Assembly (NCBI GenBank): GCA_963830465.1
Contig: CAWHME010000001.1
Span: 127,515 to 191,514 of the forward strand
DNA: 64,000 nucleotides
Source of the DNA: an uncultured Solirubrobacterales bacterium
Lineage (GTDB): Bacteria; Actinomycetota; Thermoleophilia; Solirubrobacterales; Solirubrobacteraceae
Reading direction: 5' to 3'
The notes below the pieces were generated by a model. It did no database searches. It was given only the letters and a program-made list of their open reading frames with translations, and had not been told where the DNA came from. This document shows positions 1 to 64,000 of this stretch, in pieces. Both the position numbers and the translations under genes were made by a program. How positions within the stretch are numbered: position 1 is the first letter of the stretch; each line of letters opens with the position of its first letter.

Positions 1-1123
1 GCTGCACGCCCGCCCCGCCGCCCCGTCGCATCAGCTCGGGCAATACCGCCAGTTGATCGACGCATTGCAGCTCGCGCCCGTGAACATGGACGCGAGCCAG
101 GGCCTGCTCGAGCAGTTCCGGGACCGGTCGGAGCCCTCCGTCGGGATCCGGAAGGCGGGCCGTGACCCCCCACCGAGCCGCTCGGAAGATTCCCTCCTCG
201 AGCACTTCCGCGGGAGGATCCGGCTCAGCGTTCGCCTCGGCGGCATCTCGGACGAGGCAATGTACGAACGCCACCAGCGCGGAAGTATCGACCAGCGATG
301 TTTGCACGTCGAGCGCTCTGATCTCGACCGTGCCGAGCCGCGGATGGGGTCTCAGCTTCCACCAGAACCAGGTGTAGTCGGGAACATCCGCGGCGCGCGC
401 CAGCACCGTGGTGGTATCGAGGAAGTCTTGGAAATCGCGCATCGCCCGCGGCACGCTCGAGCGCGGCCAGCCGCGCAGGGTCACTTCCCGCGCGGAAGCA
501 AGACCGGTGTCGCGGCCGTGGCGGAAGGGGGAGTTGGCGGCCAGCGCCTGCAACAGCGGCAGATGCCGTCGCAGGCCGTTGAATGCCCGGATCGCCGTTT
601 CCGAATCGGGCATCCCGACGTGAATGTGCAGGCCGCTGATGGGCGTCGCCGCTGCATCCCCGAGCAGGTAACGGATCCGCTCATAGCGCTCCTTGTCTGT
701 GATTTCCGCGTCACCTTCGGCCGCCGAGGGATGAGTCCCCGATCCGAGTAGCCCGGCGCCGGTGGCGATCACCGCGCGCCGGAGATCGCCAAGTGCCCCA
801 ACCGCTTCACCGGCGCTCTCGCAGATGTTGGTGATCAGCTCGATCTGGCAGGCGTGAAGCTCTCGCTCGATGGTGCCGTCCACCTGCCCGAGTCGCTCCT
901 GAACTGCGCCCGAGGTGTTGGCCTGGCGGCCGGTGACGGGATCGACCAGAAACAACTCCTCCTCGACACCTACCGAGAACGGGTTGCTCGAGCCGAAGGC
1001 AACGGCGCCCTCCTCCTCTTGGTCTCGAGCAGCTCTGGGTTCACGTTCCCGCGGCGGCAGCTCGGCTCGCTCACCGGCCTCCCCGACCGTCGTATCGGTG
1101 TTCTCGGGGTCATCAGCTGCCAC
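1..1123 (-). CDS. Glutamate--cysteine ligase family 2 / carboxylate-amine ligase (YbdK-like); C-terminus runs off the left window edge
   Basis: Absent from the ORF track because no stop lies inside the window. Minus-strand translation from GTG at 1123 gives NPFSVGVEEELFLVDP...CQIELITNI...GLHIHVGMPD...ANSPFRHG...WWKLRPHPRLGTVEIRALD, the hallmark blocks of GCS2-type ligases. Confidence 0.8.
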   Translation of the reverse strand, partial: MAADDPENTDTTVGEAGERAELPPREREPRAARDQEEEGAVAFGSSNPFSVGVEEELFLVDPVTGRQANTSGAVQERLGQVDGTIERELHACQIELITNICESAGEAVGALGDLRRAVIATGAGLLGSGTHPSAAEGDAEITDKERYERIRYLLGDAAATPISGLHIHVGMPDSETAIRAFNGLRRHLPLLQALAANSPFRHGRDTGLASAREVTLRGWPRSSVPRAMRDFQDFLDTTTVLARAADVPDYTWFWWKLRPHPRLGTVEIRALDVQTSLVDTSALVAFVHCLVRDAAEANAEPDPPAEVLEEGIFRAARWGVTARLPDPDGGLRPVPELLEQALARVHVHGRELQCVDQLAVLPELMRRGGGAGVQ

Positions 1124-1696
1124 CCGTCGGCTCTACCCGGAAAGCCCGTTCAAACGTCGGGGGGCGGCTCGGGGGCGCCCGCGCCGCCCGCTGGCGCTGG
1201 GGAGAAAGATCCTCAGTCCAGTCCGGGCCGGCTCCCTACAGTCTCCGACGCCCGGCGGCAAAACTAACTCTTACAACGGGCCCGACCCGAGCAGACGAGG
1301 CGACAGCGCAGCGCTCTCCTCAGATCAAGCCCCACAGATCCGTCCTCATTTTAAGGAGAACAAACGCCCGCATCGGCCCGGTGAACCGGGTGCGGCTCGG
1401 ACGTTTGGCAGCACCGCGACAGCTTGACTGCGGCAGGGCTAACGCTCGGAAGTAGGGCCCGCCGAATGGGGGCCGAAAGGGGGCACGGAACCAGATGGGG
1501 TGGCCAAGGGATTGGCCACCCCATCTGCGTCTCTCTGATCACGGACGCCCGGAGCGCCCTCCGGTCCGAACGCTCGTCGAGATCCGCGTGCGCCATGCTC
1601 AGGCGAGGTCGTGGGCGCATGCCAGCTGGAAAACGCCCCACTCGACGGCCCAAAACTCCAGAGGGAAGTTGAACGGGAGCCAAAAGGTTCGCGAAG

Positions 1697-2782
1697 CTAG
1701 ACCTGAGGCGTAGCGGGCTCGGATTGATGCACCGGATCCTCGGGCGGGATCAGCGGTGAGGTATCTGCAGCTTCGTGCCCTGGCGCCGGCGCGCCCGCGT
1801 CGGTCGCACTCTGCTCGCGTCCGAGCTCGACGTGCAGCAGTGCCTCCTCGGCGAGCCGCGGGAAGCGCTTGGCCTCGACCTCGCCGATCGCGACCAGCTG
1901 CTCCCCGACGGTCCTCATATCCTCGATCAACCGTCGCCGCTCCCGCCAGATCGCCTCCGCGCTGCGAGCCAGCTCCCGGGTCTGAGTCTCGGCGTTCTCG
2001 AGCATCTCGTCGGCCTCCCGCCGGGCGCTCCCGCGCAGCTCGTCCGCCTCGCGCTGGGCCGATGCACGCAGCTGCTGGGTCTCGCGTACGGCCGTCTCTC
2101 GGAGCTCGGTCATCTCCTGCGCGGTGCTCTCACGCAGTTCGGTCGACTCGCGCTTGGCGCTGTCGCGATGCTCCTGGGCATCGCGCTGGGCGACGTCGCG
2201 ATGCTCTTGGGCCTCGCGCTGGGCGATGTCGCGCAGGCTCTGGACCTCGCCCGTGGCCAACTCGCGGAGCTCGTGCGCTTCTCGTTGCGCGGCTTCACGG
2301 GCCTCGCTCGCGTCTCGCTGGGCCGCCTCGCGCACCTCTTGCGCCTCGCCTTCCGCCTGCTGCAACCTGTCATCCGCCTTCGCGCGCGAGCGCGCAGTGA
2401 TCTCGTCCGCGGTCTCATGCGCACGCTGGAGGATGTCGCGCGTCTCCTCGCTCACCTCATCAAGCGCATGCCTCACCGCCGACTCAGGCGAGGAGGACAT
2501 CTCGAGCTCGGCGAGCAGCCGGTTGACCCGTTCGACGTACCGATCGACGGCCGTGCGCTCGTAGCCGCGCAAGCCGATCGGGAACTGGATTTTGCGCGCT
2601 TCCTTCAACATCCGGTCCCGCTCGGAGCTCCCGATCACACGGGTCGAGAACCGCCGGCTGGAGCGCTCCTCCTTCTCGCGTGCCCCGGCCCGCTCCGCGA
2701 CTCTCGCCTCACGCTCTGACGGGACAGCGGTGTACGGCGCCCGGTCTGAATCGTTGCCGCCGGACACCTCGGAATTCGGCAT
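1697..2782 (-). CDS. DivIVA-domain coiled-coil protein with 11-residue AQREAxELRxx repeats
   Basis: Track ORF 1697..2899. The N-terminal block IQFPIGLRGYERTAVDRYVERVNRLLAELE is DivIVA-like, followed by a long charged repeat region. Internal ATG at 2782 (MPNSEV) preferred over 2899. Confidence 0.75.
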   Translation of the reverse strand: MPNSEVSGGNDSDRAPYTAVPSEREARVAERAGAREKEERSSRRFSTRVIGSSERDRMLKEARKIQFPIGLRGYERTAVDRYVERVNRLLAELEMSSSPESAVRHALDEVSEETRDILQRAHETADEITARSRAKADDRLQQAEGEAQEVREAAQRDASEAREAAQREAHELRELATGEVQSLRDIAQREAQEHRDVAQRDAQEHRDSAKRESTELRESTAQEMTELRETAVRETQQLRASAQREADELRGSARREADEMLENAETQTRELARSAEAIWRERRRLIEDMRTVGEQLVAIGEVEAKRFPRLAEEALLHVELGREQSATDAGAPAPGHEAADTSPLIPPEDPVHQSEPATPQV

Positions 2783-2941
2783 CGCGATCAGCTCCCTTCC
2801 ATCGCTCGAAATGGCGCGCCCGTGGTGAAGATCACGAGCATTAGGCTTCACGCTACCTCGGGCGTCAAGCGCCGGCGCCACCCAGCTAGGCGGCGGCACG
2901 CAACGCGCAAACAGCCGCCTCCGTCGAGAGCGACACAGCCG

Positions 2942-4210
2942 TTAATCGAACGCGCGCTCGCGCCCTTTGAGCAGCGGGAACGAGCGCTGGGTGCGGGTCG
3001 GCAGGATGTAGTTCGCGCGCTTGAGCACGAACATGAACTCGTTGATGCCGTTGTTGACCGTATCGGTGATCGCCGGGTTCTCGAGCTGCGCGGAGGATGC
3101 GTTCATCGCGTTGCGCGAGGTGACGAAATCCGCGATCGTCCGTTGCACCGAGACGAAGTGCAGACCCGCTTGACCGCCGTCGACGGTGTTGAAGTCGCGA
3201 CGGATCATGAGCGGCTTGCCGTTGCGGCGAGCGCGGGCCGAGGTCTGGGCGTGCCCGATGACGCCGTAGCGGTTTATCGCTTGTCCCAGCAGATTAGGGT
3301 CACTCGGGGCGTCGGTCGTGAACCGGTTGACTTGCGCCGGGCTCACCTGGGGCCCATACATCCGGGCCACCCGTTCGCGCTCGTCGAGATCCTGATACCA
3401 GCTGTCGAGTCGGAGCCGCATGTAGCTGACCTGCATCGTGGTACCGCCCGCGAAGGGCCCGTCGGGGATCGTGACGTAATCCTCGCTGGCCTGGTTGCGG
3501 CGAAGGTTCGACTTGAAGCCCATGAACAGCGGGGCCCCTTTGGGCACGGGATTGCCCGGCGGGATTCCGCCGACGTTTTGGCGCGCAGCAGGCAGCCCGG
3601 CGCCGACGAACCCGGTGCGCGTCTCCTGCCAACGCAACGCGCTCGAGATGTCGGTCGGTCCGGTGAGCCCGGGAAGCGGCGCTCCATGAATCAGCGCCGC
3701 CTCGATTGAAGCCAGCCGCTGCTCGTCGTCGCACGCCAGGTGCAGGCACAGGTCGTAATCGTCGATCGCCGGCAACTCGAAGTCAGACAGCCCTTTCGCC
3801 TGCGGGATCGGGGAGCTGATCTTCAGCAGCCGCTCGAAGTAGCCGGGTCCCCACCCCGCCGTGAACAACAGCCCGGATGGCCCCCACTCGTAGCCGCGCT
3901 CGAGCGTGCGCAGAGCGGCCTCGAGCATCCGCACGTGGGCGGGGCCCGGAGTGCCGTTGACATCGAAGAACAGCAGCCGGTCGAACCGTGGCGCGATCGG
4001 GTTGCTGTCGGAGTCGCGGGGCAGGGTCGCGTCCCAGGCGTGCTGGCGGTCGGGGAGCCCGGCGGGCTGCGGGCCGAGCGCCACCACAGGCACCGGCTTT
4101 GCGCCGCTATTCACCGCCCGGTCGATGCCGATGCCGACGGCGGCGCCTCCGGTCACGGCGGTCGCGCCGATCAGCAGTCGCCGGCGGGTCAACATCGCCG
4201 AAGACTCCAT
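2942..4210 (-). CDS. Dyp-type (EfeB-like) heme peroxidase with twin-arginine signal peptide
   Basis: N-terminus MESSAMLTRRRLLIGATAVTGGAAVG is a Tat motif. Length of 422 aa and overall sequence are typical of the Tat-exported Dyp/EfeB family. Confidence 0.85.
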   Translation of the reverse strand: MESSAMLTRRRLLIGATAVTGGAAVGIGIDRAVNSGAKPVPVVALGPQPAGLPDRQHAWDATLPRDSDSNPIAPRFDRLLFFDVNGTPGPAHVRMLEAALRTLERGYEWGPSGLLFTAGWGPGYFERLLKISSPIPQAKGLSDFELPAIDDYDLCLHLACDDEQRLASIEAALIHGAPLPGLTGPTDISSALRWQETRTGFVGAGLPAARQNVGGIPPGNPVPKGAPLFMGFKSNLRRNQASEDYVTIPDGPFAGGTTMQVSYMRLRLDSWYQDLDERERVARMYGPQVSPAQVNRFTTDAPSDPNLLGQAINRYGVIGHAQTSARARRNGKPLMIRRDFNTVDGGQAGLHFVSVQRTIADFVTSRNAMNASSAQLENPAITDTVNNGINEFMFVLKRANYILPTRTQRSFPLLKGRERAFD

Positions 4211-4226
4211 CGTGGCGGCATTCCTC

Positions 4227-4877
4227 TCACGACGTCGGCTTCCAATGGAACGTGAGCGTCACCCGGTGCGGCGCCAGCCACACTTTCTGGTACTCGACAT
4301 GACGCGCGGACACGGGTGGGCTGACGAGCAAGCTCAGTTGATAGCTGCCGGCGCCCGGGACGCTCACATCGTTGCCGTAGTGCGGGCCCATGTACCTGGA
4401 GATCATCGGCCACTGGCGCTCGTCGTAGACGAGTTTTCCGTCCTTGCTGATCGTCGCCCACACCGTCGCATACGGGATCGCCACCCCGGTTTGCGAGTCG
4501 CGGAGCATCACCATCAGGTGAAAGCTCGTCTTTGGTCCGGGCTTGACCATCTGCTCGCTGGAGCCGTTGTAGATCACGAATGGAACCGGCGTCATCGCCT
4601 GCGCTGTGATCTTCATTCCCTGCCAGGTGGTGCTCGCCAATACCTGCGTGGGCACCGGCTTGATCCCGGCGATCGCGGCGCCGGTTCCTGAGCTCGCGCC
4701 GCCGCTCATGTTCATCCCGGACATGCCGCTCGAGCTCGTGGCTGTTCCCGAGCCGCTCGCGGATACGGCCGTCGAGACGGTCTTGTTGGCGCTCGCGCAC
4801 CCGGCGGCCAGGATCCCCGCCACCGCGATCGGGATCGCGCGCCGAGCGGCAGGGTTGAAGTTGCGTAGGTCAAACAT
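4227..4877 (-). CDS. Lipoprotein, Fe2+-transport (Tp34 / P19 / FetP-like) family
   Basis: MFDLRNFNPAARRAIPIAVAGILAAGC lipobox with GAGGAA RBS upstream of ATG 4877. C-terminal FHLMVMLRDSQTGVAIPYATVWATISKDGK...ISRYMGPHYGNDV resembles proteins annotated as iron transporter (PF10634-like). Lies 16 nt upstream of the Dyp gene. Confidence 0.6.
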   Translation of the reverse strand: MFDLRNFNPAARRAIPIAVAGILAAGCASANKTVSTAVSASGSGTATSSSGMSGMNMSGGASSGTGAAIAGIKPVPTQVLASTTWQGMKITAQAMTPVPFVIYNGSSEQMVKPGPKTSFHLMVMLRDSQTGVAIPYATVWATISKDGKLVYDERQWPMISRYMGPHYGNDVSVPGAGSYQLSLLVSPPVSARHVEYQKVWLAPHRVTLTFHWKPTS

Positions 4878-4973
4878 CGCACAGTTCCTCGGAGGTTTCG
4901 GTCTGGTTTGCATTTGAGAGGCCGCGTCGGTCGGCGCGTCGCCCACATATCGTGCTCAGCGTCGCGATCATCG

Positions 4974-5960
4974 CTATCCCGGTGCAGCGATCCGGCGAGT
5001 GGCTTCAAATCGCGGCTCCAGGCTCGGCGACTCGTACGGGGTCAGCCCGAAGAGCGCGATTGCGAGCAGAATGAACGGTGGCCCGGCGTTGGGGTCCGTC
5101 GCTCCCCCCTGGAAGATCCCTCCCAGCCCCTCCCCGAGTACCCAGTAGGCGAGGTTCAGCGCGATCGCGAGGGCCAGGAACAGACGTGGCCGCCAGTTGA
5201 CAGCGACCGCCACGCCGATCGCGGCCGATAGCAGCGCGAGCATGAGCGCGATCGGAAGGCCGTTCCCCTTGGCACCGCTCGCAACCCAGTCTTGGACAGT
5301 GCTCAGCCAGCTCATTCCCGACGGGGCAGCGTTGATCGAGTTACTGACCGCGTTCGCGCTGCTGCTGGGGGCCTCCAGCCACAGCCATGCCATCACGAGC
5401 CAGAGCACCGCCCAGGCGATCCTTGCGCCGCGGACTCCGAGCAGGCCGCCCGGTCGAGCGGTCGGCCACACGATCAGGCCGATGATCCCGTACAGCAGCA
5501 CCGCGCCGGGAGCGCCGGTGAGCGGGCTCGCCATCGTCATCAACAACATCCCGAACGACTCGCCGAACCACCACACGATCAGCGCCCACACGAACGACAG
5601 CGCCAGCGCCGGCTTCACCGTGCGGCGATAAAGCAATCCGAGACCGATCAGGACCTGGGTCAGCGCAAACAGCGTGTTGTAGACGGCCAGATTGTGCTGG
5701 GCCAGATGCGCGGCCCACTCGACGCTGCTCGCGACCCAGCCCGGCTGACCTGCCGTCATGTTGGTGAGCATTTGGATGAAGCCCTTGGAATACATGAACG
5801 ATTGGAACTGCAGGCCTCCATCCAGCAGCCACAGCAAGCCGAGGACGGTCTGGATCGTGCGCCGGGTATCCGACGCGAAGTACTCCCGCGCTCGCGCGAC
5901 TGCAGTGCTGCTGTCGGCGCGACCGACGGCGCCGGCCTCAAAGTTGGCAGCGCTACTCAC
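4974..5960 (-). CDS. Polytopic integral membrane protein, unassigned family
   Basis: Track ORF 4974..6584, but only the last ~329 codons are hydrophobic and protein-like. AAGGAGG sits 5 nt upstream of GTG 5960 (alternative ATG 5984). No REXXE motifs, so not FTR1/EfeU. Confidence 0.6.
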   Translation of the reverse strand: MSSAANFEAGAVGRADSSTAVARAREYFASDTRRTIQTVLGLLWLLDGGLQFQSFMYSKGFIQMLTNMTAGQPGWVASSVEWAAHLAQHNLAVYNTLFALTQVLIGLGLLYRRTVKPALALSFVWALIVWWFGESFGMLLMTMASPLTGAPGAVLLYGIIGLIVWPTARPGGLLGVRGARIAWAVLWLVMAWLWLEAPSSSANAVSNSINAAPSGMSWLSTVQDWVASGAKGNGLPIALMLALLSAAIGVAVAVNWRPRLFLALAIALNLAYWVLGEGLGGIFQGGATDPNAGPPFILLAIALFGLTPYESPSLEPRFEATRRIAAPG

Positions 5961-6142
5961 GTCTTCCTCCTTAGTCGGGGACATTCGCCAGGGACATGCG
6001 AGCACCGAGCATGACTTTCGACACCACGGCAAACCGACAATCGCGGCCACTGCGGCCGGTGCATCAGTCGCCGCTCGATTCGCGACGTCCCGTCGATCAA
6101 CCAGGGACCGGCGCTGACGCCAACCAGCGTCTCGCGCCGGCG

Positions 6143-6805
6143 TTACGCTGGTGGACCGCGACCCGACCAGCCGCCCGCGAGCGGAGCGAGCTTCGCGACC
6201 ACGACATCGCGAGGGCGAAGCCTTGGCAGGCTCCTCGCCACCTGCCGCGCACGCGGCCGCGGCCGACGGCGGGTCACCTCGTCGAGGACCCACCGGGTCC
6301 CGTGGAAGGCCGCCGCCAGCACCAAGCCGACGCAGAACGCCGCCGGCAGCGACCACCAGCCTCCGTAGCCGAAGACGCCGACGAGGCCGCCGGGATGCCC
6401 GAAGGCGAGCATCCCTTCGAGGAGCTCCTGACCGACATAGATCGCTACCAGCGATGCCGTGCAGATGAGCCACAGCGCGCCGAACGAGACGCTGTAGCGG
6501 GCAAGCGAGCACTGTCCGCCCAGCGCGCGCCCCAATGCGCGAAGGAAGACACCGACCGCGAGCGCCGCCAGCAACATGATCCATGGAGCGAGCGAATGCA
6601 GATACGAGTGACCTTGTCGCTGGAGCTCGAGACCGGCGCGAGTCCCGAACGCCAGCCAGTAGCGCAACTGATGGACCGCAAACGCGGCCGGCGGCAGCAG
6701 CGCAGCCGGCGCGAGGCTCGTGATCGACGCCCGCGGCTCGCCCGCGATTGCCTGGGGGAAACCGGCCTTCAGATGTGTGTCTGTGTGCTTCGCGCTGTGC
6801 GCCAT
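6143..6805 (-). CDS. Hypothetical membrane protein (~5 TM)
   Basis: Track ORF with several hydrophobic spans (WIMLLAALAVGVFL, ALWLICTASLVAIYV, WWSLPAAFCVGLVLAAAF). Co-directional with neighbours. Confidence 0.45.
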   Translation of the reverse strand: MAHSAKHTDTHLKAGFPQAIAGEPRASITSLAPAALLPPAAFAVHQLRYWLAFGTRAGLELQRQGHSYLHSLAPWIMLLAALAVGVFLRALGRALGGQCSLARYSVSFGALWLICTASLVAIYVGQELLEGMLAFGHPGGLVGVFGYGGWWSLPAAFCVGLVLAAAFHGTRWVLDEVTRRRPRPRARQVARSLPRLRPRDVVVAKLAPLAGGWSGRGPPA

Positions 6806-6913
6806 TGCGCCTCGTCGCTTGAGGAGCGCACTGCCCGCCGCCCGTGCGCCCAGATCGGCCGACCTAGTGAAGCACGACTAACGGCTGGATGGTGCCGCCG
6901 AGCTTCCGATTGC

Positions 6914-9385
6914 TCATCCTGCCAGCGCATAGCTGCCGATATCTTGATCCAGCGTGCCCTGCGCGTCGTATTGGCCGGTATGCACGTCGACCACCTTCCC
7001 GGTGCGGTCGATGTAGATCGTCGTCGGCAAGCCCTCAAGGCCCTGCGGCACGATCGAAGCGAGCGAGGAGGCGCTTGCTTGGTAGCTCGGATAGCTGACC
7101 GGGTGTTGCGCCAGGAACGACCGAGCATCACCGGCGGAGTCGTCGGTGTCGGCACCGATGAAGGCCACGCGACGGCCGTAGCGCGCGGATGCGTCGGCGA
7201 ACAGGCTGAACTCTGAGCGGCACGGTGTACACCAGGAGGCCCAGGCGTTGATCACGATCGGGTAGCCCCGCAGCGCTCGAATCCTCGCCGCCAAAGCCGG
7301 TTCTGAGCCGAGCAGCTGTCCGGCCTGCTGGTGCAGGCTCGCCAGCGCCGCCGGCGAACCCGCGAGCTTCCGCGCCGCCGAGGCGGCGCTGGCCGGGGCG
7401 CCCGGGACCCGGGCCAGCGCGGCCCGCACTTGGTCCGCGAGCTGGCGGCGACTCGGCCAGCCGGAGGTGTCGACCTCGTGGTACCACAGGATCTGCCCGC
7501 TCGCGGAGGTAAGCACGAACCACGGCTCTCCCTGGACCTCGTACCCGTCGGCGACTTGGCCGCTTTCGTCAACCGCCACCTGGTAGGAGAGCGGGCGCCG
7601 CAGACCGTGCAGGAATTGCGCCAGCGCCCCCGGCGACGGTTCGACACTGCCCTCGTCGATCGCCGTCAGCGACGGTAGCCCTGAGCCGGCGGCGGCAGCC
7701 TCGTAGCCGTCCAGCGCCTCGAGATGCCCAGCGAGGCTCGTGACCTCCTGATCCCACGTGGCGAAGAACAGGAACAGGCGTGGCTTCTGGCCCGGCCCGA
7801 TGGCCACCGTGCCGCCGCCCACCCTTGGCAGCGCATGCTCGGAGGTGGGGCTGATCGCCGGGACCTGAGCGTAGGAGAGGTCCGAGTGGACCTGCGGGTG
7901 ACTCGGAAGCAAGCTCGAGACCTCCTGCGCCAGCACCTGACCGAGCTGTCCGATCGCAGCATAGGACTGCTGGGTGACGTATACCCTCGCCTCGTCGCCC
8001 TGGGGGCCGATCACGAACAACGCCGGAGTGTGGGCGATCAAGCCGCGCTCGATGTCGGCCTCCACCGCGTATGACTTCCAGACGCGTTTGAGCTCGCTCA
8101 GCGATCCGGTCAGGAAGTGCCACTGGTCGGTCATCCCGTGCAGCTGCGAGTACGACCAGACGTCCTCGATCGTGGTCGCGGCAGGGTTGGCGTCGATCCC
8201 AAGCAGTTGCACCTGCGAACCCGCCGCGCCAAGCATCGCCTTCGCGTCGAGCATCGCCGTCGTCGTCATCGGACAGATCGTCGTGCACTCCGAGTCGGTG
8301 AACGCGAGGATCACCACCTTTCCGCGGTAGGACCGCAGCGACACCCGCTTGCCCAACTGGTCGTCGAGCGCGAACGCCGGCGCGCGGCCGGAGACCGGAG
8401 TTCCCGGATCGACGTTCGAGTTCGCCGCGAGCGCCTGCTGCTGGGATTGGCCAGACGCCCCTGAGCCGAGGCCGAGAATCGTCGCGCCGACGGCGACGGC
8501 GAGCAAGCCCGCGAAGCCCAAGCCGGCCCAGCGCAGCGGGACGAGCGAGCGCCCGGCCGGCGCCTGCGAAGGCGGCCCGGGGGAGCTCCCGCCGGGCGAT
8601 TGGCGCGCGCCATGCCTTCGTCTGAACACGAGCCGCGCGGCGAGCAGGATCGCCACAAGCGCGGCCAACAGCACCGTGATGATCGCGACGAGGCCGTCGG
8701 TCCCCCGTCCCCGTGGCGCCGGGCCGGCGGCCCCGCTCGCCGTCGCGCTGCTACTGGCTGCGCCGCTCGCCGCCGCGCGGCTACTGGGTGCGCGGATCCT
8801 CGACGACGCGGCGTTGCCGCTTGATCGAGCGGCGCCGGGCGCCGCGCCGGTTCCACGGCCCGGCGAGCCGAGCTCGACCGCGCTCGCTGCGGCCAGCGCG
8901 CGGACGGCAGCCTCCGCGGAGCCGATAAGCCCGCTTCCCCCGGCCCGGTTCGGGATCTTCGCGAGCACCCCATACGCCGAGGCGGGCGAGTGACCCGGCC
9001 AGTTGAAGCCGAATCCGTTCGGCATCACCACCAGCAGCCGCTGCGTGTAGGCCAACGACAGCTCGATTCCCAGGAACCGCGCGTATGCGCGTGGCTTGCG
9101 CCACAGCGCGGTGACCGCTCCAAGGTCGTCGGGGCCAGCGATGATTGCCACTCGGATCGGAAACCCGGCGCGGTCGGCCGCCTGCAGAAGGTCGCCGAAC
9201 TGCACCTGCCGCGAAACCGAGAGGCCGGCGTCAGAGGCGGCGAACAGATCCTGGTAAACGAGTACGTCGCTGCCCGGGTCCCCGTCCGCCCACACGGTTG
9301 AGGTGAGCGGGCCGAGGCCGAGGATCACCGCGATCACGGCGAGCGCTCCCAGCAGTGTGTGCCTCATCTTCGCTTGCAAGCGCAT
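6914..9385 (-). CDS. Multidomain exported protein: unknown N-terminal domain, 2 TM, Sco1/SenC domain, cysteine-less thioredoxin-fold domain, TlpA-like thioredoxin domain
   Basis: Signal peptide, then ADGDPGSDVLVYQDLF... domain paralogous to ORF 9392..10063. FTDSECTTICPMTT is the Sco CxxxC motif, with downstream LIAHTPALFVIGPQG. FFATWDQEV is a degenerate redoxin. INAWASWCTPCRSEF is the WCxPC redoxin motif. Confidence 0.8.
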   Translation of the reverse strand: MRLQAKMRHTLLGALAVIAVILGLGPLTSTVWADGDPGSDVLVYQDLFAASDAGLSVSRQVQFGDLLQAADRAGFPIRVAIIAGPDDLGAVTALWRKPRAYARFLGIELSLAYTQRLLVVMPNGFGFNWPGHSPASAYGVLAKIPNRAGGSGLIGSAEAAVRALAAASAVELGSPGRGTGAAPGAARSSGNAASSRIRAPSSRAAASGAASSSATASGAAGPAPRGRGTDGLVAIITVLLAALVAILLAARLVFRRRHGARQSPGGSSPGPPSQAPAGRSLVPLRWAGLGFAGLLAVAVGATILGLGSGASGQSQQQALAANSNVDPGTPVSGRAPAFALDDQLGKRVSLRSYRGKVVILAFTDSECTTICPMTTTAMLDAKAMLGAAGSQVQLLGIDANPAATTIEDVWSYSQLHGMTDQWHFLTGSLSELKRVWKSYAVEADIERGLIAHTPALFVIGPQGDEARVYVTQQSYAAIGQLGQVLAQEVSSLLPSHPQVHSDLSYAQVPAISPTSEHALPRVGGGTVAIGPGQKPRLFLFFATWDQEVTSLAGHLEALDGYEAAAAGSGLPSLTAIDEGSVEPSPGALAQFLHGLRRPLSYQVAVDESGQVADGYEVQGEPWFVLTSASGQILWYHEVDTSGWPSRRQLADQVRAALARVPGAPASAASAARKLAGSPAALASLHQQAGQLLGSEPALAARIRALRGYPIVINAWASWCTPCRSEFSLFADASARYGRRVAFIGADTDDSAGDARSFLAQHPVSYPSYQASASSLASIVPQGLEGLPTTIYIDRTGKVVDVHTGQYDAQGTLDQDIGSYALAG

Positions 9386-9391
9386 CTCGTA

Positions 9392-10063
9392 TCAGCCCGA
9401 GGAAGCTCGATTTCGCAGGCGGAGCGGCCGAGCCCGCAGGCTGGAGGTCCAAGCTGCCGCGATCACTGCAGCGCCGACGACGAACACCACCCACGACAGC
9501 GCGCTCCCGGAGCCGGAGCCCGATCCGGCGGCCGGCGGGGAGCTCTGCACTCCCCCGAGTGCCAGCGGGTGCCCGCTCGCCGCCGCGAGCTCCTCCACCG
9601 CGGTGACCGCCACCGCCGGCAGCTGGGCACTCCCTGCGGACGAACGGACACGGGTCAGCGCGGCCTGCTCAGCGGGTCGCGGATGGCCCCCGCCGTAGAG
9701 GCCGAAGCCATCGGACATCACGATCAGTACCCGCCCACCGAAGACCAGCGACAGCTCTTCCCCGAGGAACTGAGCATAGGCCTCGGGCTGGCGCCAGAGC
9801 GCGGTCACCGAGCCGAGATCCGAGCGCGAGGCGATTACCGCAACGCGGATCGGGTAGCCGTTGCGGTTGGCTGCCTGCAGGACCGCCTGGAGCCGAGCCT
9901 GCTGGCTGGTGGTGGCGCCGGCATCCCACGGCAGAAACACATTCTGGGAGACGAGCACGTCGCTGGCCGGATCGCCATCCGCCTGGGCCGAACCCGCCAG
10001 CAACGCGCTCGCCAGTGCTATCGAGGCGCACAGCAGAGCCGCTCGCAGCCACCGGCGAGCCAC
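9392..10063 (-). CDS. Secreted, C-terminally TM-anchored protein of unknown function (paralog of the N-terminal domain of 6914..9385)
   Basis: GTG at 10063 gives (M)ARRWLRAALLCASIALASALLAGSAQA/DGDP, a clean signal peptide. The body aligns by eye to the 823-aa protein (ADGDPxSDVLV, GxPIRVAxIA, DLGxVTALWRxP, AYAxFLGxELSL). Lies 6 nt upstream of the next gene. Confidence 0.65.
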   Translation of the reverse strand: MARRWLRAALLCASIALASALLAGSAQADGDPASDVLVSQNVFLPWDAGATTSQQARLQAVLQAANRNGYPIRVAVIASRSDLGSVTALWRQPEAYAQFLGEELSLVFGGRVLIVMSDGFGLYGGGHPRPAEQAALTRVRSSAGSAQLPAVAVTAVEELAAASGHPLALGGVQSSPPAAGSGSGSGSALSWVVFVVGAAVIAAAWTSSLRARPLRLRNRASSG

Positions 10064-10107
10064 GAGCGTCCGGCCCGGGAGAATATGGGGGCTTACTGAC
10101 AACGGTG

Positions 10108-11226
10108 ATGAGCTCAACGATGACATGGCCCGAAGCAGCGGCCGCTGGCCGGGCCGACGCAAAGTCTAGGCACCGGGCGTGCGCTTTCCGCCATGTGCTG
10201 ATCGCGCTCGGCGCGCTGCTGTGCCTGGCCGCGCTGGCCCCCGCGGCGCAGGCGCACGGCCCGATCGCGCCCGTGGCCAGCAGCTACCTCGCGAAGGTCG
10301 GCCGGGTTCCCGCGGGCCTCGAGGCCAAGGTTGTCGACGGCGACCTGCGGATGTGGCTGAAGGTGCCAGCCACGATGACCGTGGTGGTGCTCGACTACCG
10401 CGGCGCCCCGTATCTGCGCTTCTCGAGCTCGGGCGTGCAGGTCAACACGAACTCATCGATGTATTACCTGAACCAGACCCCGGTGGCGGAGACGCCGCCG
10501 ACCTACCTGAGCCGCACGACCCCTCCCAGCTGGCAGCATGTGAGCAGCGGGCATTCCTATGGGTGGCATGACGGCAGGTTGCATGCGCTCGCGGCGGTCG
10601 CGCTCGCCCCTGGGACAAGGTATGTGGGCGGGTGGAGCATCCCGATTCTCCTCGACGGGCGCGCAAGCACCCTCTCCGGGGGCGTCTGGCATGCGGCAGA
10701 CCCCTCGATCGTGTGGTTCTGGCCGATCGTCGTGCTCCTGGCATGCGTGCTCGCGGCGTGGCGGTTGCGAGACCCGGCGCTCGACGCACGCCTTGCTCGG
10801 GTGCTCGGCGTCACCGCGCTGATCGCACTGGCGGTGGTGAGCATCGGCAGAGGTCTTCACGGGCGACCGAACATCGGCGTGGGCCAGCTGATCGAGATGG
10901 CGATCATCCTCGCGTTCGTTGCCTGGGGCTTGCGTCGAATGTCGCGAAAGCGACCGGGATATTTCGCCTATTTCCTGATCTCGTTCGTCGCCTTGTGGGA
11001 GGGCGTAAGCCTGCTCTCGACTCTGTTGAACGGGTTTGTGCTGGTGGCCCTGCCGGCGACCGTGGCGCGAATCGCGACCGTCCTGTGCCTCGCCGCCGGC
11101 GCGGCGATCCCGCTGCTCGTCCTCCGGTTGGCCGAGCAGTCGAAGTCGGCGCAGAATTCCGCTACTCGACCCGCGACCGAAGATCAAGATCCTGAAGCGC
11201 TGCACAACGCCCATCGCGTCGGATAG
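10108..11226 (+). CDS. Membrane protein: exported N-terminal domain starting with His after the predicted cleavage site, plus ~6 C-terminal TM helices
   Basis: Signal-like ...RHVLIALGALLCLAALAPAAQA/HGPIAPV, a ~200-aa soluble domain, then hydrophobic spans. Start (10108 or 10120) uncertain. Confidence 0.55.
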   Translation: MSSTMTWPEAAAAGRADAKSRHRACAFRHVLIALGALLCLAALAPAAQAHGPIAPVASSYLAKVGRVPAGLEAKVVDGDLRMWLKVPATMTVVVLDYRGAPYLRFSSSGVQVNTNSSMYYLNQTPVAETPPTYLSRTTPPSWQHVSSGHSYGWHDGRLHALAAVALAPGTRYVGGWSIPILLDGRASTLSGGVWHAADPSIVWFWPIVVLLACVLAAWRLRDPALDARLARVLGVTALIALAVVSIGRGLHGRPNIGVGQLIEMAIILAFVAWGLRRMSRKRPGYFAYFLISFVALWEGVSLLSTLLNGFVLVALPATVARIATVLCLAAGAAIPLLVLRLAEQSKSAQNSATRPATEDQDPEALHNAHRVG

Positions 11227-11878
11227 AAAGCTTCTCGCCCTCGGGCTCGGTGTCGCGCTCGGTGTCGCGCTGCTTGCGGGATGCGGATCGTCCTCTACGC
11301 GGGAACCGACGACAGCGACCGCGGCAGCGACCGCCCGGAGCCAGGGAGCGAGGACCGGGACTCCGGGAGCGACGAGCGGGATCCCGGGTAGCCTGCTGGC
11401 CGAAGCGCGTCCTATCGGTACCGGCCCGCGCTTTCAGCCACCCGCGAGCGGCCCGATCATCGGCCCGTGCCTAAGCAGGCTCGGACCGCGCAGCGGCGTT
11501 CACCTGGAGCTGTTTGCGGCGAATCGGGTCGTGCTCGTGCCGGCCGGGATCGGCACCCTATCCCCCCGCTCCTTCTCCGCCGGGCGGATTGCCGGCGCCC
11601 GCTGCTACGGCGACGTGGTGACACTCGAGCCGACCGGCATCGTGCTCCTGCGTGCCGGTCGCCGGCTGACGCTGGCATCCATCTTCCGCTCCTGGGGCGA
11701 GCCGCTGAGCAACGGTCGCCTGGCCTCGTTCTCGGGCCCGGTGACCGTCTTCGTGAATGGTCGTCGGTGGCGCGGTCAACCGGGCGAGCTACTTCTCGTC
11801 AAGCACTCCGAGATCGTGCTCGAGGTAGGGCCTCGCGTGCCACCACACACTTCGTTTGCGTTCCCGCCAGGGACATGA
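11192..11878 (+). CDS. Putative lipoprotein, conserved actinobacterial family of unknown function
   Basis: LLALGLGVALGVALLAGCGSS lipobox. The only plausible in-frame start near it is CTG 11192 (start uncertain). The C-terminal VHLELFAANRVVLVPAGIG...FRSWGEPLS...VTVFVNGRRWRG pattern recalls uncharacterised lipoproteins seen near thiol-disulfide genes. Confidence 0.45.
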   Translation: MKRCTTPIASDRKLLALGLGVALGVALLAGCGSSSTREPTTATAAATARSQGARTGTPGATSGIPGSLLAEARPIGTGPRFQPPASGPIIGPCLSRLGPRSGVHLELFAANRVVLVPAGIGTLSPRSFSAGRIAGARCYGDVVTLEPTGIVLLRAGRRLTLASIFRSWGEPLSNGRLASFSGPVTVFVNGRRWRGQPGELLLVKHSEIVLEVGPRVPPHTSFAFPPGT

Positions 11879-11978
11879 TCGGCCTGTTGCGCGGGCTCGC
11901 CGATCGCGCGTAGCGCGGGCATAATCAGACGTTCCACCCCCTCCCCTTTTCATACTGCCCACAGCGAAAGGACAGGCG

Positions 11979-12329
11979 ATGGGCTCATCGACACTCGCGA
12001 GTAACCGAGGCCGGGCGTCTGGCAGACGCAACCACCTTCGCCGTAACCTGCTGATCGCCGCCGCGGTCATCGTCGCGGAGATCGTGGTGATGAGGCTTCG
12101 TGGCTACCGGTTCGGCGTCGACGTGATCGTCAGATGCCAGAAGGGTCACCTGTTCTCGACCATCTGGCTGCCCGGCGGCTCGCTGAAGTCGGCCCGCCTG
12201 GGATGGTGGAGATTCCAGCGCTGCCCGGTCGGAGGCCATTGGTCGCTCGTCACCCCTGTGAAGGTAACGGAGCTGAGCGACGAGGAGAGGCGCATCGCCC
12301 GCGAGCACAAGGACATCCGAGTTCCCTGA
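11979..12329 (+). CDS. Small N-terminally anchored protein with C/H pairs (CQKGH...CPVGGH)
   Basis: ATG preceded by GAAAGGACAGGCG. One TM (LLIAAAVIVAEIVVM). No family recognised. Confidence 0.45.
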   Translation: MGSSTLASNRGRASGRRNHLRRNLLIAAAVIVAEIVVMRLRGYRFGVDVIVRCQKGHLFSTIWLPGGSLKSARLGWWRFQRCPVGGHWSLVTPVKVTELSDEERRIAREHKDIRVP

Positions 12330-12391
12330 GGCCGGCGGCGAACACGACGCGAGCAGCGCGCCCCTAGGACCCCGATCGCGACCCCTCGATC

Positions 12392-13213
12392 ATGCCCGAC
12401 TCACCGAAGATCACGGTTGTCGGATCCGCGAACATCGACCTCGTTGCCCGCTGTGAGCGGCTGCCGCGTCCCGGTGAGACGGTGACCGACGCCGAGTTCG
12501 AGCGGGTCGCCGGTGGCAAGGGGGCGAACCAAGCGGTGGCTGCGGCGCGGCTTGGCGCACGCGTGAGATTCGTGGGACGGATTGGCCGGGACGACCTAGT
12601 GCTGCGCTCGCTCGAGCGCGAGGGCGTGGACACCAGCGGGGTGATCCGCGACGATGGTGAAAGCGGCGTTGCGCTGGTGCTCGTCGACGAGGGCGGCGAC
12701 AACGTGATCGTGGTCGCGCCGGGAGCAAACCGTCGATTGGAGCCTGGGCACGTTGAGGTGGGAGAAGAGGACGCGGTCATGTGCCAGCTGGAGATCCCCA
12801 GTGAGGTGGTCGCCGCGGCCGCAGCACGAGCGCGTTTCTTTTGCTTGAACGCTGCACCCGCGCGTGGCCCGGTCGAGCTGGACCCCGACCTGCTGATCGT
12901 GAACCGATATGAGTACGAGCGCGTCGGGCCCCGCCGGGGGCTGGTCGCGCTCACCCTGGGCGCGGAAGGCGCGGTGCTGCTCGAGGACGGCGAGGAGGTC
13001 GCTCGCGCGCGCCCTCCCCGGATCGACGCCATCGACGGAACGGCCGCCGGTGACGCGTTTTGCGCCGCGCTCCTGGTGTCGCTGCTCGAGGGCCACGGGC
13101 GCCAAGATGCCCTTGCCAGGGCCTGCGCCGCCGGCGCGCTAGCCGCCTCCCGCCCGGGAGCGCAGCCCTCCTTGCCAACCGCCGCCGAGCTCGACGCGGC
13201 GCTGTCCGGCTGA
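12392..13213 (+). CDS. rbsK: Ribokinase (PfkB family)
   Basis: ITVVGSANIDLVARCERLPRPGETV...GGKGANQAVAAARLG and C-terminal DGTAAGDAFCAALL motifs. Confidence 0.85.
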   Translation: MPDSPKITVVGSANIDLVARCERLPRPGETVTDAEFERVAGGKGANQAVAAARLGARVRFVGRIGRDDLVLRSLEREGVDTSGVIRDDGESGVALVLVDEGGDNVIVVAPGANRRLEPGHVEVGEEDAVMCQLEIPSEVVAAAAARARFFCLNAAPARGPVELDPDLLIVNRYEYERVGPRRGLVALTLGAEGAVLLEDGEEVARARPPRIDAIDGTAAGDAFCAALLVSLLEGHGRQDALARACAAGALAASRPGAQPSLPTAAELDAALSG

Positions 13214-13239
13214 CCAGCAGGTCTGCTCGGCTTGCCAGC

Positions 13240-14073
13240 ATGAGCGAGGCCGCCGGTAGCGCTCGAGACCACGGGGTCGTCGATAACGGCTCGTCGATCC
13301 CCCCACCACTGACTGAAGTCGCCGCCGCTCCGCGCCCGAGCGCGGCCGAGGAAGCGCGCACGCTTCTCGCCGCGACAAACGTTGCCGCGCTCGCGACGCT
13401 CACTGCCACCGGCGACCCGTGGGCTTCGCTGGTCACCTATGGGGCGCTCGAGGATGGCTCGCCCGTAATGTGCCTTTCTCACCTCGCCGAGCACGGTCGA
13501 AACCTTGCCGGCGATCCCCGGGCGAGCTTGCTGATCAACGAGCCAGACCGCCGGGCCGATCCGCTGGGAGCGGCGCGGGTCACGCTCGCAGGGCTCGCGG
13601 AGCGCGTCGAGCACGCGCCTGAGCTCGAGTGCGCGCGGTCGGCGCACGTGAGTGCCGTTCCAGCGGCTGAGCTCTACGTCGACTTCTCGGACTTCTCCCT
13701 GTGGATCCTGCGAGTGCAGCGCGTCCGGTGGGTCGGCGGATACGGGCGGATGGACTCTGCCTCGGGCGCCGCTTACGCGGCCGCGAGTCCCGATCCGGTC
13801 GCAAACGATGCCGACGCCGCGATCGCTCACCTCAACCAGGATCATGCAGGGTCGCTGCTGATGATCGCGCAAACGCTGGGCGGCTACCCCGACGCGACCG
13901 CCGCGCGATGCAGGCGCCTCGACCGGCGTGGCATCGATCTCGCGCTCGCGACACCACGCGGCCCGGCCCAGACCCGCGTGGCGTTCCCGCTCGAGTTGGT
14001 GCACCGCTCACAGCTGCGCACCGCCGCCGTCGAGCTGACTCGCCGCGCCCGCGCCCTCCGCGAGAGGGCCTGA
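13240..14073 (+). CDS. Pyridoxamine-5'-phosphate-oxidase-like split-barrel + DUF2470 protein (HugZ/heme-utilisation-like)
   Basis: ARTLLAATNVAALATLTATGDPWASLVTYGALEDGSPVMCLSHLAEHGRNL..., then the DUF2470-like AIAHLNQDHAGSLLMIAQ. ATG 13240 chosen inside track ORF 13060..14073. Confidence 0.7.
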   Translation: MSEAAGSARDHGVVDNGSSIPPPLTEVAAAPRPSAAEEARTLLAATNVAALATLTATGDPWASLVTYGALEDGSPVMCLSHLAEHGRNLAGDPRASLLINEPDRRADPLGAARVTLAGLAERVEHAPELECARSAHVSAVPAAELYVDFSDFSLWILRVQRVRWVGGYGRMDSASGAAYAAASPDPVANDADAAIAHLNQDHAGSLLMIAQTLGGYPDATAARCRRLDRRGIDLALATPRGPAQTRVAFPLELVHRSQLRTAAVELTRRARALRERA

Positions 14074-14374
14074 GCCGCGCCCCGCCGGCGCACCCCGCGC
14101 CTCCGCAGGACCCCCTGAGCGCGCCCGCCCACCAACGGGCCAGTGTCTCCGTCCGCTTCTCGCGAGAACATTGGATCGTGGCGTTCTCCCCTCCCCCGAA
14201 CCGCGCCAGGCCCACTCACACCGCTGCGGCCGATCGCCGATCGGTGGTGCGCGGCTATCACCTTTTCCGGGCCATAGCGGACATCTCGAGCGGCCGCCCG
14301 AGCTGGGCCGCCTACCAGTTGTGGCGCGCGATCGACGGCGCCGGTCGCATCTCGGGCGGAAATGAGCAACGCCG

Positions 14375-14623
14375 GTGAGGGTTGAGCGAGTCGCCGTCGG
14401 CGACATCGTAAAGGCGTCGATCGGGGGCAGAATCGTCTACGGCGAGGTCGTCGAGATCCGCGAGCGGGTCGTGTACTTCAGACCGATCTCGCCGGCCGCG
14501 GGTTGGCGTCACGCGCGCGCTCATCAGGTCGTCGGCCACTGGCGCAAGGCGGGTAGTCGGCAGCCAGCTGCGGAAGCTTCCAGAAAGCCGCTGGAGCAGC
14601 TGGCCTTACGGGTGAACGGCTGA
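14375..14623 (+). CDS. Hypothetical 82-aa protein
   Basis: Track ORF only. Composition is protein-like; no family recognised. Confidence 0.3.
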   Translation: MRVERVAVGDIVKASIGGRIVYGEVVEIRERVVYFRPISPAAGWRHARAHQVVGHWRKAGSRQPAAEASRKPLEQLALRVNG

Positions 14624-14642
14624 GGAGCAGCGGCGATCTGCC

Positions 14643-14670
14643 ACGCGGGCTGGCCGTCTCTGGCCCGCGT
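14643..14670 (+). terminator. Possible intrinsic terminator hairpin
   Basis: ACGCGGGC (14643-14650) pairs with GCCCGCGT (14663-14670), with a 12-nt loop. Lies 20 nt after the stop at 14623 and is followed by a moderately T-rich stretch. Confidence 0.3.
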
Positions 14671-14738
14671 AAGCCGTCTTCAGCTGTTCTTCACCGCCAG
14701 TTACTTGTTTGTTGTGGTCCCCTGGTGCTATTGCTGTC

Positions 14739-16259
14739 ATGACGATCGTTGACGGCACGCGGACCTCGCCGGACTCCGGGGTCAAGCTGATCAGCGATCG
14801 ACGGGCCCCCGGTCCGGAGGTAGTGCACCCACCGCAGGATGACGCCCTCGCGCTGCTCGAGAACCGCTCCCGCAGGCGGGCCGTCGTCGCGGAGTGCGCG
14901 CCTCCGGACCACGATCCGATTTCCGGCTCGGACGCCGGCGCGAATCAGCCGCGCGGCGGTCAGGCCCTCACCGCCGCCCTATCCGTACTTGTCTTCATCG
15001 CGCTCGCGAACATCGTGGTCTGCGTCGTTCGGATCGCGGCGGGGAGCAGCGACCACATCACGTGGCTACGTCTCTCACTCGAGCTTGTGGTCTGCGGCGC
15101 CTTGTCGGCTTGCCTCTGGGCGCGTCTTCGCGCTCGCGCGCGAGCGTCAGGAGATCTCGAGCACCCGCTCGCGATCGAGACCGCCGAACCTGCCTCTCGA
15201 GATCGGCGGGCTGGGCGGCGCAACTGGTTGCGCATCGGGCGGCCACTGTTCACGGCCGGCTTGCTCGTGATGGCGGCGTTCACCGTCGCCGGCCAGTGGG
15301 GGACCGTGGAGTCGGCTGTCGGACATCTCACCCATCTGCAGTGGCGGTGGGTCAGGTGGTCGATCTATGCCGAGGCGCTGTCGGTCGTGGCGCTAGCGTC
15401 GCTTGGGTGGATCCTCTTGCGAGCGGGGGGCCGCAGGCTCAGCCTGGGGTCGTTTCTCGCCCTCACGCTCGCCAGCAATGCCCTCTCGGTGTCGGTTCCG
15501 GGAGGCCCGGCATGGGGCGCTGCTTTCTCGTTCGAGCAATTGCGGCGGAGGGCAATAGACCGCGGCCTGGCCGCGTTCGTGCTCCTCGCGATGATCATCG
15601 TCTCGGCCGTGGCCTTGCTGGTCCTGCTGGTGGTAGGCGTCGACGTAGCCGGCGGACAGGGGCCTGCGGCGCCCTTCCGGACGCTCGCGACGGCTCTTGC
15701 GCTGCTCGTGATCTTGTGCGCAGTCGCCGTGCTCGTGATCCTTCGCGTACCTGTCGCCCGGTCGTCGCTGGGCGGCGCGTTGACCAAGCTGCGCGGCGAC
15801 CGACACGGCCGCCTCGCCGAGCTGGTCCGCCGCGGCACCAGCGAGCTCGCCGGAGTGCGCTGTACCCCGCGAACCCTCATGGCTAGCCTTGGCGCGGCGC
15901 TTCTCAACTGGATCACGGACTGTGCGTGCCTGGTGGCCGCGATCCTGGCGGTAGCGGGGCAGGTGCCGTGGCGGGGCGTGCTGGTTGCCTATGCGCTCGC
16001 GCAGGTGGCGGCGAACCTGCCGATCACCCCCGGCGGCATCGGTATCGTCGAAGGAACGCTGTCGCTGTTGCTGGTCGCGTACGGGATGCCGACCGGCACC
16101 GCGGTGGCCGCTGTGCTCCTCTACCGCATCATCAGCTTCTGGATCTTCGTCCCGATCGGCTGGGCGACTGCTGGCGTCATGATCGCGCTGCAGCGCGGCT
16201 ATCGTCCTGACTGGATCACGCGAGTGCCGGCGCCTCAGGGCCGTCCCTCACCCGTGTGA
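14739..16259 (+). CDS. Lysylphosphatidylglycerol-synthase-TM-region family (UPF0104, YbhN-like) membrane protein
   Basis: LNWITDCACLVAAILAVAG...AQVAANLPITPGGIGIVEGTLSLLLVAYG is the family signature. Start uncertain (14709 or 14739). Confidence 0.75.
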   Translation: MTIVDGTRTSPDSGVKLISDRRAPGPEVVHPPQDDALALLENRSRRRAVVAECAPPDHDPISGSDAGANQPRGGQALTAALSVLVFIALANIVVCVVRIAAGSSDHITWLRLSLELVVCGALSACLWARLRARARASGDLEHPLAIETAEPASRDRRAGRRNWLRIGRPLFTAGLLVMAAFTVAGQWGTVESAVGHLTHLQWRWVRWSIYAEALSVVALASLGWILLRAGGRRLSLGSFLALTLASNALSVSVPGGPAWGAAFSFEQLRRRAIDRGLAAFVLLAMIIVSAVALLVLLVVGVDVAGGQGPAAPFRTLATALALLVILCAVAVLVILRVPVARSSLGGALTKLRGDRHGRLAELVRRGTSELAGVRCTPRTLMASLGAALLNWITDCACLVAAILAVAGQVPWRGVLVAYALAQVAANLPITPGGIGIVEGTLSLLLVAYGMPTGTAVAAVLLYRIISFWIFVPIGWATAGVMIALQRGYRPDWITRVPAPQGRPSPV

Positions 16260-16281
16260 CCGACTCCCGCGAAAGCGACCG

Positions 16282-16653
16282 TCACTCCTCCTTGGTCCAG
16301 TCCCGGCGGGTCGGCGCATAGCCTTCCAGCTGGTCAAGCAGACGCCGCCAGCGGCTTGGCTTGACTCCCGGCTCCTGGACGCGCCAGGCTGGGGCCCCGC
16401 CCTCAGGCCTGGGAAGCGTGCTAGCCGCGGCGCCGTCGATGCGAAGGTCCACCCCGCGTTCGTGCAAGGCCGCGATCTGATCGGCTGCGATGAACCGGCG
16501 GGCTCCACTCACGTTCGCGACGATCCCATGGAAGATGTCCTCGGCGGGAGCGGCGACGACGTGCTCGACCTTGCCGAGATTGTCGCCGTCGCTCGAGAAG
16601 ACCGGAACGCCCTCCTCGAGGACCTGGTAGGCGATCGGTAGCCCCTCATCCAT
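16282..16653 (-). CDS. Small PRC-barrel-like protein
   Basis: VLEEGVPVFSSDGDNLGKVEHVV...FHGIVANV...FIAADQIAALHERGVDLRI resembles PRC-barrel/DUF2171-type proteins. Confidence 0.45.
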   Translation of the reverse strand: MDEGLPIAYQVLEEGVPVFSSDGDNLGKVEHVVAAPAEDIFHGIVANVSGARRFIAADQIAALHERGVDLRIDGAAASTLPRPEGGAPAWRVQEPGVKPSRWRRLLDQLEGYAPTRRDWTKEE

Positions 16654-16717
16654 CGCCGTTACATTAGCGCCGTACTCGGTGTCCGTTCACACCGGCAAAC
16701 CCCACAGCGCCACCCGC

Positions 16718-17893
16718 TCACGCGAGCGCCGCATACGCCGCCGCCTGTATGTCGCGATGCACCTTGGGCAGGTCGGATGTCTCGAACATCCGCTGCGTCA
16801 GCACGATCACCGTCAAATCTCGAGACGGATCCACCAGCCATGATGACCCAAAGCCGCCGTCCCAGCCGAACGCTCCGCTGTCGTACACCGCTTGGCCAAA
16901 GCCCCACGATCGGCCCGAGAAGAAACCGGGACCAAGTCCGCCGTGGGCCTTTTGGGAATCGCTGAGCTGATCGCTGGTCATCGCGTGGACGGCGTCGCGG
17001 GAGAGGACCGGCGCGCCGCCGGCGAGCAGCATTCTCGCGAACGCCAGCAGATCGCCGACGGTCGAGAGCAAGCCGGCCGCTCCGTCGCCGAACGCCGGCG
17101 GGCGGCTCCAGATGCCATCGGGCTCGTCCCAGGCGACCAGCCCGTCAGGCGTGGGGGCATAGGCGGTCGCGAGGCGATCGCGATGCGGGGTCCAGAAACC
17201 GGTGTCGTTCATGCCCAGCGGCTCGAACACCCGCGTGCGAAGCACATCCGCGAACGTCTGACCGGTGGCTCTGGCGAGCAGAACGCCCAGCACCGAGGCG
17301 CCGGTGTTGTACAACCAGCGCTCCCCCGGCTGCGCCAGCAGCGGCAGCATTCCGAGATTCGCGATCCAAGTGTCGGGATCGGGCTGCACAGCCGGGTTGG
17401 GCGGCCCGATCGTCGACAGGTTCAGCTCCTCGGCGGCCGTCGCGATCGGCCACGGGGTCGCTCCCATGAACATCTCCGTGACCATCCCGAAGCCGAAGGT
17501 GAAGGTGAGCAGGTCGCGGGCGGTGATCGCCCGGACGGCGGGAACCGTGTTCTCGAGCGGCCCGTCCATCTGGCGAAGCACGCGGCGCTCGGCCAGCTCT
17601 GGCAGGAGGCGGTCGACCGGTTCGTCGAGCCCGATCAGGCCCTCGGCGGCGACCGCGAGCGTTGCGGCGGCAGTGATCGGCTTAGTCGTCGAGGCGATCC
17701 GGAAGAGCGAGTCGCGAGCCACGGGCCGGCCGTCGACGGACAAGTTTCCAAGTGCTTCGACGTGAACCTCGGTGGCTCGGGCGACGAGCGCCACTAGGCA
17801 CGGAACTCGAGTCTCGCCGACGTGCTCCTCGGCGACGGCATGCAGCCGCTCGATCCCCGCGCTCGTGAAACCGGCGTTCCCGGAGGCTGTCAA
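16718..17893 (-). CDS. Serine hydrolase (beta-lactamase/esterase class C-like)
   Basis: FRIASTTKPITAAA carries the SxxK active-site motif. Length 391 aa. TTG start. Confidence 0.85.
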   Translation of the reverse strand: MTASGNAGFTSAGIERLHAVAEEHVGETRVPCLVALVARATEVHVEALGNLSVDGRPVARDSLFRIASTTKPITAAATLAVAAEGLIGLDEPVDRLLPELAERRVLRQMDGPLENTVPAVRAITARDLLTFTFGFGMVTEMFMGATPWPIATAAEELNLSTIGPPNPAVQPDPDTWIANLGMLPLLAQPGERWLYNTGASVLGVLLARATGQTFADVLRTRVFEPLGMNDTGFWTPHRDRLATAYAPTPDGLVAWDEPDGIWSRPPAFGDGAAGLLSTVGDLLAFARMLLAGGAPVLSRDAVHAMTSDQLSDSQKAHGGLGPGFFSGRSWGFGQAVYDSGAFGWDGGFGSSWLVDPSRDLTVIVLTQRMFETSDLPKVHRDIQAAAYAALA

Positions 17894-17980
17894 CAGGCTT
17901 CATCGCATCCCCTTTCAAAGGTGTTTCAGGCAGAAGACTCCGGGAGGCAATCCGAATCATCGCCGATACGCACGGCTACG

Positions 17981-19036
17981 ATGCGACGGATGGAGCGGGA
18001 TACGGTGCTCGCGCGCGGACAGACCCCGCCGCTCGACCGCGCGACGATCCATCCCTATGACGATGCGACCCCGGGCCCGGTCTACTACCAGCGAGTGGCG
18101 CATACGGTCGGGCTCGACGCGGAGCGGCTGCTCGGGGAACTCGAGGGCGGACACGCGCTCCTGTTCTCATCGGGCATGGGCGCCGTGACCGCGCTGGTCC
18201 TCGCGCTGCTGAGACCGGGGGCGACGGTCGCGATCGCCGACGGCGGATATTGGGGAACGGTGGCGTTCCTGCGGGGCGAGTTGAGTCGCTGGGGACTCGA
18301 GGTCGTAACCTTCGACCAGCTGGGACCGCCGCCGCAAGCTGACTTGATCTGGCTCGAGCCGTGCTCGAATCCGCTGCTCACATTCCCCGATCTCGAGCAG
18401 GCGATCACGAGCGCTCACGCGACCGGCGCCCGGGTGGCCGTCGATAACACAGTGCTGAGCCCACTACTGCTGCGCCCGCTCGAACACGGCGCCGACTTCG
18501 TCCTTCACAGCGCGTCGAAGATCCTCGCCGGCCACCATGACGCGTTGCTCGGAGCAGTCACCTGCGCGAACGCCGAGGACGCGGCTCGCCTGGGGCAGTT
18601 TCGCGCTGCGTCCGGAATCGTCGCGGCGCCAGACCCGGCCTGGCTCCTGGTTCGCGGGCTGAAGACGCTCGCACTCCGTGTCGAGCGCCAATCGGCGACC
18701 GCGCTCGAGCTCGCGCGCAGACTCGCTGCTCACCCTGCGGTACAACGAGTCCGCTACCCGGGGCTCAGCGATGCCGTCGCCGCCCGCTACGTACGAGCCT
18801 TCGGGCCCCTGCTGTCATTCGACGTCGCCGACGCCGAGCGCGCCGTGCGCGTGGAGCGCTCGTTGCGCTTGATCGAGAATGCGACCAGCCTCGGCGGCGT
18901 CGCCTCGACCCTCGAGGCCCGCGCCCGCTGGGAGGGCGCGCGAGTCCCTCCCGGGCTACTTCGCCTCAGCGTTGGCCTCGAGCACATCGAGGATCTCTGG
19001 GCGGACCTGGCTGGGGCGCTGGACGGTAACGGTTAG
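17981..19036 (+). CDS. PLP-dependent Cys/Met-metabolism enzyme (cystathionine gamma-synthase/lyase family)
   Basis: FSSGMGAVTAL...DNTVLSPLLLRPLEHGADFVLHSASKILAGHHD contains the PLP lysine context. ATG 17981 lies inside track ORF 17822..19036. Confidence 0.85.
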   Translation: MRRMERDTVLARGQTPPLDRATIHPYDDATPGPVYYQRVAHTVGLDAERLLGELEGGHALLFSSGMGAVTALVLALLRPGATVAIADGGYWGTVAFLRGELSRWGLEVVTFDQLGPPPQADLIWLEPCSNPLLTFPDLEQAITSAHATGARVAVDNTVLSPLLLRPLEHGADFVLHSASKILAGHHDALLGAVTCANAEDAARLGQFRAASGIVAAPDPAWLLVRGLKTLALRVERQSATALELARRLAAHPAVQRVRYPGLSDAVAARYVRAFGPLLSFDVADAERAVRVERSLRLIENATSLGGVASTLEARARWEGARVPPGLLRLSVGLEHIEDLWADLAGALDGNG

Positions 19037-19141
19037 CCCCCGAGATCAGAGCGAGCGGAGCTCGTCTGCGGCAACGCCCGAGAAGGGTGCCCGGCCGGCG
19101 GGGTGGCGTATCTTGAGACGCCCGCAAACGAGGAGGGAGCG

Positions 19142-20056
19142 ATGAGAGAAGACATTCAGTTCAGCGCCGACGGTGTCACCCTCCGCGGCTGGCTCTACCG
19201 CCCCGGCGGAACCAGCAGCCGGGTGCCGACGATCGTGATGTCACATGGGTTCTCGGCGGTGAAGGAGATGTACCTGGACCGCTTCGCGGAGGCGTTCGCG
19301 GATGCCGGCATGGCGGCGCTCGTCTATGACAACCGCAACTTCGGAGCGAGCGACGGCGAACCGCGGCAAGAAATCGATCCCTGGGCACAGGTCCGCGATT
19401 ACCGCGCCGCGATCACGTATGCCGTGACACGGCCGGAGGTCGATGCTGAGCGGATCGGGGTCTGGGGATCGAGCTACTCGGGCGGTCACGCGCTGGTGAT
19501 CGGCGCGATCGATCGGCGGGTGAAATGCGTGGTCGTGCAGGTGCCGCTGGTATCCGGCCACGCCAACTTCCGCGCGCTCGTGCGGGCGGACTTCATTCCG
19601 ATCTTCCGGGCTCAGTTCGACAGTGATCGCGAGGCGCGCTTCCGCGGCGAGCCACCGGTGATGGTGCCGGTGGTCGACGAGGATCCACTCGCGCCGTCGG
19701 CGCTACCGACCCCCGACTCGTACAAGTGGTTCACAGAAACGCATGAGCTGCGAGCGCCTTCGTGGCGCAACGAGGTGACACTCCGGAGCGTCGAGATGTT
19801 CACCGAATATGAACCCGGCACCTACTTGCCGTGGATCAGCCCGACGCCGCTACTGATGTGTGTGGCGGAAAACGATGTGCTCACGACGACAGATTCGGCG
19901 ATTGCCGGTTACCAGCAAGCGCGCGAGCCGAAGAGGCTCGTGATCCTGCCGGGCGGACACTTCGACGCCTACGTCGCCGGTTTCGACCTCGCCAGCGCTG
20001 CAGCGGTGGATTGGTTTAGCGAGCACCTCCTCGGTCGGCCGAAGGTCGTGGCGTGA
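19142..20056 (+). CDS. Alpha/beta hydrolase
   Basis: AGGAGGGA RBS before ATG 19142. GVWGSSYSGGHA is a GxSxG nucleophile elbow. Confidence 0.8.
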   Translation: MREDIQFSADGVTLRGWLYRPGGTSSRVPTIVMSHGFSAVKEMYLDRFAEAFADAGMAALVYDNRNFGASDGEPRQEIDPWAQVRDYRAAITYAVTRPEVDAERIGVWGSSYSGGHALVIGAIDRRVKCVVVQVPLVSGHANFRALVRADFIPIFRAQFDSDREARFRGEPPVMVPVVDEDPLAPSALPTPDSYKWFTETHELRAPSWRNEVTLRSVEMFTEYEPGTYLPWISPTPLLMCVAENDVLTTTDSAIAGYQQAREPKRLVILPGGHFDAYVAGFDLASAAAVDWFSEHLLGRPKVVA

Positions 20057-20247
20057 GGCGTGCGATCCCGCGTCGGCCGCGCCCGGACATCGGGACGTCC
20101 AATTCCGATCTCGCGTGCCAGGGCCGGATCTCGCCGGCCCAGCTCGAGCGCTCGCCGCCGGTCTCGCAGACGGCCGGCGTCTGATAAACGCACGACCCAG
20201 GCGCATTCTTCGCCGGCGTTCGCCGCTCCGTCCGCTGAGCGGCTGGG

Positions 20248-21459
20248 CTAGAGGGCGGTGGGGTGGCGAACGACGAAGTCCCCGCCGTCGGCGAGATTCC
20301 CGGTCGGGTTATAACGCCACCGCGGCCCCGACCCGGCGGGAATGTTCGGCCCGCCCCAATCGGCAGTATCAAACGCCAACCCAGCGATCGCCGCGAACAC
20401 ATGCTGCGAATCCGCATACACCGTGATCCACTGCCCCGGACCCGCACTCCCATACCCCTCGAACTCAACCGCCAACGGAGCCGACAACAACCCCCCACCA
20501 TGCAGCGCGTAACTCACCGCGCCCGAGCAGTCATACCCCGGCGAGACCCAACTCCCATGCCCACCACCATAGATGTACGGCTTATCGATGATCTGATTGG
20601 CCGCCGCAATCACCTCCTTCACCGCCAACGGCGCATCCGCCGGCGCCGTCGCCGTCCCATCCGCATTGATCTGCGCCTGCTCAACGGGTCCCCCGGTCAG
20701 CGCCTGCGCCCCCGGATAGCTGCCCGCTGTGCCAACTGCTGCCTCCTCGGCGGCGGCCGCCCGCGCCTGCGCCGCGGCGCGTGCCTCCAGCGACTGCAAG
20801 TGGGCATTCAGCGTGCGAAGCCTCGAAGTCTTCACCGAGCGGGCGCCAAGCTCCGCGATCTGCCTGCGAAGCAGCGCCACCTTCAGCGCCGCGATCTGGT
20901 TGCGGCGGGCCAGTATCTGATCGACGAGGCTCCGATCGCGCCGCTCGAGCGCCGCTAACGCGTCGGCCTGCCTGGCGACCGTTACGCGGGCACTGCGAAC
21001 CACCACGGTGATCGCGGCATCCTGCCGGCCGATCCGCTTCAGGAACGCGATCTGCTCGAGCAGATCGCTGAACCCGTGCGATTCGAGGATTACGGTCATC
21101 AGATCCGGCGGAGCGTTCTCGTACCTGGCGAGCAGGTTCGCGGCGAGGGCTTTGGTCGCCAGACGCAGGCGGGCCTCGAGCGCCAGCAGTCGCGCCCGGG
21201 CGGCCTGCGATTTCTTATGGACGACGTGCAGCTCAGCCTCGCGTTCGCCGAGTTGGGCCTGCACGCCCGCTAGCTCGGCGCGTGCCTGGTTCAAGCCGTC
21301 GGTGGTCATCCGGATTTTGGCCGTGTCGGTCGCAATCGCAGATCGCAATGCGGCCACGGCGGATTGACCGGCGGCGATCTGGGTCTGGAGGTCGCCGACC
21401 CCGGCGGCGGTCAAATTGGTCGCGAGCAACGCGGCGGCGACAGCAGCGGCAGTCGTCAT
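20248..21459 (-). CDS. NlpC/P60 (C40) peptidoglycan hydrolase with N-terminal coiled coil (RipA-like architecture)
   Basis: Signal-like MTTAAAVAAALLATNLTAAG, a long heptad-rich region, and C-terminal DKPYIYGGGHGSWVSPGYDCSGAVSYALH catalytic Cys motif. Confidence 0.85.
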   Translation of the reverse strand: MTTAAAVAAALLATNLTAAGVGDLQTQIAAGQSAVAALRSAIATDTAKIRMTTDGLNQARAELAGVQAQLGEREAELHVVHKKSQAARARLLALEARLRLATKALAANLLARYENAPPDLMTVILESHGFSDLLEQIAFLKRIGRQDAAITVVVRSARVTVARQADALAALERRDRSLVDQILARRNQIAALKVALLRRQIAELGARSVKTSRLRTLNAHLQSLEARAAAQARAAAAEEAAVGTAGSYPGAQALTGGPVEQAQINADGTATAPADAPLAVKEVIAAANQIIDKPYIYGGGHGSWVSPGYDCSGAVSYALHGGGLLSAPLAVEFEGYGSAGPGQWITVYADSQHVFAAIAGLAFDTADWGGPNIPAGSGPRWRYNPTGNLADGGDFVVRHPTAL

Positions 21460-22069
21460 CGCGAATAGCTTTTTCGGAATCCGGTTGGTCAATTCTGGGC
21501 GTAGACGAGCGGCCGCGACGACGCGGAAGTGGTCGCTGATGAGTCTGCAGAGGTGCCGCTGGGGGCCGAGCGCGGAGCACCCTAACATGAGCCGTCGCGA
21601 TCACGGCGTCTTCCCCTGCGCGTGCAATAAATCCTGCATAACCCGGCTTTGGCGGGTCGCGGTTCACGGTTGAGAGCGGGTGTGAAGGCGCCGCCGGGAA
21701 GTGGCGCATCGCCGCTTCTGGCGTCGCAGAATGTCGTCATCGAACTTCGCTCGACTGATCCGTCGACGCCGTGGAACGAGAAGCGCAGAGGGCTAGAACA
21801 ATTCACAGCCGCTGGCATGCGGTCCGCCAGGCGCTGTTCGCCGCCGCGCTCGCCGCCGGCGGCATCACGATCGTCGTCGGGCTGTTTGGGCCTTCCTTCC
21901 TCGGTGTCCCATTGGCCGCTGCCGCGGCCTTGATCGCAGGGGTTTGGAAGTTCGCGGACGAGCGTCGCGGCGCGCTGAGCGACCGCGAGACCCAGCGCCG
22001 AGTTCGATGACGCCTACAAGAGCTTCTTTTTTTGAGGATTAGATCGAGGGACCGGGTAGACCTAGCGTC

Positions 22070-23029
22070 GTGAGCGTGCTCGAAAAAGCCGATGCGATGC
22101 AAAAAGGGTCCAAGCCGACCAGCATCGGCTTGGCCGCGTTGAAGAAGTTCAAGGAGGATCAGAGCACCAACCTGGCGGCGATGCTCGCTTTCTGGTCGTT
22201 CTTCTCGATCTTTCCGCTGCTGCTGGTCCTGGTGACGATCCTGGGTTGGGTACTGCCCTCGAGCCAGAAGATGAACGTGCTCAAGCACGTGGCGGACATG
22301 TTCCCCCTGCTCGACCCCACGTCGGTGAAAGGGCTCACCGGGTCCTGGTGGGCATTGGTAGTCGGCGGTGTCACCGCGCTGTGGAGCGGCCTCGGCGCCG
22401 TGCGTACGGCGCAGACCGCGTTCAACTCGGTGTGGGAGATACCCATGCACGAACGACCGGGCCTGCGTGAGCAAGTGCTGCGCAGCCTCTGGGTGCTCTG
22501 CACGATCGGGGCCGGTCTGGTCATCAGTACGCTGATCTCAGGATTCGTGACCGGTGCCTCGAGCAGCATCAAGCTCGGGATTGCGGGACGCGTCGGCGGC
22601 TACGTGATCTCGGTGTTGCTCGACGTCGGCTTGTTCGTCGCCGCCTTCCGGATGCTGACCGACCGGGACGTCACCTCTCGGGACGTGCTCCCCGGCGCGA
22701 TTTTCTCCGGCCTTGTCTTCTTCATCCTGCAGCAGCTCTCCTCGTTCATCATCTCCCGGCACCTGAAGAGCGCGCAATCGACCTACGGTCATTTCGCGAC
22801 CGTGATCACGATCCTCTGGTGGTTCTACCTGCAGTCGATCGTGACGTTGCTCGGGGCCCAGATCAACGTCGTGCTGAAGGACCGCTTGTTCCCTCGCTCG
22901 CTTGTCAACGCGCCACAGACCGAGGCCGATAAGCGCGCGCTCGAGTCCTTCGCGCAAGAGCGCACCTATCAGCCCGAGGAGAAGGTCGAGGCGCGCGTTG
23001 AGCAGAGCGACGAGAAAACCTCAGAGTAG
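22070..23029 (+). CDS. YihY/BrkB family inner membrane protein
   Basis: FKEDQSTNLAAMLAFWSFFSIFPLLLVLVTILG and WWFYLQSIVTLLGAQINV are family blocks. GTG start 8 nt after a TAGACC -10-like hexamer. Confidence 0.85.
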   Translation: MSVLEKADAMQKGSKPTSIGLAALKKFKEDQSTNLAAMLAFWSFFSIFPLLLVLVTILGWVLPSSQKMNVLKHVADMFPLLDPTSVKGLTGSWWALVVGGVTALWSGLGAVRTAQTAFNSVWEIPMHERPGLREQVLRSLWVLCTIGAGLVISTLISGFVTGASSSIKLGIAGRVGGYVISVLLDVGLFVAAFRMLTDRDVTSRDVLPGAIFSGLVFFILQQLSSFIISRHLKSAQSTYGHFATVITILWWFYLQSIVTLLGAQINVVLKDRLFPRSLVNAPQTEADKRALESFAQERTYQPEEKVEARVEQSDEKTSE

Positions 23030-23256
23030 ATAGCGTGGACTCGGGGTTGGGTGCACCACTCGTGCCGCGTCTGAAGTTGGAGGTCTCAGGGCGCGCTCTG
23101 GAGCGCCTGGGCGACCGCCCGGCCGCGCCCGAAAAGCAGGCTAACGTGACACTCGCCCCCGCCGGCGACCGAATGTAACCCTAGCCCGCCCCCCGCGCTC
23201 ACAAACCCACTACACACCCGGCAGCGCCCACGCCGACCCGTCGGCCCCGCGAACCG

Positions 23257-23706
23257 CTACAGACCCGGCTGCACCCCAGGATCGAAGCTTGCGCCCTGGT
23301 CGATTGGCGACTCCAGCCGAGGATCGGAATCCTCGGCTTGCTCGCTGGCAGACTCGACCCCGGGATCGTTTAGATCGACGACGAGCATGTCTCCGTCCCT
23401 CCGGGCAGCTCGCCTGACCGATTTGGAGGTGTCGATCTCGTAATAGCTCACGAAGGCAGCGCCCGACAGCAGAAACGTCGCGTGTCCCTCGACCGGCGCG
23501 CGGACCGCGTAGGCGTGCTCCACCGAGCTGTCGACCTTGCGCAAGCCGACCAAACGGGCCTCGCGGTCATAGAGCAACTCCACCGACTCCGGGCTGTCGA
23601 GCTCCTCGAAGGCAGCCTTGTTCAGCGAGATCACGCCTTTTTTCTGGATCGTCACGAACGGCTGGCGTCCGCTGCGCCGCTGGCGGGTAAACGTCTCGAA
23701 CGGCAT
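23257..23706 (-). CDS. Hypothetical protein
   Basis: Clean 149-aa ORF with protein-like composition (PFVTIQKKGVISLNKAAFEELD...). No family recognised. Confidence 0.45.
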   Translation of the reverse strand: MPFETFTRQRRSGRQPFVTIQKKGVISLNKAAFEELDSPESVELLYDREARLVGLRKVDSSVEHAYAVRAPVEGHATFLLSGAAFVSYYEIDTSKSVRRAARRDGDMLVVDLNDPGVESASEQAEDSDPRLESPIDQGASFDPGVQPGL

Positions 23707-23817
23707 GTCGGGATCCTATTGAATGTGGGGGCGCTGCAGCGGAGTGCGTGCGGGGACTGCGATCCTGGAGCGAACCGTTGTTCACGCGGCGCGCTCGACG
23801 ACCGTAAGGAGCTGAAG

Positions 23818-24255
23818 ATGACTGGCAAGGCTGATTTCACACCCGAGGAATGGAAGCTCGTGCTCGAGGGGCCGCCCACCGCGGGGATGGTCGTCCTCAC
23901 CGCTCAACGCGGAGGCTCGATCCGCGAGGCGTTCGCGATCGCCAAGGCATACGTCGAGGCTCGTCAGCAGCACGGCGAAAGCGAGCTGCTCGACGAGATT
24001 GTCGCGGCCAAGCCAGAGCTCGACCACACTCGCTACCGCTCGCCCGAGGAGCTCGAGCAGCACGGCCTGCAGCAGCTTCGAGACGCTGTTGCCTTGCTCG
24101 AAGACAAGGCAACCGCGGACGAGCTGGAGGGTTACAAGCGCTTCGTGGTCACGCTCGCCGAGAAGGTGGCGGGCGCCCACCGCGAGGGCGATGCGGCGGT
24201 CAGCGACGCCGAGCGCTCGGCGATCGACGACATCAAGCAAGCTCTCGGGAACTGA
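23818..24255 (+). CDS. Hypothetical helical protein
   Basis: AAGGAGCTGAAG precedes ATG 23818 (MTGKADFTPEEWKLVLEGPP...). Lies inside the longer track ORF 23482..24255. Confidence 0.5.
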   Translation: MTGKADFTPEEWKLVLEGPPTAGMVVLTAQRGGSIREAFAIAKAYVEARQQHGESELLDEIVAAKPELDHTRYRSPEELEQHGLQQLRDAVALLEDKATADELEGYKRFVVTLAEKVAGAHREGDAAVSDAERSAIDDIKQALGN

Positions 24256-24304
24256 GGAGCGGGGTCCGGAAATTGCCCGCGGTGCCATCGATCCAGGGTC
24301 GCCG

Positions 24305-25588
24305 TTGAGGTTCCCCTCACGACCAGCGCCGTTGCGGTCTTCCTCACGACCGACGCCGCTGCGCACCCGCAACTACCGGCTGTATTTCTCCGGCCAGGTC
24401 ATCTCAGTGCCAGGCACGTGGTTGCAAACGGTCGCGCAAGCGTGGCTCGTGCTGCAGCTGAGCTCGAGCGGCAGCGCACTCGGCGTCACCGTCGCCCTGC
24501 AGACGGTGCCGGTGCTCGCCCTCGGCGCGTGGACGGGCTCGGTCGCCGACGCGGTCGACAAGCGCAGGCTGCTGCTCGCGACGCAGGCCGCCCAAGGCGT
24601 GCTCGCGCTGGTGCTCGGGTTGCTGGCGTTGACCGGGGTCGTGCAGCTGTGGATGGTGTGGATCCTCGCGCTGGGCCTCGGCATCACGCGTGCGTTCGAC
24701 ACGCCAACCCGCCAGGCGTTCGTGTCCGAGCTCGTCCAGGGCCCGGCGTTGCCGCGGGCGATCGGGATCAACTCCACGGTCGTTTCCGCTGCGCGCATGG
24801 TCGGCCCGGCGGCTGGCGGCGCGATCATTGCTCTGTTCGGGGTCGGGGTGTGCTTCCTGATCAACGCGGCGTCGTTCCTGGGGCCGGTGCTCGCTCTGAT
24901 GGCGATGGACGTGGCCAAGCTGTACCGACCCGAGGTGCCTGCCGCCCGAACGCGCGGCGCCGTCCGCGCCGGGCTCCGCTACGTGCGCAGCCAGCGCGAG
25001 CTCTTGGTTCCACTGCTGATGATGGCGATCGTCGGGACGCTGGCGTTCGAGTTTCAGGTCTCGATCCCGCTGATGGCGCATTCGGCCTTCCACCTGGGCG
25101 CCGCCGGCTTCGGGCTGCTATATGCGGCGATGGGGGCCGGCGCGGTCGTGTCAGGCGTGACCCTCGCCGGCAAGCTCTCTCGGCGCGTGCGGACGCTGGC
25201 GATTGCCGCAGGCGCGTTCGGACTGGCGCTCGCGGCCGCCGCCGCGGCTCCCGGGCCGGTCGCCTCGGCCATCGGCCTCGCCTTCGCGGGCGCGGCCAGC
25301 GTGGTGTACTCGTCCAGCACGAACGCCACGCTTCAGCTGCGCGCCGATGCCAGCATGCGCGGGCGCGTCGTCGCGCTGTACGTGATCGCGTTCATGGGAT
25401 CGACCGCGATCGGAGGCCCCCTGGTTGGCATCGCCGGCGAAGTGTTCGGACCGCGAGCATCGCTCGGCGTCGGCGCCGCGGGCTGCCTCGCCGCGGTGGT
25501 GCTGGCGATGGTCTTCGGAATCCGCGCGGGCCAGGGGCGGCGCGCTTCCTCCTCGCGGGCGTCCGCCCCCTCACCGGCCGCTCACTAG
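24305..25588 (+). CDS. MFS transporter (EntS/MFS_3-like)
   Basis: RNYRLYFSGQVISVPGTWLQTVAQAWLVLQLS N-terminal block and 12 hydrophobic spans. TTG start at 24305 or 24332. Confidence 0.8.
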   Translation: MRFPSRPAPLRSSSRPTPLRTRNYRLYFSGQVISVPGTWLQTVAQAWLVLQLSSSGSALGVTVALQTVPVLALGAWTGSVADAVDKRRLLLATQAAQGVLALVLGLLALTGVVQLWMVWILALGLGITRAFDTPTRQAFVSELVQGPALPRAIGINSTVVSAARMVGPAAGGAIIALFGVGVCFLINAASFLGPVLALMAMDVAKLYRPEVPAARTRGAVRAGLRYVRSQRELLVPLLMMAIVGTLAFEFQVSIPLMAHSAFHLGAAGFGLLYAAMGAGAVVSGVTLAGKLSRRVRTLAIAAGAFGLALAAAAAAPGPVASAIGLAFAGAASVVYSSSTNATLQLRADASMRGRVVALYVIAFMGSTAIGGPLVGIAGEVFGPRASLGVGAAGCLAAVVLAMVFGIRAGQGRRASSSRASAPSPAAH

Positions 25589-25679
25589 CGTCGCGAGTCA
25601 GAAGTTCGGATTGAGTCCCTGAAACAGGGCTTGAACGTCGAAGCGCACAATCGCATCGCCCCCCGATTCACCCGCCGCC

Positions 25680-26822
25680 ATGACCTGGAATCTAACCGCG
25701 GCGGCGGCTGCGATCGCCGGTTCAGCGCCCGCGATCGCCGGTAGTACCGTTCCGCCGATCGCCAGTCGCCTGCTGCCCACCGCGGTCGTCGGTAGCTACC
25801 CGCAACCCGAGTGGCTGATCGACCGGGCGGCGCTGGCCTCTCGGGTACCGCGAATCCGCGCGCGCGAACTCTGGAGAGTCGGCCCAGGGGAGCTGCTCGA
25901 GCAGGCTCGAGATGACGCGACCGAACTCGCGGTGCGCGCGATGGAACGTGCCGGCATCGACCTCCTCACCGATGGTGAGATCCGTCGCGAGAGCTACTCC
26001 AACCACTTTGCGAGCGCGCTCGACGGGCTCGATCTCGACCGCCCTGGAAAGACCGTCGGGCGCAGCGGGCAGGAGGTGCTCGTGCCGAGGGTGATCGGGA
26101 GGATCCGTCGAGCGCAAGCGGTCGGGAAACGCGACCTGATGTTTCTGCGCGAGTTGACCGACAGGAAGATCAAGGCCACCGTTCCAGGACCCTTCACCAT
26201 GTCGCAGCAGGCGCGCGACGAGTACTACGGCGATGCCCGCGCTCTGGCGCTCGACCTCGCAGACGCGGTGAACGAAGAGCTGTGCGACCTCATCGCCGCG
26301 GGAGCGGACATCGTGCAGCTGGACGAGCCCTGGGTCGAGGCGCGTCCCGAGCAGGCGAGGGAGTTCGCCCTCGAAGCGATCAATCGGGCGCTTGACGGGA
26401 TCGGGGCGGAGACCGCGATCCACGTATGCCACGGATACGCCGCGGTCGTGCGCGAGAAGCGCCGGAGCTACTCGTTCCTACCCGAGCTCGACCGCTGCGT
26501 GGCGGACCAGATCTCGATCGAGGCGGCGCAGCCGCGACTCGACCTCTCCGTGCTCCACGCGCTACCTAGCAAGACGATCGCGCTCGGCGTGCTCGACCTT
26601 GGCGACCCCGAGGTCGAGACGGTCGAGGTCGTCGTCAGCCGGATCCGAGCCGCGCTCAAGTACCTGGAGCCCGAGCGGCTGGTGATCGCTCCCGACTGCG
26701 GGATGAAGTACCTGCCGCGAGCCACCGCGGACGGGAAGCTCCGCGCGATGGTCAAGGCCGCGGAGATCGTACGGTCGGAGCTCGGCGAGTCCTCCGGAGC
26801 GCGTCCGGAGCGGGAGGTGTAA
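25680..26822 (+). CDS. Cobalamin-independent methionine synthase family protein (MetE C-terminal-domain type)
   Basis: LLPTAVVGSYPQPEWL, DGEIRRESY, VQLDEPW and IHVCHGY blocks. Confidence 0.8.
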   Translation: MTWNLTAAAAAIAGSAPAIAGSTVPPIASRLLPTAVVGSYPQPEWLIDRAALASRVPRIRARELWRVGPGELLEQARDDATELAVRAMERAGIDLLTDGEIRRESYSNHFASALDGLDLDRPGKTVGRSGQEVLVPRVIGRIRRAQAVGKRDLMFLRELTDRKIKATVPGPFTMSQQARDEYYGDARALALDLADAVNEELCDLIAAGADIVQLDEPWVEARPEQAREFALEAINRALDGIGAETAIHVCHGYAAVVREKRRSYSFLPELDRCVADQISIEAAQPRLDLSVLHALPSKTIALGVLDLGDPEVETVEVVVSRIRAALKYLEPERLVIAPDCGMKYLPRATADGKLRAMVKAAEIVRSELGESSGARPEREV

Positions 26823-26966
26823 TTCCGGCACATCGGGTCGTGGCCTGTGAATTTGCCGACCGGCATACCAATCACCGCATAACGGGCCGGGTGGCCCGAG
26901 GCCGGCGATTAGGCTCTGCCTCCCGGGCCGGTTCGCCGGTGGCGCTTTGTATCGCCGGAGGGGTGA

Positions 26967-27626
26967 GTGACTTACGCTCCTGCGATGATCGCTGCGACCG
27001 CGCCTGCGCATCTGCCGGGCGTGCTGCACAGCCTCGAGCCGACCCTCGATCGCTACGGCTACCTGGCCGTAGCCGGGCTTGTCCTGATCGAAGACTTCGG
27101 GGTCCCGGTCCCCGGCGAGACGATCCTGATCCTCGGGGCGGTATACGCGGGCACGGGACGCCTCAACGTCGCGGTGGTCGCGCTGCTCGGCTTCCTCGCG
27201 GCGATTCTCGGCGACAACATCGGCTTTGCGATCGGCCATTTCGGCGGCCGCCCGCTGGTCGAACGCTACGGCCGTTACGTGCTGCTCACCCCGGAGCGGG
27301 TGGATAAAGCCACCCGCTTCTTCGAACGCCACGGGGGCAAGATCATCATCGTCGCGCGCTTCGTCGAGGGCCTGCGACAGGCAAACGGCATCATCGCCGG
27401 CATCTCCGGGATGCATTGGGTGCGATTTGTCATCTTCAATGCGATCGGCGCCGCCCTGTGGGTCGCCGTGTGGACCAGCGTCGGCTATTTCTCGGGCAAT
27501 CACATCGACGCGATTTACCGAACCGCGACGCGGTATGACACCTACCTGGCGATCGCCCTCGGCGCATTACTGCTCGCCTACATCGCGCTTCGGGTGGTGC
27601 GAGCACGCCGAGCCCGAGCGCGTTAG
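26967..27626 (+). CDS. DedA family membrane protein
   Basis: YGYLAVAGLVLIEDFGVPVPGETILILGAVYAG and GKIIIVARFVEGLRQ signature. Confidence 0.85.
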   Translation: MTYAPAMIAATAPAHLPGVLHSLEPTLDRYGYLAVAGLVLIEDFGVPVPGETILILGAVYAGTGRLNVAVVALLGFLAAILGDNIGFAIGHFGGRPLVERYGRYVLLTPERVDKATRFFERHGGKIIIVARFVEGLRQANGIIAGISGMHWVRFVIFNAIGAALWVAVWTSVGYFSGNHIDAIYRTATRYDTYLAIALGALLLAYIALRVVRARRARAR

Positions 27627-28369
27627 GCGACCTGACACCACGCGCCATCCCCGTGGACGCGCGTCAGCCGGGCCGGTGATGGATCGGCCGCCGCGCGCGC
27701 CGCGACCTGATCAAGGTCTGGTTCGCGGGCGCCCGTACACCCGGCGACGATCGTGTTCCCGGGGCGGCGGCCCAGCGTCCAGACGCTCCGGTAGGCGATC
27801 GCCATCGCGCAAGCGGCGGAGTTCACCTCGCGCGCCAAGCGGTCGTCAACGAGATTGATCAGCGTCAGCGGAGCGACCCTCGCAGCGTCGACGAGCGCCT
27901 CGACCGCGATCAGGCGGCCGGGGACACGTGCGCCGAGAAATGCATCGATCACGATTGCATCCCGGCTGTGATCGGGCTGGGCGGCGAGATGGGCGCGGCC
28001 GTCCGCGTGCCGGACCCGCAACCCGGGCACCCGGCGCAGCCCGAGATGCTCGCGAGCGAGCGCCAGCACCCGCCCGTCGACCTCGCAGACCTCCTGGCGC
28101 CCGCCGGGATCCTCGGCGGCGAGGGCCCGGGCGAGTGCACAGGCTCCGCCCCCGATGTGCAGCACGCTTCGCGCACCGGCGGCACGCAAGACGATCCGCA
28201 ACCAGCGCATGTACTCGAACTCGAGGTGCGTGACGTCGGCGAGATCGACGTACGAGGCGTCCATGCCCGCTTGACGAAGGAGCCGACCCGAAGGACGCAG
28301 CGGATCGATCTCCGCGACCAGCTCTCCGCTCTCGGCGAGCGTTCTCGCGCGCTGCTGGCGGTGGGGCAT
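27623..28369 (-). CDS. Spermidine-synthase-like SAM-dependent methyltransferase
   Basis: VLHIGGGACALARAL glycine-rich SAM loop, plus EVCEVDGRVLALAREH and IVIDAF blocks. Confidence 0.6.
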   Translation of the reverse strand: MPHRQQRARTLAESGELVAEIDPLRPSGRLLRQAGMDASYVDLADVTHLEFEYMRWLRIVLRAAGARSVLHIGGGACALARALAAEDPGGRQEVCEVDGRVLALAREHLGLRRVPGLRVRHADGRAHLAAQPDHSRDAIVIDAFLGARVPGRLIAVEALVDAARVAPLTLINLVDDRLAREVNSAACAMAIAYRSVWTLGRRPGNTIVAGCTGAREPDLDQVAARAAADPSPARLTRVHGDGAWCQVA

Positions 28370-28428
28370 AGCGACAGACTGGCACACGGTCGCCCCACCC
28401 CGTCCCGAGCGCGCTCGACCCGCCGGGG

Positions 28429-29400
28429 TCAGAGGCCGGCGAGCTCCCCGGGCTCACTTGTGGACGTGCGCTCGTACCTGAGCAGGTCCCGGACCTGCGC
28501 GAGGCGCTCGTACTGCGCCAAGGGATCTGGGCCCAGCGGCATCAGGATCAACTCGCTGACGCCCGCCTCGAGGTACTCCCAGAGCCGCTGCGCGACGTGG
28601 TCGACCGAACCCAGCGCCGCCCACCGCTCAACGGCGGCCAACGGCAGCCTGTACTGGCCTTGCATGTACTCCGAGGCGATGGCGTGCGCGCGGGCGGAGT
28701 CGTCATCGACGTGCACGAGGATCAACAGGGACATGCTGGGCGTCGGCCGGCCCTGAGCAGCCGCGAGCTCGCCCAGCCGGCGATGGCTCTCGGCGAGCGC
28801 CTGGGGCGAGAGCCACATCGGCAGCCACGCGTCGGCGAACCGAGCGGCCCGTCGCAGTGCCGCCTCCCGGCGCCCGCCGACGAGGATCCGCGGCATGCGG
28901 GACACCGGCGGCGCGAGCGGCGGAATGTGAACCTCGAGCCTGCGGCCGAGGTGATCCACGCGGCGCCCGAGCAGCAGGTCGGGCAGGATCGTGAGGATCT
29001 CATCCACACGCGCAGCGCGCTCTGAGACCGGGACCCCGACCGCTTCGAACTCCTCGGGATGCTCCCCGCCGAGCCCCACCCCGAGGGCCACGCGCCTCCC
29101 CGAGAGCGCGTCCAGGCTCTGGAGTTGCTTGGCGATCCAGGCCACCGGACGCAAGCCCACGAGCATCACGCTGAAGCCGAGCGACAGCCGCTCCGTCACC
29201 GCCGCGGCCGCCGACAGAGCCATCGCGGCATCGAGCACCGGCGCGTTGCAGGCCAGATGGTCGCCTACCCAGCCGGCGTCGAAACCGAGCTCCTCGGCTC
29301 GCCGCGCAGCTTCGATCAGCCGCGGAGGCGTCCCCGTATGGAGCGAGTCGAAGGTCGGGAGCAGCACCCCCCAGGCGACGCCATCGATCGCCGAGCTCAC
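28429..29400 (-). CDS. Luciferase-like monooxygenase (LLM-class, probably F420-dependent) oxidoreductase
   Basis: ELGFDAGWVGDHL, LSGRRVALGVGLGG and the general LLM pattern. Confidence 0.8.
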   Translation of the reverse strand: MSSAIDGVAWGVLLPTFDSLHTGTPPRLIEAARRAEELGFDAGWVGDHLACNAPVLDAAMALSAAAAVTERLSLGFSVMLVGLRPVAWIAKQLQSLDALSGRRVALGVGLGGEHPEEFEAVGVPVSERAARVDEILTILPDLLLGRRVDHLGRRLEVHIPPLAPPVSRMPRILVGGRREAALRRAARFADAWLPMWLSPQALAESHRRLGELAAAQGRPTPSMSLLILVHVDDDSARAHAIASEYMQGQYRLPLAAVERWAALGSVDHVAQRLWEYLEAGVSELILMPLGPDPLAQYERLAQVRDLLRYERTSTSEPGELAGL

Positions 29401-29433
29401 GATGGCGGCACCGCCATCGGGTGCGGCGGGCGG

Positions 29434-30333
29434 CTATTCGAGCGCGCTGTCAACGCCGCCCAGCTGCCCGACCAGCGAGCTGCTTGCCGGGTCTCCGTCA
29501 GCTGCCTCGGCGCGCATCAGGCGCACGGTCGACAAGCGCCGCTGGCATAGGTTGACGGCGACGTCCTTGGTCTCGGCGGGCACGGCATCGCCCCACGCCG
29601 CTACCGCGTCGGTTGCCCGCGCCAGCAGCCCGTCGAGGACATCCGACGCCTTCGCCTGGGCCAGACTGCGCAGACCGAAGCCGACATGCCAGCGCTCGTC
29701 GAGCTCGACGCGCTCGACACCCTCGCGTGTTCCCGGCAGCGCGCCATCGGCCACGTCGTCGAGCAACGCGCGCTGACCGGCGGCGAACACCGCCCCCTCG
29801 AGCACCATGTGATAGAGGGCAACTCCGTTGAGCAGGCCGGTCTGCCCGGCCGCTAGCTCGGCGGCCATCTCGGGAAGGCGCACTTCGAACAGCTCGAGCA
29901 GGGCGGCCGGGACCTCGCCCCGCGCCGCGGCCCGTCGCTCGGCGGGCGTGTCTCCGGGCAGCCGGAGCACCTCGGCGGCAATGCGGTCGAAGAGCACCGC
30001 ATGGCGATCCTCGTCGCGACGCTGCAGGAAGAAGATCCACATCATCATCGAGTCGCTGCGCTTGGCGACGTCGGCGAACGGCTTCAGATGCTCGGCGACG
30101 GCGTCCTCGGCCACGCAAAACCCACTCAGCAGCGCGGTAAGGCGGCGGCGGCGCTCGGCCGGCAGCTCGGGCCAGGCGCGGGCGTCGGGAGCTAGGTCGA
30201 TCGCGGTCGCATCCCATTGCAGGCGGGCCACTATCTGCGAGTAGGTCGCAAGCCTCGGGAACATCAGCACCTCGGCGCGGTCGGCGGTCGGAACGCTCAA
30301 CCCACCTGGTCCGATGTACGGGTCTATCTGCAC
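29434..30333 (-). CDS. Ferritin-like di-metal carboxylate protein, R2-like (R2lox-type) oxidase
   Basis: Four ligand motifs in the right order: CVAEDAV (E), RRDEDRHAV (ExxH), LEGAVFAAG (E), DERWHVGFG (ExxH). Confidence 0.65.
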   Translation of the reverse strand: MQIDPYIGPGGLSVPTADRAEVLMFPRLATYSQIVARLQWDATAIDLAPDARAWPELPAERRRRLTALLSGFCVAEDAVAEHLKPFADVAKRSDSMMMWIFFLQRRDEDRHAVLFDRIAAEVLRLPGDTPAERRAAARGEVPAALLELFEVRLPEMAAELAAGQTGLLNGVALYHMVLEGAVFAAGQRALLDDVADGALPGTREGVERVELDERWHVGFGLRSLAQAKASDVLDGLLARATDAVAAWGDAVPAETKDVAVNLCQRRLSTVRLMRAEAADGDPASSSLVGQLGGVDSALE

Positions 30334-30458
30334 GACCTAAAACGCTCCGATCGCTGGCCTCATCGCAGATAGTTTGCCCTATCGCCTGGCAAACCACCGC
30401 AAAGGGCCCGCGCCGCTGCCCCCGCGGGCGGCCGCTGCACACTCGAATCCGCGGGCGG

Positions 30459-32105
30459 CTACTCCTCTGGATCGAGGCCATGCGGATGCAAGTGGTCCTC
30501 GGCCATTCGCTTGAGCCCGAAGCGATCGATCTTCCCGGTCGGGCTGAGTGGCATCTCGTCGAGAAACACGACCTCTTCGGGTGCCTTGTAGCCGATCCGC
30601 TCGCGGCAGAAGACGATCAGATCAGCGCTGGAAGGGCGGATCGCCTCGCCGCGGAGCGTCACGTAGGCGCGGATCGTCTCCCCATGGACGGTGTCATCGA
30701 TGCCGACCACGCCGGCGAGCGCGATCGCGGGGTGCTCGAGCAAGGCGCCTTCGACCTCGAAGGGGCTGACGTTGGAGCCGTCGTGGACGATGATTTGCTT
30801 CTTGCGCCCGTAGAACCACAGGTAACCGTCCTCGTCGGCGTAGGCAAGATCGCCCGAATCCAGCCAGTCACCGGGCATGACCTCCCGGGTCGCGTCCTCA
30901 GCGTTCCAGTAACCAACCATCCGGCTACGCGAGCGAATGAAGATCCGGCCCACTGACCCCGGGCTGGCTCGGTCGCCCGCATCGTCGCGCAGTTCGATCC
31001 GAAAGCCGCTGATCGGCGGGCCGATCGACCCTTGCTTGTTGACCCCAGACGGCGGGTTGAGTGTCGCCAGCCCAACTTCGGTCATCCCGTAGCCCTCGGA
31101 GATCGCAAACCCCGCCGCCGCTGCAAACTCACTCAACAGCTCGGTCGAGACCTTGTCGGAGCCCGCGCGGCAGACCCGCAGCGACGCGAAGTCGTCCGGG
31201 CGCAGCTCGTGATCGTGAACCAGCGCCATCAGTGCCGCCGGGATCATTGCCAGCACGGTCGGCCGGTTGGCGCGCAGCAGCGGCAGCAGCTCATGAGCGT
31301 CGGTGCTCCGGGCAACCACGACCCGGCCGCCCGCCGCCAGGATGCTCAGGGTCCACAGAAACGACCCCAGATGCGACATCGAGGACCCAGGCAGGAACTC
31401 GTCCTCAGCGGTCAGCTCGAACGCCGCCACGGCGCTGGCGATCATCCAGCGCAGCGACTCCCGGGTGTGCGTCACGCCCTTGGCCGGTCCGGTGCTACCA
31501 GAAGTAAAGAAGATCACTGCCGGGATCGATGGATCCGGCGAGGGGTCGAACTTCAGCGGCTCGCTTTCCAGGAGCCGCCCGAAGTCGTGCGGCCAATCGA
31601 CTGCGCCCTCGCCGGCTTCGTCTCGGTAAGCAATCGGCCCGCAACGCAGACCGCGCGTGACGACGCTCGCGGCGATGTCCTCACTGCGCTCGACGTGGGC
31701 CACCAAGGCGTCGGCGCCGCTCACCTCGAGCGCATGGTCGATCTCCCGAAACGTGTAGCGGTAGTTCAGCGGGGCCGCCACCAGCCCCGCCTTGAAGCAC
31801 GCCAGGTAATGCACGACGAGATCGATCCGGTTAGGCATCAACGACGCCACCCGATCTCCCTCCCTCAGCCCCAGGCCGCGGTAACCGCCGGCCAGCGCCG
31901 AGCTGAGTGCCTCGAGCTCGCGCCAACTGATCGAGCGCGCGATTGACACCATCACGGTCTCCTCGGGGCGATCGGCCAGGCCGCGGTGAAGCAGCTGATT
32001 CAGCGGCGCGGCCGGGGAGGAGAGTTCTGGCCCCGCTAGCAGCATCGGTAGATCATAAGCGCGGCGACCCGAGCGACTCCGGGGCGCCGAGGTTGTGGCA
32101 GTCAC
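30459..32105 (-). CDS. AMP-dependent acyl-CoA synthetase/ligase
   Basis: FFTSGSTGPAKGV P-loop-like motif, EGYGMTE, WLDSGDLAYADEDGYLWFYGRKK, and a terminal PTGKIDR. Confidence 0.85.
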   Translation of the reverse strand: MTATTSAPRSRSGRRAYDLPMLLAGPELSSPAAPLNQLLHRGLADRPEETVMVSIARSISWRELEALSSALAGGYRGLGLREGDRVASLMPNRIDLVVHYLACFKAGLVAAPLNYRYTFREIDHALEVSGADALVAHVERSEDIAASVVTRGLRCGPIAYRDEAGEGAVDWPHDFGRLLESEPLKFDPSPDPSIPAVIFFTSGSTGPAKGVTHTRESLRWMIASAVAAFELTAEDEFLPGSSMSHLGSFLWTLSILAAGGRVVVARSTDAHELLPLLRANRPTVLAMIPAALMALVHDHELRPDDFASLRVCRAGSDKVSTELLSEFAAAAGFAISEGYGMTEVGLATLNPPSGVNKQGSIGPPISGFRIELRDDAGDRASPGSVGRIFIRSRSRMVGYWNAEDATREVMPGDWLDSGDLAYADEDGYLWFYGRKKQIIVHDGSNVSPFEVEGALLEHPAIALAGVVGIDDTVHGETIRAYVTLRGEAIRPSSADLIVFCRERIGYKAPEEVVFLDEMPLSPTGKIDRFGLKRMAEDHLHPHGLDPEE

Positions 32106-32513
32106 CGATCCTTTAGCTGCTCCCGGCGACCGTGCCCGCCCACGCTGTCCACTTCACCATTCAGCGGCCCCTTGCTGCGGCTGGACCGGCAGGTTTGACG
32201 CCCGATTGACGCTGGCTCGATGGATGGCTGCCACTCTCGCGGACAGCCGATCGGCGGCCACACGCAACGATCGAGTCGCAATCCCGCCGCCTTCCGGCCG
32301 ACGGACCAGCCCAATCACGCCGCAGCGATGCCCATCCTGCGGGATCGGAGAACACAAATGAAACGAGTCATGACAAGAACCGTCCTGGTCGCCGTGCTGG
32401 CCACGCTGTCCTCGAGCGCAGTGGCGCAAGCGTTCACGCCAGTCCCGATCCCGACGCCGCGTGTTAGTAGCGTTGCCGCGAACGCCCGGGTGCCCTGAGG
32501 GTCGCCGACCACG

Positions 32514-33125
32514 CTAGCTGGCAGGCTCCAGCGCGCGCCTCAGCAGCTGGAGCAGGTCTTCGCTTCGCTGCACGAGGTCGGCCCCGCGGGCGAGCAGATC
32601 CGAGATCAGATCGATTCCGACGATCGTCGCGAAGATCGTCTCGGCCGTGCGCCGGGGATCGACGTCGTCTCGAAACACCCCCTCCGCCTGGCCACGGGTG
32701 ACCAGCGCTTGCAGCAGCTCGATCGCGGTCTCTTGATAGGAGGAGTATTCGGAGTCGGGACCGGACTGCGCGCCGAGCTCGGCCCCGAGCGTGAGCACGC
32801 AGTGCAACGAGCGGTCCTCCTGCAGGAGCGCAGCGCGGACGCGAACCAGCGCGGCGAACTGCAGCTGCGCATCGGGCTGGGTCCCGGCCTGCGCGACGAG
32901 CCTTTCGATCAGCTCCTGCTGCTTGTAGCGAAAGGTCGCCAGCGCGAGCTCTTCCTTTGAGGCGAAATGGAAGTAGAACGCCCCCTTGGTCAACCCGCTG
33001 TCACGAATCAGCGCGTTCAGGGATGTGCCGCGGTAGCCGTGCTGCGCAAAGGCCAGGGCCGCCTGCTCGAGGATCTGCTCGCGGGTTCGACGCGCGCGTT
33101 CCTGAACCTGCGTCCGGTCGCTCAT
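32514..33125 (-). CDS. TetR family transcriptional regulator
   Basis: ILEQAALAFAQHGYRGTSLNALIRDSGLTKGAFYFHFASKEE HTH. ATG 33125 lies inside the track ORF. Confidence 0.85.
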   Translation of the reverse strand: MSDRTQVQERARRTREQILEQAALAFAQHGYRGTSLNALIRDSGLTKGAFYFHFASKEELALATFRYKQQELIERLVAQAGTQPDAQLQFAALVRVRAALLQEDRSLHCVLTLGAELGAQSGPDSEYSSYQETAIELLQALVTRGQAEGVFRDDVDPRRTAETIFATIVGIDLISDLLARGADLVQRSEDLLQLLRRALEPAS

Positions 33126-33144
33126 GCCGCGGGGCTCCAGGCCG

Positions 33145-33600
33145 TCACTGCGCTGGAGCCATCCCGTAGCGCTTCCAGAGCCCCGGCATGAACTCGGGAT
33201 CGGCGATCCGTCCTTGCGCCGCCGCGTCTGCAACCTCCTCGACGAATCGCTCGAAGCCGCCGGGCTGGCACACGATCAGCAGGGTGACCGGCTCGTCAAA
33301 CGGGTTGGCGAAGCCGTGGGGCTCCTCACCGGATGCGAACACAAATCCACCCTCGCCGCAGTCGACCGTGTCGGCGCCCAAGCAGAAGCGACACCTTCCC
33401 TTGAGCACGTAGAAGCACTCATCGAATGAAGGGTGGGTGTGAAGTCCCGGCCCCCGGGGCGCCGCCTCGTACTCGAGCACTGAGAGCGCGCCGCCGGTGG
33501 CCTGCGCGCCGACCTTGACGGTGACTGAGCTGGGGCCGGCTGAGAAGGTCTTGCCTTCACCGGCGGCGATCGCGAGCGAGCGCATGGCTGTCTGCGGCAT
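33145..33600 (-). CDS. Cupin domain protein
   Basis: GGGAGGGAG RBS before ATG 33600. GLHTHPSFDECFYVLKG...GGFVFASGEEPHGF cupin motifs. Confidence 0.75.
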   Translation of the reverse strand: MPQTAMRSLAIAAGEGKTFSAGPSSVTVKVGAQATGGALSVLEYEAAPRGPGLHTHPSFDECFYVLKGRCRFCLGADTVDCGEGGFVFASGEEPHGFANPFDEPVTLLIVCQPGGFERFVEEVADAAAQGRIADPEFMPGLWKRYGMAPAQ

Positions 33601-33768
33601 GTAGATGACTCCCTCCCGATGGTCGAGTACGGGGCGAATAAAATACCTACCGGTCGGTTTGAAAGTCAATCAAATTCGATCACTGGCCACGTCACGCGAC
33701 CGCCAGATGCTCTAGCTTTTGAGCGGCGAGCTCGGGGTCGGTCCCGCTGGAACCGAGGAGGGTTTGCC

Positions 33769-34680
33769 GTGATCACCGTCATCTGCGCCATGGGGGCCGC
33801 GTTCTGCAACGCCTCGTGGGCGGTGATGGCGCGGTTGGCCGGCGTCGACGCGCCCAAGGGCCAGTCGCCATGGCGAACGGGGTGGCACCTCGTCCATCAG
33901 CCGGTCTGGCTGGTGGGTCAAGCGTTCGCAGTCGGGGTATTCGTGCTCAGCGGGGTCGCGCTCTACTTCGGTGAGCTGGCAGTCGTGCAGCCGCTGTTGG
34001 TAATGGAGCTGATATTTGCCTTGGCGCTGCGCCAGTTTCGCCTGCATGACGCGATCCCGGTCAAGTCTTGGTACGCGGCGATCCTGATCTGCTTGGGGCT
34101 GGGCGCGTTTCTCGCGGTGGCCAAGTTCCACGGCGGCGCGCGCGTCCCGAGGACGCTGGACTGGGTAGTTGCTCTCGCGGTATGGAGCTTCGTCGCAGTG
34201 CTATTGGTCCTCGTCGGACGGCGCGGGTCCCCGGCACGGCGGGCGGGTTGCATAGGCGCAGCCGCCGCGGTGGTCTGGTCGCTGGATGCGAGCTTTGTCA
34301 AGAAACTCACTGAAACCTTGCAACATCACGGCTTGCTGGGCGTCTTTGACCACTGGCCGCTGTACGCGCTGGTGCTCAGCGGGATCACGGGGGCGGTGCT
34401 CACCCAGGCCGCTTTCGATGCCGGCCCGCTCTCGGCCTCGCAGCCCGCGCTGCTGATCGTCGACCCGCTGGCGAGCATCATCCTTGGGATGCTGATCTTC
34501 GGTGAGCGCCTCGACAGCACTGTCCCCGCCCTGATCGGGACTGCGTTTGCGCTCCTGGTCATGTTTACCGGCGTCGTGCTGATGTCACTCTGGGCGCCGC
34601 CTTCGATGGAGCCGATTCCGGGAGATCCGTTGACGATCATGCGCTACGGCAGGAGAGCCACGACGCAAACGACGGACTGA
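33769..34680 (+). CDS. DMT-superfamily-like 10-TM membrane protein
   Basis: GGAGGG then 6 nt then GTG 33769. Two-fold repeated 5-TM hydrophobic pattern (ELAVVQPLLVMELIFAL / SQPALLIVDPLASIILG). Confidence 0.55.
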   Translation: MITVICAMGAAFCNASWAVMARLAGVDAPKGQSPWRTGWHLVHQPVWLVGQAFAVGVFVLSGVALYFGELAVVQPLLVMELIFALALRQFRLHDAIPVKSWYAAILICLGLGAFLAVAKFHGGARVPRTLDWVVALAVWSFVAVLLVLVGRRGSPARRAGCIGAAAAVVWSLDASFVKKLTETLQHHGLLGVFDHWPLYALVLSGITGAVLTQAAFDAGPLSASQPALLIVDPLASIILGMLIFGERLDSTVPALIGTAFALLVMFTGVVLMSLWAPPSMEPIPGDPLTIMRYGRRATTQTTD

Positions 34681-34927
34681 GGGCCCCGGCTGATCGACCC
34701 CGCACGTCAACCAGTGGCGAAGCTGCGCGATGCATGGCTCGATCGGGGGCGGCTATGCGGGAGATTTTCCCTCGCTCCAGCAGCGATCTGAGAGCATCCT
34801 CGCGGATGCACGGGGCCGATCGGCAGGCGCTTCTCGAGGCAGCCGAGACTGCCCGTTATCGAGAGCGCTCTCGCCGGCGTCCGCAGCGACCGGCGTGCTC
34901 CGGGTGAGAGTGTGCGAGGAGGAAAGC

Positions 34928-35269
34928 GTGACGGCCGAGATCGTTTACGAGGACGTGCTCGCGGAAGCGACACCATTGCAGACCGGTAGCGTCGTGGAAA
35001 GCGCCCCTGTTGATGTCAACGGTGCCCGCGAGGTGCATCTGATGTTCGGTGTCACCGAACCACACACCGACGTCTACTGGAGACTGTTCTTCGGTCCCCT
35101 GAGCAACGGCGCATTCTCGCTGACGAACTCGGGCAGCTTCGAGGATGCCAGCAGTGTCGCGATCGCAGTGCCGGTGTTCGCACCGAGCCTGTTCCTCGAG
35201 CTCGACAATCAGAGCACCCAAGATGAAACCGGCTTTGGCAAGATCTACTTCATCCGCGACGTCACTTAG
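34928..35269 (+). CDS. Hypothetical 113-aa protein
   Basis: GAGGAGGAAAGC immediately precedes GTG 34928. Beta-rich, lower-GC coding segment with no signal peptide and no family recognised. Confidence 0.4.
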   Translation: MTAEIVYEDVLAEATPLQTGSVVESAPVDVNGAREVHLMFGVTEPHTDVYWRLFFGPLSNGAFSLTNSGSFEDASSVAIAVPVFAPSLFLELDNQSTQDETGFGKIYFIRDVT

Positions 35270-35331
35270 CAGGTGAGCAACAAGGTACCAGCGCCGGCGG
35301 TGACAGGACGGTGGAGAGAGAGGAGTGAGAT

Positions 35332-36846
35332 ATGCCGACCATGATCTCGCCATTGCGCCGCGCGGTGCACGTCGGATCCGAACGCACCGCGGTTCGATGC
35401 GGCGAGGTGGGGCTGACATACGATCAGCTCTCAGAGCGCGTCGGCCGGCTCGTCGGCGCCCTCCAGGCGCTCGGCATCGAGCAGGGAGATCGCGTTGCGG
35501 TGGTGGCTCGCAACTGTCATCGCTACCTGGAGCTCTACCAGGGAGTGCCCGGCGCAGGGATGGTGCTCGTGCCGCTGAACCACCGTCACACGTCCACCGA
35601 ACTCGCCTACGAGCTCGAGGACTCCGGCGCGAGGCTGTTATTCGCCGGTCGGGAAATCGACTACCCGACGGGCGTCGTCGAGCGGGTAAGGGACCTCGAC
35701 GACGGCTACGAGGCGCTACTTGCCGATGCGGCCCCGGCGCAACCACCGGGCGACCTCTCGGCCGAGACGATGGCTGGTCTCTTCTATACCGGGGGAACGA
35801 CGGGTCCCGCGAAGGGCGTGATGCTGACGCACCGGAACCTGATCGCAAACGCGCTGCACTTCCAGGCCTCGGCCGCGTTTGCTGCTGACATTCGCTGGCT
35901 GATCGCGGCACCGATGTATCACCTCGCCGGCACGATCGCGGTCCTCGCCACGGTCTGGCACGGCGGCCGCAACGTCATCCTGCCGGCGTTTGCCCCAGGC
36001 CCGGCGCTCGATTTGATCGAGAGCGAGCGGGTGACGGCGACGACGCTGGTCCCGACGATGCTCGCGGCGCTGTGCGACGAGCAGTTCGCGCGCCCGCGTG
36101 ACGTCTCAACGGTGCGCCTGATCATCCACGGCGGCGCGCCGATCGCCACCGAGACCGTCCGCCGGGCTCACGCTGCGTTCGCGAACGCCGAGCTGATGAA
36201 TATCTATGGCGCGACGGAGACCTCGCCGATCGCGACCGTGCTGCCCCATGGGGAACGGTTCCTGGACGCGCCGCAAGCGCGCTCTTGCGGGCAGCCGGCG
36301 ATCGGTGTCGAGGTGAGGGTGCTCGACCCCGCCACCGGCTCGCCGGCGGCGGCCGGGACGGTTGGCGAAATCGCCATCCGCGGAGAGAACGTGATGGCAG
36401 GCTATTGGAACAAGCCGCAGGCCACTGAGGCGGCACTCACCGGCGGCTGGTATCGCTCGGGGGATCTCGGCTACATGGACGAGCGCGGCTTCCTGTACCT
36501 GGTCGACCGCGCGAAGGACATGATCGTCTCGGGCGGCGAGAACGTGTACAGCACCGAGGTCGAGGAGGTGCTCTACCGGCACGGGGCCGTGCTCGAGGCG
36601 GCCGTGTTCGGGATCCCTGACCGACGCTGGGGTGAGGCGGTGCACGCGGTCGTCGTTCCCCGCGCGCCGGTCGACGAGCTCGAGCTGTTGCGCCATTGCC
36701 GGGCGTCGATCGCCGAGTACAAGGTCCCGAAGCGGATCGAGCTTCGCAGCGAGCCGTTGCCGAAGTCAGGCGCCGGCAAACTGCTAAAGCGCAAACTGCG
36801 CGCGCCGTACTGGGCCGGCCATGAGACGATGATCGCCGGCGCATGA
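35332..36846 (+). CDS. AMP-dependent acyl-CoA synthetase/ligase (FadD-like)
   Basis: YTGGTTGPAKGV, YGATETS, WYRSGDLGYMDERGFLYLVDRAKDMI and SGAGKLLKR motifs. Confidence 0.9.
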   Translation: MPTMISPLRRAVHVGSERTAVRCGEVGLTYDQLSERVGRLVGALQALGIEQGDRVAVVARNCHRYLELYQGVPGAGMVLVPLNHRHTSTELAYELEDSGARLLFAGREIDYPTGVVERVRDLDDGYEALLADAAPAQPPGDLSAETMAGLFYTGGTTGPAKGVMLTHRNLIANALHFQASAAFAADIRWLIAAPMYHLAGTIAVLATVWHGGRNVILPAFAPGPALDLIESERVTATTLVPTMLAALCDEQFARPRDVSTVRLIIHGGAPIATETVRRAHAAFANAELMNIYGATETSPIATVLPHGERFLDAPQARSCGQPAIGVEVRVLDPATGSPAAAGTVGEIAIRGENVMAGYWNKPQATEAALTGGWYRSGDLGYMDERGFLYLVDRAKDMIVSGGENVYSTEVEEVLYRHGAVLEAAVFGIPDRRWGEAVHAVVVPRAPVDELELLRHCRASIAEYKVPKRIELRSEPLPKSGAGKLLKRKLRAPYWAGHETMIAGA

Positions 36847-38009
36847 GCTCGGACACCGACACCCGGCTGGACGCGGCAACTCTCTACGGGACGCTGACGA
36901 ACGACTTCGAGCGAGCGCTACGCGTGTCCGAGCTCGTCTACGAGGCGGCCGAGCGGTTCCCCGGCCAACTGCCGACCCGAGCCGAGATCAATGCGGAACG
37001 GACGCGGATCCAGAAGGACAAAGCCGGTCTGGAGCGCGCTCAAGGCGAGTTCGTCGCGCGAGTGCTGGCCGATCCGCGCTGCGGGTTTCATCTGATCCAC
37101 TCGATGACCCAGCCACGGCCGGAGTCGCTCGCGGCGCTGCCCGAGTTCCGCCGTCACGGGACGCTCGATCTCGGTCCGGTCCGGCTCGACCGCCAGGGGC
37201 GCCTTGGTCACGTCACGTTTCAGAACCATTCCTGCTTGAACGCAGAGGACGACGATTCCACTCGGGCGCTCGAGGTCGCGATCGACCTCGTACTGCTCGA
37301 CGATTCCGTCGACGTCGGCGTCCTGCGCGGCGGTCCGGCGACGCACTGGAAGTACGCCGGGCGTCGCGTGTTCGACTCTGGCATCAACCTGACCCACCTC
37401 TACGACGGCAAGATCTCGTTCGTCGAGTTCCTGCTCGAGCGCGACCTGGGAGCGCTCTCGAAGATGTACCGCGGTCACGGTGTCGGCGCATTCGATGGCA
37501 TCGAATCCGAGGACCGCCGCGAGAAGCCCTGGATCGCGGTCGTCGAGAGCCACGCGATCGGTGGCGGCTGTCAGTTACTGCTCGTGATGGACCGGGTCAT
37601 CGCCGAGACCGGCTCCTATTTCAGCCTGCCGGCCCGCAAGGAGGGGATCATCCCAGGATGCGCGAACTTGCGCCTGCCGCGGCTAGTCGGCGAGCAGCTC
37701 GCGCGCCGCGCGATCTTCTTCAATTATGCGTTCGACGCCGCCAGCGCCGAGGGGCGCTTGATCGCCGACGAGGTGATCGACGCGGCGGCTATCGATCAGG
37801 CGATCGAGCGCTCGGCGGTCGAGCTGTTGAGAGCGGGCAAGGCGAGTCTCTACGCCAACCGCAGGGCCCTACGCGAGGCGCAGGAGCCGCTCGATCGCTT
37901 CCGCACCTACATGAGTACCTACGCCCGCGAACAGGCACGCTGTCTCTACAGCGATGCGCTGATCGACAACCTCGAGCGGGACTGGCTGCCGGCGCGTGGC
38001 CGAACCTGA
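36843..38009 (+). CDS. Crotonase-fold protein, DpgC-like (cofactor-independent acyl-CoA dioxygenase-like)
   Basis: ATGA overlap with the upstream ligase. Long N-terminal extension, plus GINLTHLYDGKISFVEF, EKPWIAVVESHAIGGGCQLLLVMD and LPARKEGIIPGCANLRLPR blocks, which I recall from DpgC-type enzymes. Confidence 0.7.
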   Translation: MSSDTDTRLDAATLYGTLTNDFERALRVSELVYEAAERFPGQLPTRAEINAERTRIQKDKAGLERAQGEFVARVLADPRCGFHLIHSMTQPRPESLAALPEFRRHGTLDLGPVRLDRQGRLGHVTFQNHSCLNAEDDDSTRALEVAIDLVLLDDSVDVGVLRGGPATHWKYAGRRVFDSGINLTHLYDGKISFVEFLLERDLGALSKMYRGHGVGAFDGIESEDRREKPWIAVVESHAIGGGCQLLLVMDRVIAETGSYFSLPARKEGIIPGCANLRLPRLVGEQLARRAIFFNYAFDAASAEGRLIADEVIDAAAIDQAIERSAVELLRAGKASLYANRRALREAQEPLDRFRTYMSTYAREQARCLYSDALIDNLERDWLPARGRT

Positions 38010-38055
38010 GACCAGTGTCCAGACTTCCACGCGCAACTGGCAAACGTGGGAGAGC

Positions 38056-39984
38056 GTGACGCGGAGAAGAACGTGGGGTGCGATGTGTTTGTCGGCGCGG
38101 TGGCGCGGCTGGACGGCGCTGGTGCTGGTAGCGGCGGCTGTGGCCGCGATTGCCTTGCTGCTGGCGCCGGGACGTCCCCCTGCTGCGCTCGCCAACAATC
38201 CGGTCGCCTCGCTCGGCGGCTCGGCGCCGGCCGGTGTGGCGCGAGCGAAGCTGACTGAGCGAGCGTGGATTCGGCGCACGCTTGCCCGTATGACGCTCGC
38301 CGAGGAAGTCGGACAGTTGTTTGAGGTCAACGGGTACGGACAATCGGTTCGTGACACCGACCCGGCGATGGTCGCGCTGAACCGGAAGTACTACGGGGTC
38401 GACAACATCGCCCAGCTGATCAAGAAGTATCACCCCGGCGGAATCATTTACTTCACCTGGTCAAACAGCCTGGCGCAACCGTCGCAGGTGGTAAACCTCT
38501 CAAACGGTGTCCAGCGAGTGGCGCTGGCTCAGCGGACACCGGTGCCGATGCTGATCAGCACCGATCAGGAGTACGGGGAGGTACTGCGGATCGGCTCACC
38601 GGCGACGGTCTTCCCCGGAAACATGCCGCTCGGCGCCACGCGCAACACCGGGTACGCGCGGGCGGCCGGTCGCATCGGTGGCGAGGAGCTGCGCGCGATG
38701 GGGATCAACGTAGACAACGCCCCGGTCGTCGATGTCAACATCGATCCGCTCAATCAGGCCGACGGTATCCGCGCCTATGGTGATCGGGTCCCGCTGGTCT
38801 CGACTCTCGGCTCGGCGCAGGTCAAGGGCTATCAAACGCAGCAGGGATCGAGCGGAGTCGCAGCGACCGCCAAGCACTGGCCCGGGTTCGGCGCTGCGCC
38901 GGTCAACAGCGACACCGGGGTAGCGATCTCGCTTCAGACGCTCCCTGAGGTCATACACACCAACCTGCCGCCGTTCCGGGCGGCGATGAGGGCGGGCATC
39001 GACCGGATCATGGTCACTCACATCTTGTTTCCCAAGATCACGGGCAACAAGATCCCTACCAGCTTGAGCCCGTTCTGGATCAACCGGCTGCTTCGGGGCT
39101 ATCTGCGCTACAACGGAGTGGTTGTCACCGACGCGCTGGACGCGGCCGCGGTGAAGAGCTTCGGCCCGGTGCAGGTCGCGCTGCGGGCCTTCCGGGCCGG
39201 GGTCGACCAGCTGCTGGAGGTCGCGCAGACCCCGAGCGACAGCGCCCCGGGGGACCTGGTCAAGGCTTATCCGGCGGTGCTGAAGGCCGTCCGGACTGGC
39301 GCGATCAGCAAGCGTCGCCTGGATCAATCGGTTACCCGCATCCTCGAGCTGAAATGGAAGCTGGGTCTCGTCCGGCAGCCGATCACCAATCCCGACCGGG
39401 TCAACCGGGTCGTCGGCACGCCGAAGCACCTGGCCGCCGCGCAGACGATCGCTGACCATTCGATCACGCTGCTGAAAAACGACCAGCAGCTGCTGCCGCT
39501 CAAGCTTCCAGCCACCACCAAGGTGCTGGTCACCGGCTTCGGGCAGACCACGACGGCGACGCTCGCTAAAGACATTGCCTCACGGGGGCTTGCCGCCCAG
39601 GCTCTTGCCACCGGCTCGAGTCCCAAGGCCGATGACATCGCCAAGGCCGTCCAGGCCGCCGAGCAGAGTGATCTGGTGGTGGTCACAACCTTCAACGCTT
39701 GGGGCGCACCGGGCCAGCTCCAGCTCGTCAACCAGCTCCTCGCGCTCGGAAAGCCTGTGGTGGTCGTCGCGGTAGGCACCCCCTACGACGTCGCCTACCT
39801 TCCAAACGCGCCAACGTTCATCGCCAGCTACGGCTACCAGCCGGTGTCGGGCAACGCCCTGGTGAAGGTGATGTTCGGCGAGCTCCAGCCGACCGGCAGG
39901 CTGCCGGTCACAATCACCGAGCCACCACCTTCTGCCAAGGTGCTCTACCCGTCCGGCTACCGGCTCCCGCTACCCCCGTCTTAG
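38056..39984 (+). CDS. Secreted glycoside hydrolase family 3 (beta-N-acetylhexosaminidase/beta-glucosidase-like)
   Basis: TM/signal WTALVLVAAAVAAIALLLAPG. KHWPGFG and GVVVTDALDA catalytic-region motifs, plus a C-terminal GH3 domain. Start is 38056 or 38083. Confidence 0.85.
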   Translation: MTRRRTWGAMCLSARWRGWTALVLVAAAVAAIALLLAPGRPPAALANNPVASLGGSAPAGVARAKLTERAWIRRTLARMTLAEEVGQLFEVNGYGQSVRDTDPAMVALNRKYYGVDNIAQLIKKYHPGGIIYFTWSNSLAQPSQVVNLSNGVQRVALAQRTPVPMLISTDQEYGEVLRIGSPATVFPGNMPLGATRNTGYARAAGRIGGEELRAMGINVDNAPVVDVNIDPLNQADGIRAYGDRVPLVSTLGSAQVKGYQTQQGSSGVAATAKHWPGFGAAPVNSDTGVAISLQTLPEVIHTNLPPFRAAMRAGIDRIMVTHILFPKITGNKIPTSLSPFWINRLLRGYLRYNGVVVTDALDAAAVKSFGPVQVALRAFRAGVDQLLEVAQTPSDSAPGDLVKAYPAVLKAVRTGAISKRRLDQSVTRILELKWKLGLVRQPITNPDRVNRVVGTPKHLAAAQTIADHSITLLKNDQQLLPLKLPATTKVLVTGFGQTTTATLAKDIASRGLAAQALATGSSPKADDIAKAVQAAEQSDLVVVTTFNAWGAPGQLQLVNQLLALGKPVVVVAVGTPYDVAYLPNAPTFIASYGYQPVSGNALVKVMFGELQPTGRLPVTITEPPPSAKVLYPSGYRLPLPPS

Positions 39985-40674
39985 CCAGTCCCGCCGTGGT
40001 GGCTCTCGCTCCTCTCGCGCCCCGCTCAGCCCGCTCCGGTCCCTAGGATCCCGCAGCAATCCCCGCTCGATCGTGCGCAGGGTCCGCTCGAGCGCCGCCT
40101 GTCGCTGGTCGGCCGGCATGTCGCGCAGGGGCCCGTCGAGGAACAGCATGCTGAAGCCGTGCACTGCTGACCAGGCGGCGAACTCCGCAAACGGCCGCAC
40201 CTCGGGGTCGATCCCGCCCGCTTCGAGCAGCCCGTCGAGCTGAGCGCTCAGCAGCTGAAACGGACCGGGCGTATCAGCCTCCGACCGCTGGTCGAGGTCG
40301 TGCTCCGCGCGCCCGGCGGCGGCAAAGCCGGTGCGGAACAAATCGGGCTCGCTGAGCGCGAACTCGACATACGCCACCCCCGTCGCACGCAGGCGGGCGG
40401 CGGCGGCTTCGACGCTCCGGTCGTCGGGGTCCACCTTGGCGATCAGCTGCTGCATAAGCAGCGCGAGCTCATGCATGCAGCGCTCACCCACGGCCCTCAG
40501 CAGCGCCTCGCGGTCGGGAAAGTGGCGGTAGGCGGCATTGTGCGAGACCCCGACACGTCGGGATGCCTCGCGCAGGACGACCGCGTCGGGGCCCCCGGCG
40601 CGGGCCAGCTCGAAGCCCGCGTCGATCAGCGCGGCGCGCAGGCTTCCGTGGTGATAGCGCTTCTTCCGCCCCAT
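39970..40674 (-). CDS. TetR family transcriptional regulator
   Basis: HHGSLRAALIDAGFELARAGGPDAVVLREASRRVGVSHNAAYRHF HTH. Confidence 0.85.
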   Translation of the reverse strand: MGRKKRYHHGSLRAALIDAGFELARAGGPDAVVLREASRRVGVSHNAAYRHFPDREALLRAVGERCMHELALLMQQLIAKVDPDDRSVEAAAARLRATGVAYVEFALSEPDLFRTGFAAAGRAEHDLDQRSEADTPGPFQLLSAQLDGLLEAGGIDPEVRPFAEFAAWSAVHGFSMLFLDGPLRDMPADQRQAALERTLRTIERGLLRDPRDRSGLSGAREEREPPRRDWLRRG

Positions 40675-40812
40675 CCGTCGCCAGATGTTGACAAGAGCCA
40701 CATTGAGGTGCAAGCCTTTCGACAGTGTTACCGCTGTCAACTTCTTGGGGAGGCGGCGTGAGGAGTGATCAGCCCCGCCGGCCCGGGCCGGGTGAGTGCG
40801 AGAGTGGCGCTT

Positions 40813-41811
40813 CTAGCTTCTTGCGCCGGCAAACGTCACCAACCGGCCGCGTTGCTCGTCGTACAGCTTGAGCCGCAGCGCGCGAATCCCTCCCCAGAGA
40901 GTCAACGTCGGCACCTCGTCGAGGACGGGGTTCTCGTCCTGCGCGCGCTGGAGGTTGTAGTTGGGGATGCGCGGGTGCAGATGGTGGATGTGGTGCAGGC
41001 CGATGTTGCCGGTGAAGAACTGCAGGATCTGTGGCAGCTTGAGGTACGAACTGCCGCGAAGGGCCGAGTGCTGGAAGTTCCAGCTGTCATGGCGCTGCCA
41101 GTAGACATCCTCGAACTGGTGCTGAACGTAGAACAGCCACACCCCCGCCGCGCCAGCAAGCATCGCGGCCGGGAGCTGGACGAGCAGGACCGCCTCCCAT
41201 CCGAAGAGCACGACCAGCGCGCCCACCAGAACGACAAGCGCGATATCGGTGGCGATGATCTGGCGCGCGAACCGCGGCCTGGCCCAACGAGGGATGAACC
41301 TCGGCTCCACCATCAGCGCCCACAGCGGCCCGAGTGTGAGCAGCACGAACGGGTTGCGCATGATCCGGTACTCGAGCCGCCCCAGCCGGGAGCGCCCGCG
41401 GTACTCCGCCACGGTGATCGTGTCGACGTCGCCCATGCCACGCTGGTCCAGGTCGCCTGCCGTCGCGTGGTGCACCGCATGCTCATAGCGCCAGCTGTGA
41501 AACGGCGCGAACACGAGTATCGAACACACGATGCCGACCCATTGGTTGACCCTGCGGTTTCGCAGAAACGAGCCGTGAGCGCAGTCGTGAAAGACGATGA
41601 AGGTGCGCAGCATGAAGCCGGCGAGCGGCACGGCGAGGACCAGGACGAGGAGGTAGGAGACCTGCAGCAGGGCGTACATCGCCGCGACCAGGGCGAGGAA
41701 CGGAAGCACGGACGTCGCGAGATCCCTCACGGCGAGACCCACATCGGGCTCGGCGTACGGGGCCAGCAACTCACGCCAGAACGACGGGTGCAGGTCTTCA
41801 GGCTGAGACAT
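40813..41811 (-). CDS. Membrane fatty-acid desaturase
   Basis: Three His boxes: HDCAHGS, HSWRYEHAVHH and HHIHHLHPRIPNY. Confidence 0.9.
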   Translation of the reverse strand: MSQPEDLHPSFWRELLAPYAEPDVGLAVRDLATSVLPFLALVAAMYALLQVSYLLVLVLAVPLAGFMLRTFIVFHDCAHGSFLRNRRVNQWVGIVCSILVFAPFHSWRYEHAVHHATAGDLDQRGMGDVDTITVAEYRGRSRLGRLEYRIMRNPFVLLTLGPLWALMVEPRFIPRWARPRFARQIIATDIALVVLVGALVVLFGWEAVLLVQLPAAMLAGAAGVWLFYVQHQFEDVYWQRHDSWNFQHSALRGSSYLKLPQILQFFTGNIGLHHIHHLHPRIPNYNLQRAQDENPVLDEVPTLTLWGGIRALRLKLYDEQRGRLVTFAGARS

Positions 41812-41913
41812 GTTTCTGCGCCCCTTGCGGGGGTCGGGGGCCTTCGTGGCCCGGGGCGGGCGGGCGGCTCACTGTACCGGCCCGGCACAAATCGCGTGCT
41901 GCGCCCACCACGC

Positions 41914-42813
41914 TCACGTCTTCTCGAAGACCATCCGGTAGTGGTCCATCAGCTCCCGCTCGAAGCACACGCTGTTTGAGCTGACGCCCGACGTGAAGGC
42001 GAACCGGAAGTCGGGGTCTCTGAGCCAGCGCGGCAGTAGACGGAGCTTGAGCAAAGCCAGTCTCGGGCTCCAGGACTCCGTCCGCCGATCCCATTGGCGG
42101 ATGGTTTCGATGTAGTCGAGTCTGCCGCTGACACTCGATGCGAGCCTGAAGTGCGGTGCGGCGCAGCGAACGACTTGCTCCTGGCCGAAGGGCAGGAACG
42201 AGCCGGGGAACGCCGCCGCCATCATCGCGAGATACCAGGCATCAGAGTCCCGCGCAGCATGACGATCGATCTCCTCAACCGGAATCATGTTGCGTCCGAA
42301 GACCATCGTCTGGAGGTAGAACCGCCCCTTGTCCGGCAGCAACCCAGCGACGCGCTCGAAGAGCCGGCGGTACACGGCCTCCTGACGACCCGCGCGGTAG
42401 TCCTCCGGAGAGCAGAAGTGCTCGAAGGCACCGAGGCTTGCGACGGCATCGAAGGGGCCAAAGCTCTCGCGGGTGACTTCTCGCGCGTCGTGGAGATGGA
42501 CGTCGAGGCCATGACGACGGCACGCCGCGACCTGTGCCGATGACAGGGTCACGCCGACCCCGGTCGCGCCGATGCTCCGGACATAAGCGAGCAGACCGCC
42601 CCAACCGCAGCCGAGGTCGAGCACGCGCCGCCCAGGTTCGATCCCGATCTGCTCGGCAACGTATTCGTGCTTACGTCGCTGAGCCTGCTCCAGCGTCAGC
42701 GTGAAGTCGCCGTCGTACTTCGCTGCGCTGAAGTCGGCCAGCTCCCCCAAGCTGAGCCGGATCACGCGATCGGTCAGCGAGTAGCTGAAATCTAGGTCAG
42801 TGCGGTCGGCCAT
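41914..42813 (-). CDS. Cyclopropane-fatty-acyl-phospholipid synthase family SAM methyltransferase
   Basis: RVLDLGCGWGGLLAYV SAM motif plus CMAS-family N- and C-terminal blocks. Confidence 0.85.
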   Translation of the reverse strand: MADRTDLDFSYSLTDRVIRLSLGELADFSAAKYDGDFTLTLEQAQRRKHEYVAEQIGIEPGRRVLDLGCGWGGLLAYVRSIGATGVGVTLSSAQVAACRRHGLDVHLHDAREVTRESFGPFDAVASLGAFEHFCSPEDYRAGRQEAVYRRLFERVAGLLPDKGRFYLQTMVFGRNMIPVEEIDRHAARDSDAWYLAMMAAAFPGSFLPFGQEQVVRCAAPHFRLASSVSGRLDYIETIRQWDRRTESWSPRLALLKLRLLPRWLRDPDFRFAFTSGVSSNSVCFERELMDHYRMVFEKT

Positions 42814-43019
42814 GGCTCCGGACGGAGAATCCTAATTCCGAGGGCGGCGGTTTCCGCCGTCGGCGGGATGATGAGGTGGCGGAGTGAGCTCCGACGAGGC
42901 CTTCGCCTGACCTGGACGACCCTAGTGACCATATAGAGCATAGGATCGACCAGGTCCAAGTGCCGGTGCGTGATGTTGACGTAGACGGCGGGGCGAACTA
43001 CAGAAGTTCCCAACGGGCG

Positions 43020-43451
43020 CTAGTCAGCCCACCAGCCGCGCTGACCCTCCACGTCCTCGCGCAAAGCCTCACCGAGATTGGGCGCGCCGACCACGATCAA
43101 CTCGAGGCCGTCCGGCCCGGCTTCGTAGCCTCGCCAGGTACCGGGCGGGACGCGCACCACGTCCCACTCCTGGAGCTCCACGATCTCGTCGTCGAGCTTC
43201 ATTCGCCCGCCGCCGCGCACGACCACGTAGACCTCCTCCTGCCTCCTGTGGGTGTGGCCGTACGGGAAGCGATAGTCGGGCGGGACGCGCTGATAGCTGA
43301 GACCGGACTGCTCGAGCTCGAGCGCGTGGCTCGCCAAGCGGAACTCGAGCTCTGGCGCGCCGTCGAACTTGGGCCCGACGTCCTCCAGATCCGTCTTGAG
43401 ATTTTTGACCGTGAACGGCACCCCGGGCAATCTAGCTCGGCCGGTCCCCAT
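43020..43451 (-). CDS. Cupin domain protein
   Basis: YGHTHRRQEEVYVVVRGGGRMKLDDEIVELQEWDVVRVPPGTWRGYEAG cupin core. Confidence 0.7.
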   Translation of the reverse strand: MGTGRARLPGVPFTVKNLKTDLEDVGPKFDGAPELEFRLASHALELEQSGLSYQRVPPDYRFPYGHTHRRQEEVYVVVRGGGRMKLDDEIVELQEWDVVRVPPGTWRGYEAGPDGLELIVVGAPNLGEALREDVEGQRGWWAD

Positions 43452-43510
43452 GGCTAGCGCCGGGATGGCGTCCGACGCGCTCGCGTTGCCGATTGGCGCC
43501 CTGTGACGCC

Positions 43511-43911
43511 TCACCGTCGAGCCGCACCGAGACCGGCCCGGAGCACATTGACGCTGCTCGGATTCGAGGAAGCAGTCAGCTTGTGGCAGGCCGAGAGCTC
43601 GGCCGCGGTCAAGGACTCGTGCTGGTCTTTGAATAGGACTCCGGCTGACTTCCCATAGTACTCGTCCCCAGGACGCGTAAAGCCGGGGATGCTCACCTCG
43701 GGTTTGGGAGTCACCACGATGTTATGCACGAGGTCCTGGACCGTGAAATGCACCGTGCACGAGGTCCTGGACCGTGAAATGCACCGTGCACGAGGTCCTG
43801 GACCGTGAAATGCACCGTCGCGGTCCACACCTGGGCCTCGACCCATCCCTTCTGCCCGGGCGGGATCGTCAGCGTCGTGTCTCTTCCGTAGCTGGTTGAC
43901 ACGGTACCCAT
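43511..43911 (-). pseudogene. Small hypothetical gene split into two frames by a 31-bp x3 tandem repeat
   Basis: Track ORFs 43711..44022 and 43511..43846 both read TVHFTVQDLVH through one repeat copy. With a single copy they join as ...WTATVHFTVQDLVHNIVVTPKPEVSIPGF.... Confidence 0.6.
43726..43818. repeat. Perfect 31-bp tandem repeat, 3 copies (GCACGAGGTCCTGGACCGTGAAATGCACCGT)
   Basis: Copies at 43726-43756, 43757-43787 and 43788-43818, read directly from the sequence. Confidence 0.95.
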
Positions 43912-44241
43912 CTGCCTACTCGTGACTTTCGCGTCGATCGACGCTTTCCCGAACGCGGGACATCTCTGCGGATGCTTTGACGGAGAAACCGGCCATCCAC
44001 CGGGCCGGGCCTTTGGCGTCACAGCTCAGCTGGCGGGGACGCGCGCCCCATCCGCCCTCAGCCCAACCGAATGGGCTGGCCTACTCCCGGTGTGTCGAGG
44101 CCGTCTGCGCGCGTCCGGGCACCGCTAATGGGAGGGTCGGTATAGGGTCATCCCGATTGTGCCGCGGCAGTCGCGCGGAGATCATCGCTGATCCGGGTGG
44201 CGGCATGGCCCCCCGGTCAGCGGTTTTTCAAGGAGCGGAGG

Positions 44242-44433
44242 ATGGACGACAAGCGCAGACAGAAGTGGGAGGCAGGCGCGCGCGGGTTCCTCGAGCCCGG
44301 CGAGCAGGTGGTCGCTGCCGCGCCCGGGCAGAACGCGGAGAGGATGTGGCCGATTCCGTTCTTCGTCGATTCGATTGGCCTCCCGCTGCTCCAGCGCGCT
44401 CGCGGGAGGCTGTCGGAATATCGGTGTCGTCTG
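44242..44433 (+). pseudogene. 5' fragment of a small bacterial-PH-like gene truncated at the IS
   Basis: GGAGCGGAGG RBS before ATG 44242. MDDKRRQKWEAGARGFLEPGEQVVAAAPGQN... resembles N-termini of small actinobacterial PH-domain-like proteins. Coding sense is lost near 44434. Confidence 0.35.
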
Positions 44434-44456
44434 GCGGGTTTAAGACACTTCTCGGT

Positions 44457-44544
44457 ATGGCTCGAGATTTCGTTTCGTGTGAGCGCGGCCAGTTGTTGTT
44501 GATGCCGCTGTCGCTGTTGGAGTGGCTGCCTGAGGATCACTTGG
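44457..44544 (+). pseudogene. IS1182-family transposase, exon 1
   Basis: MARDFVSCERGQLLLMPLSLLEWLPEDHL is the typical DUF772/IS1182 N-terminus. Confidence 0.7.
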
Positions 44545-44910
44545 GTAGCGCCGGGATAAACCGGCATGGAGAAGGAGCTGAGAGGGCTCTACGTCGAAGG
44601 TGTAGCGATCCACGACGGCCCCGAGTCATGCGTCGGCGCCCGCGAGGGCGTCGGCGAAGTGTTGACAGGGGTGCGCGTAGGCTGGGCTATTGAGCCTCGA
44701 AATTCCTGCATTCAGGGCGCCGACGCCGTCCAGGTGGCGGAAGGCAATACCGCCGGCAGCGTTTTCGCGAGCCGTCGGCGGGCTCTGCGGGGTCAGGGAA
44801 CCTGTGCATGCGCGCGATCTCTCGATGCGCGAGAACCGGGAGGTCCCACGGTCACCCGCTTGTGGTGATGGTTGGGTGGGTCGTGCGGGGAAGGCTGAGG
44901 CCGTAATCCC

Positions 44911-46404
44911 GTGATGGACGATCGTGGGAAGTCAGACGGTCCTGTAGTACCTGCGAAGCTGCCGAACAACGCCCAGGGCGGGGTGGCGGAGGTGGTGGAG
45001 GGAAGAGGACCGGCCAAGGGGAACGCGGCCAGGGAAACACGCGCCGGACTCAGAGCCGGGATTGGCGTGTCCAATGACCTGGATCGTGTGCGCCGAGCGG
45101 CTCGGAAGGATAAGGATGCTCAGTTCACCGCGCTCCTGCACCACGTCGACGTTGACCTTCTTCGGGCTGCGTACTTCGCGCTTCGGCCGAAGGCCGCTCC
45201 CGGAGTGGATGGCGTGACGTGGGCGGATTACGGGCTGAATCTCGAGGGGAACCTTCGGGACCTGCACGCTCGAGTCCACCGCGGGGGCTACCGGGCGAAG
45301 CCGTCACGGAGGGCGTTCATCCCGAAGGCCGACGGGCGGCAGCGGCCGCTCGGCGTCGCTGCGCTGGAGGACAAGATCCTGCAGCGGGCGCTGGTCGAGG
45401 TGCTGAATGCGATCTACGAGTCGGACTTTGTCGGGTTCTCGTATGGGTTTCGGCCGGGGCGGCGTCCGCATGATGCGTTGGACGCGCTCGCGGCTGGGAT
45501 CAAGACGAGGCATGTGAACTGGGTGCTCGACGCGGATTTCCGCGAGTTCTTCACCAGCCTTGACCATCGGTGGCTGGTGAGGTTCCTGGAGCACCGAATC
45601 GCGGACAGGAGGGTCCTGCGTCTGATCCAGCGATGGCTCAGCGCAGGGGTCATTGAGGAGGGGTCATGGACGGCGTGTGAGGAGGGTGTCCCTCAAGGGG
45701 CGTCAGCGTCGCCGCTGTTGGCGAACGTGTACCTGCACTACGTCTTCGACCTGTGGGCTCATCAGTGGAGAGGTCGGCACGCGCGCGGCGAGGTAGTGAT
45801 CGTGCGCTTCGCCGATGACTTCGTGGTGGGGTTCGAGTACCGGAGCGACGCGCTGCGGTTCTGGGCAGATCTCCGCGACAGGCTCGCGCAGTTCTGCTTG
45901 GAGCTCAACGCGGACAAGACGCGCCTGATCGAGTTCGGCCGGTTCGCCGCCGAGCGCCGAGGGGCGCATGGTCGCGGCAAGCCGGAGACGTTCCAGTTCC
46001 TGGGCTTCACGCACTGCTGCGCGCAGACCAGGAGGGGAAGGTTCAAGCTCAAGCGAATCACCGACTCGAAGCGGATGCGGACGAAGCTGGGCGAGGTCAA
46101 GGCCACGCTCATCCAACGCCGAGATCTGCCCATTCCCGAGCAGGCCCGCTGGCTCGCCAGCGTCCTGCGCGGGCACTGCAATTACTACGCGGTGCCCGAC
46201 AACTACGAGGCGATCAACGCCTTCCGCCAGCTAATCATCCGGCACTGGCTCAAGGCGCTGCGGCGTCGCAGCCAGCGGTCTCGGCTGACCTGGCAGCGGA
46301 TGTATCTCCTCGCGGAACGATGGCTACCTCCCGTTCAGATACTGCACCCCTGGCCCGAGCCTCGCTTCTACGCCAACACCCAAGGCAGGAGCCCAGTGCG
46401 TTAA
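44911..46404 (+). CDS. Group II intron reverse transcriptase/maturase (no endonuclease domain)
   Basis: FTALLHHV, APGVDGVTW, RRAFIPKADGRQRPLGV, GVPQGASASPLLANVYL, RFADDFVVGF (YADD-type) and RGHCNYYAVPDN (X domain). The true start may be GTG 45067. Confidence 0.9.
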   Translation: MMDDRGKSDGPVVPAKLPNNAQGGVAEVVEGRGPAKGNAARETRAGLRAGIGVSNDLDRVRRAARKDKDAQFTALLHHVDVDLLRAAYFALRPKAAPGVDGVTWADYGLNLEGNLRDLHARVHRGGYRAKPSRRAFIPKADGRQRPLGVAALEDKILQRALVEVLNAIYESDFVGFSYGFRPGRRPHDALDALAAGIKTRHVNWVLDADFREFFTSLDHRWLVRFLEHRIADRRVLRLIQRWLSAGVIEEGSWTACEEGVPQGASASPLLANVYLHYVFDLWAHQWRGRHARGEVVIVRFADDFVVGFEYRSDALRFWADLRDRLAQFCLELNADKTRLIEFGRFAAERRGAHGRGKPETFQFLGFTHCCAQTRRGRFKLKRITDSKRMRTKLGEVKATLIQRRDLPIPEQARWLASVLRGHCNYYAVPDNYEAINAFRQLIIRHWLKALRRRSQRSRLTWQRMYLLAERWLPPVQILHPWPEPRFYANTQGRSPVR

Positions 46405-46460
46405 CGCGCACGCTGGGATCTGTGCGGGGGGCCGTCGGCAACGGCGGTCCCTACCGCGAT
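46389..46460 (+). ncRNA. Group II intron domains V and VI
   Basis: GAGCCCA-GUGCG-loop-CGCAC-GC(bulge)-UGGGAUC with an AGC triad. Followed by UGCGG/GGG...CCC-UA-CCGCG helix ending ...CGCGAU. Confidence 0.6.
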
Positions 46461-47912
46461 CGTGGGCGATCTTGGGTGCGGTTGATCAGATGGATCTGGG
46501 TCGCTTTCGGGAGGGGTATCGGCTGGGTGGGGCGGGTCGGCCGGCGTATGACCCGGCGATGCTAGTGGCGCTGCTTTTGTATGCGTATGCGCGGGGGAAC
46601 CGGTCCTCGCGTCAGATTGAGCGGGGGTGCTGGGAGGATGTCGCCTACAAGGTGATCACGAGCATGCGGGTGCCGGATCACTCGACGATCGCGGAGTTCC
46701 GACGCCGGCACGAGAGCGAGATCGCCGAGCTGTTCGATGATGTGCTTGGGCTGTGCGGGGAGGCGGGGCTTGTGTCGGGCGGGGTGATTCTGGTCGACGG
46801 GACGAGGATCAAGGCGAACGCGTCGATGGATCAGAACCGCTCCTACTCGGGCTTGGTCAGGGAGATCCTGCGTGAGGCTGAGGAGACCGACCGGCGTGAG
46901 GACGAGCTCTACGGTGATGCGCGTGGGGATGAGTTGCCTAAAGCAGCTGCGCACCAGCGACGCTCGACGCGCGGCGCTGGCGGAGGCCAAGCGGCGGATC
47001 GAGGAGCGCAAAGGCCGCGCGGTCGGCCCGCAGGAGCCCGACGGGGACGTCGAGATGGATCCGGAGTTGGTGCTCGGCCGGGGTGGTCGGCGTGGGGGGC
47101 GACGCGAGTGGCCTCGGGTCGCGCGCCGCGAGCTGGAGTCGCGGCGGGAGCGCCAGGCAGACCCGATCCCGCGCGATCGAGAGGACCGTCTCTTTCAAGC
47201 GCTCGGTCGGCTTGAGGAGAACCACAGGGTCGATCTGGCAGCCAACGACGCCTACCAGCGCTGGCGCTCAAGCTCGCGCGACACGCTCGGGCGCCGGTTG
47301 AAGGGCAACAGCAAGCCGTATCTGCCGCCGGACGCGCCGGAGGGGCAGGTCAACCTGTCCGATCCGGATTCGCGGGTGATGCGCAGCAAGGGGCTGCCGC
47401 ACCGCCAGGCCTATAACGTGCAGACCGCGGTGACTGAGCGACAGATCATCCTCGCCGCCGAGATCCCGCCGGACGCGCCCGACTTCGGGCACCTGGAGCC
47501 GATGCTCGAGGTGACGCTCGCTCACCTGCACCACCACAGCATCACCGAGCAGCCCGAGGCGCTCGTCGCTGACGCCGGCTACTGGCACACCCGCCAGATC
47601 CAGGCGATCCAAGAACGCGGGATCGAGGTGCTCGTCCCGCCCGACGGCGCGATGCGCGAGGGCAACCGCCCCGGCTGGGAGAACGGGCTCTACCAGCAGA
47701 TGCGAGAAAAGCTCGACACCGCGCGCGGCCGCGCGCTCTACGCCCTGCGCAAAACCACGATCGAGCCTGTGTTCGGACAGATCAAATACAACCGGCGCGT
47801 CGATCAGTTCATGCGAACAGGCAGAGCCGCCGTGCACTCGGAGCTGCGGTTGCTGGCAGCAACACACAACATGCTCAAGCTCCACAACCACTGGATCGCC
47901 AACACCGCCTGA
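46461..47912 (+). pseudogene. IS1182-family transposase, exon 2, with a +1 frameshift near 46940
   Basis: WAILGAVDQMDLGRF...AYDPAMLVALLLYAYARGNRSSRQIE...GDELP (frame of 46472), then KQLRTSDARRAALAEAKRRIEE...ADAGYWH...EPVFGQIKYNRR (frame of 46872). Confidence 0.8.
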
Positions 47913-48007
47913 GGAAACACGCCGCCCCCCCGCCCGGCGAGCGGTCCCGCCAAACCGCAGACCATCCAAACCTCGCTGTCTCCGCATTTTTCAACAGCCT
48001 CGCGGCT

Positions 48008-48239
48008 ATGTCGTCACCGAGCGCCACATTTTACCTGTGTCGCCTGAGCTCACTGCACAACAACAAGGTCGAGGAGGTGCTCGTGAAGCGACGGCTGGGT
48101 GACGTCCAGATCCAGTTTCGCCGCAACCGCCTGACGCTCGACGGGCGCGATCCCGTTTACGTCGGCTGGCTACCGGGCGCGCGAGGTGGTCGCCGCGGCG
48201 AGCGCGAACGCGCCGGACGACGTCGCCGCGAAGCTCTGA
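48008..48239 (+). pseudogene. 3' fragment of a PH-like gene with an internal frameshift
   Basis: FYLCRLSSLHNNKVEEVLVKRRLGDVQIQFRRNRLTLDGRDPVYV. A natural-looking tail SAGYRAREVVAAASANAPDDVAAKL-stop follows in another frame. Confidence 0.35.
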
Positions 48240-48722
48240 GTTTCGCCGCCCGCTCGGTCGCTCAACCAGTTGCAGCATGATCACCGAGGTGAAGGGCTTG
48301 AGTTGCTGCCGACCTGCCACAACGCCGCGGTTGAGACCCCAGGACCGCCCCCGTAGCGGGTGGTCCCGACGGCCACATTGACGCTCGGCCGGGCTCGGAA
48401 GGTGACCCCGAGCGAGACCGCCGAGACACGCTCGCCCTTCCCCCCGCTGGCTAGGTACTGACTTAGATCCTTACGCGGTGCGGAGCTCAGCGTGCTCCCG
48501 GCGCCGATGCCGCCGCCGGCAGTGCCCGCGCCGGCCCAGCCTTCCAGGCACAGCACGATCAGCGCCGCAGCGGCGCCACACAGCCCGAGTACCTGCCGGC
48601 TGCCGCACAGGCCACCGAGACATCGCGAACGCTGCAGCAAACCTCCCAACCCTGCACCCGTCTTCCGTAGCGCCCGGCAATGTACCAGCGGCAAGCGCTG
48701 TTCTCCTCACCGCGAGCAGGAA

Positions 48723-48950
48723 TCACGCCGGGTGATCAGGGGGTGACCCTCGAGGTCCCGACCGGCTCGCCACACCAGCTTTCGTCGGGATACGCGAGGT
48801 GTGGCTCTTCAGCGTGTCGACCGAAACGAACAGCCGCTGAGCGATTCGAGCGTAGGTGAGGTCAAGGGGCAACATGCGCAGCACGCCCAGCTCGGCCGCG
48901 GTGAGCTCGTCCCCCGCGGGTACGAGCCAGGACCACATCGCGCTGCCCAA
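48723..48950 (-). pseudogene. LuxR/GerE-type HTH remnant (C-terminal domain only)
   Basis: ELTAAELGVLRMLPLDLTYARIAQRLFVSVDTLKSHTSRI matches the LuxR C-terminal HTH. There is no receiver or ATPase part upstream, and the tail is divergent. Confidence 0.6.
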
Positions 48951-49020
48951 GGTTGCGTATCAACTGTTTGCCGAGCCTCTGCAGTCGTGGCAGGGCATGG
49001 AAAGGGTGGGGTGGTGAGGT

Positions 49021-49250
49021 GTCGTTGGCGGGGGTTGGCGTGTGGGGTGTTGGGTGGGTGCAGTTGGCGGGGGCTGGCCGATGGGATGTTGGGGGGTGCG
49101 GTCGGCAGGGTTGGCGGGCGGAGCGGGGGTGCGGTCGGCGGGGTTGGCGGGCGGAGCGGGGGTGCGGTCGGCGGGGTTGGCGGGCGGAGCGGGGTGTTGG
49201 CGGGTGCGGTCGGCAGGGTTGGCGTGAGGGGTTTCGGCGGGTGCGTCGGC
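49021..49250. repeat. G-rich degenerate tandem tract with a 33-bp x3 core (49096-49194)
   Basis: Core unit GTGCGGTCGGCGGGGTTGGCGGGCGGAGCGGGG. Units 2 and 3 are identical and unit 1 has one change. Degenerate GGGGTTGGCG-like copies flank the core. Confidence 0.9.
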
Positions 49251-49293
49251 GGGCGCCGGACAGCGCGCGAAAACCGGATCGGTGACTCCCCGC

Positions 49294-49414
49294 GGCTAGG
49301 ATCAGCCGGCGAACCTGAACTTTTGCGATTTTTGTCCGAGGGGTGGACACGAATTGTGGAAGTTCGCCGGCGGCCGGAATTCTCAGCCCGGATCCACGCC
49401 GTCACCGCCGCGCG
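49294..49414. repeat. 121-bp dispersed repeat, copy A
   Basis: GGCTAGGATCAGCCGGCGAACCTGAACTTTTGCGATTTTTGTCCGAGGGGTGGACACGAATTGTGGAAGTTCGCCGGCGGCCGGAATTCTCAGCC.... Copy B lies 177 bp downstream with only a few mismatches by eye. Confidence 0.9.
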
Positions 49415-49470
49415 CCGTCGGGTGGTCATGCGGCGCACGGCGTCAAACCCGGGGTCGCTGACCTCCGGGC

Positions 49471-49591
49471 GGCTGGGATCAGCCGGCGACTCTGAACTCT
49501 TGCGATTCATGTCCGAGGGGTGGACACGAATTGCGGAAGTTCGCCGGCGGCCGGAATTCTCAGCCGGATCCACCCCCGTCACCGCCGCGCG
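49471..49591. repeat. 121-bp dispersed repeat, copy B
   Basis: Same-orientation copy of 49294-49414, with a few substitutions and compensating 1-nt indels. Confidence 0.9.
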
Positions 49592-49757
49592 TCCGCCGAC
49601 CGGCGGCCCTCTCGCGGCCGGCGGCCCCGCCGGCCGGGCCGCCCGCGGCGCGCGGCCCCGGGCGGTGTCGCGCTGCGCCCGCGCGGCGGAGAGAGGATCC
49701 CGGTTGCCTTCGCGATCGCGCTGGTCAAGCCTGCCCCTGCAAGCTTCAGGTGCGCGA

Positions 49758-49868
49758 GCGCGATCTCGCTGGCTCGGTCCACACCGGCGCGCAAGCGCGA
49801 TCTCGCTGGCTCGGTCCACACCGGCGCGCAAGCGCGATCTCGTTGGCTCGGTCCACACCGGCGCGCGA
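49758..49868. repeat. 37-bp tandem repeat x3 (plus partial flanking copies), iteron-like
   Basis: GCGCGATCTCGCTGGCTCGGTCCACACCGGCGCGCAA at 49758, 49795 and 49832. The third copy has 2 changes. Confidence 0.95.
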
Positions 49869-49931
49869 GCGCGACGGCACGCTCGGGGTGCTCCCGGGCG
49901 TCACCGCTGTCGCCACATACCCGACAAACCT

Positions 49932-49977
49932 TTGACATTTAGTACGTGCGTGCTAGACTGATGCTATGCGTACTAAA
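49932..49977 (+). promoter_or_regulatory. Sigma-70-like promoter (TTGACA-16 nt-TAGACT) with 9-bp inverted repeat operator; leaderless TetR mRNA predicted
   Basis: -35 at 49932-49937, -10 at 49954-49959, ATG at 49966 (7 nt after the -10). TTTAGTACG (49938-49946) and CGTACTAAA (49969-49977) form a perfect inverted repeat flanking the -10. Confidence 0.6.
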
Positions 49978-50646
49978 CCGGGAGATCGTACGCCCCCCAG
50001 TACGTTCACCCAGCGAAAGCGGCGCGAACAATTGGTGGCTTGTGCTATCGACACGATCGTCGACCTCGGGTTCCAGGGCATGTCGGTGGGCGAGGTCGCT
50101 CGCCGCGCCGGTGTGAGCAAGGGCGTAGTCACCTATCACTTCCCCGTCAAGGACGACTTGATCTATGGGGTCGTCGCGCAGATCTTCGACTCGATCACGG
50201 AGTTCTTGGAATCCCGGCTGGGGCGAACAACACCCGAGACGTTCGTCGCTGACTACATCACCGCTTGGGTCGAGTACTACGGGACACATACGCCATATAT
50301 GCTCGCGATCGGCGAGATCTGGTCCAACTTTCGGGACGAGACCGGTCACCGCCACTTCGGCGACCAGGCAATCGCGGGCGAGTTGGCCAACGTCCAGCGT
50401 GCGCTCGAGCTCGGCCAGGCTAACGGCAGCCGCGGACAGTTCTCGGCTCGGGTGATGGCGGTGACTATGAAGGCCGCCCTCGACGCCCTGCTCGATCAGC
50501 TCGCGAGTGACGCGAAGCTAGATCTCGCGGCCTACGGCGCCGAACTTGTCGCCTTGTTTGAACGCGCGACTCGTGTAGACCCCAGCGGCGTACATATTCA
50601 GGCAGACGATGTAGCGACATCGTCAACCGGAAAGAAGCAGACATGA
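49966..50646 (+). CDS. TetR family transcriptional regulator
   Basis: REQLVACAIDTIVDLGFQGMSVGEVARRAGVSKGVVTYHFPVKDDL HTH. Confidence 0.85.
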   Translation: MRTKPGDRTPPSTFTQRKRREQLVACAIDTIVDLGFQGMSVGEVARRAGVSKGVVTYHFPVKDDLIYGVVAQIFDSITEFLESRLGRTTPETFVADYITAWVEYYGTHTPYMLAIGEIWSNFRDETGHRHFGDQAIAGELANVQRALELGQANGSRGQFSARVMAVTMKAALDALLDQLASDAKLDLAAYGAELVALFERATRVDPSGVHIQADDVATSSTGKKQT

Positions 50647-50664
50647 CTGGCTCTGATCGGCAGC

Positions 50665-51294
50665 GTGTTTCGGTTTGTGCGGCGGTCGACTGCGCGCGCG
50701 ATGAAGCCCTACTTTGAGAACCATCCCGCTGGATGGCTGTTCCTGTTGGCGGTGATCGCCTTCTTCGGAATGGAGACCGTCCAGTTCATCCGTCAGCGCG
50801 CCTGGCGCCAGGACGCGACTCGGGTCGCGACTCCCAGCTTCTGGGTCGGAGTCGCGTTGTGGACGGTCATTGCGACCGCATCGCTGCACCGGGCCGCAAA
50901 CCTTGCGCCAGGAGCATCGGTGGGCAACGGTGTTGCCGTATTCGCGGTTGGGATGGTGTTGCTCATAGCTGGTGCCCTCCTGCGCTGGTGGTCTTTCTGG
51001 GTGCTCGGGCACTACTTCACGTTCACCGTCGATGCAAGTTCCGATCAACACGTCGTAACGGCCGGCCCATACCGAGTACTACGCCACCCTGGCTACGCGG
51101 GCGGCCTTCTGACGATGATCGGCATCGCGGTGATATACACCAACTGGGTCGGTCTCGCCGGCTTTGTGATTCCGTGCGTGATCATCATCGTTTGGCGTAT
51201 CCATATCGAGGAGGCCGCACTTCTGCGCATCGCCGGCGATCCGTACCGTATGTACGCCGCTCACCACAAGCGGCTCATACCACTAATTTGGTGA
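50665..51294 (+). CDS. Isoprenylcysteine carboxyl methyltransferase (ICMT/PEMT-like) family membrane protein
   Basis: VVTAGPYRVLRHPGYAGGLLTMIGIAVIY and IEEAALLRIAGDPYRMY family blocks, with ~5 TM. Confidence 0.8.
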   Translation: MFRFVRRSTARAMKPYFENHPAGWLFLLAVIAFFGMETVQFIRQRAWRQDATRVATPSFWVGVALWTVIATASLHRAANLAPGASVGNGVAVFAVGMVLLIAGALLRWWSFWVLGHYFTFTVDASSDQHVVTAGPYRVLRHPGYAGGLLTMIGIAVIYTNWVGLAGFVIPCVIIIVWRIHIEEAALLRIAGDPYRMYAAHHKRLIPLIW

Positions 51295-51657
51295 ACGAGA
51301 CAGCCATGTGGACTTCTCATTGTGGTCCGCGGTCCGGCCGCACGAGTGCATCGGCAAACCAGCCCGTCGCAAAATAGAGAGTGGATGGTGTGCGGATCGC
51401 GGGGACTCGTATGAAGACCAGAACCCTTTTTGGAGAGAAGGTCCGCACTAACCGGGGCGGAGGACGAGAAGCGCTCAGCGGGCCGAGCGACGCTTCGAGC
51501 GGGTCCGCCCGCTGGCGAGAGGGCCGCTGCCCACCGCTCAACCTGCGGACGAAGTAATACGCGCCGGACACCGGACCCCCACCCCCGCCCGGCGACACGT
51601 GGCACAGTTGCCCGACACCCCGGCCAACTGCCGAGAAGGCGGAACCCCTGACTTTCG

Positions 51658-51702
51658 CCAAGAGGACCACGGGTCTCGAACCCGCGACCTTCGGCTTGGG
51701 AA
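51658..51702 (-). repeat. Partial copy of the tRNA-Gly 3' half (anticodon loop to 3' end plus 3 nt); att-like direct repeat
   Basis: 45 bp matching 53043-53087 with 3 mismatches. Similarity stops exactly inside the anticodon loop (TTCCCAA). Confidence 0.8.
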
Positions 51703-51933
51703 ACCTTTGCGAGACGGCAGCAGGCGGACGATCGCGAACTGGCAAGGACAAATTGCCTGCCAAGTTCAGCGTGGCGTTCTTCACCAACTCGCTGGACGTC
51801 TTCGCCGTCGCCGCGTCCACTGCGTCACATCCATGTGACCGAGTCCAGACAGCCGAATTGCCCGGGTCGCGTTCACCTGTTCGAGAGCGAACGCAATGCT
51901 ATGAGGAAGATCGCCGGCTTCCGCCTTTATGTG

Positions 51934-52824
51934 TCAGCTTCGGACGGGTCCCGGCCGTTTTGCATTCTGCGCGCTGAACATCCTCCCCATCGTCTCCGCG
52001 AAGGAGGCCGGCTCACGGCCCAACAGGGCGCGGGCCGTTCGTGGGTTACCGACCAATCCTGAGCGGCCGTAGTGGGCAAACATTGCGAACGCGTCAGCGT
52101 GGGCATCCGCGTCAAAGCCTTGGGGAAGTCTCATCTCTGCTGGACTAACTTCCTCGGCAACCAATTGGCAGCCAAGCACCTGCCCCAGTTCTGCCGCCAT
52201 GTCGTGCATGTTCATGATCTGAGCGCCGGATACCTCGTAGGTGGCGAACTCGTGGCCCGGCTCAGCCAGAACGATCGCGTGGACCGCGGCCACATCGGCC
52301 ACGTCGACCACGGTAAAGGGAGCGGAGGGGTCAAACGGGACAGCGACGACATCCGGATCATCGCTTCCAGCGAGAAAGAAACCGATGCTTTGGGCATACA
52401 TGGCGGGCGCCACCACCGTCCAAACCGCGCCGGAGGCTCGCAACGACGCCTCGCCGCGGGCCTTTCGGAGATGGTGGTGCAAACCAGGCGTGTAGGAATG
52501 AAGCACCGAATGCAGGATTACCCGTTGGACTCCGGCCTCCACAGCCGCTTCGACGGCGTTGGCGATGAGGCTGTCCTCATCGGGACGGAACACTGGCGGG
52601 ATGACAATCACCGCAGCGGATCCTCGGAGTGCCCGGGTCAGTCCCTTTACGTCCCGCAGGTCGCCGAGTGAGTGTTCCGCTGCACCCGCCGCGTGAGCCG
52701 CTTCGGCGCGCTCTGGGGCCCGCACAATCGCGCGACTGACCAAACCGCGCTCACCGAGCGCCGTGAGCACAGCTCGACCCGTCTGTCCGTTAGCACCGAT
52801 GACCGCCACCGGACCGGTACTCAT
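51934..52824 (-). CDS. NmrA-family NAD(P)H-binding protein
   Basis: VAVIGANGQTGRAVLTAL Rossmann motif and overall NmrA/SDR-a5-like pattern. Confidence 0.8.
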   Translation of the reverse strand: MSTGPVAVIGANGQTGRAVLTALGERGLVSRAIVRAPERAEAAHAAGAAEHSLGDLRDVKGLTRALRGSAAVIVIPPVFRPDEDSLIANAVEAAVEAGVQRVILHSVLHSYTPGLHHHLRKARGEASLRASGAVWTVVAPAMYAQSIGFFLAGSDDPDVVAVPFDPSAPFTVVDVADVAAVHAIVLAEPGHEFATYEVSGAQIMNMHDMAAELGQVLGCQLVAEEVSPAEMRLPQGFDADAHADAFAMFAHYGRSGLVGNPRTARALLGREPASFAETMGRMFSAQNAKRPGPVRS

Positions 52825-53045
52825 CGCTCACCGTCCTCCGACTTCACGGGCATCTTCTCGAGCATCTCGTCATTGGACTCATGTCGTCCTCGGCAGCATA
52901 TCCTCGGCAGCGTATCCCGGCTCGCGAGGGAGCGAGCTCTTCCCTACGCCGGAGCGTCTGTGACTGCCGTCCTCCAGCATTCCGGAGGCTGTTGAGCCGG
53001 AACCCAACGCAGCCGCCCCGGGATCATGAAGCCGATCTCCGCCCA

Positions 53046-53118
53046 AGTGGACGACGGGTCTCGAACCAGCGACCTTCGGCTTGGGAAGCCGACGCTCTAC
53101 CAACTGAGCTACGTCCGC
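53046..53118 (-). tRNA. tRNA-Gly (anticodon CCC), with two helix mismatches; CCA not encoded
   Basis: Hand-folded cloverleaf: acceptor GCGGACG/CGTCCAC (C2-A71 mismatch), D arm GCTC/GAGC, anticodon arm TCGGC-TTCCCAA-GCCGA, T arm GCTGG-TTCGAGA-CCCGT (U51-C63 mismatch). Confidence 0.7.
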
Positions 53119-53132
53119 GCTGCGGGCGATTC

Positions 53133-53450
53133 TCAGGGCCGATCGTGGAAGGCGTGACCCAGTAGAGGCCCAAACGCCTTGCTGAGCCTCGTCCTGGCCC
53201 GGTCCGCGGCTCGATCCTGGTCGGCTTCGAACGCACCGAGGCGAGTCGCGATGCTGGCGCCAGAACCATCGAGCAGCGCCCGGTAGTGGCGCTCGATCAT
53301 TTCGACGCTCGCCTCGGAGTGCTAGCTGAACGAGGACCCTCCCTCTCGTCGCTAGCGCCAGGACTGTCCCCCGCGCCCCAGGCCGCGAAAGCCCGGCGCG
53401 GGACCGACGCCACTTCTCCCGCGGAACGAACGGAGCGGCGCACTTGGGAT
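53133..53450 (-). pseudogene. Tyrosine recombinase (integrase) C-terminal remnant
   Basis: HSEASVEMIERHYRALLDGSGASIATRLGAFEAD matches the catalytic-Tyr tail (MIxRHY) of actinobacterial integrases. An in-frame TAG lies at 53322-53324, and an upstream RRAFAAWGAG-like piece is in another frame. Confidence 0.5.
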
Positions 53451-53861
53451 CCGGCAACAGTTGCGCGCGAGGGCCAAAGCAGGTCAGTCCTCTATCCACG
53501 CACGGCACTTGCTTGTCACCAATTCCGCGACCGGCATCGATGAGCTATCGCTTGCTCCGCAGCGAAGAGGTCGAGGCACATCCGGTCGCGTGGCCGGGCG
53601 CGGGAGCAACGTCCCACAGACACCGCTGCTGTCACGATCCGTTAGCTGACGGCGGGGTTTGACCTGGCCTGCAAGCACCCCTCGGTGCTGGCCGCTGGCT
53701 GTTCCTATCGCGTGGATCCGAGTGCTGACGAGGATCTGGGACGGTCGTTCTTTGCTTCCGCATCGTCGCCCGAGGGGCACGAGCGCGCCGCTTGCGCTTC
53801 TCGAGTTGGCGGAGCCGAAGGCGGTAGTTATGGCCTGGATCGCACAGCCAGGAATCTCTGG

Positions 53862-54482
53862 TTAGGTGCGAGGCCGATCGGAGATGGCGGCGGCCTTGGC
53901 ATAGGCGGGGCGTGACTCGCTGCGTCGCACGTAGGCCTCGAGGCCGGGCCAAGGTCGTAGCATCTCCCGCGCGTTGGCTCCCTGGAGCACGCTCGCGCAC
54001 ATCACGTCGGCAACGGTGAACTGAGCGTCGAGCAGCCAGTCGCGGGCGTCAAGCGCGGATTCCATCGCGACTGCAGCTTGCATGAAGCGATCCCGCGCCA
54101 GGGACTCCGTCGTGCCTTCCCCAAGCTCGCGGATCCACCGAAACAGCGGTGCTTCGAGCTCGGCCACCGCAAACACGACCCACTGGTAGACAAGCGCCCG
54201 CTCGCTCGATCCCAGCGGCGGGATCAGCCCAGCAGCCGGATTCAGATCGGCAAGGTGAAGACAGATCGCTGCCGACTCGAACATGGTGGTGCCATCGCCG
54301 AGCTCAAGCGCCGGGACGCGCCCCAGGGGATGGCGGCGCAGATGCTCGGCAGATCGGCGCTGGGCGCCCGCGACCTCGGTCAGCTCGTACGGCTCACCGA
54401 TCTCCTCTAACAGCCACAGAACCCGGCTGGAGCGAGTCCGCGACATGTAGTACAACCGCGGAGGAAGCGTGGGCCCGATCAT
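53862..54482 (-). CDS. Glutathione S-transferase
   Basis: SRVLWLLEEIGEPYEL...HPLGRVPALELGDGTTMFESAAICLHLAD N-terminal GST fold plus a helical C-domain. Confidence 0.85.
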   Translation of the reverse strand: MIGPTLPPRLYYMSRTRSSRVLWLLEEIGEPYELTEVAGAQRRSAEHLRRHPLGRVPALELGDGTTMFESAAICLHLADLNPAAGLIPPLGSSERALVYQWVVFAVAELEAPLFRWIRELGEGTTESLARDRFMQAAVAMESALDARDWLLDAQFTVADVMCASVLQGANAREMLRPWPGLEAYVRRSESRPAYAKAAAISDRPRT

Positions 54483-54696
54483 CGCTCACACCCTACTCGG
54501 GCGACAGACGGTCCGGCTCCATGGATAGCCGATCGCTCCAGAGCGCAGGAGGCTATTGCCGACGCACCTCCCGTGCCCGTCCGCCGCGCGTTCGGCAATC
54601 GAGATGGAGAGCGGCACCAGCTCCAGGGCACCGGGGTTCGCGACCACGACCACAGGCGCTTCGGGGAGAGCTCGCCGCGTCGGCGACGCTGGAGCG

Positions 54697-55038
54697 CTAT
54701 GAGCCCGACGCGAGAGCGAGGCCGAACGGGCTCCCTTCGGAGTCACGACAGATCGCCCACCGCGACCCGGGGTGGATCACGCTTCCCCCCAGCCCCCTGA
54801 CCTGCTCCAGCGCCGCCTGCATATCAGGGACGGTGAAGTACGGCAGCGAGGCGGTGTCGCCCGGACCTACACCACGTTCGTGAATGCCGAGCGCAGGACG
54901 CCCGCTCTGGGTCTGCCAGCCGCGACCTTCGGCCTCGTTGCGCTCGGGGAGCTCGATGCCGAGCAGGCCCGACCAGAATCGAAGCGCGCGATCAGGGTCA
55001 TCAGCCGGGAACTCGATTAGGCCGAACGAGCCGTCCAT
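54697..55038 (-). CDS. VOC (glyoxalase/bleomycin-resistance) family protein
   Basis: IEFPADDPDRALRFWSGLLGIEL...YFTVPDMQAALEQVRGLGGSV pattern. Confidence 0.8.
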   Translation of the reverse strand: MDGSFGLIEFPADDPDRALRFWSGLLGIELPERNEAEGRGWQTQSGRPALGIHERGVGPGDTASLPYFTVPDMQAALEQVRGLGGSVIHPGSRWAICRDSEGSPFGLALASGS

Positions 55039-56072
55039 ATCGCAGACGATAACGGCGTGGCCCGCCGTGGCGATGCGTGCGCTGGCGTGAACTTGAGGTC
55101 GCCTCGGGACGAGTGGAACGTCGTCGCCAAGGCACTCGTGAGGTCTGCGACGGCGAAAGCACGGATGCGATCGTGCGAGCGGTACGAGCGCAGCTCTCGC
55201 GCCGGGCCGAAGCGCGGGCCCCCTGTTTCCCGAGGCGGACTCCTCCCCGAAGGCAAATGCGGTTGCCCAGGATCCTCGACCAATGGCTCCATCACGCCTG
55301 ACCCGGTCACGCTCGCGTCCGCGACTGCTTTGCTCGACGGCAGCTGCGCCGCTGGCCGCTGTCGCGCAGGTGCCTGTGGGCGAAGGCAGCAGTCACAACT
55401 GTTCAGGCCGAGATCGGGCTATGAGCACGCCCTCGGCCGACAGTGTTGCTCGCTCGGACGCAGCAGCGCCGGTCCCTGGACCGGCATCACTGCCGCGTTC
55501 GCAGGCGAAGGAGCGGCCACGACCGGCACTCGCCGCGCCGTCGCTATCGCGTGACAATGGCGACCAGCGGCGAGCGGTGATCGTCTCGTGTTGATCAAAA
55601 CCCACGATGTGCTCCTGGTTCTGGCGGGGCCACGAGCAGTACCGCCGTGTGGGCATCGGCAGTAGTCTTGCTTGTCGTCACCGGACTGATACAAGGGGCC
55701 ATTCGCTTTTTCCATTCCGACTAGCTCGCGGGTCGAAAAGCGGCGCGTGATTCCCAGTACGAGTTGCGGGAGGAGCTTCCCACCCGCATCGCAGCATTCG
55801 ACGGGCGGCTTCACCGGGACCCTGGCGACGCTCTTCTTTGCGGTCTTCGCGTTCGGCGGAATCGTCCCCGTCCCCCTCATCGGACTGGTCGTCGTTGTTG
55901 CCGGCGCGTCCGTCCTGCGTCGCGGTGTTCGACTGGCGTCGAGACGGCACGCCCGTGAGCGCCTCGGGTTCTGAACTACTACCTACCCCGTTGTGTTTGG
56001 AAGCCGGCCGGTGAGCCGGAGTACGCTCAGATGAGTGAGCCACGCCCATTACGAAGCCGCTAGGAGGTTTCG

Positions 56073-56885
56073 ATGCCCGGAATGAGGGGACGGCTTTCGA
56101 CTGTGGTCAAGTCGAAGATCTCAAAGCAGCTTGACCGCGCCGAGAACCCGAGCGAGACGCTCGACTACGCGTATCAGCGCCAGGTCGAGAACCTCCAGAA
56201 CGTCAAGCAGGGGATCGCCGACATCGTCACCGCCAAGAAGCGGCTGGCGCTCCAGCAGCAGCAGCTCGGTGAACAGGGCGCCAAGCTCGACGCTCAGGCC
56301 CGTGAGGCGATGTCCGCGGGACGTGAGGATCTTGCTCGCGCAGCGCTGGAGCGCAAGCAGCTGACCGTTCAAGAGGCTGGCTCGCTCGACCAACAGATCG
56401 CACAGCTCGAGTCAGAGCAGGAGAAGCTGATCGAGTCCGAGAAGCAGCTCGAGGCGAAGACAGAGCAGTTCCGCTCAAAGAAGGAAGTCATCAAGGCCCA
56501 GTACTCGGCTGCCGAGGCGCAGGTGCAGGTTTCCGAGGCGGCCACGGGAGTCGGTGACTCGATGGCGGATGTCGGCATGGCGACGCAGCGCGCCCTCGAC
56601 AAGACCGAGACGATGAAGGCTCGCGCGGAGGCCGTCGATGAGCTTCAGGCGGCGGGAACCTTTGAGGATCTGACAGCGCTCGGTCCCGGCCAGGACAACG
56701 TCGATCGCCAGCTCGACCAGCTCGGCGCCAAGAGCGCTGTCGACGACGAGTTCGCCCGCCTCAAGGCGGAGGTCCAGTCGGGCGCTCCGCAGTCCGCGCT
56801 CCCTGCCGACGACACCGGCATGGCTGACCACGCAGAGGCACATCAGCGGGCTGCTCGCGACGGCGAGGCCCCCCCTCCCGGTTAG
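56073..56885 (+). CDS. pspA: PspA/IM30 family protein
   Basis: AGGAGG RBS. LDRAENPSETLDYAYQRQVENLQNVKQGIADIVTAKKRL... is a canonical PspA coiled coil. Confidence 0.9.
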   Translation: MPGMRGRLSTVVKSKISKQLDRAENPSETLDYAYQRQVENLQNVKQGIADIVTAKKRLALQQQQLGEQGAKLDAQAREAMSAGREDLARAALERKQLTVQEAGSLDQQIAQLESEQEKLIESEKQLEAKTEQFRSKKEVIKAQYSAAEAQVQVSEAATGVGDSMADVGMATQRALDKTETMKARAEAVDELQAAGTFEDLTALGPGQDNVDRQLDQLGAKSAVDDEFARLKAEVQSGAPQSALPADDTGMADHAEAHQRAARDGEAPPPG

Positions 56886-57805
56886 TTCTCCGGACCCCCT
56901 GATCGCCGGCTTTGCACGTTGTGATCACCGCGGTACGGTCGCTTGACCGGTTTCAATCGAAGGGGCGCCCGTGTCGGAAGGGATCAGCAGCACCGCGAGG
57001 GTGAGGCGCGGCTCGACGACTTGGCGCGGTTACCTGACGAGTGGGAAGCTCTCAGGTCGGTCGCTGATCCGCCACGCGGGGGGACTCGCGGCGGCGCGTC
57101 GCTTTCCTCGCTACGGCTCGTTACGGCTAGCTGCTCCATTCGCCCAGCAGCGACGATGTCCCGCTCGCCGCCTCGCTCGCTCGTGGACCAAAGCAGCGAC
57201 GAGGCCGACGCCTGCGCGCGGCCATCGCGTTGGTGAATTCGGACAGATTGGGTCACGCCACCGCGTCGTCGGGGCGCGGCTGCTCCGGGTCAAGGCGGTC
57301 GTCGGCTGGCCGGCCGAGCTGACGATCGCGGTCGAGGCCAAGCGCGCATCCGGCATCGGCACCGGCCGACGAGTCCTCCGTCGCCCAAACCCATCCCGCG
57401 GTCGGGCCCGCGCTGGCGAGTCCTTTCGTGGCTGAAGCACTCGCGAAGTGCCCGCGACCGGCGCGATCGAGGCGTCGCCAAACCGGTCGCCCGACGGCGG
57501 CCACGGGAGGACGAATGCGATCCGGGTGTTGACTTTGGTTATCCGCGCGGGCGACGGTCCGCGTAGGGTCGAAGGCTGAACCGAGGTCTGGCTCCGAATG
57601 CGATTGGCTCCGGCGAGGGTGTCTTGCGGACGAAGTGTCGGCCTCGGTTCTTGGCTTCGAGGATCGGTCTGACCTGATAGGAGCGTTCGCCCCGTGAGGG
57701 CGTCCCACCGGGATGTTGTCGGCCGGTCCGCCAACACCATACCCGCTGGAGGTCAGGTCGATGAGGAGCGCCAAGAAGCGTGGTCCGGGACCGTCGCACT
57801 TGTTG

Positions 57806-58882
57806 ATGACGCCCGATCATGCGGGCAACGTAGTCGGGATCGATCCGCACAAGCGTACGCTGACCGCGACGGTCGCCGATGCGCACGGCGGGATCCTGTG
57901 CTCGGCTCACTTTCGCGTCTCGGGTGAGGGGCATCGCGAGCTGGAGGCGTGGGCGCGGCAGTTTGGGCAGATCGCTCGCTGGGGGATCGAGGGCTCGGCG
58001 AGCTGGGGCCGGCACACGGCGATGTTCTTGACCGGCCGCGGCGATGATGTGCGCGATGTGTGCGCGAATCGCACGCCGCGGTCTGATCGCGCCCGCCAGC
58101 GCGGCAAGTCCGACACGCTCGATAGCGAGCGGATCGCGCGCGAGGTGCTCGCGCACTCGTTGCTGCCCAAGGCGTTCAGGCGCGCCGGCCAGGAGCAAGG
58201 CCCGGACGAGCAGCATCAGCTGCTGGCTTTGTGGAACAACCGGCGTCGGTCGATCCTGACAGGCCGCCAGCACCTGATGGGCGAGGCCGAATATCTACTC
58301 TGCGAGCTGCCGCTTGAGCTGCGCGAGCAGCTGCCCGACACCAAAGCGGTCAAGCCACGGCTTGCGGCGCTCGCGCGCCGCAACCGCCGGCGCCGCTACG
58401 ACGCCCCGACCCGGCTGCGCCTGCAGCTGCTCGACGGCTACCGCACGGAAATCAAGGCGCTCGATGGCCAGGAGCGCCAGGTGCTCGCACAACTCGAGGC
58501 GCTCGTTGACCAGAGCGGCTCGACGCTTGGCGAGCTCTGCGGCCTGAGCACCCGCTCGGTCGCGGAGCTTCTGGTCGAAATCGGCGACCCACGCCGGTTC
58601 ACCGAGGGCGGATTCGCACGCTTCAACGGCTCAGCGCCGCTGCCCGCCTCGACCGCCGAGGGGCCCGGCGAGCCGATCCGCCACCGCTACAACCCCGGCG
58701 GCAACCGGCGCATCAACGCGGTCCTGTACCGGATGGCGATCACCCAGCTGCGCTGCGAGCCACGCGCCCAGCGCATCTACGCTAACGCGCGCGCCCGCGC
58801 GCACACCCAACGCACCGCCAACCGCGCCCACGCCCCACCAACCCCCTGCAGTTCAACCCTTCAATCCAGCCCCGCGCATTGA
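57806..58882 (+). mobile_element. IS110-family transposase gene (DEDD type), C-terminal tail atypical
   Basis: VVGIDPHKRTLTA, WGIEGSASWGRH, KSDTLDSERIAR and FNGSAPLPASTAEG...RHRYNPGGNRRINAVLYRMAI. The last ~30 aa (ARARAHTQRTANRAHAPPTP...) do not look like the family tail. Confidence 0.85.
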
Positions 58883-59544
58883 CAGCAGGTCCGTGCACAG
58901 ATAAGGAGCCTTCGTCCGCGCGATGCGCACGCTCGACACAGCCGAACCCAGGCTGGCGGCATGAGCGGGAGGATGACACCAATCCACCCCCTCGGGCAGC
59001 CGGATATCCGTGGCTGCCTTGGCGCCGACGGTCGGTCACCGACGATGTGTTCGGCGAACGTGCCACCCCGCTGTTGCCCGTGGTGAGTGCCTAATCGATG
59101 GGCCGCTGCCGCACGCGATCGTGGCGCGGTGCGTTACGTCCTGTCACGACGAACGCGGAGCCGAGGTCGTCGCCGGCCTTATCGAAGCAGGGCTACAGGA
59201 ACGTGACGGCGCGGGCAACTGCCAGCTTGTCGACTTCCTCGCACATAGCTGGTCGCGCGGCATGGTGGAGGCCGACAAGGAACGTGAGCGGAAGCCCGGA
59301 AGCAAGGGCGGTAGGCCGAACGGCCGTGCGCGTGAGGCGCAGACGGAGGGCCCAGCCGAGCCCGAGCGCGACTATCGCGGCGACTTCTAGCACGGTCACC
59401 TAACAGGTGGCTCTAGCGGGTGCCCGGTCCCACTCCCCTCCCGCCAAGGGTAGTTGTCTGAATGCCCGGGCACTTGCTGCCCGGCGGGACACGCAAGGCG
59501 ACGAGAAACGGCCGGACGCCCGAGCGGAGGGGCAGGAGTCTCTG

Positions 59545-59754
59545 CTAGCCCGTGCCGCCCAATTCTTCGTCTGGTGGCGGCGTGGGATCGTCAACCGCCC
59601 ACGCGTTGTCCTGTAGGTCAGGGTGGCGCACGAGCTCAACGTGGCACTGCGGGCAGGTTGAACGCTGGTTACGCGCGTGATGTCGGCCCACCGTGTACTC
59701 CCCTGGAGCGAGAACTCGCTCTCCGCACTGAGGACACCAGAGGAGTGCCTGCAT
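59545..59754 (-). CDS. Small zinc-ribbon protein (2 x CPQC)
   Basis: MQALLWCPQCGERV...STCPQCHVELV. No clear RBS. Confidence 0.3.
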   Translation of the reverse strand: MQALLWCPQCGERVLAPGEYTVGRHHARNQRSTCPQCHVELVRHPDLQDNAWAVDDPTPPPDEELGGTG

Positions 59755-60181
59755 CCCTCGGAATGTACTACCGGGACCCCGGTAGAGATCAAGGTCGCTT
59801 TCGGTGGGGGCGACGATCTCTTCGAACTAGGGGCATCAGCGGGGCAGTCGACGGCGCGGGCTGTCGCTGCGGCACAGCTGGCCGGCCGTCGTCGGCGGCA
59901 GGCCGGTCGAGTTCAGAGTGATCGCGATCCGGTCAACACGGCCGCGCCGGTCGAGGGGTGCATCCGCGAAACGGGCGACAAGGTCCAGATCACGGACCCG
60001 ACGCCCGAGCCGCTGAGCACGCTTCGGTTGGCGTTCGAGCGCGTCCGGCGGTGATACCGAAGGGTAACCGCAAGTGGAGCGATGGGTGGCACGGGCAAAG
60101 GCATTGGTGAGCTCGCCGGTCCGGAGCGCGGCGAGCGCGCCGGTCGCCGCTGAGCCTTCGCCTCGCCGGGCGGCGACCGGG

Positions 60182-60981
60182 ATGCGGCGGTTCTGGCGCG
60201 TGATGATGGACGCCAAGGTCACCGGTTCCTCGGCGATGGGCGCCTACAACATGCTGCTGGCCGTGGTCCCCGTCGCGCTGCTGGCGCTGTTCGTCGGCGG
60301 TCAGATCCTGTCCAGCCACTCGGTGCAGCAGAGCGTCCTGCGCGACCTGCGCGGCATCTTTCCCGGGGCCGACGTGCACACGCTCGATTCGCTGCTCGAC
60401 CAGATTCAGAGCTCTACCACCAGCACCGGCGTGCTCGCCTTGCTGGCGAGCCTCTGGCTCGGCTCGTCGTTCTGGGGAGCGCTCGACACCGCGTTCGCCC
60501 ACATCTACCGCTGCAAGTCGCGCCGGTGGCTTGAGCGGAAGCGATTCGCGCTCGGGGATGCTGATCGTGGTGCTGCTGTTCATGATCGCTACATCGCCGT
60601 GCCGACGGTGCCCTCAAAGCCGGCGCCTCGGCGCTGCCATTCGACCTCGGGCGGCTGACAGGCACCGCCTACGCGATCTCGCTGCTCGGCAGTCTCGCGC
60701 GCTGTTCGGCAGCCTGACGCTGATCTACGCGCATAGAGCCCAACCGACCGGTGCGCTGGAGGGCCGTGTGGCCGGGGGCGCTGGGCGCGACGATCGCCAT
60801 CGGCGTGGTCGACTTCGCGTTCCCGCTCTACCTGACGAGCATCTCCACGATCGCACGGTTCGGCACCACGATCGTGTTCATCCTGATCATGCTCGGCTGG
60901 TTCTACGTCGTCGCGTTGGTGATCCTCAGCGGCGCGATCGTCAACGCGATGCGGCTCGGGGTGGACGCCCAACGGGGCTAG
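60182..60981 (+). pseudogene. YihY/BrkB family gene with at least four frameshifts
   Basis: Family blocks are spread over three frames: GAYNMLLAVVPVALLALF...FWGALDTAFAHIY; GMLIVVLLFMIATS; ALKAGASALPFDLGRLTGTAYAISLLGSLA; LFGSLTLIY; WRAVWPGALGATIAIGVVDFAFPLYL...WFYVVALVILSGAIVNA. Confidence 0.7.
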
Positions 60982-61407
60982 ACCGACGAACTCGAGCTCG
61001 CTGATCCTCGGGACCAGAACCAGCGCTCCTGCGTCGATCGCCAGGACTTCTGCCCGCTCCGAGGACCCGGAAGTCGAGGGCGACGCAAACGCAACGCACT
61101 TGAGCTCACCGCCCGAACCGGCGTCATCGCGATTATCGGCGCTGACGGGATAGCGGGTCTCCGCCGTGAGCGTCTCGTTTTCCCTCCACTGCCGGTAGCA
61201 ACTGTCCTTCGAGCTAGGGGGCCAGGGCGATCATGAGACGCGACGCCGGCGCGCCGGGTCGCGACGACTCCCTGGTCGCCCGTCCGATCGCCTGCCCTGT
61301 GGGCGACGATGCGCAGGTCTCCTTGGCCCGCTGGTGGCGGCTCCACTGGTCGAGGTTCGGGTTGTCCTTCCCGGGATCGAGGTCCTGGACGGTTCTCTCG
61401 ATCGCGG

Positions 61408-61824
61408 TCAGCGCTTCGAGCACTCGATTGAGGTTGACTTCCCAGCGCATGGTGCGGTGTCTCGGACCGTCGGCCACGCCCCGACTGCTGCCACGGCCGC
61501 ACGACTTACGCTCCCTCCGCGCGGATCCACGCGAGCGGACCGCCGGGACGGTGAGGGGATGTCCACTAGGTGCGCTGTGGCGGTTAGGGTGTGGGTGAAC
61601 TTTCCACGGGCATATATAAGCGCGGCCAGCGTCTCTCCCTCTGGTGACGCCGAGGTCGACGGCTTCCGCTTGTGGTAGAGATCTAGCGCGTAGCACCACT
61701 CAAGGGCCTCTGCGAGACTCGCAAGCGTCTCGATGACATCGGTGGTCTGTCCGTGCTGTCGCAGCCGCTCTAGAGCCCTGGTGAGGCCGTTCTCGCCGAG
61801 ATCGCGCTCTGAGACGGTGCTCAT
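61408..61824 (-). pseudogene. Hypothetical gene, probably frameshifted after ~80 codons
   Basis: The N-terminal 80 aa are protein-like (LTRALERLRQHGQTTDVIETLASLAEALEWCYALDLYH). The natural-looking continuation WEVNLNRVLEALTAIERTVQDLDPGKDNPNLDQW is in another frame (track ORF 61214..61699). Confidence 0.3.
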
Positions 61825-62326
61825 CCGTGTGCCTTATCGAGGGTCAAGGGGTGCGATGTCTGGTTCGATCCCCGGCCGCGGCAAGGTGGCCGTGATCCAA
61901 CGGATCCGATACCGAGGCGACGGGTCTCCGCGCAACACTTCCTCAACCACACCCAGGCGGGGTCAGCGGTCGATTGACTCGGACTCGGCCACGACGCGTT
62001 TGCCGGCTTTGAAAGCCATGTTCCCCCTCAATCTTTGCGGTGGCGGAGGATAGCCGCCGTGAAGCGATCTGCCACAACAATCGATGCCGGCTGACGGAAG
62101 CCCCTGACAGCACCAGTCACCGGGACAGGCTGCCCATAATGCACGTTCGTGGGCGCGAGACCTCCGAGTGTGCTCGAGCATCGGCTGCGGGGCCGCGCCG
62201 CTTGCTTGCGGGCGCGAGGCGCCCAGCAGACTCTCCGCCGTTCAGAGGCACGCCACCCGCGTCCGGATGCAGATTCGGCAGAGGCATCACGCACGCGGCG
62301 TCAGGGAGCGAGATCACGCCTGTCGG

Positions 62327-62605
62327 TCAGTCCAGCGCGCCCGCGGGGAGCACGAAGCGCTGAGGTGTCGGGGGATCAGTCCCGCTGCTGCCGTGGAGGT
62401 TTGAGCCGTGCAGGCCGCGTCGCGGTGCGGCGCGGCGGGTCGTCTCGGGATTGCCGTGGTGCGCGATGATCCAGTCCACGATCGCTTGCGAGTGGGCGCC
62501 TTCGGCGAAGATCGCCGCGCGTTCGATGACGACGCCGCCAGAGGCGTGGGGACGCGACAATCGAGTCACCAGCGCGTTGATCTCAGCATCGTCCACTCCT
62601 GACAC
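62327..62605 (-). CDS. Hypothetical small protein
   Basis: The first ~55 aa are protein-like (VDDAEINALVTRLSRPHASGGVVIERAAIFAEGAHSQAIVDWIIAHHG). No family recognised. Confidence 0.3.
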   Translation of the reverse strand: MSGVDDAEINALVTRLSRPHASGGVVIERAAIFAEGAHSQAIVDWIIAHHGNPETTRRAAPRRGLHGSNLHGSSGTDPPTPQRFVLPAGALD

Positions 62606-63397
62606 CCTAGTACTTCTGGGGTCTCCGCGTTACGGAGCGACCGTTCGCGGCGCGGTGAGATGCCCGGCCCCGACAACCCGATGCCTCGTTTCTCGCCCCT
62701 GCTCACGCCACCGCGGCGACAGCCGCGCGTGACGAGAATAGGCTGCGGGCGCTGTGTCGCGCTGGTGCGGTTGAGGATGTAGGTGGTCACGATCGAGTCG
62801 CCGAGACCGGCTGCTGGTCGAGCGCTTGTTGAATACGGGGCTGCGTGTGTTGGCGCTGCATCCCCGCCCGTTCGCGGGCGCGGTTCGGGGCTCGGGCGGC
62901 ACTCTGATCGGTTCGACGCGTTCGTGTTGTGCGAGCTCCCGCGCACCGACGGATCACTGCGGCTCTGCCGCGCACGGACCTCGATCAGGACCAGCGCAAC
63001 GTCGCCGTAGCGGTGGCCGGCAATCCCGACGACCGGGGGCGCGAAAGCGATCGCGGGACCGACACGCACAGCGCGATCGCGTTCCGCGCGAACCGGTGGC
63101 CCGATGCTCTACGGAAGACGTCCTGTGTCATCCATGAAGGGCCGGCGGGTGTCAAGGGGCGGTTGGGTTAGGGGCCTCTTGCGGTTGGGTGCCGGTTCGC
63201 GGACTGCGTTGCGGCGTGGGAGGGGGCTCCAGTCATCCATCCGGTCGCGCTGGGCGGATCAGGGTGTCGTGCGGTGCCAGGGGGCTCAATCAAGACCGGC
63301 GGTCGTCCCGTTCACGGGTGAGCAGGAGACCAGACACAGGAGCGAGCTCGCCCTGGCTGGCACCTCACGCCCTGATGAGCGCAAGCTTGTTGGTGAG

Positions 63398-64000
63398 TCA
63401 TGCGGCCTGTTCGAGGTCGTCGTCGGCGGGCTGGTGGGTCAGGCAGCGGATCTCGCCGTCGCGCAGGCCGTAGTAGCAGAGGGTGAGGATCTCGCGGGCG
63501 ATCGCGACCTTGGCGATCTTGCTGCCGCGGCGTTTCGCGATCCGCTCGTATTGGGCTCGCAGCGGTCCACCACCGGTGGGGGTGTGCTGGGCTGCTTCGG
63601 TGAGCGCCCAGCGAAGGATCGTGGAGCCTTGGCGGGAGATGTGTCCGAGGCGGGCTTTGCCGTCGGAGCTGCGGACGGTCGGGGTGAGTCCCGCCCATTG
63701 GCAGAGGTGCTTGGGGGTCGGGAACCGTTTGACCTCGCCGACCTCGGCGATGATCAGCATCGCCGTGTAGCGGCCGATCCCGCGGATCTGGCACAGCAGC
63801 TTGACGCGCTCATCGGCTTTGGCGCGCCGCTCGATCTCGCTGGTGGTGTCGGTGATCTCGGAGTCGAAGTCGCCGATCAGCCTGGTCAAGCTGTCAAGCC
63901 GCCGGCGGGGCCCGTCGGGCAGCTCCACGGTGGCGAGGTACTTGCGGCCGGCGGTGCCGAACAGGTCATAGTGCTCAGGCAGGATCCCTTGGCGAGCCAG
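63398..64000 (-). mobile_element. IS110-family transposase gene, N-terminus beyond the right window edge
   Basis: LLCQIRGIGRYTAMLIIAEVGEVKRFPTPKHLCQWAGLTPTVRSSDGKARLGHISRQGSTILRWALTEAA is the IS110/IS1111-type C-terminal domain. The frame stays open upstream of the track ORF start to position 64000. Confidence 0.85.

Follow-up and report, generated by a model that had tools for sequence, protein, structure and literature searches.

The locus described here lies on the minus strand of a 64-kb window, the window being the whole stretch of DNA that was analysed, and comprises a perfect tandem array of a 31-nt unit embedded in what appears to be the remains of a gene. On the plus strand, positions 43725-43817 consist of TGCACGAGGTCCTGGACCGTGAAATGCACCG repeated three times in tandem with zero mismatches, as established by reading of the sequence and by an exact scan. 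Period-31 identity in the exact scan covers 43725..43818 (94 nt), T 43818 being one extra matching base, and Tandem Repeats Finder returned the same interval (43725-43818, period 31, 3.0 copies, 100% matches, score 188). All three approaches agree with an initial annotation of the DNA that had noted a perfect 31-bp triplication at 43726-43818, the same array in a register one base off. By Tandem Repeats Finder, no other array in the 64 kb combines a unit of this length with three perfect copies. No further copy of the unit occurs within the window at up to three mismatches (none are expected from 100 shuffles), and at the same tolerance the window holds no related dispersed units of the mycobacterial MIRU type; among JGI metagenome contigs, no other contig carries the exact 31-nt unit. 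With 31 nt in three head-to-tail copies, the array fits the 10-100-nt unit length by which a VNTR or minisatellite is recognized. The features of the locus are as follows.

43725..43755, minus strand: copy 1 of the 31-nt unit in plus-strand order, the last copy in the coding sense (exact identity).
43756..43786, minus strand: copy 2 of the unit (exact identity), which together with one neighbouring copy makes up a 62-nt insertion (DNA alignment columns 192-253).
43787..43818, minus strand: copy 3 of the unit with the extra base T 43818 (period-31 identity), that T being the sole microhomology at the junction.
43799-43808 and 43818-43827, no strand: imperfect inverted repeat TGGACCGTGA / TCGCGGTCCA, lying across the right-hand end of the unit.
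43574..43996, minus strand: putative gene relic whose homology covers residues 117-236 of a family of secreted 236-237-aa proteins (P0002, P0006, P0007), read in three frames with two frame breaks.
43957..43960, minus strand: second lesion, one additional nucleotide in a C-run (GGG 43957-43959 on the plus strand), visible as a single-column gap in three homologues (column 51 of alignment A4).
43997..44000, minus strand: 5' breakpoint of homology, columns 1-14 of alignment A4 being unrelated.
43511..43573, minus strand: read-through tail ASSNPSSVNVLRAGLGAARR, extending 20 codons past the stop of the homologues (...AC(H/Q)(A/S)LTP, stop) and entering a cupin ORF at its 5' end.

Downstream of the relic, the minus strand encodes the cupin protein (43020-43514, Cupin_2) and a CMAS-type SAM methyltransferase (41914-42813, PF02353, E 1e-31). 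Within 1 kb on the other side lies an IS element (~44400-48005) with a DUF772 + DDE_Tnp_1 transposase and candidate terminal inverted repeats at 44403-44421 and 47986-48004, 15 of whose 19 bases match. The transposase gene, starting at ATG 44457, is split by a plus-strand group II intron (~44545-46460; Rfam D1-D4 model at 44581-44802, 183 bits) that carries its own RT/maturase ORF (44911-46404, RVT_1 and GIIM); exon 1 ends in ...LEWLPEDHL, and exon 2 resumes after the intron at ~46455 with ...WAILGAVDQMDL. The second part is spread over two frames that overlap (46472-47215 and 46872-47912), so the transposase is either frameshifted or subject to programmed frameshifting. In two public sequencing runs, X1 and X4, depth rises from ~4 to >130 at ~44547, and ahead of this position the X4 contigs diverge; the community thus contains the intron in multiple copies, with its 5' end near 44545-44548. 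A small plus-strand ORF with good GC3 (44197-44400 and 48005-48240; ...GFLEPGEQVVAAAPGQ...PIPFFVDSIGLPLLQRAR) is seemingly cut by the IS element and seems to resume past it (YVVTERH... / ...FYLCRLSSLHNNKVEEVLVKRRLGDVQIQF...), with a possible frame change at a TTTT run at ~48025; its joined product had no match in NCBIfam. At a distance of 5-6 kb from the array and upstream of a TetR gene (49966-50646), the stretch 48800-49960 is repeat-rich and probably non-coding. It contains a 33-nt array (3.1 copies, 98%, 49092-49194), a 37-nt array (3.3 copies, 96%, 49752-49874) and a direct repeat of ~85 nt (~49290-49375 and ~49475-49560), and the long ORFs on both of its strands had no Pfam match and low-complexity translations. 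The 11-mer CGGTCCACACC, located at 43821-43831, 3 nt off the right end of our array, recurs at 49775/49812/49849; a meaningful link between the arrays through this word was rejected, 17 of 100 shuffles reaching four matches.

Frame arithmetic confirmed that, 31 not being a multiple of three, the three copies are read on the coding strand as TVHFTVQDLVH, GAFHGPGPRA and RCISRSRTSC, as had been noted earlier. When the minus-strand ORF from ATG 43911 was computed for zero to five copies, the frame was open only with one copy (112 aa) or four (143 aa), and early stops truncated the product to 35, 52, 66 and 83 aa with zero, two, three and five copies, respectively; unit number thus sets the frame, and since the unit has no stop in any of its three frames, four copies also give an ORF. 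The single-copy ORF reaches 149 aa if begun at GTG 44022. The earlier proposal that one or four copies would yield an intact protein of ~130 aa therefore holds for the frame, which is open at one or four and broken at three, but not for the product, which is 112 aa long (149 aa from GTG 44022) and represents only a fragment of a 237-aa family. Third-position GC was used as a coding signal in this sequence of 65-70% GC. The GC3 phase differs between the left and right sides of the array, and the phases coincide only with 62 nt removed; for the single-copy ORF, GC1/2/3 amounts to 0.59/0.51/0.77, and for neighbouring genes GC3 lies between 0.81 and 0.87.

To which proteins the relic is related was addressed by homology searches. 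A word-indexed protein search with the single-copy ORF returned only P0001, the window's own gene call, an 80-aa GTG-started fragment which by exact look-up is on no other contig. An exhaustive phmmer search of the single-copy product against 1.84 billion representative proteins identified one true relative, P0002 (237 aa, E 8e-18), aligned in one stretch over query residues 1-92 and spanning the repeat site; the matches P0003-P0005 were rejected as spurious, being repetitive proteins (LRR-like and similar). Two more members, P0006 (236 aa) and P0007 (237 aa), emerged from searches with P0002 and then with a profile of the family; P0007 is encoded at L006 5611-6324 in an uncultured Solirubrobacterales MAG. 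These three, all of 236-237 aa and all with signal peptides, are the only members known from 1.8 billion representatives and 5.8 billion clusters, and no short family member was found among the 5.8 billion clusters. They are 47-48% identical to the window locus, at which level they are family members and not proven orthologues. No Pfam or NCBIfam family was matched by the single-copy ORF, P0002, P0006 or a 424-aa protein encoded next to the family gene. The HMM search of the reconstructed single-copy protein that had been advised at the outset thus yielded a relative, P0002, and no Pfam/NCBIfam family. A profile search of PDB sequences gave a chance match only (E 0.6), the AlphaFold2 model of P0006, built on a 3-sequence alignment, was unusable (mean pLDDT 29.4), and JGI metagenome contigs scanned with the family alignment contained no match.

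In its intact form the family gene is the second of two genes in a very rare cassette that encodes uncharacterised secreted proteins, one of 421-424 aa followed by the one of 236-237 aa (L001 262-2289; L004 8694-11860; L005; L006 4218-7202). The larger gene precedes the family gene at all four of these loci, although in L006 it seems to be split into ORFs at 4218-4949 and 5014-5568, and in three of the four (L004, L005 and L006) the next gene encodes a YkuD L,D-transpeptidase. Neither companion is present here: tblastn with the 424-aa protein found no 421-424-aa partner gene in the window, the YkuD neighbour is likewise absent from the window, and the neighbours of the relic are the cupin gene and the IS element. 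There is no real synteny with L004, despite a CMAS gene ~10 kb from the intact homologue there.

Alignment with the family members revealed how much of the gene is left. By tblastn the relic falls into two segments, in frames -2 and -1, and the family HMM matches it at positions 130-187 and 174-236; a third frame contributes MAGFSVKASAEM (43996..43961), which matches family residues 117-128. In a blastn comparison, L004 10349-10558 aligns to window positions 43996-43786 at 69% identity, continuously through the frame jump. ATG 43911, from which the short ORF would start, corresponds to a conserved internal Met (motif S(K/S/R)QMGxV(S/A)T, residue 145 of the homologues), and homology extends upstream of it as KASIDAKVTSRQ. 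Further upstream the frame changes between MAGFSVKASAEM and AFGKASIDAK, so that it is shifted on the upstream side of the array as well; reading through both lesions produces a gap-free protein alignment over family columns 119-238. An additional nucleotide in a homopolymer would be a typical long-read error, though the same nucleotide is found in an X1 contig that is identical to the window over 43789-44153. Beyond the breakpoint at 43997..44000, low-stringency tblastn produced only noise, and family positions 1-116, which comprise the signal peptide and the RLCDxLxDCQF...ISDERGESN block, were not detected in the 64 kb by a six-frame HMM search with filters off; the idea that another part of the window harbours the lost N-terminal half was rejected on this basis. 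At the opposite end the family stop codon is lost. The IS element was considered as the agent that cut the gene and rejected, its inverted repeats (~44403-44421 and ~47986-48004) lying ~400 nt from the breakpoint at ~43997.

Partial homology to full-length proteins combined with frame-breaking and truncating lesions is what characterizes a pseudogene in sequence, and both are found here. Judged from these alignments, the "small gene" is best described as a pseudogene relic with at least four lesions (+62 nt, +1 nt, 5' truncation and lost stop), of which the triplication is one and could be the first. Its host gene appears to be a member of the very rare family of ~237-aa secreted proteins, found in Solirubrobacterales-like soil bacteria. 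Bringing the repeat back into frame would not recover the protein, because the N-terminal half, the signal peptide and the stop are lost and a further frameshift is present. The coding-like GC3 of the 112-aa ORF (0.77) makes it conceivable that a leaderless C-terminal fragment may retain some residual function.

The homologues also indicate the ancestral state of the repeat site. P0002, P0006 and P0007 read ...VWTA(T/N)(V/L)(H/T)(F/Y)xV(K)DLVHNI(V/L)L... once in the protein alignment, and the site aligns without a gap (VWTATVHFTVQDLVHNIVV in the window against VWTATVHFEVKDLVHNIVL in the homologues). In a DNA alignment of four genes (window, L004, L006 and L001) the window differs by one clean block of exactly 62 nt, equal to two extra units. 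No repeat tract is present at the site in any of the three homologues (P0002, P0006 and P0007/L006, each single-copy). Because three intact homologues carry one copy, aligned without a gap, one copy is ancestral and the window represents a 1-to-3 amplification (+62 nt).

Taken together, these observations probably reflect a recent tandem amplification within a decayed C-terminal gene relic, out of frame, neutral and perhaps VNTR-like, and no working switch. The amplified stretch is former coding sequence, and the overlap at the junction is a single T. A first duplication would have come about through a replication slip or a template switch that had hardly any microhomology to use, perhaps helped by stalling at the nearby imperfect hairpin. 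In a single-copy reconstruction this hairpin folds with a 10-bp stem and a 9-nt loop at -11.2 kcal/mol (z = -1.6, not significant). A 6-nt ATGCAC direct repeat was considered as microhomology for the slippage and rejected, its spacing being 24 nt and not 31. The third copy may then have been gained by slipped mispairing or unequal exchange between two perfect 31-nt copies, a step that would be far easier than the first. Units could subsequently be gained and lost as in any perfect tandem repeat, leading to possible copy-number variation. The perfect identity of the copies had been taken to imply, among other options, a very recent event; the copies indeed show no differences, but a recent origin and homogenisation through continuing gain and loss of units would both account for this. 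Since the gene was already (or later became) non-functional, an out-of-frame array would have been neutral and retained. The presence of the IS element, the group II intron and the repeat-rich non-coding stretch suggests that the neighbourhood is a region of relaxed constraint. The significance of the locus is small: a frame-rotating perfect repeat that resembles a switch turns into a pseudogene scar once the homologues are aligned as DNA. The event is of a known kind, slippage amplification or a VNTR in a pseudogene, and the by-product of its study is a rare, uncharacterised family of secreted proteins.

The main alternative to such an amplification is a miscount in the assembly or its consensus, in which the true number of copies would be one or two and the third copy, or the whole array, would have been made by the assembler or polisher. 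Evidence on this point came from public sequencing runs. The only runs found to hold the window are X1 and X4, both DNA, of low coverage and from one soil-metagenome study, with 47-85% (X1) and 21-23% (X4) of the sampled window words present in their Logan contigs (k = 31); no RNA runs and no Nanopore runs with the locus were found. X4 provides no coverage at the array. In X1 the graph at the array has four elements: on the left a flank contig that ends at 43754, then a shared node of 32 nt and a loop of 59 nt, and on the right a flank contig that starts at 43789. The loop consists of 29 k-mers that are possible only with two adjacent units, and because these junction k-mers are present, at least two adjacent copies are real in X1. 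As k equals the unit length of 31, Logan contigs separate two from three copies by depth alone, and de Bruijn contigs cannot resolve the copy number, although depth still gave a hint. For n uniform copies the node should have n times, and the loop (n-1) times, the flank depth. The depths observed were 4.6 and 3.9 for the flanks (about 4.2) and 4 for the shared unit node, and every loop k-mer had a depth of exactly 2. In simulations with read lengths of 100, 150 and 250 nt and a local k-mer depth between 1.5 and 4.2, the X1 pattern (flanks without a break, each loop k-mer at exactly 2) had the following probabilities.

Uniform three copies: ≤ ~1e-4.
Uniform two copies: 0.008-0.15.
Mixture of one and three copies (50:50): 0.007-0.13.

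The X1 depths thus fit poorly with a uniform three copies (P ≤ 1e-4), as a miscount would predict, under the assumption that the reported depth is the mean k-mer count. Against it, the depth signal amounts to one or two reads or fragments, X1 may come from another sample or strain than the assembled one, and the junction k-mers require reads with at least two adjacent copies. To our knowledge, consensus errors from long reads do not typically take the form of a perfect 31-nt gain. The earlier suspicion of an assembly artefact therefore gains something from the poor fit of the depths to three uniform copies, but a pure artefact is unlikely for the duplication, given the junction k-mers in X1. 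As a whole we regard the miscount as unlikely. What the depths offer is a hint of copy-number variation: there may be two copies, or a mixture of copy numbers, in the X1 population, or the assembly may have over-counted.

According to a second alternative, which is among those the initial annotation had put forward, the array is a copy-number on/off switch of an intact small protein, that is, a contingency locus in which hypermutable slippage turns a protein of 112-143 aa on at one or four copies and off at two or three. Its appeal lies in a unit that is not a multiple of three, in perfect copies with all three frames open and in X1 depths hinting that the copy number is not uniformly three; moreover, frame-breaking repeats that revert by loss of a unit are known, as in the 8-bp repeat of phnE in E. 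coli K-12 (PMC13492104). The ORF, however, is a fragment: Met 43911 is internal, there is no signal peptide, unlike in all homologues, a frameshift and the 5' breakpoint lie just upstream of it, and the stop codon is lost. The repeat is absent in all three homologues, the searched databases contain no short family member, and on inspection of the sequence no convincing ribosome-binding site precedes ATG 43911, where only AGG is found 4 nt upstream. With a truncated relic, a second frameshift, a lost stop and a tract that is not conserved, the proposed switch does not stand, and we consider it highly improbable. A related reading, in which the array is unstable in a natural soil population, molecules with one, two and three copies coexist, as the X1 depths may hint, and gain and loss of units toggles an expressed, leaderless C-terminal domain (112 aa at one copy, 143 aa at four), has an equally slim chance of being correct; if true, an uncultured Solirubrobacterales-like bacterium would possess a counterpart of simple-sequence contingency loci with a long unit.

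Finally, a function of the array as DNA or RNA, through protein-binding sites or a structured RNA, is barely credible: the fold of the 136-nt array region is indeed more stable than that of shuffled sequences for either strand (z = -3.7 and -3.0), and every unit of the 37-nt array contains the 11-mer found beside this one, but a low fold energy is expected of a tandem repeat with a small palindrome (z = -0.6 for a single unit), the shared 11-mer is within chance and represents two independent sites, the array has no Rfam match, and the unit is former coding sequence, codon-for-codon homologous to intact genes.

The favoured reading, a neutral out-of-frame amplification within a gene relic, can be compared with several known systems. 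In most respects the locus is like an ordinary pseudogene beside mobile elements, as these are generally known: the match to the family is partial, there are several frame-breaking lesions, the start and the signal peptide are missing, and an IS element and a group II intron lie within 1 kb. Compared with such pseudogenes, the only oddity is a perfect three-copy 31-nt array in place of an indel of 1-2 nt. In contingency loci, slipped-strand mispairing takes place in homopolymers or in repeats of 2-7 nt (reviewed in PMC11868660). The likeness to them is that unit number sets the frame and would change via slippage; their units are short and present in many copies, the gene around them is otherwise intact and strains share the tract, and the last three of these properties do not apply here.

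The phnE gene of E. coli K-12 contains an 'ABB' tandem repeat in which one additional 8-bp unit throws the gene out of frame; when that unit is lost, function returns. Strand-slippage mispairing has been proposed to be responsible, and natural isolates commonly have the broken allele (PMC13492104). Both loci have a short tandem repeat within an ORF, with a unit that is not a multiple of three and a copy number that decides the frame. They differ in that the unit here is 31 nt and not 8, in that two extra units are present and not one, and in that phnE is otherwise intact whereas the relic is otherwise broken. In Mycobacterium tuberculosis, VNTRs with units of tens of bases in 2-4 copies differ among strains and among the reads of one culture, with read-level heterogeneity of two versus three copies, and some intragenic changes shift the frame (PMC12817950). 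Where phase variation has been argued for, the repeats mostly lie in promoters, alter expression and vary across many isolates (PMC12817950). Unlike for those VNTRs, variation here is hinted at by one or two reads, the array lies in a relic, and the window contains no dispersed units. By analogy, phnE would be the closest functional counterpart of the array described here, and the M. tuberculosis repeats would be the closest actinobacterial one.

Follow-up and report, generated by a model that had tools for sequence, protein, structure and literature searches.

A transposase gene in the 64-kb stretch of DNA analyzed here (the window) loses its coding sense after 29 codons and regains it about 1.9 kb downstream. 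What separates the two parts of this gene, and how did it come to lie there? The earlier note had proposed a group II intron in sense orientation inside the coding sequence of an IS1182-family transposase. Covariance models, the collinearity of the spliced product, and intron-less copies of the same element all agree with this proposal. On sequence evidence, the segment from 44545 to 46460 is a group II intron located precisely within the transposase gene. All features described below are on the + strand.

We defined the intron boundaries by reading the transposase frame on both sides and by comparison with relatives. The ATG at 44457 opens MARDFVSCERGQLLLMPLSLLEWLPEDHL, which ends at 44543, and a W residue resumes the transposase at 46463 on the same strand. 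Exon 1 (44457 to 44544) contains codons 1 to 29 and base 1 of codon 30, and exon 2 (46461 to 47912) extends from bases 2 and 3 of codon 30 to the stop codon; the intron, in sense orientation, splits codon 30 after its first base. Joining 44544 to 46461 produced the codon GCG and the product ...LPEDHLAWAILGAVDQMDL, in frame as had been claimed. In a tblastn search with the 512-aa homologue P0001, residues 1 to 29 matched exon 1 with 93% identity, and the match resumed directly 3' of the intron, with residues 31 to 190 in one frame and residues 190 to 512 in the next. Three intron-less IS copies from Solirubrobacterales genomes (L001, L002, and L038) were continuous across the site (...GATCATTTGG↓TGTGGACG; the arrow marks the insertion point here and below) and showed the joined sequence that had been predicted. 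The same intron was found at the same junction in seven other assemblies (L005, L047, L048, L049, L050/L080, and L051), giving eight occupied sites with identical boundaries when the window is included. Together with Rfam matches, these sites define an intron of 1916 nt, 5'-GUAGCG...CGCGAU-3'. Its length, its reverse transcriptase (RT)/maturase ORF, and its domain V/VI-like 3' end are as first described.

The ribozyme parts of the intron were examined using covariance models and predicted folds. A portion of domain I (44581 to 44802) matched the full length (positions 1-225) of the Rfam model group-II-D1D4-6 (RF02005) with 182.9 bits (gathering score, 49). Domains V and VI scored 35 bits (E 1.4e-4) with Intron_gpII (RF00029), which is under the gathering score of 40, and they terminate exactly at 46460, the predicted 3' splice site. 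The assignment of domain V (GAGCCCAGUGCGUUAACGCGCACGCUGGGAUC, 46389 to 46420) is backed by its predicted fold and by compensatory changes: among 21 distinct relatives, 99.6% of the cells were paired and four of the 12 pairs had changes on both sides, and a slid pairing register, used as the control, paired only 16-47%. The hairpin expected of domain V, approximately 34 nt long with an AGC triad and a 2-nt bulge, is present; in the whole intron family studied here, the G of the triad lies opposite A, not U. Domain VI (46424 to 46457) was located by its predicted fold and by alignment of its CUAC motif with the Rfam consensus. The fold has a bulged UA at 46452-46453, and A46453, 7 nt upstream of the 3' splice site, is the likely branch point. 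Group II introns generally have a bulged branch-point A located 7-8 nt upstream of the 3' splice site, the 3' end AY, and the 5' end GUGYG. The 3' end of this intron is AU at 46460. Its 5' end, GUAGCG, corresponds to GUGCG plus one A; this position is fixed by the intron-less alleles and is family-wide, and the intron of one relative (L072) begins with GUGCGCC.

Mobile group II introns carry an RT/maturase gene in domain IV, and this one encodes a 496-aa RT/maturase (44914 to 46404); the TAA stop codon of this ORF lies in the loop of domain V. The protein matched NCBIfam TIGR04416 (336.3 bits; cut-off 300) and Pfam RVT_1 (E 5e-36), and the match to Pfam GIIM was borderline (22.7 bits; cut-off 23). 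No HNH/En domain was matched, and only approximately 34 aa follow the GIIM match. The closest solved structures were those of group II intron RTs. The ORF is full length and stop-free, and comparison among the intron copies gave dN/dS values of 0.13-0.23, indicating that it is under purifying selection. From these sequences, the intron is predicted to splice and to be mobile.

The host element is assigned by sequence to the IS1182 family of insertion sequences. Alignment of seven to nine copies placed its boundaries at 44406 (GAGGCTGTCGGAATAT...) and 48001 (...CAACAGCCTC); the span of 44434 to 48036 suggested previously therefore had to be corrected. The left terminal inverted repeat (GAGGCTGTCGGAATATCGGT, 44406 to 44425) begins where conservation starts in seven IS copies, and the right one (...CCGCATTTTTCAACAGCCTC, 47982 to 48001) is a conserved end block in nine aligned copies. 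Read inward from their outer ends, the two repeats match exactly over 8 nt and at 13 of 16 positions. The direct repeat GCGG, read directly from the letters, lies outside both ends (44402 to 44405 and 48002 to 48005); similarity to the IS relatives begins just 3' of the left copy, and the repeat is a putative target-site duplication. The IS measures 1680 bp without the intron, and the composite of both is approximately 3.6 kb. This element would have inserted here, apparently within a small ORF, generating the 4-bp duplication. When the IS and one GCGG copy were excised in silico, the ORF was continuous across the site, and a Pfam search with the rejoined ORF gave no match. A promoter scan detected no sigma-70-like site, and such a scan is uninformative for a high-GC actinobacterium.

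The Pfam domains DUF772, DDE_Tnp_1, and DDE_Tnp_1_6 were found in exon 2. After splicing and repair of a frameshift described below, the transposase is 512 aa long and matched NCBIfam NF033551 (IS1182) with 301.1 bits (cut-off 270). It is collinear with dozens of homologues of exactly 512 aa at 100% coverage and up to 88% identity, in agreement with the N-terminal collinearity claimed in the earlier note. Insertions of 1.5-1.6 kb also interrupt the IS relatives L004, L032, and L041. These were ruled out as introns because they had no Rfam match, and their sequence motifs suggest IS110-like and IS30-like transposases.

We compared the host transposases of the intron copies. The window, L005, and L047 contain the same IS type (exon 1, 91-96% identical; exon 2, 86% identical). 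At least two host transposases, those of L048 and L051, share only approximately 45-49% amino acid identity with that of the window, and their exon 2 has no detectable nucleotide similarity to the window exon 2. The seven introns are 90-95% identical to the window intron at the nucleotide level in the RT ORF. The presence of the same intron at the same junction in transposases only approximately 45-49% identical indicates that a conserved coding motif, LPEDHL↓xW, is the homing target of this intron lineage.

Base pairing between the intron and the 5' exon provides a likely means of recognizing this motif. IBS1 (CACUUGG, 44538 to 44544), the final 7 nt of the 5' exon, is complementary to EBS1 (CCAGGUG, 44730 to 44736) in a hairpin loop of domain I, forming a 7-bp pairing with one G·U. 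In approximately 20 relatives with unrelated exons, the EBS1 loop complements the last 5-7 nt of the respective 5' exon. A compensatory change was present in the window, which combines exon CAC with EBS1 CCAGGUG, as opposed to exon CAU with EBS1 CCAAAUG. The EBS1-IBS1 pairing covaries across the intron family. The IBS1 stretch of the window lies in the DNA for LPEDHL↓(V/A)W, a motif that is conserved in the transposase. For the EBS2-IBS2 pairing of IIA/IIB introns, we compared two EBS2 candidates, neither of which covaried convincingly with the exons. GAUCC (44606-44610), which could pair with exon GGAUC, is conserved despite the unrelated exons of the relatives; the second candidate, a variable loop (UUCCUGCAUUCA, 44703-44714), gave a pairing of only approximately 4 bp. 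A candidate homing target of approximately 30 bp can be written as TGGCTGCCTGAGGATCAYYTGG↓YGTGGACG.

We consider it very probable that the segment is a mobile group II intron in an IS1182 transposase gene that recognizes its target by base pairing and has spread by retrohoming among IS1182-family elements. The endonuclease-less lineage would find its DNA target mainly through pairing of EBS1 with the 7 exon nucleotides that precede the intron. Protein constraint on the DNA for LPEDHL↓(V/A)W would cause diverged IS1182-family elements to share one homing site, and the intron would spread between them by retrohoming. [quoted passage not shown] GC skew across the window was mixed and uninformative on replication orientation. 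An intact host IS would obtain full-length transposase solely from spliced mRNA, and the intron would throttle transposition of the IS while riding on it.

Retrohoming need not have taken place at this very site. The IS may already have borne the intron when it transposed here, with the composite moving as DNA; homing at other sites of the lineage would not be contradicted by this. In the window, L005, and L047, the intron resides in one and the same IS type, and the 4-bp direct repeat flanks the entire 3.6-kb composite. Conceptual splicing of L005 yielded an intact 512-aa transposase ORF; an IS with the intron inside would thus remain able to transpose, provided that splicing occurs. However, between the window and L005, the dS of the intron (0.24) was lower than that of the transposase (0.42). 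The matched EBS1 and IBS1 changes in the window and the occurrence of the intron in distantly related transposases, by which the lineage demonstrably changes hosts, also argue against transfer as DNA. We regard such a transfer as a real possibility, but on balance a somewhat doubtful one.

The transposase copy in the window has a second interruption besides the intron. At 46940 to 46942, an AAA run contains one extra base (CCTAAAG here versus CC[CT][GA]AG in the relatives), and all 14 aligned relatives are one nucleotide shorter at this position. The tblastn match switches frame (+1) in exon 2 at codon 190, and the transposase is not a single uninterrupted ORF. This frameshift was missed by the earlier note, in which transposase production was considered to depend on splicing. 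That dependence is supported by L005, as a conceptual product, for the arrangement in general; in the window, splicing would be insufficient, because the extra A prevents this copy, as assembled, from making full-length transposase even if spliced. The IS part of the window copy is probably dead as assembled, and the intron looks intact. The extra A lies within a homopolymer and could be a sequencing or assembly error.

The frameshift also raises the question of whether IS and intron together form a decaying relic, the IS dead and the intron past splicing or moving. Such decay would fit the absence of the extra base from the relatives, the host transposases of L047 and L048, which are also frameshifted and interrupted, respectively, and the presence of only a single copy each of IS and intron in the 64-kb window. 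The exact RT protein, with either an ATG or a GTG start, is likewise not on record elsewhere. However, the RT ORF is of full length without stops and evolves under purifying selection across the copies, and EBS1, domains V and VI, and the 5' and 3' splice sites are all intact and correspond to those of active-looking relatives. The lone extra A may, in addition, be an assembly error. We consider a relic unlikely. An assembly chimera of two contigs, one with the intron and one with the IS, is extremely improbable: all relatives come from metagenomes, as assembled genomes or as contigs, and repeated sequences are easily misassembled, but both junctions are base-precise and recur in at least seven independent assemblies from different samples, and removal of the intron restores the exact in-frame sequence of the homologues.

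Retrohoming among IS1182-family elements remains the preferred reading, and it can be extended to the wider family. Both IS1182 transposase genes and the RT genes of further introns were found to harbour relatives of the window intron, and one IS (L048) carries two introns, the second of which is antisense at the C-terminal HNxxKLH motif of the transposase. The lineage in the window may be specialized on ...GAGGATCAYYTGG↓YGTGG, encoding (E)DHL↓xW, and sister lineages likewise on other selfish-gene motifs, which would amount to a "parasite of parasites" strategy pursued systematically in soil Actinomycetota; we give this broader reading an even chance. If it is true, the whole IS family would be a dispersed, horizontally travelling homing site, as IS1182 transposases down to 45% identical share the motif. 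The targets of the sister lineages would be the antisense HNxxKLH motif of IS1182 transposases and motifs in the RTs of other group II introns. An intron could keep its homing site stable in this way, since the function of the encoded protein holds the targeted DNA constant. None of this biology is surprising; it is what would be expected, with the IS as a safe harbour for the intron and the intron as a brake for the IS.

RmInt1 of Sinorhizobium meliloti is the closest parallel in arrangement. Its natural homing site lies inside ISRm2011-2 in sense orientation, its protein has RT and maturase domains without a DNA-binding/endonuclease region, and the intron is approximately 1.9 kb long (PMC4238363, PMC3035460). 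Expression of the ISRm2011-2 transposase needs RmInt1 splicing, and the intron was proposed to limit the spread of the IS (PMC4238363, PMC3035460). The window intron is likewise approximately 1.9 kb, endonuclease-less, and in sense orientation in an IS transposase gene. It differs from RmInt1 in that its host IS belongs to the IS1182 family, whereas ISRm2011-2 is an IS630-type element, and in that the bacterial host belongs to the Solirubrobacterales (Actinomycetota), in another phylum. In addition, its protein has 496 aa versus approximately 419 aa, and its 5' end is GUAGCG.

Class D (RmInt1-like) introns lack the D/En region in their protein, as the window intron does. Besides the RF02005 introns themselves, there are relatives on proteobacterial plasmids of Burkholderia cenocepacia J2315, Ralstonia solanacearum, Acidithiobacillus ferrooxidans, and Skermanella; their RT proteins, annotated as ltrA, group II intron RT/maturase, show 57-60% identity over the whole length. 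Neither these plasmid matches nor the text and supplements of PMC3552965 assigned the window intron to a class (D, E, F, or g1-g4). RmInt2 resides within one inverted repeat of ISRm17 (supplement of PMC3552965). That group II introns of bacteria are "hiding" in mobile elements is a known pattern, which the relatives of the window intron fit. Among 12 papers mentioning both terms, none had "group II intron" and "IS1182" together in its title. Compared with the RmInt1/RmInt2-type pattern, the present family shows one lineage at one homologous codon of transposases down to 45% identical, a detail not found in the literature compared. Bacterial introns nested in an IS were known before; the present arrangement parallels that of RmInt1 within ISRm2011-2 and is not novel in kind. 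It is a clean natural case, beyond the well-studied rhizobial RmInt1, of a DNA transposon with a retroelement inside it, with occupied, empty, and diverged host sites all open to comparison and with a defined 7-bp EBS1/IBS1 pairing and target sequence that are directly testable.

The transposase ORF begins with the ATG at 44457 (+) and reads MARDFVSCERGQLLLMPLSLLEWLPEDHL to 44543, beyond which similarity is lost; on the same strand it picks up again at the W encoded at 46463. A 512-aa transposase homologue (P0001) aligned to the window in three pieces: residues 1–29 upstream of 44544, residues 31–190 from 46463 on, and residues 190–512 in the next reading frame over. The ORF reading and this alignment bear out the interruption that the earlier note had placed here, and add a second lesion, a frameshift, that it had overlooked. 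The frameshift results from an extra A at 46940–46942 that is missing in all 14 relatives (14/14). The transposase is cut short beyond residue 190; barring an assembly error at the extra base, this copy of the IS is probably inactive.

A spliced protein was built by joining 44544 to 46461 and deleting one A at 46940–46942. The resulting 512-aa sequence matched NCBIfam NF033551 (IS1182 family transposase) with 301 bits (cut-off 270). Its homologues number thousands; many share its length of exactly 512 aa, with coverage of 100% and identities reaching 88%, and those with a taxon name are mostly from Solirubrobacterales. The majority of the 46 loci found by the genome scan are in Solirubrobacterales MAGs, and the host clade is probably this little-studied order. 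Alignment of these loci showed that the IS runs from 44406 (GAGGCTGTCGGAATAT...) to 48001 (...CAACAGCCTC), correcting the earlier 44434–48036. The ends are imperfect inverted repeats flanked on either side by GCGG, and the element measures 3596 bp, or 1680 bp once the intron is taken out.

At the left end, the transposase ATG lies in the loop of a hairpin (TCTCGG-TATGGC-TCGAGA, 44450–44467) followed by a T-rich run, which may occlude translation or attenuate transcription. When the IS and one GCGG copy are removed, an ORF joins across the site (44197–44405 and 48006–48105; ...LPLLQRARG|YVVTERHILPVS...), and the IS insertion probably split a small gene; a Pfam search of the joined ORF gave no match. 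In other genomes, this IS also occurs in copies interrupted by further insertion sequences (L032 3379–5001, L041 3375–5010 and L004 3478–5000), among them one IS30-like at transposase codon 64 and one IS110-like near codon 43. The host transposase of L047, a metagenomic locus, has a frameshift at that same codon 64. The IS has three arrays of tandem repeats in its neighbourhood, at 43725–43818 (31 nt × 3.0, 100% identical), 49092–49194 (33 nt × 3.1, 98%) and 49752–49874 (37 nt × 3.3, 96%). A tRNA gene at 53046–53118 (−; Rfam tRNA, 58.7 bits) has no relation to the nested intron.

We examined intron-less IS copies (L001, L002 and L038; 88% nucleotide identity), which run uninterrupted across the proposed junction (...GAGGATCATTTGG|TGTGGACG...), while the window's occupied site reads ...GAGGATCACTTGG|GTAGCG...CGCGAT|CGTGGGCG..., with no base gained or lost. 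The insertion is base-precise and in sense orientation. Moving the boundary by one base gave a poorer fit to the intron-less codon (GTG or GCG) in all copies, so the intron spans 44545–46460, with 5′ GUAGCG and 3′ AU.

The ribozyme core is intact. Rfam group-II-D1D4-6 matched over its full length at 44581–44802 (182.9 bits; gathering score 49). A focused search with Intron_gpII (domains V/VI) matched 46387–46460 with 35 bits (E 1.4e-4), below the gathering score of 40. The end of this match coincides with the predicted 3′ splice site and has the usual ...CUACCGCGAU. In the predicted fold (z-score −3.5), domain V forms a hairpin carrying a 2-nt bulge and domain VI a helix from which UA bulges out; the A of this UA (46453) lies 7 nt before the intron end. 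For domain V, 99.6% of cells in 21 distinct relatives were paired and 4 of 12 pairs were changed on both sides; registers slid by 1–3 columns gave pairing of only 16–47%. Within the AGC triad of domain V, the G, whose partner is usually U, is opposite A in all relatives (46391/46418 in the window).

The 5′ exon ends in CACUUGG, and these last 7 nt are complementary to a domain I hairpin loop at 44730–44736 (CCAGGUG); in relatives the same loop is complementary to their own, unrelated exons (EBS1/IBS1: CACAAC/GUUGUG, CGCCAG/CUGGCG, CAAAAU/AUUUUG, UCCUUG/CAAGGA, CCCAGU/ACUGGG and CAUAGA/UCUAUG). Within the IS-borne group, the window has exon CAC with EBS1 ..GG.., whereas L051, a metagenomic locus, has exon CAU with EBS1 ..AA... 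This complementarity and the matched changes identify EBS1 and confirm the 5′ splice site; judged from these pairings, EBS1 defines the intron target. Two EBS2 candidates (GAUCC at 44606–44610 and a variable loop at 44703–44714) showed no convincing covariation with exon sequences. The 5′ end GUAGCG (44545–44550) is non-canonical; relatives, by EBS1–IBS1 register, begin with GUGCGCC, GAGCGCC, GCGGCGCC or GAAAGCGCC (loci L052–L123).

The ORF at 44914–46404 matched NCBIfam TIGR04416 (group II intron RT/maturase; 336 bits, cut-off 300) and Pfam RVT_1 (5e-36), with a borderline GIIM match; a domain search found no endonuclease domain. Among solved structures, its best relatives are GsI-IIC RT, LtrA and other group II intron RTs. 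The protein is intact and under purifying selection (RT dN/dS 0.13–0.23). RT motif 5 (45810–45821) is FADD, not YADD; a relative (L055) has FCDD. The stop codon TAA (46402–46404) lies inside the loop of domain V (46389–46420); all 21 distinct relatives have TAA or TAG in this loop, with the T and A unchanged, indicating that the ORF extends into the catalytic hairpin family-wide. The nested intron observation is confirmed, and its interpretation is supported by the intron-less copies and the ribozyme, RT and IS1182 model matches.

Scanning metagenomes with the RT protein as query turned up 80 related loci. The closest (L047, L048, L049, L050/L080 and L051, with L005 from the genome scan) have RT ORFs of 90–95% nucleotide identity and all carry an intron of 1916–1917 nt at the same junction. 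The host transposases of L048 and L051 are only 45–49% identical in amino acids to that of the window, with no detectable nucleotide similarity in exon 2, yet the target sequence around the junction (GGATCAYYTGG|YGTGG) is kept. Synonymous divergence between the window and L005 is lower in the intron ORF (0.24) than in the transposase (0.42). Together, these results argue that the intron lineage moves between IS copies by homing, not by hitch-hiking alone, and recognises a motif held constant by the protein sequence LPEDHL|xW.

The most interesting additional result is a family-wide pattern, with sister lineages in a transposase C-terminal motif and in the RT genes of other introns. A related intron (RT ~80% identical) lies antisense in the HNxxKLH motif (~codon 495–497) of IS1182-family transposases (L048 5560–6688; L052, L053 and L056), and the L048 IS carries two introns, sense at codon 30 and antisense at HNxxKLH. 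Many relatives have the RT ORF of another group II intron as their insertion site, e.g. after FLGFTHxC, and others are in tandem or nested with another intron (L060, L066, L067, L075, L077, L079, L080, L081, L085, L086, L088, L099, L101, L104, L112, L118 and L122). In four such relatives the 3′ end adjoins GUGCGCCCGGCAUGACC, with which a different intron begins.

In an intact host, full-length transposase would require splicing of the intron from its transcript; conceptual splicing of L005 gives a perfect 512-aa ORF. Our literature search found no paper linking an intron specifically to IS1182-family transposases. Group II introns in IS transposase genes are well known, and RmInt1 in ISRm2011-2 of Sinorhizobium meliloti is the classic case of such an arrangement. 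By analogy with RmInt1, the intron may retrohome without an endonuclease, using nascent DNA at replication forks as primer, a route established for RmInt1 (PMC3035460). RmInt1 spliced in vivo with a measured efficiency of only 0.07%, and the intron was argued by its authors to hold back its host IS (PMC3035460, PMC4238363).
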